A stretch of DNA of 33,556 nt from Candidatus Portnoybacteria bacterium RBG_19FT_COMBO_36_7 (GTDB taxonomy: Bacteria > Patescibacteriota > Minisyncoccia > Portnoybacterales > GWB1-42-6). This document shows positions 1 to 33,556 of the stretch, piece by piece. The stretch covers positions 1 through 33,556 of the forward strand of contig MHMW01000030.1 of NCBI GenBank assembly GCA_001819495.1, in the 5' to 3' direction. The notes beneath the pieces are model-generated. The model saw only the letters and a list, made by a program, of their open reading frames with translations, searched no databases and was not told the origin of the DNA. Position 1 is the stretch's first letter. Each line of letters starts with the position of its first letter. Position numbers and translations under genes: made by a program.

Positions 1-2
1 AC

Positions 3-197
3 GAATCAACGCACCGGATATTAAAAACATTAAATCAATTAAGAGAAATTTTGCCGGAACGAAAAATAGTTGTTTGTCGTGAGCTGACCAAGCAATTTGA
101 ATCGATTTACCGCGGAAGCGCCGAAGAAATTTTGAAAATTTTGGAAAGCGATAAAAATAATCAAAAAGGGGAATTCGTAATAGTTTTTGGAAAATAA
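3..197 (+). CDS. rsmI: 16S rRNA (cytidine-2'-O)-methyltransferase RsmI, 3' end only (gene starts before the window)
   Basis: Manual translation of frame 3: ESTHRILKTL...VVCRELTKQFESIYRG...KGEFVIV*, matching the RsmI C-terminal ES-HR, RELTK-E-RG and KGEF motifs. rsmI-metG-tatD is a known gene neighbourhood. Confidence 0.85.
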   Translation, partial: ESTHRILKTLNQLREILPERKIVVCRELTKQFESIYRGSAEEILKILESDKNNQKGEFVIVFGK

Positions 198-228
198 AAA
201 ATGGCTGAGAACGTTTCCCAGCCATTTA
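198..228. terminator. Probable bidirectional intrinsic terminator
   Basis: Stem AAATGGCTG (199-207) / CAGCCATTT (219-227) between convergent genes. Confidence 0.6.
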
Positions 229-246
229 GAGAAAATGATGAGTACA

Positions 247-576
247 CTATTTGAGCTTTTGGATAGCGAGGATTCTTGGCAATTTGTTATGGTCAAGAAA
301 TGCTATATATATTTCGTCATTTTGGGTCGTATAGATAATAAAGCTATTTGCAGAATAAAGATCAGCAGAAATTTTCGGGTCTGTTTCTTTTATTCTTAAG
401 AGTGAGCCTGCGCCACCAAAGGAATCCGATTTTACCCAGGCAAAAAAGACTTCTTTTTTGAAATTGGGAATTTGTTTTACAGTGCCGATAATTGCTTCTT
501 TGGTCGGAGTACTTCCGCATCCATAAAATTCAACAGACACAATCAAAACTATACAAAGTAAAAAGAACTTTTTCAT
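247..576 (-). CDS. Hypothetical exported protein with lipoprotein-like signal peptide
   Basis: Start trimmed to MKKFFLLCIVLIVSVEFYGC (basic N-terminus, hydrophobic core, GC lipobox-like end); GGGAGG SD 5 nt upstream. Confidence 0.65.
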   Translation of the reverse strand: MKKFFLLCIVLIVSVEFYGCGSTPTKEAIIGTVKQIPNFKKEVFFAWVKSDSFGGAGSLLRIKETDPKISADLYSANSFIIYTTQNDEIYIAFLDHNKLPRILAIQKLK

Positions 577-643
577 AACGTCCTCCCTGTTCGTTATTCC
601 GTTAGAATTCACGGTTAAATCAATATAATATAGACAATAAAAA

Positions 644-2047
644 ATGTCAAATAAATTTTATATCACCACCCCAATCTATTACGTCAATGACCGCCCTCAT
701 ATCGGCCATGCTTACACAACTGTGGCAGCCGATGTTTTGGCGCGCTGGCATAAAAGTCGCGGAGAAAAAACTTTCTTTTTGACCGGTACTGACGAACATG
801 GCATAAAAGTGGCGCAGGCGGCCGACAAAAACGGAAAGGATGTGAAAGATTTTGTTGACGCAAACGCGCAAACCTTCAAAGACGCCTGGCAAAAATTAAA
901 TGTGCAGTATGATAATTTTTTACGCACGACAGATACCAAACACATAAAAGCGGTGCAGGCGGCGGTCCAGGCGCTATACGATAAAGGTTTTATTTACAAA
1001 GGCGAATATGAAGGCCTATATTGTGTCAGCTGCGAACAGTACAAATTTGAGGATGATCTGGTTGACGGCAAATGCCGGGAGCACAATGAAAAGCCGGTTT
1101 TAATGAAAGAAGAAAGCTATTTTTTCAAACTTTCGCAATTTGAAAAAATTTTGGAGCAAAAAATCTCTTCGGACGAGCTGAAAATCTTACCGCCGGAGCG
1201 CAAAAATGAGATTTTGAGCTTTTTGAAAAGCGGACTGAAAGACATTTCTATTTCGCGTAAAAACGTCAAATGGGGGATTCCCCTGCCGTTTGAGACAAGC
1301 CAGACCATATATGTCTGGGTGGATGCTTTTTTGAACTATTTGACAGGTCTTGGCTGGCAAGGCAAGGCCGGAGAGGCACCGGAATTTTTTCCGCCCGAAG
1401 TTCAATTGATGTCAAAGGATATTTTACGGGTGCACGCCACTATTTGGGCGGCATTGCTGCTGGCGCTGGAATTGCCTTTGCCCAGACAAATCTATGTGCA
1501 TGGCTATTTCACGATCGGGAGCCAGAAAATGTCCAAATCTTTGGGTAATGTCATCTGGCCGGAAATATTGGTTGAAAAATTTGGCGTTGACGGAGTACGG
1601 TATCTTTTGATGTCTTCGTTGGCCTGGGGACAGGATGGCGACGTGACAATGGAAAGATTTGTAGAAAAATACAATGCTGATCTAGCAAATGGACTGGGAA
1701 ATTTAATTTCGCGGGTCGTAACGCTTAATTCAAAATTCAAAATTCAAAATTCAAAATTGCAATCCAAAATTAAAAATTTTGATAAGCTAATAAATGAATT
1801 AAGATTTAAGGAAGTCCTGGAAGGAATATGGAATTATGTCGCCTGGGCTAACAAATATATTGAGGATAAAAAATTATGGGAGCTGGTGAAAAATAAGCCG
1901 GAAGAAGGCAAAAAAACATTAGCTGAACTTTTAAGCTTAATCTTCGAAATAGGCGAAGCCCTGGAACCGTTTCTGCCCGAAACATCGCAAAAAATAAAAG
2001 AAATTTTAGCTAGCGGAAAAAGCGAGCCGCTTTTCCCCCGTGTTTAA
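644..2047 (+). CDS. metG: Methionyl-tRNA synthetase, short form without C-terminal tRNA-binding domain
   Basis: FYITTPIYYVN, HIGH, GTDEHG, Cys knuckle, YVWVDA and KMSKS motifs. Confidence 0.98.
   Translation: MSNKFYITTPIYYVNDRPHIGHAYTTVAADVLARWHKSRGEKTFFLTGTDEHGIKVAQAADKNGKDVKDFVDANAQTFKDAWQKLNVQYDNFLRTTDTKHIKAVQAAVQALYDKGFIYKGEYEGLYCVSCEQYKFEDDLVDGKCREHNEKPVLMKEESYFFKLSQFEKILEQKISSDELKILPPERKNEILSFLKSGLKDISISRKNVKWGIPLPFETSQTIYVWVDAFLNYLTGLGWQGKAGEAPEFFPPEVQLMSKDILRVHATIWAALLLALELPLPRQIYVHGYFTIGSQKMSKSLGNVIWPEILVEKFGVDGVRYLLMSSLAWGQDGDVTMERFVEKYNADLANGLGNLISRVVTLNSKFKIQNSKLQSKIKNFDKLINELRFKEVLEGIWNYVAWANKYIEDKKLWELVKNKPEEGKKTLAELLSLIFEIGEALEPFLPETSQKIKEILASGKSEPLFPRV
1727..1780 (+). repeat. 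Heptamer tandem array (AATTCAA x4 plus degenerate units) in-frame in metG
   Basis: Four exact AATTCAA units at 1727-1754, then AATTGC, AATCCAA, AATTAAA; encodes NSKFKIQNSKLQSKIKNF. Confidence 0.85.
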
Positions 2048-2050
2048 AAA

Positions 2051-2710
2051 ATGGAAATAACAATTTCGGAAAATTTAAGAGATAGGCATAAGAACGTCCA
2101 GCTGGCAATGCTCATTATAAGAGACGCGCAGAACAAGGAATTTGACGAGCGGCTGGAAAAAGAAAAAAGAGTTATTGAGCAGTATATCAGGGAAACTTAT
2201 AAGGCAGGAATTGAAAATGTAGGCCTTCTTAAAAAATACAACGATTATTATTTTGAGTTCAATGAAAATTATCCGGTTAAGAAACAAATGAAATCAATTT
2301 TGGAAGGAAAAGAAATTCCTAATATCCTGTGTCTGGTTGACGCGATGTATATGACGGAATTAAAATACGGGTGCCTTGCTGCCGGGCATGATTTGGATGC
2401 GATACAGGGAAATTTGACTTTAGATATTGCTCAAGAAGGGGAGATTTATATAAAAATAAACGATGAAGAACAGGAAGTCAAAAAAGACGATATAGTGATG
2501 CGCGATAACAGCGGAATTATTGCCAGCGTTCTTTTCGGCCCGGATAACCGGACAAAAATAATTCCGATCTCAAAAAATATAATCTATATCGCCTATTTTC
2601 CGTTCTTGGTGCGCAGGAGCGAGAAAATTACGATAATAGCCGATCTGGCCAGGCTTTTGCGAATCTGCGAAGGCCCTCACGCCAAGATAGAAAGAATGGG
2701 ATTTTATTAG
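2051..2710 (+). CDS. Stand-alone B3/B4 (PheRS-beta editing-like) domain protein
   Basis: LVDAMYMTELKYG, AGHDLDAIQG and DDIVMRDNSGII...GP...RTKI segments resemble B3/B4 family proteins; recognised by eye. Confidence 0.75.
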   Translation: MEITISENLRDRHKNVQLAMLIIRDAQNKEFDERLEKEKRVIEQYIRETYKAGIENVGLLKKYNDYYFEFNENYPVKKQMKSILEGKEIPNILCLVDAMYMTELKYGCLAAGHDLDAIQGNLTLDIAQEGEIYIKINDEEQEVKKDDIVMRDNSGIIASVLFGPDNRTKIIPISKNIIYIAYFPFLVRRSEKITIIADLARLLRICEGPHAKIERMGFY

Positions 2711-2721
2711 TTCATATATTT

Positions 2722-3558
2722 ATGTTAATAGACACTCACGCACACGTTAATTTTATTGCTTTTAAAGACGATGGAGACGAAGTGATAAAAATGGCTCTGG
2801 CTTCGGATGTCTGGATGATAAATGTCGGTTCACAATACGACACCAGCCGTCGAGCAGTGCAATATGCCCAGAAATACAAGCAGGGCGTTTATGCTTCAGT
2901 TGCCCTGCACCCTTTTCATCTGAAAGGAAAAAAAATAACAGCGCAGGCAGATCCAAATGAGGTAATTGAATTTGAAACACAGGAAGAAAAATTTGATTAT
3001 CAAAAATATAAAGAATTAGCTTGCCAGCTAAAAGTGGTGGCAATCGGCGAGACCGGCCTGGATTATTATCATCTGGATAAAGGCGAGGAAGAACGCCAGA
3101 AAGTTCTGCAAAAAGAAAGTTTTCTGGGACACTTACAATTGGCTAGGGAGCTGGAAAAACCTTTGATAGTTCATTGCCGCGAAGCCCACACAGATGTTCT
3201 GGCTATTCTAAAAGACTATACGGCCGGGAAGGAAAATGGGTTAGAGGGGACAATCCATTCTTTTTCAGGCAGATGGAGTCAGGCCGAGCAGTATTTGGCG
3301 ATGGGATTTTATCTGAGCTTCAACGGCATTATCACTTTTACGCGCGATTACGATAAGGTGATTAAAAATATGCCGCTGGAACGTTTATTGATAGAGACAG
3401 ATTGTCCTTATTTGGCTCCTGTTCCTTATCGTGGTAAACGCAACGAACCGCTGTTCGTAAAATATGTAGCGGAAAAAATAGCGGAGACAAGAGGAGTTAA
3501 TTTTGAGGAAATAGCAGAGATTACGACTAATAACGCAAAAAAACTATTCAAAATTTGA
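2722..3558 (+). CDS. tatD: TatD family nuclease
   Basis: MLIDTHAH, HP, IGETGLDYY, HCREA, HSF and ETDCPYLAP motifs. Confidence 0.95.
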   Translation: MLIDTHAHVNFIAFKDDGDEVIKMALASDVWMINVGSQYDTSRRAVQYAQKYKQGVYASVALHPFHLKGKKITAQADPNEVIEFETQEEKFDYQKYKELACQLKVVAIGETGLDYYHLDKGEEERQKVLQKESFLGHLQLARELEKPLIVHCREAHTDVLAILKDYTAGKENGLEGTIHSFSGRWSQAEQYLAMGFYLSFNGIITFTRDYDKVIKNMPLERLLIETDCPYLAPVPYRGKRNEPLFVKYVAEKIAETRGVNFEEIAEITTNNAKKLFKI

Positions 3559-3594
3559 CCAGTGACCATTAACCAGTTGCTAGCCGCTATTTAT

Positions 3595-4059
3595 ATGTTA
3601 GATATCAAAAAACACAACGAACCAATTTTAAGAAAAAGGGCGCATGAAGTGCCAGAAGTTGATGATGAGGTCAGAAAACTTATCGCTTTTATGGTGCAGG
3701 CAATGTATCAGAATCATGGCGCTGGCCTGGCGGCCAACCAGATCGGCCTGGACCTGCGCATTGCGGTTATTGATGTGGGGCGAGGCTTAAAAATTCTTGT
3801 CAATCCAAAAATTATCAAGAGCGATGGCGCAACTTATGAAGAGGAAGGATGCTTGAGCATTCCGGGATTATTTTTAAAAATAAAGCGGCCAAAATACATT
3901 GAGGTTGAGGCGTTGGACAGATATGGCCGGCCGATAAAAATAAAAGTCCAGGATCTGGAAGCCCGGGCAATCTGCCAGGAAATAGACCATCTGGACGGAA
4001 AATTGATAATTGATTATATGGGTTTTTGGCAGAAATTAAGATACAAATTAGGAATTTAG
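3595..4059 (+). CDS. def: Peptide deformylase (third motif reads QEIDH instead of HExDH)
   Basis: GAGLAANQIG and EEGCLS motifs; start trimmed to ATG at 3595. Confidence 0.9.
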   Translation: MLDIKKHNEPILRKRAHEVPEVDDEVRKLIAFMVQAMYQNHGAGLAANQIGLDLRIAVIDVGRGLKILVNPKIIKSDGATYEEEGCLSIPGLFLKIKRPKYIEVEALDRYGRPIKIKVQDLEARAICQEIDHLDGKLIIDYMGFWQKLRYKLGI

Positions 4060-4865
4060 ATTAGTCCAAAAAGAATAACTATTCCCAAAGCGACAAGGAT
4101 AACTCCGGCGATCAGATGAAGCAGCCGGATTTTATTTTTGCGCCAATCCTCTGCTTTTTCGGGAGATAAGCCCCAATACATCGCAAAAACCACAACAAGC
4201 ATCGGCAGGACAAAAATAAGGTTATATAGAATAAGATAAAAGACGGCTGAGGTAAATGTGATTTTTGTCGCCAGCATTCCCAAGATGACGGCATAAGGCC
4301 CGGAAGTGCAGGGAAGCAGGAACAGGCTAACCAGCAACCCTATCAGGAAAGCGCCAATCGGGTTGGTCACGCTTTTTATCAGCGATTTCATTTTTGGCCG
4401 CCAGCTCTGCGGCACTTCCATTAAAAATCCGCCGCCGCCGTACCAAAAATAATCTTTAATATTTAAAAGGCCGATGATAATTGCCAAGATTCCGACAATT
4501 TTGTAAAAAGTTCCTGTGAAAGAAAGAGTGTATTGGCGGATAAGAGACAATAGTCCGATGCCCATCAAAAAGTAGGCGATAAATATGGCTGCGGAAAAAG
4601 CCAGACCAGTGAAGAGCGCTTTTTTGCGGTTATTTTCATCAACCAGCATTGAAGCCATTAGCAGGATAAGGATTGCAAATTCGCAGGGATTAATTGCGTC
4701 AACTGCCGCGCCGCAAACAACGGCCCAGGTAGTTAAATTCAGCGACTGCAGGCCGGTTTTGCAGATTCCTTCTTGAGCTTGAGAATTTTGAGGCAACAAA
4801 AAAGCAGCTGAAATCAGCGCAAAAATTAAAACAATTTTTATCAAGGAAAAATTATGTTTTAACAT
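4056..4865 (-). CDS. CcdA/DsbD-type thiol-disulfide membrane transporter domain protein
   Basis: Multi-pass hydrophobic protein with the two redox Cys motifs DAINPC and LPCTSGPY; signal-like N-terminus and no thioredoxin domain. Confidence 0.8.
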   Translation of the reverse strand: MLKHNFSLIKIVLIFALISAAFLLPQNSQAQEGICKTGLQSLNLTTWAVVCGAAVDAINPCEFAILILLMASMLVDENNRKKALFTGLAFSAAIFIAYFLMGIGLLSLIRQYTLSFTGTFYKIVGILAIIIGLLNIKDYFWYGGGGFLMEVPQSWRPKMKSLIKSVTNPIGAFLIGLLVSLFLLPCTSGPYAVILGMLATKITFTSAVFYLILYNLIFVLPMLVVVFAMYWGLSPEKAEDWRKNKIRLLHLIAGVILVALGIVILFGLI

Positions 4866-4900
4866 ATCAAAATAAGCCTATCATAATTAATAAAATCAGT

Positions 4901-4929
4901 AAACCCCCGTCTATTTATTAAGACGGGGG
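4901..4929 (-). terminator. Intrinsic terminator
   Basis: CCCCCGTCT / AGACGGGGG stem followed on the minus strand by T-rich sequence, directly after the stop of 4930..5421. Confidence 0.7.
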
Positions 4930-5421
4930 CTAAATGGAGGTTTGCTGCAGTTTGAATTTGACAGAGAGCTCGGCCAAAACATTTTTCTTGTCATGAGCCA
5001 GGAGAGCGGCTTTAATTTCGCCGTGTGTTCCTGAGGGAGCGTCAGAAGATCGGGCGGTACCTCCTGTTTTTTGGGCAAAAACAGGAAGCTGGAGAAAATT
5101 TCTGATAGGCACTGTTTTTCGTATTTTGACCCTGATGTCAAAGCCTAAAAATATAAATTTTTGTAAAGAAAACTTTGAACGGATGGCGAATTCAGAAATT
5201 TCCAGAAGGGCCTGCGTTATCTCGCTGGCCAGCAAGATTGATTGGCCGGGATGATGGTGTGTGTCTTCTTTGAAGTGAGCAAGCCCTTCTGCTTTTTCGC
5301 CCGGCAAAAAAGTATTAATTTTTATCAGATGCCGGGTTTGAGGCAAAATTTCTTTCAGATGGTGTTTGCTGGGCGCGAACTTATAATGATGATGGCCTGT
5401 TTCCGTGATCAATGCTCTCAC
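4930..5421 (-). CDS. Hypothetical protein, possible divergent hotdog fold
   Basis: GTG start preceded by AAAGGGG and followed by its own terminator. HF...HHPG..L..E..QA weakly recalls FabZ/AfsA-type hotdog proteins. Confidence 0.55.
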   Translation of the reverse strand: MRALITETGHHHYKFAPSKHHLKEILPQTRHLIKINTFLPGEKAEGLAHFKEDTHHHPGQSILLASEITQALLEISEFAIRSKFSLQKFIFLGFDIRVKIRKTVPIRNFLQLPVFAQKTGGTARSSDAPSGTHGEIKAALLAHDKKNVLAELSVKFKLQQTSI

Positions 5422-5507
5422 CCCCTTTAATTTTAAATTTTAAAGCAACTTTTCTCATAATATCGCGATTGCCAAAAAGGCGTCAAGTGTGATAGATTAA
5501 AGATATT

Positions 5508-7943
5508 ATGGAGCATTACGATCATGAAAAAATAGAGAAAAAATGGCAGAAATACTGGGAAGAACACCTTGAACTTTTTGCGGCTGACGATGAAAGCGAT
5601 AGCGAGAAGCAGTATATTTTAGACATGTTTCCGTACCCTTCGGCTGACGGCTTGCATGCCGGCCATGTTGAGAGCTATTCGGCAACCGACATAATCTCGC
5701 GCTATCTGCGCCTGCGCGGCAAAAACGTTATTCATCCGCAGGGCTGGGACGCTTTTGGTCTGCCGGCGGAAAACTTTGCCATAAAAACAAAGACTCATCC
5801 TTCTCTTACCACTCAAAAATCAATTGCTACTTTCAAGCGCCAGATGAAAATACTCGGTCTCTCTTATGACTGGTCGCGGGAAGTTGATTCTTCAAGCCGC
5901 GAATATTACAAATGGACGCAGTGGTTTTTCCTCCTGCTTTATAAAAACGGTTTGGCCTATCGGGGCAAGGGGAAAGTCAATTGGTGCCTTAAATGTCAGA
6001 CGGTTTTGGCCAACGAACAGGCAGAAGGCGGGGTTTGTGATAGATGCGATACACAAGTTTTCCAGAAAGACCTGGAACAGTGGTTTTTTAAGATTACTGA
6101 TTTTATTGAAAAAAAAGACAAAACGAGAGGGTTGCTTGGCGGTCTTGATGATATTGACTGGCCAGAACACACCAAAGCGGCGCAGAAAAACTGGATAGGG
6201 AAGTCAGAGGGAGCAGAATTTGAAATGGAAATCAAAAATAGCAATTTGAAGATAGAAGTATTTACTACCAGATTAGATACTGTCTTTGGTATGACTTTTG
6301 CCTTGATCGCGCCGGAACACGAATTGGTGCAAAAACTAAAGCAGCAGATTGCTAACTGGGACGAAGTTGAAAAATATATTGAGCAGGCCAGTAAAAAATC
6401 TGAACTGCAGAGAATTGCGGAGGAAAAAGAAAAAACCGGAGTTGAGCTGGAAGGCATAAAAATCATCAACCCTTTTACTAAAAAAGAAATCCCGCTTTTT
6501 ACTTCGGATTTTGTCTTGGGGCATTACGGCAAGGGTGCGGTCATGGCTGTGCCCGGCCATGACTGCAGAGATTACGCTTTTGCCAAAAAATTCGGTTTGC
6601 CTATCGCAGAAGTTATCAAAAGTAAAGACGGTAAGTCATCGATAGAAAAAGAAGCATTTGTAGATGACGGCATATTGTCTAATTCGCGCGAATATGACCA
6701 TATGACATCGGAAGAGGCGAGAAAGAGGTTAGCAGAATGGCTTGAGAAAAATAAAATTGGCAGAAAAACCGTAAATTATAAAATCCGCGACTGGCTGGTG
6801 AGCCGCCAGCGCTACTGGGGCGCGCCAATCCCGATAATCTATTGCGATGCTTGCGGGACAGTTCCGGTTCCCGAAGAAGATCTGCCGGTTTTGCTGCCCG
6901 ACGACGTTAATTTTATGCCGCATGGCGAATCCCCTCTTGCTGGTTCAAAAAAATTCCAGGATGTTAAATGTCCAAAATGCGGAGCCAAAGCCAGAAGAGA
7001 ATCAGATACGATGGACACTTTTGTCTGTTCAAGCTGGTATTATTTCCGTTATGCTGACCCGCACAATAAAAAAGAATTTGCGGCTAAGGACAAAATAAAA
7101 AAATGGCTGCCGGTAGATCTTTATGTTGGCGGAGCGGAACACACAGTTTTACACCTTCTTTATTCGCGATTTTTTACCAAAGTCTTGCACAATCTTGAGC
7201 TGATTGATTTTGATGAACCGTTCTTGAAGCTTCGGCACCAGGGAACAGTTTTGGCTGAAGACGGCCGAAAGATGTCAAAATCTCTGGGGAATGTTATTAA
7301 TCCCGATGATGTTGTCGCCAAATATGGCGCTGATGCTCTGCGGATGTTTGAGATGTTTATGGGTCCGCTGGAGGATATGAAAAAATGGGATACAAAAGGG
7401 ATTATAGGAATTTATAGATTTTTGGATAAGGTATGGAAGATAAAATCCAAAGTTCAAATTTCAAATATCAAATCAAATCCAGAATCAAAAATCCGAACCT
7501 TTCTGCATAAAACTATTAAAAAAGTCACCGAAGACATAGAAAAATTACGATTTAATACGGCAATTAGTGCTTTAATGATTTTCTTAAACGAGGCAGAAAA
7601 AGAACAAATACCGCAGGAATTTTTTGAGAAATTTTTAATTCTGCTTTCTCCGTTTGCCCCGCATATGGCGGAGGAATTATGGAGTCAGCTCGGGCATAAA
7701 AAAAGCGTATTCACGGAGAAATGGCCCGAATATGACAAAGATATTGTCAAAGACGAAATGATAGAATTAGTAATTCAGATTAACGGCAAATTGCGTGACA
7801 AAATTTCAGTACCTGCGGATATTTCCGAAGACGATGCCAAATCACAGGCGCTGGCCAGCGAAAAAATAAAAACATTTTTGGCCGGTCAGGAGCCCAAGAA
7901 AGTTTTTTTTGTGAAGGGAAGATTAATGAATATAGTAATCTGA
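5508..7943 (+). CDS. leuS: Leucyl-tRNA synthetase
   Basis: LDMFPYPS, HAGH, GWDAFGLPAEN, CP1 editing domain (FTTR, G.GAVMAVPGHD), SRQRYWG and KMSKS motifs. Confidence 0.99.
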   Translation: MEHYDHEKIEKKWQKYWEEHLELFAADDESDSEKQYILDMFPYPSADGLHAGHVESYSATDIISRYLRLRGKNVIHPQGWDAFGLPAENFAIKTKTHPSLTTQKSIATFKRQMKILGLSYDWSREVDSSSREYYKWTQWFFLLLYKNGLAYRGKGKVNWCLKCQTVLANEQAEGGVCDRCDTQVFQKDLEQWFFKITDFIEKKDKTRGLLGGLDDIDWPEHTKAAQKNWIGKSEGAEFEMEIKNSNLKIEVFTTRLDTVFGMTFALIAPEHELVQKLKQQIANWDEVEKYIEQASKKSELQRIAEEKEKTGVELEGIKIINPFTKKEIPLFTSDFVLGHYGKGAVMAVPGHDCRDYAFAKKFGLPIAEVIKSKDGKSSIEKEAFVDDGILSNSREYDHMTSEEARKRLAEWLEKNKIGRKTVNYKIRDWLVSRQRYWGAPIPIIYCDACGTVPVPEEDLPVLLPDDVNFMPHGESPLAGSKKFQDVKCPKCGAKARRESDTMDTFVCSSWYYFRYADPHNKKEFAAKDKIKKWLPVDLYVGGAEHTVLHLLYSRFFTKVLHNLELIDFDEPFLKLRHQGTVLAEDGRKMSKSLGNVINPDDVVAKYGADALRMFEMFMGPLEDMKKWDTKGIIGIYRFLDKVWKIKSKVQISNIKSNPESKIRTFLHKTIKKVTEDIEKLRFNTAISALMIFLNEAEKEQIPQEFFEKFLILLSPFAPHMAEELWSQLGHKKSVFTEKWPEYDKDIVKDEMIELVIQINGKLRDKISVPADISEDDAKSQALASEKIKTFLAGQEPKKVFFVKGRLMNIVI
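7443..7497 (+). repeat. Degenerate heptamer array in-frame in leuS
   Basis: AATCCAA AGTTCAA ATTTCAA ATATCAA ATCAA ATCCAGA ATCAAAA ATCCGAA; encodes KSKVQISNIKSNPESKIR. Confidence 0.7.
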
Positions 7944-7945
7944 TA

Positions 7946-8590
7946 ATGAATATCATCAAAGTTGATCCCGAAAACATGAGAGCTTCGCTATACGGCCTGC
8001 AAAAAGCGGCCGAATTAATTTTGCGTGGCGGGGTTGTTGTTGTGCCGACTGACACAGTTTACGGCTTGGCGGCTGACGCTACCAATCCTCAGGCAGTGGC
8101 AAAACTTTTCAGAATGAAAAAAAGAGCGAAAACAAAGCCGGTGCCCCTGATTATCCGCAACATGGAAATGGCAAAAGAGCTTGCCTATATTGATAAACGG
8201 CTTGAAAAGATTTTGGGGTTTCTTTGGCCCGGCGCCATCACCATAATTTTGCAAAAAAGAGCCGAATTGCCCGAACTGGTCACGGCCGGCAAGCGGACCG
8301 TTGGCCTGCGCCTGCCCGATTACAAACTTCTTTACTATCTGCTTGAAGTTATCGGCCGGCCGCTGACAGCGACCTCAGCCAATATTTCTGGAGAAGCGCC
8401 GTCAATTGATGCCGAAAAAGTCGTAGAGCAATTCCGAAAAGAATTTTCTAGGCCGGATCTGGTGCTTGACGCGGGTAAATTAAAGTTTTCCCAGCCATCA
8501 ACCGTTCTTGATCTGGCCACGCCAGAACCAAAAATCATCAGGATCGGGCCGGTTAATCCCAGGAAGCTAATGGAAATTCTCTCGATATAA
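7946..8590 (+). CDS. tsaC: L-threonylcarbamoyladenylate synthase (YrdC/Sua5 catalytic domain)
   Basis: VPTDTVYGL, K.R...KP, WPGAITIIL and TATSANISG motifs. Confidence 0.95.
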   Translation: MNIIKVDPENMRASLYGLQKAAELILRGGVVVVPTDTVYGLAADATNPQAVAKLFRMKKRAKTKPVPLIIRNMEMAKELAYIDKRLEKILGFLWPGAITIILQKRAELPELVTAGKRTVGLRLPDYKLLYYLLEVIGRPLTATSANISGEAPSIDAEKVVEQFRKEFSRPDLVLDAGKLKFSQPSTVLDLATPEPKIIRIGPVNPRKLMEILSI

Positions 8591-8593
8591 TTT

Positions 8594-9112
8594 ATGGACT
8601 ATCAATTTTTTCAATTGATAAACAGTTTGGCCGGACATTATAAATGGCTGGATTGTATCGGTATTTTTTTAGCGAGTTATTCGCAGTATTTTTTGGGCGC
8701 GGGAGTTATAGTTTGGATGCTGGCAAAAGACAGGCTGAATTTTTGGAAAAATTTTAAGATTACTGCCTATTTTTTTGCCGTGGCGGTTGTTTCTCGTTTT
8801 GTATTAGGAGAAATAATTAAGCGGCTGGTGGCCAGACCCCGGCCATTTGAATTGCATCAGGTAACGCAATTATTTGATGAAAACCTGCGGACCTCTTTTC
8901 CTTCCGGCCACGCCACTTTTTTCTTCGCTTTTTCAACGGCGGTTTATCTTTATAACAAAAAAGCGGGTATTGTCTGTTATATCGTCAGCTTCTTAATGGG
9001 TTTGTCGCGCATATACGCGGGCGTGCATTATCCTTTAGATGTTTTAGGCGGAATGGCTTTGGGAATTTTGGTGGGATGGGGGATGTATAAACTATTTTTC
9101 AAAAAAATTTAA
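8594..9112 (+). CDS. PAP2-family membrane phosphatase (undecaprenyl-pyrophosphate phosphatase-like)
   Basis: K.....RPRP, SFPSGH and SRIYAGVHYPLDV motifs. Confidence 0.92.
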   Translation: MDYQFFQLINSLAGHYKWLDCIGIFLASYSQYFLGAGVIVWMLAKDRLNFWKNFKITAYFFAVAVVSRFVLGEIIKRLVARPRPFELHQVTQLFDENLRTSFPSGHATFFFAFSTAVYLYNKKAGIVCYIVSFLMGLSRIYAGVHYPLDVLGGMALGILVGWGMYKLFFKKI

Positions 9113-9151
9113 TGCGATAATTATTTGGTTATCGTACGTTTTTGCAGATAA

Positions 9152-9179
9152 AAAAGAGGCGTCAAATAACGTCTCTTTT
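9152..9179. terminator. Bidirectional intrinsic terminator
   Basis: AAAAGAGGCGT / ACGTCTCTTTT stem between the PAP2 gene and the convergent tRNA. Confidence 0.7.
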
Positions 9180-9255
9180 ATTGTGCCCGAGGAGGAAGTT
9201 GCTTTAAACTATGCGCTTGGCGCAAGTACGGGGTAAAAACTCTCATGGATATATG

Positions 9256-9339
9256 TGCCGCGGGAGGGATTTGAACCCTCACGGTCTTTCGACCAGTGGT
9301 TTTTGAGACCACCCTGTATACCAGCTCCAGCACCGCGGC
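9256..9339 (-). tRNA. tRNA-Leu (CAA), CCA not encoded
   Basis: Reverse complement folds as a cloverleaf: acceptor GCCGCGG/CCGCGGC plus discriminator A, anticodon arm GTGGT-CTCAAAA-ACCAC, long variable arm, GTTCAAAT T-loop. Confidence 0.95.
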
Positions 9340-9370
9340 TCACTCTTTATATTATTGGTTGGGCCGCTAT

Positions 9371-9398
9371 TTGTCAATTTAAAAAAATAGCGTATAAT
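9371..9398 (+). promoter_or_regulatory. Sigma70-type promoter of parA, near-leaderless
   Basis: TTGTCA-16-TATAAT ending 8 nt before the ATG. Confidence 0.6.
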
Positions 9399-9406
9399 AT
9401 AGATAA

Positions 9407-10174
9407 ATGGCAAAAATAATCTCTTTTGTTAATCAAAAAGGAGGAGTAGGCAAAACGACTTCGGCAGTGAACTTAGGGGCTTATTTGGCGGCTTTAGGAA
9501 AATATATCTTATTGGTTGATCTTGATCCGCAGGCTAACGCGACAGCCGGTCTTGGCTTTGAGCCAGAAAGCATAGAAAAAAGTTTGTATCATAGCCTGAT
9601 AGGCCAGGTTTCTCCTCATGAGCTGATTAGAAAAACAAATTTATTCGGCTATGAATTAATTCCTTCTTCAGGAGACCTAGCTGGCGCGGCAGTAGAGCTG
9701 GTGCCTCTGCAGGACAGGGAATTCAGGCTCTGGAATTTGCTTCATCAGGTGAGAACCAATTACGATTATGTTATAATTGATTCGCCACCCAGCCTGGGTC
9801 TGTTGACCATCAACGGCCTCGTGGCGGCCGATGAATTAATCATACCGGTCCAGACGGAATATTACGCGCTGGAAGGATTGGGCCAGCTATTAAAAACTGT
9901 GAATCTCATCCAGGAAAATTTGGGCAAGGACTTGAAGATCAAGGGAGCGTTGCTCACTATGCATGACAAGCGCAACAAACTTTCCCGGCAGGTAGCCAAA
10001 GAAGTCCGCCTGCATTTTCCCGGCTATGTTTTTGAAACGCAAATCCCCCGCTGTGTTCGCTTGAGCGAGGCGCCAAGTTTCGGCAAAACTATTTTGCAGC
10101 ATGATCCAATATCTCAGGGCGGCAAAGCATACAGGCAATTAGCAGAGGAGATATTGAAGATGGAATCTAATTAG
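9407..10174 (+). CDS. parA: ParA/Soj chromosome partitioning ATPase
   Basis: NQKGGVGKTT, DLDPQAN, IDSPPSLG and EAPSFG motifs. Confidence 0.97.
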   Translation: MAKIISFVNQKGGVGKTTSAVNLGAYLAALGKYILLVDLDPQANATAGLGFEPESIEKSLYHSLIGQVSPHELIRKTNLFGYELIPSSGDLAGAAVELVPLQDREFRLWNLLHQVRTNYDYVIIDSPPSLGLLTINGLVAADELIIPVQTEYYALEGLGQLLKTVNLIQENLGKDLKIKGALLTMHDKRNKLSRQVAKEVRLHFPGYVFETQIPRCVRLSEAPSFGKTILQHDPISQGGKAYRQLAEEILKMESN

Positions 10175-10260
10175 CGATTCGAATAATCCAAATTTTCATC
10201 CGAATGTTCGGAATTGAAGTCTTTAAGATAATTCGGATGTCATTCGTAGATTAGGATCGC
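10174..10260. repeat. CCGAAT/ATTCGG-type imperfect palindromic element
   Basis: ATCCGAAT (10198-10205) / ATTCGGAT (10231-10238) inside GCGATT / GATCGC. Confidence 0.55.
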
Positions 10261-10271
10261 ATTATAATATT

Positions 10272-11165
10272 ATGCAAAATTTAGGCAAGGGCCTTCATTC
10301 GTTAATTCCTCCAAAATCGGAGCATCACGAAGTTTCTTTTCCCAAAGTGGCTCATCCATTGCGGTTAAAAAAAGAAAGTGTTTTTAATATTGAAATAAAC
10401 AAGATAAGGCCCAATCCTATGCAGCCGCGACAGGAAATGGACAGGGAAGGATTGGAAGAACTGGCCGACTCAATCAAAGAGCATGGTATTCTTCAGCCGT
10501 TGATTGTGACAAAATCTGTCAGGGATATGGAAAAAGGTCAGGATGTTGAATACACTTTGATCGCCGGACACAGAAGGTGGGAGGCGGCCAAGATACTGGG
10601 ACTGCCGCATGTGCCCGCCATCGTCCGCGATTCAACCGAACAGCAAAAACTGGAACTGGCTTTAGTTGAGAATTTGCAGAGAGCCGATCTCAACGCTCTT
10701 GACAAGGCAGGTGCCTTTAAGCGCCTGCACGATGAATTTGACATGACCCATCAGGAAATTGCCCAGAAAGTCGGCAAAAGCAGAGAATCGGTGACCAATA
10801 CTCTCCGTCTGCTTAATTTGCCGGGAGACATTCAGGACGGCTTGAGAGGCGGTAAGATTTCTGAAGGCCATGCCAAAATGCTGGCCGGTTTAAAAAGCCC
10901 CCAGACACAAAGAGCATTGTATGACGAAATAGTTCAGAACAACTTAAGCGTTAGACAAGTTGAGCAAAGAACCCGGGAGATTTCGGTTTCGGCACACAAA
11001 CGAAAAGTATTTCACGACCCGGAAATAAAAAAATATGCCGGCGATCTGACAGCATATCTTGGCTACAAAACCGATATTAAGCGCTCGGGCTTGGGCGGGA
11101 CAGTGATGATAAGATTCAGTGAAAAAGAAGATTTGGAGAAAGTGATGAAAAAAATTATCAAATAG
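10272..11165 (+). CDS. parB: ParB/Spo0J partition protein
   Basis: PNPMQPR, GILQPLIV, IAGHRR, LVENLQRADL and an HTH region. Confidence 0.97.
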   Translation: MQNLGKGLHSLIPPKSEHHEVSFPKVAHPLRLKKESVFNIEINKIRPNPMQPRQEMDREGLEELADSIKEHGILQPLIVTKSVRDMEKGQDVEYTLIAGHRRWEAAKILGLPHVPAIVRDSTEQQKLELALVENLQRADLNALDKAGAFKRLHDEFDMTHQEIAQKVGKSRESVTNTLRLLNLPGDIQDGLRGGKISEGHAKMLAGLKSPQTQRALYDEIVQNNLSVRQVEQRTREISVSAHKRKVFHDPEIKKYAGDLTAYLGYKTDIKRSGLGGTVMIRFSEKEDLEKVMKKIIK

Positions 11166-11234
11166 CGATTCCAATATCCGAACATATCCGAATGCCCGGA
11201 ATAAAAAATTTGGATAATTCAGGTGAAATTTGGT
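11166..11234. repeat. Second CCGAAT-type element
   Basis: Starts like the parA-downstream copy (TAGCGATT) and contains tandem ATATCCGAAC ATATCCGAAT. Confidence 0.5.
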
Positions 11235-12983
11235 TCATTCTGGTCGCTGCTGGCTTTTCCAAGACACCGGAATCAGTCTTTCGGTGTTTTTAATTTTTTT
11301 AATATTCTGGCATTCGGCTTTATGCACCGAAACGCCGCGGTTAAGGGTGATATAGCCCTGGATTTTATCGCTCGGTTTTGGGTTGCAGCATTTAGCAAAA
11401 AAAGTCATTATTTTTGTTTCGCCCTTGATTTCAACTTCAGGAGGAGCGGGGATTTTGACAATAGGCAGTTTTTGTTTAGTTTCTTTGAATTCCGGTTTTG
11501 CCTCTTCTGCTTTTAACGCTTCTTCTGTTTTACTTTTTCTGAACCATTCTTTTATTTTACTTTTAGCCACGCTTGTTTTAGCAATCCTTAACCAGTCCTG
11601 TGATGGCTTTTCTTCTTTTTTGGTCAGAATTTCGACCATTTGTCCGTTTGCCAGCGGCTGGTCAAGAGAAACCATTTTCCCGTCTATTTTGGCGCCTAAG
11701 CAGCGGTGGCCGATGGAAGTATGAATATGATAAGCAAAATCAAGCGGCGTGGCTCCTTCCGGCAGGTCAATAACATCGCCTTTGGGAGTCAGGATAAATA
11801 TCCTGTCTTTAAAAAAATCAATTTTGAGCAGCTGGAAAAACTCTCCTGAACCCGGCGGATATTCTTTCTGCCATTTCTGCAGGTCACTGATCCATTTCAG
11901 TTCTTTTTCCGGAGGCTTGGTTAAAAGTCTTTTGATATAGGCCTTGAGTCCTTTTTGTTCGGAATAATACCAATGGGCGGCAATACCGTATTCTGCTTCG
12001 TGGTACATTTCTGAAGTCTTTATCTGAAATTCGGTGATTTTGCCATCGGGGCAGAAAACGGTCGTATGAAGAGAACGGTAGCCGTTTGGTTTGGGCAGGG
12101 CGATATAGTCTTTGATGCGGCCAGGCAGCGGCTTCCAGAGCTTGTGAATTACTCCCATGGCTCCGTAGCAGTCATCAATGTTTTTGACGATGATGCGCAG
12201 AGCGACCAGATCATATATTTTATTTAAATCCATATCGTAGCGCTGGAGTTTGCGATAAAGGCTGAAATATCGTTTGGCGCGGGAGTGGATTTCTATCGGA
12301 AAAATGTCGGCTTTTTTCAGCGCCTTTTCAACCATGGCTGTGATTTTTTTCAGATATTTTTCTCGTTCTTCATATTCATCGCGAACTTGGCTGATTAACC
12401 ATTCGTATTCTTTGGGATAGACGATCGGGAAGGCGAGGTCTTCTAGGTCTCCTGAAATTTTTCTCATACCCAGGCGATAGGCGATTGGCGCATAGATTTC
12501 CAGAGTTTCGCTGGCCAGTCTTTTTTGCTTTTGTTTGTCAAAGACGCCGATTGTCTTTAGGCTATGAAAGCGATTGACCAGTTTTATTATTACGACTCTA
12601 ATATCTTTGGCCGTCGCCAAAAATAACTTTCTTAAGTTTTCAATGCTGCGAGCCGCTCCTTTGTGCTCAACTTTTCCGACATTTGTCACTCCTTCAACCA
12701 AAGACACAATTTCTTCGCCAAATTCTTTTTTTAGCTCCTGGTGGGTAATATTAATCTTTTCAATCGCTTCATGAAGGATACCCGCCGCCACCACAACCGT
12801 CCCCAGTTTTATTTCAGATAAAGCCAGAGCAATTTCACAGCAATGATCAAGGAGGGTCTGCCCGGAAAGTCTTTTTTTGTCGCCGTAAATTTTTTGGCCA
12901 TAATCAAAAGCACGAATAATCAGTTCGCGATTCAATTCGGGGTTGCGCTCTTCTATTTTTTTAATGAATTCGTCTTTTGTCAT
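11235..12983 (-). CDS. relA: Long RelA/SpoT homologue (degenerate HD, synthetase, TGS, Zn finger; no ACT domain)
   Basis: RAKRYFSLYRK, DLVALRI, KDYIALPKPNGYRSLHT, EFQIKT, TGS (FTPKG-like, DFAYHIHT..G) and AKCCNP motifs. Confidence 0.92.
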   Translation of the reverse strand: MTKDEFIKKIEERNPELNRELIIRAFDYGQKIYGDKKRLSGQTLLDHCCEIALALSEIKLGTVVVAAGILHEAIEKINITHQELKKEFGEEIVSLVEGVTNVGKVEHKGAARSIENLRKLFLATAKDIRVVIIKLVNRFHSLKTIGVFDKQKQKRLASETLEIYAPIAYRLGMRKISGDLEDLAFPIVYPKEYEWLISQVRDEYEEREKYLKKITAMVEKALKKADIFPIEIHSRAKRYFSLYRKLQRYDMDLNKIYDLVALRIIVKNIDDCYGAMGVIHKLWKPLPGRIKDYIALPKPNGYRSLHTTVFCPDGKITEFQIKTSEMYHEAEYGIAAHWYYSEQKGLKAYIKRLLTKPPEKELKWISDLQKWQKEYPPGSGEFFQLLKIDFFKDRIFILTPKGDVIDLPEGATPLDFAYHIHTSIGHRCLGAKIDGKMVSLDQPLANGQMVEILTKKEEKPSQDWLRIAKTSVAKSKIKEWFRKSKTEEALKAEEAKPEFKETKQKLPIVKIPAPPEVEIKGETKIMTFFAKCCNPKPSDKIQGYITLNRGVSVHKAECQNIKKIKNTERLIPVSWKSQQRPE

Positions 12984-13015
12984 ATATTCAGCTTGTTTGT
13001 CCTTTAAAGGATTGA

Positions 13016-13120
13016 CCCAGTTAGAAGTTTGTCTCTAGGCTATTTATTTTATAATGGAAAGCCACAGGTGATTCGCCGAGAAACTACGATCATTTTTATG
13101 CTTCGCTGAACTTCTAGCGG
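13016..13120. repeat. Inverted-repeat-bounded element of the CCCGTTAG/CTAACGGG type
   Basis: CCCAGTTAGAAGTT ... AACTTCTAGCGG; arms resemble those of 23838-23918. Confidence 0.45.
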
Positions 13121-13122
13121 AG

Positions 13123-13150
13123 TTGACAATTAAGATTATAAGAGTATTAT
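13123..13150 (+). promoter_or_regulatory. Sigma70-type promoter
   Basis: TTGACA-16-TATTAT upstream of the NUDIX gene. Confidence 0.65.
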
Positions 13151-13244
13151 TACAGTTAATCAATTAAAAGAAAGGAGGGTCAAAAAGTTCTTTTTATTTT
13201 ATTTTTTATGGTCTGAGACGCTAAAAAAAAGGAGATGAGGCTAA

Positions 13245-13760
13245 ATGGAAGAAACCAAAAGAGTCTATGCCGCATTGGTAGCTGCCGGATTGATAATGGG
13301 TCCTGACAGCAAGCTGCTGTTAGTTGAAAAAAGAAGCAGATTGACCTTGCCCACCGGCCATATGGATTCGGAAAAAGACAGAAATTTAGAAGATGCACTT
13401 GTCAGAGAGATGAAAGAAGAGATAAAAGATAAAGCAGGACGGGGAATAGAAGTTAATGTTATGGGCTCTTTGGGCACAATGGTTCGCAATAAGGATACTG
13501 TAAAATCTAAGTTGATTGAGATTTTCCGTTGTGCTATCAATTTGAGCGAAATATGTTTTGAAGAGAAAGGGGAGACTAATTTTTTCTGGGTTGATGTTGA
13601 TGACGCTCTGGGCATTGAGAATCTTGACGACTTGGCTCGGGAAGCAATCCAGAGGCTGATCAATTATTTAAAAGGACACATTTCTTTTAGAATCGTAAAC
13701 GGAGGCGATTATGAGGAGGGAAGAGAACTTGAAGACGAGCAGGAATTCAACGAGTATTAA
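13245..13760 (+). CDS. NUDIX hydrolase
   Basis: Nudix box variant LPTGHMDSEKDRNLEDALVREMKEEI; SD-like AAGGAG upstream. Confidence 0.85.
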   Translation: MEETKRVYAALVAAGLIMGPDSKLLLVEKRSRLTLPTGHMDSEKDRNLEDALVREMKEEIKDKAGRGIEVNVMGSLGTMVRNKDTVKSKLIEIFRCAINLSEICFEEKGETNFFWVDVDDALGIENLDDLAREAIQRLINYLKGHISFRIVNGGDYEEGRELEDEQEFNEY

Positions 13761-13858
13761 ATGTTTCGGACAATTTTTAAAAATCCCAAAATCTGTCTCA
13801 GACCATTATCGGCCTCGTTTTAGTCGGTCATATTTTATTAAAGACCAGAAAATCAAGA

Positions 13859-16039
13859 CTAAACCGAGGCTTTTCTTTTTTCCTGATAGCCGCATTTTTT
13901 GTCAGAGCACTTTATTGTTCCGTTTTTTGTTGTAATTAAAAGCAGGCCGCACTGAGGGCACATTTGGCCGGTCGGCTTATCCCAGAGGGCAAATTTGCAA
14001 TCCGGGTAGATAGAGCAGGCATAGAAAATTTTGCCGCGGCGGGTCCGTTTTTCATGAATATGCCCCTGGCCGCATTCAGGGCAGGTTATTCCGGTAGAGT
14101 TGGCGATGCTTTCGGTGTGGCGGCATTTGGGGAAGTCCGAGCAGGCATAGAATCGGCCAAAACGGCTTGTTCTGATAACCAGCGGCTTGCCGCATTTGGG
14201 GCAGGTTTTATCGGTTGGTTCTGGTTCCGGTTTTTGTTTTTCAACCTCTTCGTATTTTTTGGCCAGATGAGCGCTGAACGGATCATAGAATTCTTTTATT
14301 ACCGGCTGCCATTTTTTTTGGCCTTCGGCAATGTGATCCAGCTCTTCTTCGATGAGCGCCGTAAATTTCAGGTCAACAATTTCTGGAAAATGTTCAACGA
14401 GCATGTCGTTGACCGAGAAGCCGATATCAGTCGGAAAGAATTTTCTTTTCTCGTCCTTCTGGACGTAATTTCTATCCTGAATGGTTGAGATGATGGGAGC
14501 GTAGGTTGAAGGCCGGCCGATGCCGTTCTCTTCAAGCACCTTGATCAGGGTCGCTTCAGAATATCGGGCCGGCGGCTGGGTGAAATGCTGGGCAGACATC
14601 AGTTTTTTTAGATCCAGGACCTCATCTTTTTGGAGCGGCGGCAGGTCAGCTTCCTTGAATTTCATCGGATAAATTTTCAAGAACCCGTCAAATTTCAACA
14701 TTTGGCCCGAGGCGCGGAAAATGAAATCTTTGGCCGCAATATCAACGGTAGTTGAATCAAAGACAGCCTGTGCCATCTGCGAAGCGATGAATCTTTTCCA
14801 GATGAGGTTATAGAGCTTGGCAATATTTTCTTCCGAATGCTTTGAATAATCCAGCTTTGTTTTTATGTTGGTGGCGGCCGCGACATCAGGATCGGTCGGG
14901 CGGATCGCCTCATGCGCTTCCTGGGCGCCTTTTGATTTCGTTTTAAATTTTCTCAAATAACCAGCCCAGTATTTTTCGCCGTAATTTTCAATTATGAATT
15001 TTTTGGCGGCAAAAAGCGATTGCTCCGAAAGATTTAAAGAATCGGTGCGGTGATAGGTGATAAGGCCGTTTTCATAAAGCGTCTGGGCCAGCGACATGGT
15101 CAGCTTGGCCGAAAAATGCAATTTCTGCCAGGCTTCTTGCTGCATAGTGCTGGTGGTGAACGCAGGCAAGGGATTTCTATTGGTCTCTTTTTTTTCAATC
15201 TCGGCGATCTGATATTTGGCGCCTTCCAGGTCTTTTAAAATTTTGTCGGCGTTTTCTTTTGTTTTGATGTCAAATTTGCCGATTGTCTCGCTGCCCTTTT
15301 TTATCAGGGTGGCAATAAATTCTTTATTTTCTTGTGTTTCGGTTTTGTGATTTGGATTTTGTGATTTATTTGGAAATTGGAAATTAGAAATTGGAAATTT
15401 TCGAAGCATTGCTTCGATTGACCAATATTCTTCGGGCTTGAAATCTTTGATCTCCCGTTCACGCTCGACTATCAGGCGCACGGCCACTGATTGCACCCTG
15501 CCGGCCGAAAGCCCCTTGGCGATCTTTTTCCATAAAAATGGCGATAATTTATAGCCGACCAGCCGGTCAAGAACGCGCCTGGCCTGCTGGGCGTCAACCA
15601 GGTCCATATCAAGCTGGCGGGGATTTTTTAACGCTTCTTCTATGGCGGATTTTGTGATTTCATGAAAAACGATTCTTTGAACGTCTACGGGCGACCGACT
15701 ACGGTCTACGGCTTTTTCTGGTGATAGACGGTCGTCGGTAGTCGTCAGTCCGAGCACCTGAGCCAGGTGCCAAGCAATAGCTTCTCCTTCGCGGTCTTCG
15801 TCGGTGGCCAGTATGATTTTGGATGCTTTTTGTAAAGATTTTTTTATGGGAGTCAGCCTTTTGCGCGCTACCAACGGCACAACGTATTTTGGCTCAAAAT
15901 TATTTTCAACATCAATGCCAAGTTCTTTTCTGGGCAGGTCGCGGATATGGCCGTAGGAAGACAAAACAGAATATTCCTTGTTCAGGAATTTGGCGATGGT
16001 GCGGGCTTTGGTTGGAGATTCGACGATAATGAGGTTCAC
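13859..16039 (-). CDS. topA: DNA topoisomerase I with C-terminal Zn ribbons
   Basis: IVESPTKA, ATDEDREGEAI, SAGRVQ, ITYHRTDS and AQEAHEAIRPT motifs; CxxC ribbons. Confidence 0.99.
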   Translation of the reverse strand: MNLIIVESPTKARTIAKFLNKEYSVLSSYGHIRDLPRKELGIDVENNFEPKYVVPLVARKRLTPIKKSLQKASKIILATDEDREGEAIAWHLAQVLGLTTTDDRLSPEKAVDRSRSPVDVQRIVFHEITKSAIEEALKNPRQLDMDLVDAQQARRVLDRLVGYKLSPFLWKKIAKGLSAGRVQSVAVRLIVEREREIKDFKPEEYWSIEAMLRKFPISNFQFPNKSQNPNHKTETQENKEFIATLIKKGSETIGKFDIKTKENADKILKDLEGAKYQIAEIEKKETNRNPLPAFTTSTMQQEAWQKLHFSAKLTMSLAQTLYENGLITYHRTDSLNLSEQSLFAAKKFIIENYGEKYWAGYLRKFKTKSKGAQEAHEAIRPTDPDVAAATNIKTKLDYSKHSEENIAKLYNLIWKRFIASQMAQAVFDSTTVDIAAKDFIFRASGQMLKFDGFLKIYPMKFKEADLPPLQKDEVLDLKKLMSAQHFTQPPARYSEATLIKVLEENGIGRPSTYAPIISTIQDRNYVQKDEKRKFFPTDIGFSVNDMLVEHFPEIVDLKFTALIEEELDHIAEGQKKWQPVIKEFYDPFSAHLAKKYEEVEKQKPEPEPTDKTCPKCGKPLVIRTSRFGRFYACSDFPKCRHTESIANSTGITCPECGQGHIHEKRTRRGKIFYACSIYPDCKFALWDKPTGQMCPQCGLLLITTKNGTIKCSDKKCGYQEKRKASV
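15330..15402 (-). repeat. Heptamer array in-frame in topA
   Basis: Sense strand AATTTCC AATTTCT AATTTCC AATTTCC AAAT..CACAAAA TCCAAAT CACAAAA; encodes KFPISNFQFPNKSQNPNHKTETQ. Confidence 0.8.
15681..15750 (-). repeat. GC-richer heptamer palindromic element in-frame in topA
   Basis: Imperfect inverted arms CGACCGACTACGGTCTA / TAGACGGTCGTCGGTAGTCG; encodes TTTDDRLSPEKAVDRSRSPVD between AWHLAQVLG and QRIVFHEIT. Confidence 0.7.
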
Positions 16040-16103
16040 AATTTTATAATTTTTAATTTTATAATTTTTAAATAAATCTTAATTTTTAAAACGTTTAAAA
16101 ATT
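16040..16103. repeat. AT-rich heptamer/palindrome element
   Basis: Shares TCTTAATTTTTAAA(A)CGTTTAAAAATT with 26766-26791. Confidence 0.65.
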
Positions 16104-17198
16104 TTATCTGGCTAAAATATAGTTCATCCCTCCCATATTTTTTATTTTTCCTTTAATTTCCATCAAGCTCAATGTTGCGTTGACCGTGGCGGTGTCCATT
16201 TTAGTATCGTTCACGATTTTGTCAATATGGGCGGGTTCATCGCCCAGTATCTGCAGGATTTTTGCTTCTTCTTCATTGTCGGGCAGAATTTCCCGAATTT
16301 GTATCTGTTCGGTCAGATTTCTGAGATTGAGTTCGTCTAAAATATCCTGGCTGCCCAGAACCAATTTTGCACCCATTTTTATCAGATTATTTGGTCCGGC
16401 CGAAGTCTGAGAATAAATTGGGCCGGGAATGGCAAAGATTTCGCGGTTTTGCTCCAGCGCATGAGCAGCAGTAATAAGGGCGCCGGATTTTTCTTTGGCT
16501 TCAACAACAAGCGTGCCCAGCGACAAGCCGCTGATAACCCTGTTGCGGGCGTGAAAATGATGTTTGAGCGCCGGGCAGCCAATCGGATATTCGGAAATAA
16601 CGGCGCCATTCTCTGAAATCTGCTGGGCCAGTTTTCTGTTTGAAGGCGGGTATATTGCCGGTTCGTCAATTCCCGAACCGACAACGGCGATTGTTCTTTT
16701 ATTATTCTGTAGCGCCGCCAGATGGGCAATGGAATCAATGCCCCGCGCCAGGCCCGAAATAATTGTCAGGCCTGCCTGAGCGATTTGTCCGGCCAGGTGC
16801 GAGGCGGCCTGTTGGCCGTAGACAGAAGGCATGCGCGTGCCAACAATAGCCAGCGCTTTCTCGTCTTGCGGGACAAAACCGCCTCTTACATATAATATAG
16901 GAGGCGGGTCATATATCTCTTTTAAGAGTCTGGGATAATTCTCGTCTAAAATAGTGACGACGTCTATTTTATGCGAAAGAACTTTTTCAAGTTCCTTATC
17001 AGGTTCAATATTAATACGCCCGGCGCAAAATTCTGTGACAATGTTTTCTTCCAGGCCGGCATTTATTAACTCTGAAGCTTGGGCGTTCCAGGCATTTTGG
17101 AGCGTCCCGAAAAAATTCAGCAGCTTTTTTATTCTCTGCGGTCCGATATGCTCATGGGATTGATTAAAGGCGACAAAATATTTCGTTTGCTCGTGCAT
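16104..17198 (-). CDS. dprA: DNA-processing protein DprA
   Basis: YP..LKEIYDPPPILY, AIVGTR, ISGLARGIDS, RNRVISGLS, SGALITA and a C-terminal winged helix; start trimmed to ATG at 17198. Confidence 0.97.
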   Translation of the reverse strand: MHEQTKYFVAFNQSHEHIGPQRIKKLLNFFGTLQNAWNAQASELINAGLEENIVTEFCAGRINIEPDKELEKVLSHKIDVVTILDENYPRLLKEIYDPPPILYVRGGFVPQDEKALAIVGTRMPSVYGQQAASHLAGQIAQAGLTIISGLARGIDSIAHLAALQNNKRTIAVVGSGIDEPAIYPPSNRKLAQQISENGAVISEYPIGCPALKHHFHARNRVISGLSLGTLVVEAKEKSGALITAAHALEQNREIFAIPGPIYSQTSAGPNNLIKMGAKLVLGSQDILDELNLRNLTEQIQIREILPDNEEEAKILQILGDEPAHIDKIVNDTKMDTATVNATLSLMEIKGKIKNMGGMNYILAR

Positions 17199-17346
17199 AT
17201 ATAAAACACGAAGGAAACGAATATTACACGAAAAAAACAAAAAAATTAGTTAAATTCGTGTTTTATTAGTTATCTTAGTGTTTGTTCTTTTTAATATAGC
17301 ATTTTAAAAGAACAGCGACAAATTTGACATTGGAGAATTCCCTTGT

Positions 17347-17380
17347 GTCACATTTTTGTGCGATCGCACAAAAGTGTGAC
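17347..17380. repeat. 34-bp near-perfect palindrome
   Basis: GTCACATTTTTGTGCGATCGCACAAAAGTGTGAC (one mismatch); related sequence at 21891-21916. Confidence 0.75.
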
Positions 17381-17481
17381 GGGGAAAAATATTTTTTTAT
17401 TTTTTCCATCGTCTCTTCTGGACTAGGCAATCTTTTGGAGCCATCTTGTAATTCAGCCAATTTTTGATAAAATATAAAAAT

Positions 17482-18210
17482 ATGAAAAAACTAAATATAA
17501 AGAAAATAGTAAAAGATAGATATAAAGAAATAGCAAAAAAGAGTTGCGGATGCGGATGCAGCAGCACTCCCTCTGTTTCAAAAAGTATTGGCTATTCAGA
17601 AAAGGAGCTGAAGATTGTCGGCAAGGCTAATCTGGGTTTGGGTTGCGGCAATCCTTTGGCTTTCGGGAAAATTAAGAAGGGTGAAACTGTTTTGGATTTA
17701 GGTTCGGGAGCAGGAATAGATGCAATTTTAGCAGCTAAAAGAGTCGGCAAGAAAGGAAAGGTTATTGGTGTTGATATGACAAATGAGATGATATTAAAGG
17801 CAAAAGAGAATGCGAAAAAACAAGGTATTAAAAATGTGAAATTGCTTTTGGGTGAAATAGAAAATCTGCCGCTTAAAGATAATTCGGTCGACACCATAAT
17901 CACCAATTGCGTAATAAATTTAACTCCCGATAAAACAAAGACATTTATTGAGGCATATAGAGTTTTGAAGCCAGGAGGTAGAATTTATCTTTCTGACATA
18001 GTTTTATTAAAAGAGTTATCAGAGGAACAAAGGAACAATAAAGAGTTAATATCTGGTTGTGTCGCTGGAGCTTTATTAAGAGATGATTATTTGAATAAAA
18101 TAAAAGCCGCTGGTTTTAAGGTACGGATTTTGTATGAGAACAAAAAAATCAGCAAAACGCAATATAATAATATTCCCCTGGAAAGCATAATGGTAGAATT
18201 AAAAAAATAA
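17482..18210 (+). CDS. arsM: Arsenite S-adenosylmethionine methyltransferase
   Basis: N-terminal Cys cluster, LGLGCGNP, VLDLGSGAGID, GVDMT.EM, NCVINL and GCVAGA motifs; ATG at 17482 preferred over TTG at 17464. Confidence 0.92.
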   Translation: MKKLNIKKIVKDRYKEIAKKSCGCGCSSTPSVSKSIGYSEKELKIVGKANLGLGCGNPLAFGKIKKGETVLDLGSGAGIDAILAAKRVGKKGKVIGVDMTNEMILKAKENAKKQGIKNVKLLLGEIENLPLKDNSVDTIITNCVINLTPDKTKTFIEAYRVLKPGGRIYLSDIVLLKELSEEQRNNKELISGCVAGALLRDDYLNKIKAAGFKVRILYENKKISKTQYNNIPLESIMVELKK

Positions 18211-18233
18211 ACTGAAAAATTTTATTGAATTCA

Positions 18234-18261
18234 AAAAACCTTGAATTTATTCAAGGTTTTT
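18234..18261. terminator. Intrinsic terminator
   Basis: AAAAACCTTGAAT-TT-ATTCAAGGTTTTT after arsM. Confidence 0.75.
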
Positions 18262-18462
18262 ATTTTTACTCTTTTAATTCTTCTATGGCAGAATTCAGCA
18301 TCTGGACGATGAGTTCAAAGTTCGACTATTAGAATTTAATATTATCACATCCATTAATACCCAAGCTAGCCGAAGAAAAGACGACAAATTTGACAGAGTT
18401 GCGCATTTGCTGTAAGTATAAAGAAAAATCAAATTTGTTATTTTATAAAGAGAGGAGGGGTT

Positions 18463-18948
18463 ATGAACGCTAAGGAAAGAAAAGCTCTTTTGTTGTTTCT
18501 TTTTTGGGCGAGACAGAACCACGGCTATGCCAGCGGTGTTAAAGGTACGAAATTGGCAAAGAGTGGCAGTGAGTTTAGATGCAGCTGTAAAAAATTTTCT
18601 TACCGGGACCAAGTTTGGTGCGAAGACCCTTTTATCGGCCAGGAGATGGTTAGCCACGATGATCAAGGTTGGATTTGGGGGATGAATTATTATGGCCGAA
18701 CGTTAAAGAGCAATCAGAAAGTTAAAAGAGATGCAATATTCGCATTTCTGAGATCCGCTTTAATGGAGTGCAACAAGAAGTGGCCACATCGGGGTCCTAA
18801 AATGGTCATCCAAGGAGTCTGGGTCTATGAAAATGAACGCGATATAATAGGCAGCCTCGATAATTTTTGCGGCACTGAAAAGATTTTTTACAAAGGCGTA
18901 CTAGTCTATCGGGGTGAATACCATGGAGGAATCATTAGCGGAGATTAG
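18463..18948 (+). CDS. DUF5680-like protein
   Basis: YRD......F.GQE.V.....W.MNYYG...F.G.E.I......VY...YHGG pattern recognised by eye; strong GAGGAGGGG SD. Confidence 0.75.
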   Translation: MNAKERKALLLFLFWARQNHGYASGVKGTKLAKSGSEFRCSCKKFSYRDQVWCEDPFIGQEMVSHDDQGWIWGMNYYGRTLKSNQKVKRDAIFAFLRSALMECNKKWPHRGPKMVIQGVWVYENERDIIGSLDNFCGTEKIFYKGVLVYRGEYHGGIISGD

Positions 18949-18972
18949 CAGTTTTATACCGATGAAACCAAC

Positions 18973-19004
18973 AGGCAGGGTAATAAAAAAACCCTGCTTT
19001 TTTA
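18973..19004. terminator. Intrinsic terminator between convergent genes
   Basis: GGCAGGGT / ACCCTGCT stem followed by a T tract. Confidence 0.7.
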
Positions 19005-20978
19005 TTTCTTCATTTCCTCAACCGCCTCATTCAGCATCTGAACGTAGAGGTTAAGTCCGACGGCGTTGATTGAGCCGGATTGTTCGCGGCCCAAAATATT
19101 TCCGGCGCCGCGGATTTCCAGGTCCCGCAGGGCGATCTGGTAGCCGGAACCAAGAGCTTCTGCTTCTTTGAGCGCGTCAAGACGCTGGCGGGCAATTTCG
19201 GTCAGATTTTTGGCGTTGTACAAAAAGTAAGCGTATGCCTGTCTGTCGGAACGGCCGATCCGGCCGCGCAGCTGATAACTTTGGGCCAGGCCAAGCTTTG
19301 TCGCGTAGGCCACTATTAGAGTATTGACGTTCGGGAAATCCAGGCCGTTCTCAATAATAGTTGTGGCGACCAAAATATCAATTTTGCCGGCGTCAAATTC
19401 ATCCATAACTTTCACTAATTGTTTTTCGTGCATGCGGCCGTGCACGGCGGCAATCCGGGCTTTGGGCGCCAATTTTTTGATCTGTTGCGCGGCCAGCTCA
19501 ATCGTATCAACGCGATTGTGCAGATAATAAATCTGCCCGCCTCTTTTTAATTCCTGTTCAATCGCTTGTTTGACGATTTTATAGGAATGCGGCTGAATGA
19601 ATGTTTTGACCGGCTGGCGGCCGGGCGGCGCGCTCTGAATCAAAGAAATATCGCGCAGGCCAGAAATTGCCAGATGCATTGTTCTTGGTATGGGCGTGGC
19701 GCTCAAGCTTAAGACATCAATCCCGGCGCGCCATTCTTTGAATTTGTCTTTTTGTTTGACGCCAAATCTCTGTTCTTCGTCGATTATCGCTAATCCCGGA
19801 TTGGCAAAATAAACATCTTTTTGGATAAGCCGGTGAGTGCCGATAATAATGTCAATTTTGCCTTCTTTTATTTGTCTGACTGTCTGGCCCTGCTGATTTT
19901 TTGATCCAAGGCGCGAAAGCAAAGCGATATTAACGGGAAATTTTTTGAGGCGTTCTGAAAAAGTATTAAAATGTTGATGGGCCAGAATCGTGGTTGGCGC
20001 GATCATTGCCACTTGTTTATTATCGGCTACTGCTTTGAAAGCCGCGCGCAGAGCCACTTCTGTTTTGCCAAAACCGACATCCCCGCAAATAAGCCTGTCC
20101 ATCGGTTTTTCCGATTCCATGTCATCCTTGACTTCCTGCAGAGCTCTTAGCTGATCGGGGGTTTCAATAAATTGAAAAGAATCTTCCAGTTCTTTTTGCA
20201 GGGCGTCGTCTGAGCCAAATGCAAATCCGCTGGACGATGCTCTTTTAGCGTAAAGCTCAAAAAGCTGGCGCGCCAATTCTATTGCGCCTTCCTTCGCTTT
20301 TCTTTTTGTTTTATACCAGAGCGTGCCGCCGAGCCGATGGACAATCGGCGTTTCAAAACCGATGTAGCGGGAAAGTTTGTTTTCCAGCTCAAGCGGAACA
20401 TAGAGACGGTCGGCTTTTGCGTACTCCAAAACAAAATATTTTTCAGGACTGTCGGGATTGGGCGGGCTGAAGGAAAGTTGGCCGCCCAGTTCATCTGCGT
20501 AGCCCCTGAAAATCCCGATACCGTGGTCAAGGTGGACCAGGTATTCGCCGGGTTTTAAATTGCTCAGAAGCAATTGGGGGGTTCGGCTTAGAAGCTCTTT
20601 TTTTATTTCTTTTTTGAGAACTTTTATTTCAAGCCCGTAGATTTCTGCGATTTTATTGCCTGAAAATTCCAGGCGGTATGCTGTTTTCTCGTTTATCGCA
20701 AATATATCCAAAATCCCGCCGCGGTGGGAAATTTCTCCTTTTGAGCCAAGAGTCTGGACCCGCTCGTAACCAAATTCAGTTAAGCGGCGTAATAGTTCAA
20801 AGAGATTTGTTTTCTGGTCTTTTTCAAGAAAGAGCGTATTTTCTTTCCACCAGACCTGCGATTTGGCGATTTTTTCTATCTTCTGTAAATTTTGTGAGAA
20901 CCACGAATAATCCCGCTCTAAAAAATAGGGGGTTAGGCTGGCAATTAGGATTTTTCCTTTCACTCTTGACAACTGCAT
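19002..20978 (-). CDS. mfd: Transcription-repair coupling factor, shortened (UvrB-homology remnant, RID, translocase; no C-terminal D7 domain)
   Basis: RGGILDIF, VHLDHGIG, ETPDQ, GDVGFGKTEV, DEEQRFG, SATPIPRT, QLRGRIGR and DLEIRGAGNILG; ends shortly after GLNLYVQML. True start may be GTG at 20963. Confidence 0.93.
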   Translation of the reverse strand: MQLSRVKGKILIASLTPYFLERDYSWFSQNLQKIEKIAKSQVWWKENTLFLEKDQKTNLFELLRRLTEFGYERVQTLGSKGEISHRGGILDIFAINEKTAYRLEFSGNKIAEIYGLEIKVLKKEIKKELLSRTPQLLLSNLKPGEYLVHLDHGIGIFRGYADELGGQLSFSPPNPDSPEKYFVLEYAKADRLYVPLELENKLSRYIGFETPIVHRLGGTLWYKTKRKAKEGAIELARQLFELYAKRASSSGFAFGSDDALQKELEDSFQFIETPDQLRALQEVKDDMESEKPMDRLICGDVGFGKTEVALRAAFKAVADNKQVAMIAPTTILAHQHFNTFSERLKKFPVNIALLSRLGSKNQQGQTVRQIKEGKIDIIIGTHRLIQKDVYFANPGLAIIDEEQRFGVKQKDKFKEWRAGIDVLSLSATPIPRTMHLAISGLRDISLIQSAPPGRQPVKTFIQPHSYKIVKQAIEQELKRGGQIYYLHNRVDTIELAAQQIKKLAPKARIAAVHGRMHEKQLVKVMDEFDAGKIDILVATTIIENGLDFPNVNTLIVAYATKLGLAQSYQLRGRIGRSDRQAYAYFLYNAKNLTEIARQRLDALKEAEALGSGYQIALRDLEIRGAGNILGREQSGSINAVGLNLYVQMLNEAVEEMKK

Positions 20979-20995
20979 CTGTGCTTATGTATGAT
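20966..20995 (+). promoter_or_regulatory. Sigma70-type promoter for the structured RNA and small genes
   Basis: TTGACA-18-TATGAT. Confidence 0.6.
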
Positions 20996-21020
20996 AGCGT
21001 ATTCTAAAGGAAGAAGTCAA

Positions 21021-21164
21021 AAATGCCGTCCAGCATCCTATCTGTGAGTGGCCAAAGCTAAGACAATCCCTCCTAACGTCTTGGCGAGTAGCCGAAGTAT
21101 CAGGGGTGTCCTGCATTTGCGGGATTATCCCTGACGCTCGCAGGTAGGATTTTGGACGGCATTT
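21021..21164 (+). ncRNA. Candidate structured ncRNA or leader (three-way junction), class unknown
   Basis: 12-bp plus 16-bp closing stem, two daughter hairpins, about 7 G-U pairs that work only on the plus strand, upstream promoter and downstream U-rich tract. Confidence 0.7.
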
Positions 21165-21215
21165 GTTTGTAAAAGTTATTTTCAAATTAAATATTGAATA
21201 CAAAAGGAGGAGAAT

Positions 21216-21410
21216 ATGTCTGATTTGATGGCAGGATTGGTATTTTTGGTCGGGGCGGCGGCAGTTTGGTTTATGCCGGCATTATCATTTATCAGCGTCA
21301 GAAGATCGTCGGTTTTATACGGCGTTTTAATGATTCAGGCAGCGGCGACGCTTATTTTTTTGGTTATCGGCATAACATTGGTTTGTTTATTTTCTGGAAC
21401 AAAAATATAA
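21216..21410 (+). CDS. Small two-TM membrane protein (64 aa)
   Basis: AAGGAGG SD; two hydrophobic segments separated by SVRRSS. Confidence 0.7.
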   Translation: MSDLMAGLVFLVGAAAVWFMPALSFISVRRSSVLYGVLMIQAAATLIFLVIGITLVCLFSGTKI

Positions 21411-21478
21411 AAAATGCAGGAGCAAAAAGAAAAAATTTAAAAAAAACCGCTTTAGCGAGGTCGAAAGGAGAAACGGCA

Positions 21479-21835
21479 ATGGCAAAAAAATTTAAGAAAT
21501 GTCAGGCAGACGGCTGTGGAAAGTTCTTGAATTCATACAACAAAATCGGTTTTTGTTCTTTACATATTGACGGGCCGGCAAAAAAGATTTTCGTTGCCTT
21601 TACTAAAGGCCGGCGATCCGAGGCATGCCTCTGCTGGTGGGGAGACAAGGAAAGCATTTTGAAAGATTATCGTTCCTGTATAGAGATTACGGTTACCGGC
21701 AGACATTATTTTTATTTGAAAAAAATGGCTGCTTTATTGGACCGCTTGGAACCGGTGCTTGGCAGTACTTTTCTTTCAGTAGATATTCCCGATATGCTTT
21801 TGAGGGCATTTAAAAGAAATCCCCAAAAAATTTAA
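21479..21835 (+). CDS. Hypothetical protein with putative N-terminal Zn-binding motif (118 aa)
   Basis: AAAGGAG SD before ATG 21479; C-x4-C...C-x2-H (CQADGC...CSLH); terminator follows. Confidence 0.7.
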   Translation: MAKKFKKCQADGCGKFLNSYNKIGFCSLHIDGPAKKIFVAFTKGRRSEACLCWWGDKESILKDYRSCIEITVTGRHYFYLKKMAALLDRLEPVLGSTFLSVDIPDMLLRAFKRNPQKI

Positions 21836-21845
21836 TCACCCAATC

Positions 21846-21878
21846 AAAAAGAGGTCTCCACAAGAAGACCTCTTTTTT
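21846..21878. terminator. Bidirectional intrinsic terminator
   Basis: AAAAAGAGGTCT / AGACCTCTTTTT. Confidence 0.8.
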
Positions 21879-21916
21879 CTTTGACTCAAAAATGTGCGAT
21901 AGCACAAAAATGTGAT

Positions 21917-22510
21917 TTAATTGAACTGATTCATCGCCTTGTCCGGGCCGTCTTTAAGCGCTGCTTCTATTGCCTGGCTGTTGCGCTGGATTGCTCCTTC
22001 AACCATTTTTATTTCTTCTTTGTCAAAATTTTTGAGGACAAATTTTTCTATGGATGATATTTTTTTGAAAAGAGCGGAAAAAAAAGTCCGGCCGATCGGG
22101 TGGATGCCCAGCCGAAATCTCAAAAAATCTTTTGTGCCCAGAGCCTCAATAATGGATTTAACTCCTTTGTGCCCGGCGGCCGAAGCGCTGTGATTTATTC
22201 TTATTAATCCGACAGGCAGGTCAAAGTCATCATGGATAACCCAGATATCGCACGCTTCTATTTTGTAAAAATTTACTAATTCTGCAACAGCCGAGCCTGA
22301 TAAATTCATAAAGCTTTGGGGTTTGACCAGAATTATCTGCTGGCCGGCTATTTCACCTTTTGAGACAAGAGCATTTGAATTTTTGTCCAGAGCCCAGCCG
22401 TCAAAACTTTTGAAAAATTCATGGATATGATCAAGCGCCAAAAAACCGTAGTTGTGGCGGGTCTTTTTATATTTTTCTCCGGGATTGCCGAGGCCGATGA
22501 TGAGTTTCAT
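21917..22510 (-). CDS. pth: Peptidyl-tRNA hydrolase
   Basis: LIIGLGNPG..Y..TRHN.GF, KPQSFMNLSG, HDDFDL and RFRLGI motifs. Confidence 0.97.
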   Translation of the reverse strand: MKLIIGLGNPGEKYKKTRHNYGFLALDHIHEFFKSFDGWALDKNSNALVSKGEIAGQQIILVKPQSFMNLSGSAVAELVNFYKIEACDIWVIHDDFDLPVGLIRINHSASAAGHKGVKSIIEALGTKDFLRFRLGIHPIGRTFFSALFKKISSIEKFVLKNFDKEEIKMVEGAIQRNSQAIEAALKDGPDKAMNQFN

Positions 22511-22525
22511 AAATTTTGGTTAACT

Positions 22526-22735
22526 TGTCTTTTATCAAAAGACACAAAGAGTTACTTTTTCCGCCGAGAAAAAGTAACCAAAAAGCTCTCGCCACGCTCC
22601 AAAATAGAGAAAATCGGATTCGCTCGGCTAAAATTGCCTCGTAAACTCGCACACCCCGCGCGGCGGGGGCTCGCTCGGCAATTTTTCAAACGCCTCGCTT
22701 ATCTCGATTTTCTGACTATTTCTCCGCTATGGCGA
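22526..22735. repeat. Multi-stem structured intergenic element (REP-like or RNA)
   Basis: Hairpins TGTCTTTT/AAAAGACA and GTTACTTTTT/AAAAAGTAAC, then a nested rod: TCGCCA/TGGCGA, AAATAG/CTATTT, AGAAAATCG/CGATTTTCT, AAAATTGCC/GGCAATTTT, CCCCGC/GCGGGG. Confidence 0.7.
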
Positions 22736-22749
22736 AAAATACGAATAGA

Positions 22750-23838
22750 TTATTGATTTTTTAAAATAAACTCCTGTATTTCAGAATAATTTTCAATCCC
22801 TGCCCTTGGTTTCAATATAGACGCAATTTGTTCGCCAATCAATAGGTTGTCGCCGCCAACAAGATGATTTTCTTCTTTGTCAATCACGATATTATTAATA
22901 TCCTCAGGGGAAATTTGTTTGGCTATCTGCCAGAGCGAAGGCAGCTCGGTCAGGGAAATATCGGTTTGGATGTTGCTCCAGAATTTTTCTGCAATTTTTA
23001 ATAAAGGTGGCAGGTCCGAAATAGGATTCAGCCCCATTATTTTCTGTTTGAGGGCTTCCAGAACTTGTTGCTGTCTTTGGATCCGGTCAAAATCACCCTG
23101 TGAAGAATGGCGCGTTCTCATGTATTTTGAGGCGGTTTCGCCGTCCAAATAGCGCCAGCCGGCTTTTATCTGGAAAGTTTCAAAGGAATGGTTCGGTCCG
23201 GGAAATTGCGGGTCGTAAATATCTTTGGCTACCCAGACATTGAGCCCGCCCAGTTCGTCTATTATCTTTTTGACAACAGACATGTCTATTAAAAAATGGT
23301 GGTCGATGTCTAGTCCGGTGATTTCTTCTATTTTTTGTCGGGCGAGCGAAATGCCAAAGTTTTTATCTTTTGCTGCTTTGCCAAAAACGTATAAAGTATT
23401 TATTTTGGTGTAGGTTTCGCTTTCGGGTATCTTGACCCAAAGGTCCCTGGGGATAGATATCAAATTTATTCTTAATGGGTCCTTTTTTATCTGGGCGATC
23501 AAAATTGTGTCGGTCAGATCCGGCGCGTCGTTGCCTTTGCCGGGCACGCCAAGAAGCAAAATATTTTTTGGTTCCTCAAAAGAAAAATAGGCGAACATGC
23601 TTTCTGGCAGAGTCATGGCGGCCTTGATCCGTTCTTTTGTCGCCTCAATGCTTTTGACGAGTTTCAATTCTTCTCCGGCCGGTGCATTATTTTTGAGCAG
23701 CCAGCCGGGCGCCAAAATGAAAGCGGCGGCCAGAGAAAGAAACGAAAAAAGCCATATCCAGGCTAATTTGGTTTTTCTTTTTTGCCCCCGGAGTTCACGC
23801 TCCAGCGCCTTATTTATCTGGCTAAAATGGTCACCCAT
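22750..23838 (-). CDS. LytR-CpsA-Psr (LCP) family protein
   Basis: N-terminal TM; NILLLG, TDTI, ISIPRDLWV, KIN, LGG..V, YMRTRH...DFDR..RQQ motifs. Confidence 0.93.
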   Translation of the reverse strand: MGDHFSQINKALERELRGQKRKTKLAWIWLFSFLSLAAAFILAPGWLLKNNAPAGEELKLVKSIEATKERIKAAMTLPESMFAYFSFEEPKNILLLGVPGKGNDAPDLTDTILIAQIKKDPLRINLISIPRDLWVKIPESETYTKINTLYVFGKAAKDKNFGISLARQKIEEITGLDIDHHFLIDMSVVKKIIDELGGLNVWVAKDIYDPQFPGPNHSFETFQIKAGWRYLDGETASKYMRTRHSSQGDFDRIQRQQQVLEALKQKIMGLNPISDLPPLLKIAEKFWSNIQTDISLTELPSLWQIAKQISPEDINNIVIDKEENHLVGGDNLLIGEQIASILKPRAGIENYSEIQEFILKNQ

Positions 23839-23918
23839 CCCGTTAGAGGCACGTCTTAAAAATTTAATTTATATGAATTCCGCTAAGAGGCGTCAATCAA
23901 TTCCGGTCTCTAACGGGA
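23838..23918. repeat. Element bounded by perfect 11-bp inverted repeats
   Basis: TCCCGTTAGAG ... CTCTAACGGGA with an inner ACGTCTTA/TAAGAGGCGT stem; the left arm abuts the LCP start codon. Confidence 0.75.
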
Positions 23919-23953
23919 CTCATTTTTTAATTATAGCATACATTAATATAAAA

Positions 23954-24121
23954 GGGCTTGTCAGGTAGTAGAATTTTGGCTGGCGCTTAAAGCGCCGATT
24001 AAAAACAATGCCAGAATTTCACTACCTGACTTGCGGGATAGTGAAAATTCGACATTTTTCTGTTCTTTTGATTGCCTTCGGCAATCAGTCGAATTTCTGC
24101 TACCCCGCTTGCAATAAGCCC
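23954..24121. other. Two-armed structured intergenic element
   Basis: GGGCTT/AAGCCC enclosing two similar long hairpins, each with a side loop and a small cap hairpin. Confidence 0.7.
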
Positions 24122-24173
24122 AAAAATGTTTTAATATATGTCATATATAATCTTTAACGTATATAAAACGTAT

Positions 24174-24722
24174 ATGAGAACATTTTTCGTCTTTGCCTGG
24201 GAAATATTCAAAATATTTGTTGTTTCATTGGCCATTATTATCCCCATCAGGTATTTTTTAATCCAGCCGTTTTTCGTTCAGGGCGCTTCCATGGAGCCGA
24301 ATTACGAAGACGGTCAGTATCTGATAATTGATGAGATTACTTATCGGTTCAGAGAGCCAGAACGCGGAGAAGTAATAGTTTTTAAATACCCTCAGAATCC
24401 GAGCGAGTTTTTTATCAAAAGAATAATCGGCCTGCCGGGCGAGACACTTAAAATTAGCGGCAGTCAGATTATTATTGAAAACGAATCAAATCCCGATGGT
24501 TTTATTTTGGATGAAAGTTCATATCTAAAAAACATCCCCAATATGGGGCAAGAAACTTTAATTTTGAAAAATGACGAATATTTCGTCCTGGGAGATAACC
24601 GCTCGGCCAGTTTTGATTCGCGGCGATGGGGTGCTTTGCCAAAGAGAGATATAATCGGGAAGGTTTGGATAAAGGCTTGGCCGATTTCTCAGGCGGGAAT
24701 CGCAGAAGCACCAGACTATTAA
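24174..24722 (+). CDS. lepB: Signal peptidase I
   Basis: GASMEPN (catalytic Ser), FIKRIIGLPG (catalytic Lys), LGDNR.AS.DSR; start trimmed to ATG at 24174. Confidence 0.96.
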   Translation: MRTFFVFAWEIFKIFVVSLAIIIPIRYFLIQPFFVQGASMEPNYEDGQYLIIDEITYRFREPERGEVIVFKYPQNPSEFFIKRIIGLPGETLKISGSQIIIENESNPDGFILDESSYLKNIPNMGQETLILKNDEYFVLGDNRSASFDSRRWGALPKRDIIGKVWIKAWPISQAGIAEAPDY

Positions 24723-24866
24723 TTTAAATATCAAATATCAGAATGTAAAATGATCCCGCCAAGCGGGATAAAATGTAAAATTTTTAATTTTGAACTGCTC
24801 GCCTCGCTGCGGCTTTGGTGAAGCGGGTCATTCCGATTTTTACATTTTACATTTTGCATTAATATC
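24723..24866. repeat. Heptamer-arm element with nested mini-palindrome
   Basis: AATGTAA-type left arm carrying ATCCCGCCAAGCGGGAT (24753-24769); TTTTACA TTTTACA TTTTGCA right arm. Confidence 0.7.
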
Positions 24867-26192
24867 TTGTCTCGAAAAAAAACAAAAATTTTGCAGGCGC
24901 CGCGCGGCACCTATGATATTCTCCCGGAAGATCAGATTTATTGGGAGAAAGTTAGGCGCGTGGTCAGAGAGCTGGCAGATGATTATGGTTTTGCCAGAAT
25001 TGATACGCCCATCATTGAAGATACGGAATTGTTCATAAAAGGAACAGGCCAGACCACAGATATCGTTCAGAAACAGATGTATAGCTTCAGGACTCTGGGA
25101 AACGACAGCTTGACACTGCGGCCAGAAGGAACGCCGGGCGTCATCCGTTCATATATACAGAGCGGCATGATTAATGCGCCTCATCCGGTCAAGCTTTATT
25201 ATTTCGGGCCGATGTTCCGCTATGAACATCCTCAAGCCGGCCGATACAGGCAATTCTATCAGTTCGGTTTTGAGACTATCGGCGGTCAGGAGCCGGTGCT
25301 TGACGTACAGCTTATCCAGCTTTTTTCGCATATTCTAAATGACCTCGGCCTTAAAAAAATAAATGTCCAGGTAAATAGTCTCGGGTGCCCTGAATGCCGG
25401 CCGGGCTTCAGGAGAGGGCTGGTTGATTATTATCGGAGCAGAAAAAACAGGATTTGTCCGGACTGCCAGAAAAGAATAAAAATAAATCCCCTGCGCTTGC
25501 TTGACTGCAAAGAAGAAAAATGCCAGCCGATAAAAACCGATGCTCCTCTTCCGCTTGATTATCTGTGTCATGGCTGCCATAATCATTTTAAAAGTGTTCT
25601 GGAATTCCTTGATGAATTGGATATTCCGTATTTTTTAAACCATCAGCTGGTGCGAGGTCTTGATTATTATACCAAAACCGTTTTTGAGGTCTGGCCGGAA
25701 TCTGACTCTGTCCAGTCGCCAGAAAAGGAAGAAGCGCAGGAAATCAAAGAGCCGATATCTTTGGGCGGCGGCGGCCGCTATGACAATCTTGTAAAAATGC
25801 TGGGCGGCAAGGTGACGCCTTCGGCCGGATTTGCGGCTGGAATTGAGCGCATTATTTATTTAATGAAAGAACAGGGAGTAAAGCTGCCTTCAAAGAGCAA
25901 TGCCAAAGTTTTTCTTGTTCAGTTGGGGGAATTAGGACAGCGCAAAAGCATGAAACTTTTTGAAGAGCTTCATAAAGCCGAAATCAAGGTGGCCGAATCA
26001 TTGAGCAAGCCGAGCATTAAATCTCAGCTTAGAATTGCCGACAAGCTAGGCGTTAAATTTTCACTGATTCTCGGCCAGCAGGAAGCGCTGGATAGCTCGG
26101 TCATTATCCGCGACATGCAGTCGGGAGTCCAGGAAACCGTGCCCAAAGAGAAGGTTGTCAATGAACTGAAAAAAAGACTGGCAAAAAAGTAA
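24867..26192 (+). CDS. hisS: Histidyl-tRNA synthetase
   Basis: PRGTYD, LRPEGT, GRYRQFYQ, LVRGLDYY, GGGRYD and GFAAGIERI motifs. Confidence 0.99.
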   Translation: MSRKKTKILQAPRGTYDILPEDQIYWEKVRRVVRELADDYGFARIDTPIIEDTELFIKGTGQTTDIVQKQMYSFRTLGNDSLTLRPEGTPGVIRSYIQSGMINAPHPVKLYYFGPMFRYEHPQAGRYRQFYQFGFETIGGQEPVLDVQLIQLFSHILNDLGLKKINVQVNSLGCPECRPGFRRGLVDYYRSRKNRICPDCQKRIKINPLRLLDCKEEKCQPIKTDAPLPLDYLCHGCHNHFKSVLEFLDELDIPYFLNHQLVRGLDYYTKTVFEVWPESDSVQSPEKEEAQEIKEPISLGGGGRYDNLVKMLGGKVTPSAGFAAGIERIIYLMKEQGVKLPSKSNAKVFLVQLGELGQRKSMKLFEELHKAEIKVAESLSKPSIKSQLRIADKLGVKFSLILGQQEALDSSVIIRDMQSGVQETVPKEKVVNELKKRLAKK

Positions 26193-26201
26193 ATACGTCT
26201 C

Positions 26202-26356
26202 GGTAATCGCCTCAGAAAACCGCAGTCGGCCCTAACATTATAGAATTAAGTAATTACTCGGCCGCTGCTCAGCGCTCGCCGCGCAAAAAAAATATCAGTC
26301 AAAAAACAATAAGTTATTCTGGGCGCGGCTGCGCGATGTTTTCTTCGGCGACCACC
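26202..26356. other. Long-stem structured intergenic element
   Basis: TCGCC/GGCGA, AGAAAAC/GTTTTCT, CGCAGTCG/CGGCTGCG and GCCC/GGGC nested pairings. Confidence 0.65.
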
Positions 26357-26378
26357 TCGCCTCGAAAGAAAAAAATAC

Positions 26379-26729
26379 ATGGATTGCATTTTTTGCAAAA
26401 TAGTAAAAAAAGAAATTCCGGCAAAGATTCTTTTTGAAGATGAATTAGTGGTAGCGTTTCCCGATATTCATCCTTTTGCACCCGTCCATATTTTGATTAT
26501 TCCCAAAGAGCACATTGAGACGATCGCGGATCTCCAGGACAAACACGAAAAATTGACGGGCCGGCTGGTGATGACCGCCAAAAAATTGGCCGATAAAGCC
26601 GGTATCAGCCAAAATGGCTACAAATTACTTTTTCGCGTAAAAAAGCACGGCGGTCAGGAAGTGCCGCATATTCATTTGCATTTGATAGGAGGGGCAAAGC
26701 TGAGCGAAAATATAAGACCGATTAAATAA
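26379..26729 (+). CDS. Histidine-triad (HIT) nucleotide-binding protein
   Basis: DCIFCKI, DIHP.AP.H.LIIPK and GQEVPHIHLH motifs. Confidence 0.96.
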   Translation: MDCIFCKIVKKEIPAKILFEDELVVAFPDIHPFAPVHILIIPKEHIETIADLQDKHEKLTGRLVMTAKKLADKAGISQNGYKLLFRVKKHGGQEVPHIHLHLIGGAKLSENIRPIK

Positions 26730-26815
26730 TTTTTAATTTTTAATTTTATAAATAATTTATTAATTTCTTAATTTTTAAACGTTTAAAAATTAAGAAATTT
26801 GAAATTAAAAATTCG
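26730..26815. repeat. AT-rich heptamer element containing a perfect 38-bp palindrome
   Basis: AATTTCTTAATTTTTAAAC-GTTTAAAAATTAAGAAATT at 26762-26799. Confidence 0.8.
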
Positions 26816-26834
26816 CGAAAGGAGGTTGATTTAG

Positions 26835-27098
26835 TTGGCTATTGAAGTAAGAAAAAAAGATAAAGAATCAACAGGGTCGCTTTTGCGACGTTTCAGCCGC
26901 CGTGTTCAGCAGAGCGGTGTTTTGCTGCGCGCCAGACGCGTCAGGTTTTTTCAAAAAGAAAAGACAAAGCGCCAGGTAAAAGCAAGCGCCCTTCGGCGCC
27001 AGGAGCTTCGCAAACAGAGAGTGCATCTTTTGAAGCTGGGACTTATTGAAGAAGGAGAAATGATACCAAAAGATAAAATAAAACTTAAAAAGCGCTAA
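26835..27098 (+). CDS. rpsU: 30S ribosomal protein bS21 with C-terminal extension
   Basis: IEV.K...ES..SLLRRF...V..SG.L..AR...FF.K pattern; TTG start with AAAGGAGGT SD at 26818-26826. Confidence 0.9.
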   Translation: MAIEVRKKDKESTGSLLRRFSRRVQQSGVLLRARRVRFFQKEKTKRQVKASALRRQELRKQRVHLLKLGLIEEGEMIPKDKIKLKKR

Positions 27099-27151
27099 TT
27101 GTTTTGTCCAAAATTTGGAGCCGCAGGCGAACAAATTTGGATATAATTGGC

Positions 27152-27643
27152 ATGGGTTTAAAAGAAAAAATAGATCAGGATTTCAAAGAAGCCTTTAAAG
27201 GGAGGAACGAATCGCAGCTTTCAGTTCTGCGGATGCTTTTGGCTGCCTTAAAAAATAAAGAAGTTGAAAAAAGAACGAAATTAAGCAAAAGCGAGCCGAT
27301 TGAAAAACTTGAAGAATTGAGCCGTTTGAGCGAAGAAGAAGTCATTGAAGTTCTGTCCTCTGAGATCAAAAAACGCAGAGAGGCCTCGGACCAATACAAA
27401 AAAGGAGATAGGATGGAACTGGCCGAGAAAGAGGAGGGCGAGATAAAAATCCTGGCGGTGTATATGCCAGAGCAGATGAGCGAAGAAAAAGTGGCACAAT
27501 TGGTCAGTGAAACAATAAAAGAAACTGGCGCCAGCTCCCCCAAGGATATGGGCCGTTTAATGGGGGTGCTGATGCCAAAAGTCAAAGGAAAAGTGGACGG
27601 GAGCGTTGTTGGCAGGATAGTTAAGGAACAATTGGGGGGCTGA
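27152..27643 (+). CDS. yqeY: GatB/YqeY domain protein
   Basis: LRMLLAALKN.E, EIKKRREA..QYKKG.R.ELAEKE..EI..L..YMP.QMS, KDMGR.MG motifs; start trimmed to ATG at 27152. Confidence 0.93.
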   Translation: MGLKEKIDQDFKEAFKGRNESQLSVLRMLLAALKNKEVEKRTKLSKSEPIEKLEELSRLSEEEVIEVLSSEIKKRREASDQYKKGDRMELAEKEEGEIKILAVYMPEQMSEEKVAQLVSETIKETGASSPKDMGRLMGVLMPKVKGKVDGSVVGRIVKEQLGG

Positions 27644-27644
27644 A

Positions 27645-27740
27645 AATTATAAATTTCAAATCAAGCTTAAAATCCCTGCCTGCCGGCAGGCAGGCAAAAT
27701 CCAAAACGTTTTTGACATTTGAGCTTTGATATTTGGATTC
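27645..27740. repeat. Heptamer-arm element with nested 20-bp perfect palindrome
   Basis: CCTGCCTGCCGGCAGGCAGG at 27675-27694, central AAAACGTTTT, right arm TTGACAT TTGAGCT TTGATAT TTGGATT. Confidence 0.75.
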
Positions 27741-28151
27741 ATGTTACAGATTACTAATTTAGCAGGAAACAAAATTAATCGGAGATTATTTAGTAAAGTT
27801 CTTGAAAAAACCTTAAAAATAGTTGATGGATCTGTATTGGGTGAAATTAGTCTGGTTTTTGTCGCTGAAGAAAAGATAAAAGAGATAAATTATCAGTATC
27901 GGCGCAAGAATGAAGTCACCGACGGCCTAAGCTTTGAGGGGCTGAACGAAATTTTTATCTGTCCGTCTTTTATCAAAAAACAGGCTAAAAGCTTAAATAC
28001 GCCGTTTGGCAGTGAATTGATGAGAGTCCTGATTCATGGTATATTGCACTTAAAAGGGTTTGACCACGAAAAAAGCGGGAAAGAAGCGGATAAGATGAGA
28101 AAACTGGAAGAAAAAATATTGCAAAATATAAATGAAGGAGCCAAAAGATAA
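27741..28151 (+). CDS. ybeY: Endoribonuclease YbeY
   Basis: N.QYR.K...TD.LSF and HGILHLKGFDH metal motif; ATG at 27741. Confidence 0.93.
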   Translation: MLQITNLAGNKINRRLFSKVLEKTLKIVDGSVLGEISLVFVAEEKIKEINYQYRRKNEVTDGLSFEGLNEIFICPSFIKKQAKSLNTPFGSELMRVLIHGILHLKGFDHEKSGKEADKMRKLEEKILQNINEGAKR

Positions 28152-28236
28152 AAAATTTTCGTGCCCCATCTGCACAATGGTCTTTATTTTAGCGCTCGCA
28201 ACAGCGGCGGCAGCTGTCGCCGTGATTTTGTGGTAA
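28132..28236 (+). CDS. Putative 34-aa membrane peptide with CxxC (not in the ORF track)
   Basis: Manual translation MKEPKDKKFSCPICTMVFILALATAAAAVAVILW*; overlaps the ybeY end and fills the gap before ftsA. Confidence 0.5.
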   Translation: MKEPKDKKFSCPICTMVFILALATAAAAVAVILW

Positions 28237-28289
28237 GATTTTGCGATTTATAATTTTTTATTTTGATTTTTGCATTTTGAACTAATATT

Positions 28290-29537
28290 ATGCCCAGACA
28301 AAGAATCATTATCGGAATAGACGTTGGCTCCTCCAATATCAGAGTGGCGGTGGCCGAACAGGGAAAGGAGCAGGGAATGCCTTTTCAGATTTTGGGAGTC
28401 GGCCAAACGCGAGCTTTGGGCATGCGCAAGGGCGTGGTGGTTGATCTTGAAGAGACAGCTAAGAATATCAAAGAAGCGGTGGCGGCAGCCGAGCGCACCA
28501 GCGGAATTAAGATTGAAAGCGCCACGGTTTCCCTTGGCGGAGACCATTTAGGTTGCCGTTCCAGCCGCGGCGTTATTGCGGTTTCCCGGGCTGACGGCGA
28601 AATATCAGCAGAAGACATGGACAGAGCTGTCCGGGCGGCTTCGGCTATCTCTCTTGGAGCGAACAGAGAAATGATCCAGATCGTTCCCAAGCAGTTTTGC
28701 GTTGACAGCCAGCAGTCGGTCAAAGATCCGGTGGGTATGAAAGGAGTGAGACTGGAAGTTGATGTTTTAATACTTGAGGGCGCCACACCTTTTATAAAAA
28801 ATCTGGTGAAGGCGGTGGGTGAAGCGGAAATTGACATTGAAGGCCTGGTGCCTTCTTCTTTGGCCGCGGCCAAAGCCGTTTTGGACAGAAGACAGAAAGA
28901 ATTAGGATCTCTGGTGCTGGACATGGGCAGCGGCACGACCGGTTTTTGTGTTTTTGAAGAAGGAGAGATAGTTGACAGCTGTATTCTGCCGGTTGGTTCG
29001 GGCCATATTACAAATGATCTGGCTATTGGTCTGCGCATTCCCATTGATGTGGCAGAAAAAATAAAATTGGAGTATGGATCGGTTCTGCCAGACGAGATCA
29101 ATAAAAAAGAAATGATCAATTTGGAAAAACTGGGCGGTGACGATGGCGAGGTTTCCAGGCAAAAAGTGGCCGAGATCATCGAGGCCAGGGTAGCTGAAAT
29201 ATTTGATTTGGCGCATAAAAGACTGAAACAGATAGATCGGGCGGGTCTTCTGCCTTCGGGCGTCGTGCTCGTTGGGGGCGGCGCCAAACTGCCGGGGCTG
29301 GTTGATTTGGCAAAACAAAAATTGAGACTGCCTTCTCAGATCGGTTTCCCGATAGATTTTGAAGGCGTGATAGAGCAGGTGGATGATCCCTGTTTTGCTA
29401 CGGTGCTGGGTCTGATTATTTGCGCCGGCGAGCAGAACGAAGAATTAAGAAGCCGGGTTTCAAACACATTTATTTTTTCTTCATTGGCGCCGGCAGTAAA
29501 TAAATTTAAGAACTGGTTTAAATCTTTTTTGCCTTAA
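28290..29537 (+). CDS. ftsA: Cell division protein FtsA
   Basis: IGIDVGSS, GMRKGVVVD, DPVGM.G.RLE, LDMGSGTT, GSGHITNDLA, LVGGGAKL and ATVLGL motifs. Confidence 0.98.
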   Translation: MPRQRIIIGIDVGSSNIRVAVAEQGKEQGMPFQILGVGQTRALGMRKGVVVDLEETAKNIKEAVAAAERTSGIKIESATVSLGGDHLGCRSSRGVIAVSRADGEISAEDMDRAVRAASAISLGANREMIQIVPKQFCVDSQQSVKDPVGMKGVRLEVDVLILEGATPFIKNLVKAVGEAEIDIEGLVPSSLAAAKAVLDRRQKELGSLVLDMGSGTTGFCVFEEGEIVDSCILPVGSGHITNDLAIGLRIPIDVAEKIKLEYGSVLPDEINKKEMINLEKLGGDDGEVSRQKVAEIIEARVAEIFDLAHKRLKQIDRAGLLPSGVVLVGGGAKLPGLVDLAKQKLRLPSQIGFPIDFEGVIEQVDDPCFATVLGLIICAGEQNEELRSRVSNTFIFSSLAPAVNKFKNWFKSFLP

Positions 29538-29555
29538 TTTTTTATTTCGGGGCTT

Positions 29556-29686
29556 GCCCCCCACCTAATCTGGATTTTAAGAGAGAATTTTTATAATACG
29601 AGTAGTTGTTTTATCAAATATATATTTCCTTTCTGTATAAATTTTTATTTTAAGCCTTCGGCTCTATCCAGTTTAGGTGTGGGGGC
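29556..29686. repeat. Element bounded by about 20-bp imperfect inverted repeats
   Basis: GCCCCCCACCTAATCTGGAT ... ATCCAGTTTAGGTGTGGGGGC with an internal AGCCTTCGGCT mini-hairpin. Confidence 0.7.
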
Positions 29687-29771
29687 TTGACAAACATACT
29701 GGCTTTGCCATATTCTTAAATATTGATACCAGATTTTATTTTTTATCTTTAATGGTTTATAAACCGTCACC

Positions 29772-30890
29772 ATGGCGCAAATAAAACCGGAAATTGAGAC
29801 GTTTGCCAAAATTAAAGTGGTGGGCGTCGGAGGCGGAGGGAATAATGCAGTTTCTCGCATGGCAGACTGCAAAATTCAGGGCGTGGAATTGATAGGAATC
29901 AACGCCGATGCCCAAGATCTGCATTCGTGCCTGGCAACGCAGAAGGTTCTTATCGGAAAGAATCTGACCAAGGGTTTGGGAGCCGGCATGAATCCGGATA
30001 TCGGCCGCCAGGCGGCTGAAGAAAATCGCGATGAAATCCATGAAGTGATCAAAGGCGCTGATTTGGTTTTCATCACTTATGGTCTGGGCGGCGGCGTGGG
30101 GACGGGCGCGGGGCCGATTGTGGCCGAAGCGGCCAGAGACGCAGGCGCCCTGACAGTCGGTGTCGTGACAAGACCTTTTTCTTTTGAAGGAGCGCAGCGG
30201 ATGCGAATTGCCGAAGAGGGCTTAAACTGGCTGAAGGACAAAGTTGACACTTTAATTACTATTCCAAACGACAAACTTCTTTCAGTGGTTGACAGGAACA
30301 CATCGCTGCTGGACGCTTTTAAAGTGGCGGATGACGTTTTGCGCCAGGGCGTGCAGGGAATTTCAGATATTATTGTGACACCCGGTATCGTTAACGTAGA
30401 TTTCGCTGATCTGAAAGCAATTATGCAGGGTGCCGGCTCCGCTATCATGGGGATCGGCCGGGCTCAAGGCGACGACCGGGCGGCCGAAGCGGCCAGGCAG
30501 GCAATAAATTCTCCTCTGCTTGAGGTTTCAATTGAAGGAGCCAAAGGGGTGATATTTAATGTTTCGGGCGGCGATGACCTGAGCATGCTTGAAATAAATG
30601 AAGCGGCCAAAATCATAACCGAAGCAATAGACCCGCAGGCAAAAGTCATTTTTGGAGCGGTGACTGATGATAAATTAAAAAAGGGCGAAATTAAGATTAC
30701 GGTCATTGCGGCCGGATTTGGCGAGCAGGCGAGAAAAGAGGAAGCAACCGGCAAGCTGCCGCTTGAAGATAAGCTTTCCGGAAAAATAAAGAAACCGGTT
30801 TTTACCACCACTCAGGTTGCCAGCACGCAGGAAGACGAAGCAGGGGACGAATGGGATATTCCCGCCTTCATCCGCAAGAAAATGAAATAG
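29772..30890 (+). CDS. ftsZ: Cell division protein FtsZ
   Basis: IKVVGVGGGGNNAV, TKGLGAG.NP, PFSFEG..R, NVDFAD and C-terminal DIPAFIRK motifs; signature reads GGGVGTG. Confidence 0.99.
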   Translation: MAQIKPEIETFAKIKVVGVGGGGNNAVSRMADCKIQGVELIGINADAQDLHSCLATQKVLIGKNLTKGLGAGMNPDIGRQAAEENRDEIHEVIKGADLVFITYGLGGGVGTGAGPIVAEAARDAGALTVGVVTRPFSFEGAQRMRIAEEGLNWLKDKVDTLITIPNDKLLSVVDRNTSLLDAFKVADDVLRQGVQGISDIIVTPGIVNVDFADLKAIMQGAGSAIMGIGRAQGDDRAAEAARQAINSPLLEVSIEGAKGVIFNVSGGDDLSMLEINEAAKIITEAIDPQAKVIFGAVTDDKLKKGEIKITVIAAGFGEQARKEEATGKLPLEDKLSGKIKKPVFTTTQVASTQEDEAGDEWDIPAFIRKKMK

Positions 30891-31034
30891 TGGCGCAAGA
30901 GAGTTTGATTTCGGTCGCACGTCGCCAAAGGCTATGGCCGACGGCACGCGGGCAAGCCCGCCTTCATTTGAAAAAATGAAGTGATCTGTTTTAAAATAAA
31001 TCACCGCATCTGTGAAAATAAGCTTGGAAAAGAG

Positions 31035-31053
31035 AAGCCCTAAAGGGCTTTTT
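31035..31053 (+). terminator. Intrinsic terminator
   Basis: AAGCCC-TAAA-GGGCTTTTT downstream of ftsZ. Confidence 0.7.
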
Positions 31054-31142
31054 CGGTTTCCGGTGTTATCGATTTTTATTATTCCTCAATTTATACACAG
31101 AAAATCTTTTTGACGTAATTTTTTCTTTGTTAAAATAAAGCA

Positions 31143-31236
31143 GTCTAATAAACCACCTCAGGAGGGGAGAGGAAGCATTAGTGAAGGAAAATCCAGATGA
31201 ACATTCAGGATCGGTTAAGGGGGTGGTTTTTTTATT
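31143..31236 (+). ncRNA. Candidate small RNA with GGA-rich loop
   Basis: TG-n-TAAAAT promoter (31128-31136), 10-bp end-pairing stem AAACCACCTC/GGGGTGGTTT, T tract, and five GGA in the 60-nt loop. Confidence 0.4.
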
Positions 31237-31294
31237 TGTTTTTTATCAGCAATTTGTCGCAGCAGGCCATAATCAGCGTCCAACAGCCAAACCA

Positions 31295-31323
31295 TTGACA
31301 TTTTTATCAAAATGAATTATAAT
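31295..31323 (+). promoter_or_regulatory. Consensus sigma70 promoter for the GT2 locus
   Basis: TTGACA-17-TATAAT. Confidence 0.8.
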
Positions 31324-31385
31324 GTAAAATTCAATTTTCGATATAAATAAGACGCGTAAATTAAAGCTATTTTAAGGCAAAACCA

Positions 31386-32414
31386 ATGAAAATTTCTATT
31401 TTAATTCCTTGCCACAATGAGGAAAAATCAATTGAAAAATGCGTTGAGTCATGCTTGGCGCAGACCCGCAAACCAGACCAAATTCTGGTTGTTAACGATG
31501 GCAGCACGGATAATACGGCAAAGATCCTTGAAAGTTTTGGAGACAAAATTGAAGTGGTTGCTATTGAGCATGCCACAGGCAATAAAAGTTACGCTCAAGA
31601 AAGAGGCCTGCAATACATTACCGGCGATATTTTTGTCGCTACGGACGGAGACACTTTTTTGGACAGAGAATTCGTTCGTCTGATCGAGCAGGATTTTGAA
31701 CAAAATCCGAGGCTGGCGGCGGTTGGCGGCTATGTCAGAAGTCTGAAATATAACTGGCTGACGGCTTGCCGGGAAATTGATTATACTTTCGGACAGGATT
31801 TGAACAAATCGGCCCAGGCCAATCTGAGCTTTCTTTTCGTCATTCCCGGCTGCGCCGGAGCTTTTCGCACCGACATCTTCAGAAAATACATCAAATTTGA
31901 CCACGACACCCTGACCGAAGACCTGGATTTTACCTACAAGCTGCATCTGAATTATTTTAAGATTAAATATGACAAGAAAGCTATCTGTTATACCCAGGAC
32001 CCTTTCACTTTGAAAGCATATATCAATCAGATGAGGAGATGGTACGGCGGCGGCTGGCAGAACTTAATGAAAAATTTCTGGGTCATCAGGCGGCCGGCCA
32101 ATGCTCTTGAGCTTTCTTTAATGTATATTGAGGGCATCGTTTTTTCTGCATGCCTTTTTCTGCTGCCTCTGATCAATATTATATATTTTGGATATTTTAT
32201 CAGCGGATATCTGGCCTTTGCCGTTGTGTTGGGCGTTTATAGCTCTATCAGAAAGAAAAGGGCTGATCTTTTTTTCTATTCGCCGCTTTACCTTGTCATG
32301 ATTTTCATCAATGCCTGGATATTCCTTGAGCAATTGGTTAAAGAGGTCATCTTGGGCCGGAAGAACCTCAATTGGTTCAAGCCCGAAAGGTTCAGTAATG
32401 ATACAGCGATTTAA
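31386..32414 (+). CDS. Processive family-2 glycosyltransferase (PgaC/IcaA/cellulose-synthase-like)
   Basis: PCHNEE, NDGSTD, TDGD, TED and QMRRW motifs plus C-terminal TM helices. Confidence 0.93.
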   Translation: MKISILIPCHNEEKSIEKCVESCLAQTRKPDQILVVNDGSTDNTAKILESFGDKIEVVAIEHATGNKSYAQERGLQYITGDIFVATDGDTFLDREFVRLIEQDFEQNPRLAAVGGYVRSLKYNWLTACREIDYTFGQDLNKSAQANLSFLFVIPGCAGAFRTDIFRKYIKFDHDTLTEDLDFTYKLHLNYFKIKYDKKAICYTQDPFTLKAYINQMRRWYGGGWQNLMKNFWVIRRPANALELSLMYIEGIVFSACLFLLPLINIIYFGYFISGYLAFAVVLGVYSSIRKKRADLFFYSPLYLVMIFINAWIFLEQLVKEVILGRKNLNWFKPERFSNDTAI

Positions 32415-32437
32415 TTTTTAAACCATAAATAAATTTT

Positions 32438-32905
32438 ATGTTTCCAAACGGACTTTCAGTATTAACACATATAGCAATTCTGCTCCTGGGACTCTCCAAG
32501 GGGCTTGTTGAAGCTGTCGCCAAAAAAATGAAATGGGACTTATTTAATTTTAAATTCAACCTGTATCTTGGATGGAAAATTTTTAACCCCCTGACATCGG
32601 AAGCGGGCGATACGGCAGCCAGAAGGGTTTTTTCCTATTTTATAATACTGGCGGTTTTTGCAATGATTATTTCAATGACGAGTGTTTCAGTCAAGGCGGC
32701 TTGGGAGAAAAGTTCAAACATTGAGCTGGTCAGGGAAGCATTGACAAGCGGATACGCTCAGGCCAAGGAACGGATAGACTTCTTTTTAATAAAAGAATCC
32801 GCTTCTTCTGGGATAGTTTTGGAACAAACAGAGCCGGGCCAGAGATATGTTTTTATGCTTCCTTTATCCGAAGACATCAGCAGCGGCAATCAAACAAATC
32901 AATAA
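32438..32905 (+). CDS. Hypothetical membrane protein
   Basis: ORF downstream of the GT2 gene with two hydrophobic segments. Confidence 0.65.
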   Translation: MFPNGLSVLTHIAILLLGLSKGLVEAVAKKMKWDLFNFKFNLYLGWKIFNPLTSEAGDTAARRVFSYFIILAVFAMIISMTSVSVKAAWEKSSNIELVREALTSGYAQAKERIDFFLIKESASSGIVLEQTEPGQRYVFMLPLSEDISSGNQTNQ

Positions 32906-32965
32906 AATTATTAAAATAAATATTAAATTAAAATCATTAACTAATTAAAGGAGGAAGAAAAAAAT

Positions 32966-33556
32966 ATGAAAAAAAAGTACAAAATTCTTAAATACATAAT
33001 TGTTGCGGCCATAATTTTAGCGCCTGTCGGCTATCTGGTTCAGGCGGCCGACGAAAACACCTCAATCAGCCTAACCAGCTGGAGCACTTATTTGTCGTTT
33101 ATTACAAAGGATAAAAAATCTCCTTATGTATATATTATCTCGCCTTTTTCCGGCCAGAGAGTTTCAGGAGTGATTATTTTGCGAGCTTCGGCTACCGATC
33201 GCTCCGGTATTGCTTACGTGCAATTTTTGGTTGACGGCGCTGATTTTGGAGCGGCGGACACGCTTTCTCCTTATTCAATTAGCGCTGATACGACTCAATT
33301 GACAAACGGCACTCATAAAATCAGCGCCCGGGCAGCTGATAAAGCGGGAAATGTCGGCATCTCGCCGACGGTCTCGGTTAATGTATCAAATAATTATGTT
33401 CCTCCTCCGCCTCTTCCGACTCCGCCTTCAGCTCCCCTCTGTCCGACCTCTCCGGCATTTGGCGCCAGCCCAAATCCGATAGAATCAGGCCAGTCTTCAA
33501 CCCTGTCTTTTGGCGTGATTTCAAACGCCGCATCCTGCAGCATTGATAACAATGTG
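32966..33556 (+). CDS. Secreted protein with bacterial Ig-like domain and Pro-rich linker (runs off the window)
   Basis: Manual translation MKKKYKILKYIIVAAIILAPVGYLVQAA...SATDRSGIAYVQFLVDG...DTTQLTNGTHKISARAADKAGN...PPPPLPTPP; AAAGGAGG SD; open to the window end. Confidence 0.88.
   Translation, partial: MKKKYKILKYIIVAAIILAPVGYLVQAADENTSISLTSWSTYLSFITKDKKSPYVYIISPFSGQRVSGVIILRASATDRSGIAYVQFLVDGADFGAADTLSPYSISADTTQLTNGTHKISARAADKAGNVGISPTVSVNVSNNYVPPPPLPTPPSAPLCPTSPAFGASPNPIESGQSSTLSFGVISNAASCSIDNNV

Follow-up and report, generated by a model that had tools for sequence, protein, structure and literature searches.

Between the genes pth and mfd, Candidatus Portnoybacteria and related bacteria of the Paceibacteria-type CPR carry a structured small RNA (the sRNA) that represents a real and previously uncatalogued family, a conclusion that is well supported. 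The best explanation of the locus is a strongly transcribed RNA of roughly 145-170 nt, one arm of which ends in an open loop with the invariant heptamer CCCUCCU, which by its sequence is a copy of the core of the 16S anti-Shine-Dalgarno (anti-SD, ASD) sequence. Because the sequence with which the ribosome docks mRNAs is always shown in this open loop, the sRNA probably acts on translation start. The principle of a loop that displays an anti-SD or C-rich sequence is known, and the RNA family that appears to use it here is new.

The stretch of DNA analyzed (the window) comprises 33,556 nucleotides of Candidatus Portnoybacteria bacterium RBG_19FT_COMBO_36_7 (contig MHMW01000030.1) and is a bacterial chromosome segment of a Portnoybacteria-like CPR organism. 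It encodes MetRS, LeuRS, TatD, Sua5, ParAB, RelA, TopA, DprA, Mfd, Pth, LytR, LepB, HisRS, bS21, YqeY, YbeY, FtsA, and FtsZ, and its nearest relatives are Candidatus Portnoybacteria and related Patescibacteria MAGs (Mfd identity 75-86%). The sRNA lies on the plus strand in the intergenic region between pth and mfd, both of which are on the minus strand (Table 1). The pth-mfd pair is widespread and widely conserved. The position of the sRNA at this pair is fixed down to a Pth identity of about 37-45%, a tight synteny that is explained by its location on the opposite strand inside the conserved pair, and a functional tie of the sRNA to pth or mfd was set aside for that reason. The divergent mfd promoter overlaps the sRNA promoter, -10 against -10, as well as the sRNA 5' leader, which explains the conserved GUCAA just 5' of P1; as GTCAA in the DNA, this motif recurs upstream of P1 at many homologous loci. 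Counted apart from the motif, the divergent neighbor is mfd at most loci with sufficient upstream sequence.

Table 1. Features of the sRNA locus in window coordinates (MFE, minimum free energy)
Feature	Position	Strand	Details
Sigma-70-type promoter	20966..20995	+	-35 TTGACA 20966-20971; -10 TATGAT 20990-20995; 18-nt spacer
Divergent mfd promoter	20991..21020	-	TTGACT-18-TATCAT; promoter scan
Predicted primary transcript	21002..21175	+	short purine-rich 5' leader, core 21021-21164, U-rich 3' tail
P1 5' strand	21021..21049	+	bulge 21034; inner part sequence-conserved, AUCCUAUCUGUGAGU
P1 outer helix	21021-21033 / 21152-21164	+	13 bp; MFE fold
P1 inner helix	21035-21049 / 21136-21150	+	15 bp; MFE fold
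P2 arm	21050..21093	+	base helix, internal loop, P2 stem
Helix at base of P2 arm	21050-21052 / 21091-21093	+	3 bp, GGC/GCC; MFE fold
P2 stem	21057-21064 / 21078-21085	+	MFE fold
P2 loop	21065-21077	+	13 nt, AAUCCCUCCUAAC; CCCUCCU at 21068-21074
P3 hairpin	21100-21114 / 21119-21134	+	variable sequence and length
P1 3' strand	21136..21164	+	inner part 21136-21150, GCUCGCAGGUAGGAU; outer part 21152-21164
U-rich tract after P1	21165..21185	+	UUUGUUUGUAAAAGUUAUUUUC; read from sequence
SD and 64-aa hydrophobic ORF	21203..21410	+	SD GGAGGAG 21206-21212; ORF 21216-21410; outside conserved sRNA

An earlier note on this DNA had proposed a Y-shaped RNA at this place, and folding of positions 21002-21185 bears it out. 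The plus strand reaches a minimum free energy of -84.4 kcal/mol, compared with -47.0 +/- 4.1 kcal/mol for 200 dinucleotide shuffles (z = -9.2), none of which did as well; the opposite strand reaches -65.6 kcal/mol (z = -5.8), 19 kcal/mol worse than the plus strand. The structured core is a three-way junction, in which P1, P2, and P3 sit where the note had placed them, except that the 3-bp helix at the base of the P2 arm had been folded into P1. By overall count the closing helix P1 has 29 bp. A single unpaired nucleotide, 21135, marks the 3' side of the junction, where P3 stacks on P1. The internal loop of the P2 arm is CAAAG / CGAGUA and takes a loop-E/sarcin-ricin-like form, GAA/AGUA, in most group-A homologues, and P3 carries an insertion of about 38 nt in one homologue (L016). 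G.U pairs in the window copy number eight, against about seven in the note.

Other uses of the same region were considered and rejected. There is no conserved ORF at the sRNA on either strand: a 12-codon ORF (ATG 21023) has no ATG in most homologues and lies in a region that covaries as a helix, and an antisense 72-aa ORF (20985-21203) is ruled out by the strand asymmetry. Two candidate pseudoknot partners for the loop are not family-wide, namely the purine-rich 5' leader, which is GGAGG-like in L014, L023, L056, and L062, and the outer P1 3' strand, which contains GGAGGG in some group-B members.

Homologues were collected by three routes. Synteny around relatives of Mfd (57-83% identical) identified seven loci (L002, L014-L017, L020, and L090), in all of which the sRNA lies between pth and mfd. 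A metagenome scan with the pattern TATCTGYGAGTRG N{68,98} CTYRCAGRTAGR, made up of the inner P1 strands alone with the loop left out, returned 69 loci, and merging these with the synteny set gave 64 distinct sRNAs. Profile searches were the source of two further, distant and expanded variants, one of about 260 nt with five hairpins (L018) and one of about 215 nt, whose P1 is longer because of paired insertions and which has one additional hairpin (L092). Each positive locus has one copy. No copy was found in the locus stretch examined for two related genomes (L019 and L091), in which it may lie elsewhere in the genome, and viral contigs had no match to a loop-containing pattern.

The selection on the RNA that the earlier note had argued for from the window alone can be read directly from these homologues. 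When 62 sequences were aligned to the model, standard pairs filled 94% of cells, compared with 34-48% when the partners are slid by one to three columns, and two-sided changes occur in 433 cells, compared with 155 +/- 14 in shuffles. Covariation extends to 27 of 38 pairs: all modeled P2 pairs (6/6), the lower six pairs of P3, and 15 pairs of P1. The helix at the base of the P2 arm also covaries (GGC/GCC, AGC/GCU, AGU/ACU). Within P1, the outer part covaries strongly and the 12 bp of the inner part hardly vary, a near-invariance that is partly imposed by the search pattern but that is also seen, free of this bias, in the synteny-derived set and in L018. At homologous loci, covariance-model scores are 89-140 bits for the sense strand and 23-59 bits for the antisense strand, and inner P1 contains conserved U.G pairs that the opposite strand would turn into A-C mismatches. 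Together, the strand-score gap and the conserved U.G pairs indicate an RNA read from the plus strand, so that the strand-specific selection proposed from the G-U pairs stands, if not their exact number.

As had been noted, a promoter with TTGACA and TATGAT boxes precedes the window copy; it matches consensus at 11/12 positions and puts the predicted start at about 21002-21004. Its -10 block, GTATGATAGCGTATTCTA, is also conserved in L002, L014, L023, and L056. At about 48 of 60 loci, a sigma-70 promoter with at least 11/12 consensus matches lies 10-45 nt upstream of P1, and many homologous loci have the perfect form, TTGACA-16/17-TATAAT. On the 3' side, at least 11 loci have a canonical hairpin-plus-U terminator of their own, followed by convergent pth, and at four further loci the sRNA directly abuts the end of convergent pth; an ORF on the sRNA strand is absent from all of these loci. 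The U-rich tail that the earlier note had described does follow P1 directly in the window (UUUGUUUGU). A U run occupies the same place in many group-A homologues, from which it seems that P1 itself probably terminates transcription, and other homologues have a separate canonical terminator. In the window, P1 with its U-rich tract is probably a leaky intrinsic terminator, which the terminator scan did not report because its rule demands a stem with a 3-8-nt loop. We infer transcription itself, and both transcript ends from the promoter and the U tract. Given near-consensus promoters at most loci, together with dedicated terminators or a convergent pth, the sRNA is predicted to be a stand-alone gene.

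The P2 loop is the most conserved single-stranded element of the sRNA. CCCUCCU is present in the loop of 64/64 distinct homologues, although the motif was absent from the search pattern, and it is kept in L090 and in the two distant variants L018 and L092, which are otherwise much changed; the earlier note had named loss of CCUCCU from homologues as grounds for abandoning its proposal. The heptamer is predicted to be unpaired with a median probability of 0.99 and is also open in both the minimum free energy and the consensus structures. Its flanks are constrained as well, with A at -2 in 63/64 homologues, U or A at -1, and A or U after the heptamer. Loops of group B read AAUCCCUCCUUUAG, which we take to be the canonical E. 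coli-type 16S tail, AUCACCUCCUUU, minus one A, a comparison made with that tail and not with the host's own. No 16S rRNA is present in the homologous loci examined, and the host tail was deduced indirectly from the SDs of rpsU: a GAGGUG SD, conserved in group A, implies a canonical CACCUCC tail. With the 16S 3' tail the loop thus shares a CCUCCU core and A/U-rich flanks, but it has C rather than A at the base 5' of CCUCC, and it is the hairpin loop of a 145-nt RNA and not a free 3' end.

The sRNA matches no Rfam family, in agreement with what the earlier note had supposed. When the whole window was compared at gathering thresholds with Rfam 15 (4227 covariance models, including those for 6S, SRP, 5S, tmRNA, RNase P, Y RNA/YrlA, RsaE, OLE, riboswitches, and ribozymes), a tRNA-Leu was the sole match, and none fell on the sRNA. 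At E <= 10, the sole match in positions 20850-21350 was a chance SNORD27 outside the sRNA, and at E <= 5 there was no match on the sRNA in 12 homologue loci. The literature searched likewise held no account of this sRNA. With 6S RNA it has in common an abundant-looking character, a consensus promoter, a long closing helix, and a length of about 150-200 nt; however, 6S RNA is excluded by the topology, which has no central bubble and hence no open-promoter mimic, and the 5' side is a structured arm (there is also no Rfam 6S match). In bacterial small SRP (4.5S) RNA, helix 8 is capped by a GNAR tetraloop and contains conserved loops, both symmetric and asymmetric (GGAA...AGCA motifs). The sRNA sequences have none of these motifs, their P3 loops being AUUU, CUUUUG, or UUUUC, and there is no SRP match in Rfam. 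In 5S rRNA, a three-way junction of about 120 nt joins a short helix I to a first arm with loop C (CCGAAC-type) and a second arm with loop E. The sRNA differs in its 29-bp closing helix and in its loop-E-like motif, which belongs to the first arm and is confined to group A, and RF00001 gave no match. Hammerhead-type three-way junctions and the K-turn were set aside after comparison by eye, because the consensus differs in topology or lacks their motifs. A riboswitch or other cis-regulatory leader was rejected too, because the downstream content varies or is absent and P1 is 29 bp long rather than short and switchable.

Several described RNAs offer partial likenesses. Among them are the SD-targeting C-rich-loop sRNAs of Gram-positive bacteria (Staphylococcus aureus RNAIII hairpins, RsaE/RoxS, and Listeria LhrC), which are stand-alone genes with their own promoter and terminator, as is predicted here from promoters and terminators, and which present an unpaired, conserved C-rich motif complementary to GGAGG-type sites, as the loop does; like them, the sRNA would need no sequence-specific antisense overlap. 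They differ in having no sequence or structure homology to the sRNA (no Rfam match even at permissive thresholds) and several UCCC motifs, whereas in the sRNA a single loop matches the ASD core exactly over 7 nt, the 29-bp closing helix has an inner segment that does not vary, and the hosts are CPR bacteria with SD-less core genes. OLE RNA is also a nonribosomal RNA, in which CCUCCU reproduces the 16S anti-SD core exactly, and this ASD mimic, in its P6, binds bS21 (PMC12054373), so that the likeness offers a route from a noncoding RNA to translation initiation via bS21. However, OLE RNA is about 600 nt long, belongs to Bacillota, and is unrelated in sequence (no OLE match), and its mimic is paired with an SD-like strand, imitating an SD-ASD duplex, whereas the motif here stands in an open loop. 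Finally, orphan structured motifs such as Bacteroidales-1, Chlorobi-1, and Acido-Lenti-1 (Weinberg et al. 2010, PMC2864571) are, like the sRNA, covarying, promoter- and terminator-flanked RNAs of one lineage and of unassigned function; the sRNA differs in its lineage (CPR) and fold, and in that one loop gives an explicit mechanistic lead.

SD usage in the window is divided in the way that the earlier note had described. With an SD-like motif defined as GGAG, GAGG, or AGGA at -18 to -4, and core genes identified by Pfam, ten core genes (MetRS, LeuRS, ParA, RelA, TopA, Mfd, Pth, LepB, HisRS, and FtsA) have no SD; the DNA upstream of core genes is rich in A/T, and a TATAAT-like box often lies within a few bases of the ATG. 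Strong SDs precede the ORFs at 576 (minus strand), 13245 (NUDIX), 18463 (DUF5680, AGGAGGGG), 21216, and 21479, and some accessory-gene SDs are AGGAGG(G). The bS21 gene, rpsU (26835-27098), starts at TTG and is preceded by a strong SD, GAAAGGAGGUUGA; the GAGGUG form of its SD is conserved in group-A lineages, and group-B rpsU has no SD.

The gene that follows the sRNA in the window also has the SD that had been reported for it, just before the ATG at 21216. Its 64-aa product has no Pfam match, and the ORF may be cargo expressed by read-through or a target that the loop meets in cis. SD-led ORFs lie between the sRNA and pth at about 35 of 58 loci and are absent elsewhere; they are lineage-specific, often short, and many are hydrophobic. 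An SD-like motif occurs within 120 nt downstream of the sRNA at 36/58 loci, although the GGAGG-type SDs of these ORFs are only about twofold enriched over a rough background estimate. These ORFs could be cis targets via read-through, but because they vary while the sRNA is constant, the sRNA is not simply their leader.

Our preferred mechanism, to which we give a probability of about 0.4, is pairing of the loop with SDs, in trans and, on read-through, in cis. The long closing helix and the three-way junction would hold out the 13-nt loop, and the exposed loop would base-pair with GGAGG-type SD elements, in trans with those of the minority of mRNAs that are SD-led and in cis with those of the small ORFs just downstream when transcription reads through. 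Such pairing would withhold SD-led mRNAs from ribosomes in hosts whose core genes start translation without SDs. Several observations make the SD-pairing interpretation plausible: the loop is accessible and invariant, the promoters are strong, SD-led genes are a minority, and SD-led neighbors are frequent. None of the refuting outcomes that the earlier note had named emerged from those of its checks that were run. As precedents, RNAIII, RsaE/RoxS, and LhrC use C-rich loops to pair with SDs. Against it, SDs in about 670 kb of related DNA have no bias to the loop-specific extension GGAGGG, the GGAGG being followed by G 35, A 34, T 33, and C 26 times, and a simple antisense seed does not explain the junction or the nearly invariant 12 bp of inner P1, which look like a protein-recognition surface. 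Further, a loop with a specificity identical to that of the ASD would bind every SD, including that of rpsU, and specific regulation is thus hard to picture.

An account that does comparably well with this evidence, and that we regard as possible, is that the sRNA would be a protein decoy or an RNP whose loop mimics the free 16S tail and binds bS21, alone or together with bS18 and bS6. By titrating the proteins that hold the tail, the sRNA would set the number of ribosomes able to see SDs, and the remainder of the binding surface would come from the conserved inner P1 helix and the junction; a sequence-invariant helix plus loop suits protein recognition. The loop form in question is A-A-U-CCCUCCU-W-W (AUC-CCUCCU-UU in group B), to be set beside the 16S tail given above. 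In Bacteroidia, bS21, bS18, and bS6 are reported to hide the ASD, with rpsU as the SD-led exception, and Flavobacterium ribosomes without bS21 translate SD-led rpsU better (PMC7797042, PMC9976891). The window has a similar pattern of SD-less core genes and a strongly SD-led rpsU, and the rpsU SD is retained in group-A lineages. Binding of the OLE ASD mimic by bS21 comes with matching phenotypes (PMC12054373) and also favors a protein partner. However, the OLE mimic is paired and the loop here is single-stranded, group-B lineages retain the sRNA while their rpsU has no SD, and the C 5' of CCUCC departs from the A of the deduced 16S tail. A bolder reading, which we hold to be rather unlikely, makes the sRNA an abundant trans-acting mimic of the anti-SD tail that would decide whether SD-led mRNAs are translated in hosts whose initiation is otherwise SD-free, either by soaking up these mRNAs or by titrating bS21 and other platform proteins that hide the 16S tail. 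Translation would then be switched between an SD-blind and an SD-responsive state at the RNA level, a form of regulation that is not known from any organism.

The remaining explanations are less likely. The likeness to the ASD may be incidental, and the sRNA part of an RNP, with a housekeeping or other role, in which the loop serves a target unrelated to SDs or the ASD, for instance, another stable RNA with which it pairs, or a KH-type or other C-rich-binding protein. A fixed chromosomal place among housekeeping genes, consensus promoters, an invariant helix, and lineage-specific helix expansions such as RNase P, SRP, and 6S RNAs also have all suit such a role. We nevertheless hold it to be rather unlikely: in a genome poor in SDs, seven nucleotides that match the ASD core exactly, set between ASD-like flanks, would be a pointed coincidence, two loci of related genomes (L019 and L091) lack a copy, which could lie elsewhere in those genomes, and no partner candidate turned up. 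The earlier note had allowed for control in cis or in trans, and a purely cis 5' leader, acting as an anti-SD sequestrator or in the manner of a type I toxin on the downstream small hydrophobic ORFs, would fit the SD-led ORFs, which often begin within 20-60 nt with no obvious terminator between, as well as the 6 bp that are possible between the window loop and the AGGAGG at 21205-21210, within the SD region of the ORF that follows. As the sole role, however, this is largely refuted by the loci with a terminator right after the sRNA or an abutting pth, which have no same-strand ORF; the downstream ORFs also belong to different lineage-specific families, and the sRNA is far better conserved than they are. 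We consider it improbable. That there is no RNA gene at all, but a DNA palindrome (a bidirectional terminator, insulator, or recombination site) or a chance fold, is scarcely credible. The site is intergenic, between two genes, and its antisense strand folds above chance, as reported above; however, a DNA-level element is contradicted by the conserved G.U pairs, which are mismatches on the other strand, by sense and antisense covariance-model scores that are 60-100 bits apart, by a dedicated consensus promoter that reads into the site, and by the invariance of a single-stranded loop.

The CPR/Patescibacteria make up a large and barely cultivated share of bacterial diversity, and the literature that we searched contained nothing describing their noncoding RNAs. 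The family reported here comes with a clear experimental handle, a single invariant loop identical to the anti-SD core, in hosts that split their SD usage between SD-less core genes on the one hand and SD-led accessory genes and rpsU on the other. Should SDs or bS21 prove to be the target of the loop, two active questions would be joined: how bacteria outside Bacteroidia arrange initiation without SDs, and why OLE and other nonribosomal RNAs contain anti-SD mimics. Whatever the function, a covariance model of the sRNA can improve the annotation of these genomes, and the pth-mfd locus is a fixed place in which to look for it.

The sRNA varies in size among related CPR/Patescibacteria, and its expansions are lineage-specific. 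In the three expanded homologues, from loci L016, L018 and L092 (see table), the core of the long closing helix P1, the junction and the CCCUCCU loop carried by the P2 arm are all retained. Below P2, an internal loop places CAA opposite AGUA in the window and GAA opposite AGUA in most homologues of group A, an arrangement that bears the signature of a loop-E/sarcin-ricin (bulged-G) motif; members of group B, the other set of homologues, have no loop-E-like internal loop at this position. Locus L002 carries, between the conserved promoter and P1, a 73-nt imperfect hairpin of CTAG-containing repeats (GCGACTAGCAACTAGCCACTAGCGACTAG...) that occurs in no other relative and has the appearance of a small element of mobile or expansion type. 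A 12-codon ORF (MPSSILSVSGQS) begins within P1, 3' of a purine-rich stretch, and has a 17-codon counterpart in L014; because most homologues lack its ATG, it is probably not a gene.

On its 5' side, the sRNA promoter is divergent from, and interleaved with, that of mfd: the two -10 hexamers, TATGAT and TATCAT, lie on opposite strands and overlap, and the -35 element of each lies within the transcribed leader of the other, an arrangement in which strong sRNA transcription could hinder mfd initiation. Assemblies end at, or within ~100 nt of, this side of the RNA in five loci (L001, at the end of PEYL01000085, and L031, L039, L040 and L043), breaks that could reflect strain heterogeneity of the intergenic region. 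On the other side, between the sRNA and pth, lies a slot in which differing SD-led ORFs accumulate. Many of these are short and hydrophobic, and at least three recurrent families can be distinguished by eye (MKKFF..., ...GESF..HYFWL... and MDWIDLGCKIY... types); none of those in the window has a Pfam match. The only Rfam or ARAGORN match in the window is a tRNA-Leu(CAA).

Coordinates of the features in the window and in homologous loci
Feature	Position	Strand	Remark
sRNA expansion, L016	9746-9937	(-)	~38-nt extra hairpin in P3, the second hairpin
sRNA expansion, L018	9668-9927	(-)	three extra hairpins
sRNA expansion, L092	5740-5960	(-)	paired insertions lengthening P1, and extra hairpin
CTAG-repeat hairpin, L002	2686-2760	(-)	
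Internal loop below P2, window	21050-21056 / 21086-21093		
ORF within P1, window	21023-21061		
sRNA and mfd promoters, window	20966-21020		
ORFs in sRNA-pth slot, window	21216-21410 and 21479-21835		
Equivalent slot ORFs			L002, L015, L017, L020, L022, L024, L026, L028, L042, L055 and others
tRNA-Leu(CAA), window	9255-9339	(-)	long variable arm; Rfam/ARAGORN
rpsU with its SD region, window	26817-27098		bS21, 87 aa
DUF5680 gene, window	18463-18948		
Core-gene upstream regions, window	upstream of 644, 4865(-), 5508, 9407, 10272, 16039(-), 20978(-), 22510(-), 24138, 28290		A/T-rich, no SD

Among start sites in the window, the longest perfect complement to the sRNA loop (7 nt, AGGAGGG) belongs to the DUF5680 gene, which has AGGAGGGG ahead of its start. 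A strong SD (GAAAGGAGGTTGA) also precedes the TTG start of rpsU, whereas core genes lack SDs. This SD is kept as GAGGTG across group-A relatives, and in group B rpsU is preceded instead by a G-rich leader (GGGGGAA...CCC) that is possibly structured. The SD-led rpsU pattern resembles the autoregulation of bS21 in Bacteroidia. Many core genes in the window have a TATAAT-like box just ~3-15 nt 5' of the start codon, which, together with their SD-less, A/T-rich upstream regions, suggests that their mRNAs may be leaderless or very short-leadered.

What the first reader, a model, noticed from the sequence alone, without database searches (positions are those of the whole stretch)
26818..27098. rpsU is the only core gene with a strong SD: possible bS21 autoregulation
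Seen: AAAGGAGGTTGAT, close to a full complement of the 16S tail, precedes a weak TTG start. About 20 other core genes here have A/T-rich starts with no SD; strong SDs otherwise occur only on accessory genes (576, 13245, 18463, 21216, 21479, 32966). This bS21 has an extended C-terminus (..RVHLLKLGLIEEGE..). Established: in Flavobacterium johnsoniae, bS21 helps sequester the anti-SD, and rpsU carries a strong SD so that bS21-deficient ribosomes translate it preferentially. Inference: the same feedback may operate in this CPR-like lineage, and bS21 status could also switch on SD-led accessory genes.
Basis: partly seen in the sequence, partly recalled or inferred. Interest (0 to 1): 0.68.

Follow-up and report, generated by a model that had tools for sequence, protein, structure and literature searches.

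The report
bS21 gene keeps a rare Shine-Dalgarno
In tiny uncultured Parcubacteria whose housekeeping genes have dropped the classical ribosome-binding site, the gene for ribosomal protein bS21 keeps a very strong, conserved one; in Flavobacterium this signature marks a loop where ribosomes lacking bS21 make more of it, but the loop itself is untested here.

Summary
Window 26835-27098(+) encodes bS21 and starts at TTG. AAAGGAGGT at 26818-26826 precedes it and is the strongest anti-SD complement anywhere in the window, on either strand. About 27 housekeeping genes have no SD.

The lineage is Candidatus Portnoybacteria (Parcubacteria, CPR). Across the window plus 80 species-level relatives, rpsU has a strong SD in 59 of 81. 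The split is bimodal and follows phylogeny. Only 8 of 630 conserved neighbouring genes reach that strength, even taking the best candidate start (p ~1e-58). In the rpsU leader, only the SD and start codon are conserved. The leaders fit the canonical 16S tail better than 300 shuffled tails.

This matches the genomic signature of the bS21/anti-SD feedback circuit proven in Flavobacterium johnsoniae. I found no report of it for CPR.

The mechanism remains inferred:
- No 16S, bS18, bS6 or other r-protein gene could be reached.
- The bS21 tail is long and basic and lacks the Bacteroidia signature.
- Some accessory genes, such as DUF5680, also keep conserved strong SDs, so these ribosomes may not be SD-blind.

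Verdict: a predicted new variant of a known circuit, of moderate to high interest.

The parts
26730..26834 (+). Intergenic region and rpsU leader between the HIT-family gene stop (26729) and the rpsU start. It is AT-rich and contains an AU-only hairpin at 26762-26799.
   Evidence: In the alignment with 11 relatives, only the SD and start codon are conserved; relatives carry GC-rich terminator-like hairpins at the equivalent place. No Rfam family matches.
26818..26826 (+). Extended Shine-Dalgarno AAAGGAGGT, perfectly complementary to 5'-ACCUCCUUU-3'. With a one-base bulge the complementarity continues through TGAT to 26830. An 8-nt spacer separates it from the start codon.
   Evidence: dG is -12.6 (9-nt tail) or -15.7 kcal/mol (13-nt tail). 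This is the global minimum of the window. It is the only AAAGGAGGT in the window.
26835..27098 (+). rpsU, encoding ribosomal protein bS21 (87 aa), with a TTG start. The C-terminal tail (residues 69-87, GLIEEGEMIPKDKIKLKKR) extends beyond the E. coli protein.
   Evidence: Pfam PF01165. PDB profile search. 485 homologues named S21 from Portnoybacteria or Parcubacteria. AlphaFold model: helices 13-27, 29-37 and 45-68, then a non-helical tail; mean pLDDT 83.5.
27153..27643 (+). yqeY (GatB/YqeY domain), the first gene downstream. It has no SD. It belongs to the conserved rpsU-yqeY-ybeY synteny.
27726..28151 (+). ybeY, encoding the nuclease that matures the 16S 3' end. It has no SD and is syntenic with rpsU in 56 loci.
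18450..18948 (+). DUF5680 accessory gene with a strong SD (AGAGGAGGGG, then ATG at 18463). This is the best example of a conserved SD on a non-core gene.
   Evidence: dG -12.5. Six further copies at about 52-57% identity all carry AGAGGAGG, with dG -11.9 to -12.5.
21202..21835 (+). Two small SD-led genes of unknown function. The first is 21216-21410, with AAAAGGAGGAG at 21202-21212. The second is 21479-21835, with AAAGGAGA at 21464-21471.
13229..13760 (+). NUDIX gene with SD AAGGAGATGAGG, then ATG at 13245.
   Evidence: dG -8.9 (9-nt tail) or -11.0 (13-nt tail). Pfam NUDIX.
32947..33556 (+). Big_7 (bacterial Ig-like) surface-protein gene with SD AAAGGAGGAAG, then ATG at 32966. It runs off the end of the window.
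247..588 (-). Hypothetical 109-aa gene with SD AGGGAGG at 582-588, then ATG at 576.
4930..5428 (-). Hypothetical gene of about 160 aa with SD AAAGGGGGTGA at 5418-5428, then TTG at 5412.
   Evidence: dG -12.1. No Pfam hit.

Best explanation
The AAAGGAGGT before rpsU is a selected cis-regulatory element. It pairs with the 3' tail of 16S rRNA. Almost all housekeeping mRNAs in this lineage start translation without such pairing, using AU-rich or leaderless starts.

The most likely function is negative feedback on bS21 synthesis, as in Flavobacterium johnsoniae. 30S subunits that lack bS21, either late assembly intermediates or subunits that lost it, would have a freer 16S tail and would initiate better on rpsU mRNA. 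bS21-replete subunits would use the SD less well, so bS21 output would fall as occupancy rises.

Shown here:
- The SD exists and is the strongest in the window.
- It is conserved across deeply diverged Parcubacteria while the rest of the leader is not.
- Neighbouring core genes lack SDs.
- The leaders match the canonical tail specifically.

Inferred:
- That the 16S of this organism retains CACCUCCUUU.
- That bS21 hinders SD-anti-SD pairing here.
- That this produces feedback.
For: (1) Strength. dG is -12.6 kcal/mol, the minimum of all windows on both strands. It is -15.7 with a 13-nt tail, beyond the -13 threshold used by McNutt et al. 2023 (PMC9976891).

(2) SD-poor context. 27 of 35 window genes score above -5. 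In the window plus 80 related loci, core first starts reach -4.5 in 9-11% of cases, against 86% for 59 annotated E. coli starts. G falls to 7-14% at positions -1 to -10. SD-like pentamers are two-fold depleted at start regions relative to coding sequence.

(3) Specificity. The bS21 family has a strong SD in 59/81 loci, and the values are bimodal (60 at or below -7.6, 21 above -4). The twelve main syntenic core families (HisRS, HIT, YqeY, YbeY, FtsA, FtsZ, signal peptidase, Pth, LytR, DprA, TopA, Mfd) show 0-11%. All conserved families pooled give 8/630 at -10, even taking the best of all candidate starts (Fisher p 1.7e-58).

(4) Conservation. There are 17 SD-plus clusters at 70% bS21 identity and no mixed cluster. 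The inferred root state is SD-plus, with about 3 losses. Only the SD and start codon are conserved in the leader.

(5) Pairing to a fixed rRNA sequence. The pairing register and exact sequence vary (AAGGAGGTG, AGTGAGGTG, AGAGAGGTGA, GGGGAGGT), but all complement GAUCACCUCCUUU. Mean dG is -13.9, against -7.9 +/- 1.45 for 300 shuffled tails; none of the shuffles is as good.

(6) Precedent. The same genomic signature is experimentally tied to bS21 autoregulation in F. johnsoniae and is predicted in Chlorobia (PMC7797042, PMC9976891, PMC13000453, PMC13000457).
Against: - No 16S rRNA gene of this lineage could be examined. The CCTCCT motif was reported in only 48% of Parcubacteria 16S genes (PMC9297842).
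- The bS21 C-terminal domain is long (43 aa) and strongly basic (pI about 11.1, net +10) and has no Tyr. This is unlike the Bacteroidia signature of a less basic domain with Tyr54 (PMC7797042).
- bS18 and bS6 are not available.
- rpsU is not the only SD-led gene. About 9% of accessory genes have strong SDs. Those of DUF5680 are conserved across orthologues at 52-57% identity. Their strength is close to that of rpsU: median -12.8 against -13.4, p 0.048. The ribosome may therefore recognise SDs normally.
- 21 of 81 relatives lack the rpsU SD altogether yet still show some SD-led accessory genes.
- No other r-protein gene could be scored, so a general habit of r-protein genes keeping SDs is not excluded.
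- No transcript or ribosome-profiling data exist for this organism.
Confidence: 0.5

Rival explanations
1. This is an ordinary strong SD with no feedback. rpsU is a short, monocistronic, highly expressed gene with its own 5' leader after a terminator, and in this species it has a weak TTG start. It keeps a strong SD simply to initiate efficiently. Most other genes are leaderless or use AU-rich leaders. These ribosomes recognise SDs normally.
For: - SD-led accessory genes exist and their SDs are conserved (DUF5680). This suggests SDs work in the ordinary way.
- Accessory SDs are nearly as strong as the rpsU SD.
- -10-like hexamers peak 6-8 nt upstream of core ATGs, so many core mRNAs may be leaderless and need no SD.
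- bS21 lacks the Bacteroidia sequestration signature.
- 13 of 60 SD-plus rpsU genes have TTG or GTG starts.
Against: - Core genes with long upstream gaps, and presumably leaders (HisRS, HIT, FtsA, FtsZ), have no SD and are G-depleted upstream.
- 47 of 60 SD-plus rpsU genes start with ATG, so compensation for a weak start codon is not the general reason.
- A 9-10 bp SD far exceeds what efficient E. coli genes use: median -6.3, with 2% at or below -10.
- This model does not explain why the one conserved gene that keeps an SD encodes the protein that sits next to the SD-anti-SD helix.
Confidence: 0.28
2. This is classical r-protein feedback. Free bS21 protein binds the purine-rich leader of its own mRNA and blocks initiation. 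Under this reading the conserved element is a protein-binding site that only resembles an SD.
For: Many bacterial r-protein operons are controlled this way (established knowledge). bS21 is very basic. The conserved element is short and single-stranded in the predicted fold.
Against: - The conserved element varies in sequence and register between lineages yet always stays complementary to the canonical 16S tail. That points to RNA-RNA pairing rather than a protein site.
- The spacer to the start codon is the canonical 5-9 nt.
- No conserved structure or other leader motif is present.
- No Rfam leader family matches.
Confidence: 0.07
3. This is a relic or a chance match: an ancestral SD not yet eroded, with no present function.
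For: The ancestor of these lineages probably used SDs. Twenty-one relatives have lost the rpsU SD without obvious consequence.
Against: - The SD is retained in 17 clusters that differ by more than 30% in bS21 sequence, while the flanking leader is unalignable.
- The values are bimodal with no intermediates.
- All other conserved neighbouring genes lost theirs.
- The chance rate of an SD this strong is about 0.1% per position.
Confidence: 0.03

Closest known systems
rpsU (bS21) translational autoregulation through anti-SD sequestration in Flavobacterium johnsoniae / Bacteroidia (Jha 2020 PMC7797042; McNutt 2023 PMC9976891; Naeem 2026 PMC13000453; PMC13000457)
   Same: The genome is SD-poor, with A/T-rich, G-depleted start regions. 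rpsU carries an extended SD beyond -13 kcal/mol. That SD is conserved across relatives while neighbouring housekeeping genes have none. Some sublineages have lost it, as Blattabacteria and others have within the Flavobacteriales.
   Different: The phylum differs (Patescibacteria). The bS21 C-terminal domain is longer and strongly basic and lacks Tyr54. rpsU is not the sole SD-led gene, and its SD is only marginally stronger than conserved accessory SDs; in Flavobacteriales rpsU stands about 8 kcal/mol beyond everything else. The 16S tail, bS18 and bS6 have not been examined. There is no biochemical evidence.
Predicted bS21 autoregulation in Chlorobia (McNutt 2023 PMC9976891)
   Same: This too is a prediction from the genomic signature alone, with a bS21 C-terminus that lacks Tyr54. 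The authors suggest a 'similar but not identical' mechanism.
   Different: Chlorobia share 11 other tail-contacting residues with Bacteroidia and belong to the same phylum. Here the lineage is unrelated and those residues could not be checked.
Specialised ribosomes through bS21 paralogues in Francisella tularensis (PMC9578407, PMC13374519), and phage-encoded bS21 (PMC9723584)
   Same: bS21 content of the ribosome changes which mRNAs are translated. This is the general idea behind a possible SD-led regulon.
   Different: Those systems use paralogue exchange. Only one bS21 gene is seen here, and no relative of it was found in IMG/VR viral contigs.
Classical r-protein mRNA-binding feedback (for example S15, S4, L20 leaders)
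   Same: Autoregulation of an r-protein at the level of translation initiation.
   Different: Those systems rely on structured leaders that mimic rRNA sites. Here only an unstructured SD is conserved.

Membership tests
Ribosomal protein bS21 (Pfam PF01165) | Sequence match to the S21 family above the curated cut-off | tested here: met
   30.2 bits against a cut-off of 27, residues 5-56. A profile of 21 homologues hits E. coli and other bS21 chains in ribosome structures, E 5e-10 to 1e-8.
Ribosomal protein bS21 (Pfam PF01165) | bS21 fold: an N-terminal segment followed by two long helices | tested here: met
   AlphaFold model: helices 13-27, 29-37 and 45-68; mean pLDDT 83.5. No structure comparison was run.
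Bacteroidota-type rpsU SD / anti-SD autoregulatory circuit | SDs are generally absent from the genome's genes | tested here: met
   Tested on the window and 80 related loci only. Core starts reach -4.5 kcal/mol in 9-11% of cases, against 86% in the E. coli control. The region upstream of starts is G-depleted. No whole genome was available.
Bacteroidota-type rpsU SD / anti-SD autoregulatory circuit | rpsU has the lowest pairing energy among r-protein genes, below -13 kcal/mol with the full 3' tail (McNutt 2023 criteria) | tested here: inconclusive
   dG is -15.7 kcal/mol with an assumed tail GAUCACCUCCUUU, the lowest of all gene starts in the window. 65% of SD-plus relatives are at or below -13. 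No other r-protein gene is present in any held locus. The real tail is unknown.
Bacteroidota-type rpsU SD / anti-SD autoregulatory circuit | The 16S rRNA retains an anti-SD complementary to the rpsU SD | not testable with these tools
Indirect support: the rpsU leaders fit the canonical tail better than 300 shuffled tails. The literature reports partial loss of the motif in Parcubacteria (PMC9297842).
Bacteroidota-type rpsU SD / anti-SD autoregulatory circuit | The rpsU SD is conserved across relatives | tested here: met
   59/81 loci. There are 17 SD-plus clusters at 70% identity and no mixed cluster. Only the SD and start codon are conserved in the leader.
Bacteroidota-type rpsU SD / anti-SD autoregulatory circuit | rpsU is essentially the only gene with a strong SD (Flavobacteriales) | tested here: not met
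   Seven other SD-led genes lie in the window. About 9% of accessory genes in relatives are SD-led. The DUF5680 SD is conserved. SD strengths overlap.
Bacteroidota-type rpsU SD / anti-SD autoregulatory circuit | The bS21 C-terminal domain is less basic and carries the signature Tyr54, which stacks on A1534 | tested here: not met
   The domain is 43 aa, pI about 11.1, net charge +10, with no Tyr. The SD-plus group mean pI is 10.7. For comparison, the E. coli domain has pI 11.9.
Bacteroidota-type rpsU SD / anti-SD autoregulatory circuit | bS18 and bS6 residues that form the platform pocket | not testable with these tools
   rpsR and rpsF are not in the window or in any held locus.
Bacteroidota-type rpsU SD / anti-SD autoregulatory circuit | Ribosomes lacking bS21 translate rpsU mRNA faster | not testable with these tools
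   This needs biochemistry or genetics. The organism is uncultured, and only DNA runs hold the sequence.

The most novel reading that the evidence does not exclude
Parcubacteria may run a two-tier translation system. Housekeeping mRNAs would initiate without SD pairing, many of them leaderless. A small, conserved set of SD-led mRNAs (rpsU plus accessory genes such as DUF5680, NUDIX, and small membrane and surface proteins) would be read preferentially by 30S subunits that lack bS21. bS21 occupancy would then act as a global switch for an SD regulon, not only as self-feedback. The long, conserved bS21 tail (GLLEEGQLIPK...) would be the element that masks the 16S 3' end, using a structural solution different from the Bacteroidia pocket.
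Probability: 0.18. Interest if true: 0.85.

Novelty: new variant of a known kind. Interest (0 to 1): 0.6.

Why it matters
bS21-dependent control of the anti-SD is so far demonstrated only in Bacteroidota. If the same logic operates in Patescibacteria, a very distant and very large radiation, three things would follow.

- It would suggest a general rule: when a lineage abandons SD-led initiation, the conserved 16S tail is kept at least partly to sense bS21 occupancy.
- It would help explain why the anti-SD persists in SD-poor bacteria.
- It would predict where the anti-SD can be lost, namely in the SD-minus rpsU clade seen here and in the Parcubacteria reported to lack CCTCCT.

There is also a practical point. 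SD-trained gene callers will mis-place starts in these genomes, and rpsU leaders could serve as a proxy read-out of the 16S tail in MAGs that lack rRNA genes.

Tried and rejected
- 16S 3' end: I searched the window and the 80 related loci for the conserved AAGTCGTAACAAGGTA region and found nothing. I did not run a generic 16S pattern scan of metagenomes, because hits could not be tied to this lineage.
- Extending the source contig: exact-protein look-ups of MetRS and the GT2 gene found nothing. The bS21 look-up gave only contigs of about 1-3 kb.
- Other r-protein genes in the related loci: BLAST with 59 E. coli proteins from the S10/spc/alpha/str regions found only two EF-G-like GTPases. Motif scans for small r-proteins found none.
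- prfB frameshift site, as independent evidence for the anti-SD: none in the held loci.
- Known RNA families in the leader: only hairpin noise.
- Leader structure that could mask the SD: the SD is unpaired in the centroid fold, and the fold is not significant (z -1.55).
- Transcript evidence: only DNA runs hold the sequence.
- Phage-borne bS21 of this type: none in IMG/VR.
- Recent horizontal transfer of the SD-led accessory genes: their GC and GC3 are typical of the window.
- An alternative non-canonical RBS motif on core genes: only AT-rich, -10-like pentamers are enriched.
- Supplement of Tsurumaki 2022, for per-phylum anti-SD data: not held.

Full report
**What is at the coordinates**

The plus strand reads ...aattcgcgAAAGGAGGTTGATttagTTGGCTATTGAAGTA.... 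AAAGGAGGT (26818-26826) is a perfect 9-nt complement of 5'-ACCUCCUUU-3'. An in-frame TAG lies directly before the TTG at 26835, and the ORF runs to 27098.

The 87-aa product is ribosomal protein bS21. It matches Pfam PF01165 at 30.2 bits against a cut-off of 27. A profile of 21 homologues hits E. coli and other bS21 chains in solved ribosomes at E 5e-10. Orthologues have ATG in the same alignment column as this TTG, so the start is well placed. Four independent assemblies carry an identical leader.

**Is it more than chance?**

- Duplex energy against ACCUCCUUU is -12.6 kcal/mol. That equals the minimum over every 17-nt window on both strands of the 33.5-kb window; 0.08% of positions reach -12.
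- It is the only AAAGGAGGT in the window.
- With a 13-nt tail (GAUCACCUCCUUU) the value is -15.7, the lowest of all gene starts.

**The rest of the window**

I called and annotated about 35 genes. Housekeeping genes include MetRS, TatD, Def, LeuRS, TsaC, ParA, ParB, RelA/SpoT, TopA, DprA, an Mfd-like helicase, Pth, LytR, signal peptidase, HisRS, HIT, YqeY, YbeY, FtsA and FtsZ. All of them score above -5 kcal/mol, most above -3.

Strong SDs with canonical spacing precede the following genes:

| Start | Product |
|---|---|
| 576(-) | hypothetical, 109 aa |
| 13245 | NUDIX |
| 18463 | DUF5680 |
| 21216 | small protein, 64 aa |
| 21479 | hypothetical, 118 aa |
| 32966 | Big_7 (Ig-like surface protein) |

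The distribution is bimodal. The SD-led genes have ordinary GC and GC3, so nothing points to recent transfer.

**Lineage**

The closest bS21 homologues are named Candidatus Portnoybacteria, Parcubacteria or Patescibacteria. A scan of one genome per GTDB species returned 270 relatives. I kept the best 80, each with up to 10 kb of flank on either side. They span Portnoy-, Moran-, Falkow-, Azam- and Sungbacteria-type MAGs.

**Survey of relatives**

- For rpsU itself, 60 of 81 loci (window included) have dG at or below -7.6, and 59 are at or below -8.5. The other 21 are above -4, and nothing falls in between.
- The SD consensus is RAAAGGRGGTG, with 5-9 nt to the start.
- On a bS21 tree the state is coherent. 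The inferred root is SD-plus, with about three losses. At 70% identity there are 17 SD-plus-only clusters, 7 SD-minus-only clusters and no mixed cluster.
- In an alignment of 12 leaders, only the SD and the start codon are conserved.
- The exact SD and its pairing register differ between clades (AAGGAGGTG, AGTGAGGTG, AGAGAGGTGA, GGGGAGGT). All are complementary to the canonical tail. Mean dG is -13.9, against -7.9 +/- 1.45 for 300 shuffled tails, none of which does as well. A Chryseobacterium-type tail gives -7.9. This is the behaviour expected of pairing to a fixed rRNA sequence, and it indirectly predicts a canonical anti-SD in these lineages.

**Specificity**

I called ORFs in all loci, clustered the proteins, and scored the best SD over all candidate starts in the first 120 nt. 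This over-counts SDs, so it is an upper bound.

- The twelve main syntenic core families (HisRS, HIT, YqeY, YbeY, FtsA, FtsZ, signal peptidase, Pth, LytR, DprA, TopA, Mfd) have strong SDs in 0-11% of members. The bS21 family has them in 75%.
- Pooled over all conserved families: 8/630 core genes against 59/81 rpsU genes, Fisher p 1.7e-58. The loci are phylogenetically related, so this p-value overstates independence.
- The same metric applied to 59 annotated E. coli starts gives 86% at or below -4.5, with a median of -6.3. Parcubacteria core first starts give 9-11%.
- Upstream of core ATGs, G drops to 7-14%. SD-like pentamers are two-fold depleted there. The enriched pentamers are TAATA, TAAAT and TATAA.
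- -10-like hexamers peak 6-8 nt before the ATG, the signature of leaderless mRNAs.

**Accessory genes**

Genes outside conserved families carry strong SDs in about 9-11% of cases, against 1-2% for core genes (p 5e-7). This is heritable. In three small families, every member is SD-led. The DUF5680 gene keeps AGAGGAGG, with dG -11.9 to -12.5, in six further copies, all at about 52-57% protein identity. Five of these are shown in the same DprA-Mfd gap. rpsU SDs are only slightly stronger than these: median -13.4 against -12.8 kcal/mol, p 0.048.

**Comparison with what is known**

In F. johnsoniae the anti-SD is buried in a pocket formed by bS21, bS18 and bS6. rpsU is the one gene with an extended SD, and ribosomes lacking bS21 translate it faster. 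Ablating the anti-SD is rescued by rewiring rpsU. [quoted passage not shown] The predictive criteria are that rpsU is lowest among r-protein genes and below -13 kcal/mol. They are met across much of Bacteroidia and in Chlorobia (PMC9976891).

None of these papers mentions Patescibacteria. No paper in the searchable library combines bS21 with Patescibacteria. The only paper in it linking Parcubacteria to SDs reports the CCTCCT motif in 48% of Parcubacteria 16S genes and frequent apparent absence of bS21 (PMC9297842).

**Where this case departs from the Bacteroidia circuit**

- The bS21 C-terminal domain is 43 aa, pI about 11, with no tyrosine. Bacteroidia have a less basic domain with Tyr54.
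- The conserved tail GL[LI]EEG[QE][LM]IPK follows the second long helix and is predicted non-helical.
- SD-minus lineages also have a KLGKL..EE tail. It is about 7 residues shorter, but this difference is confounded with phylogeny.
- rpsU is not the sole SD-led gene here.
- The 16S tail, bS18 and bS6 could not be examined.

**Conclusion**

The conserved, specific, extended SD on rpsU in an otherwise SD-poor lineage is real. It reproduces the genomic signature of the bS21/anti-SD feedback loop in a second, very distant phylum. Feedback through bS21-dependent access to the 16S tail is the best-supported reading (about 0.5). The structural means would have to differ from Bacteroidia.

The main rival (about 0.28) is that these ribosomes read SDs normally, and that rpsU, like a minority of accessory genes, simply uses one. 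Whole-genome scoring with the true 16S tail would separate the two, and both data sets exist publicly for the MAGs listed.

Noticed in passing
window 18450-18948; L004 942-1439; L086-L090: A DUF5680 gene sits between dprA and the Mfd-like helicase gene. It always carries a strong AGAGGAGG SD (dG -11.9 to -12.5), even at about 52-57% protein identity. L089 holds two DUF5680 copies plus another SD-led gene in a row. This is a conserved SD-led accessory gene in an SD-poor lineage.
   Followed up: yes
window, many gene starts (for example 9407, 5508, 10272, 28290, 24867); pooled loci L001-L080: -10-like TANNNT hexamers peak 6-8 nt upstream of the ATG of core genes that have upstream gaps of 60 nt or more (counts 30/24/15 against a background of about 10). 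Start regions are enriched in TAATA, TAAAT and TATAA. This suggests that many Parcubacteria mRNAs are leaderless. A second cluster, of TAATAT(T) directly abutting the ATG, is unexplained.
   Followed up: partly
window 26762-26799: A perfect 17-bp AU-only inverted repeat (AAUUUCUUAAUUUUUAA/UUAAAAAUUAAGAAAUU) lies between the HIT gene and the rpsU SD. It is not significant against shuffles (z -1.55). Relatives have GC-rich hairpins at the same place, so it is probably the terminator of the upstream gene.
   Followed up: partly
L016, L017, L020, L024, L026-L028, L030, L032, L034, L035, L039, L044, L045, L047, L049, L056, L059, L069, L070, L076: A coherent clade (Sungbacteria- and Azambacteria-like, plus L017/L056) has no SD at all on rpsU. 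It also has higher GC (0.51 against 0.42) and a shorter bS21 tail. Whether this clade matches the Parcubacteria reported to lack the CCTCCT anti-SD motif (PMC9297842) is unknown. Some of its accessory genes still look SD-led.
   Followed up: partly
window 24867-30890 and 48-67 of the 81 loci: The synteny HisRS-HIT-rpsU-yqeY-ybeY-(DgkA-like)-ftsA-ftsZ is conserved. The bS21 gene therefore sits next to ybeY, which encodes the nuclease that matures the 16S 3' end, the very RNA segment the SD pairs with.
   Followed up: no
window 9255-9339 (-): tRNA-Leu (anticodon CAA). It is the only RNA gene found in the window by ARAGORN and Rfam.
   Followed up: yes
window 2051-2710 (+): A stand-alone B3_4 domain protein (the domain found in the PheRS beta-subunit) is encoded immediately after MetRS, in a tight MetRS-B3_4-TatD-Def gene string with 3-11 nt gaps.
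   Followed up: no
window 26826-26834: The SD is followed at once by an in-frame TTG ATT TAG mini-frame that ends directly at the real TTG start. The same GGAGGTTGATT sequence recurs in L005 and L015. It is probably incidental, because it forms part of the extended complement to the AUCA portion of the 16S tail.
   Followed up: no
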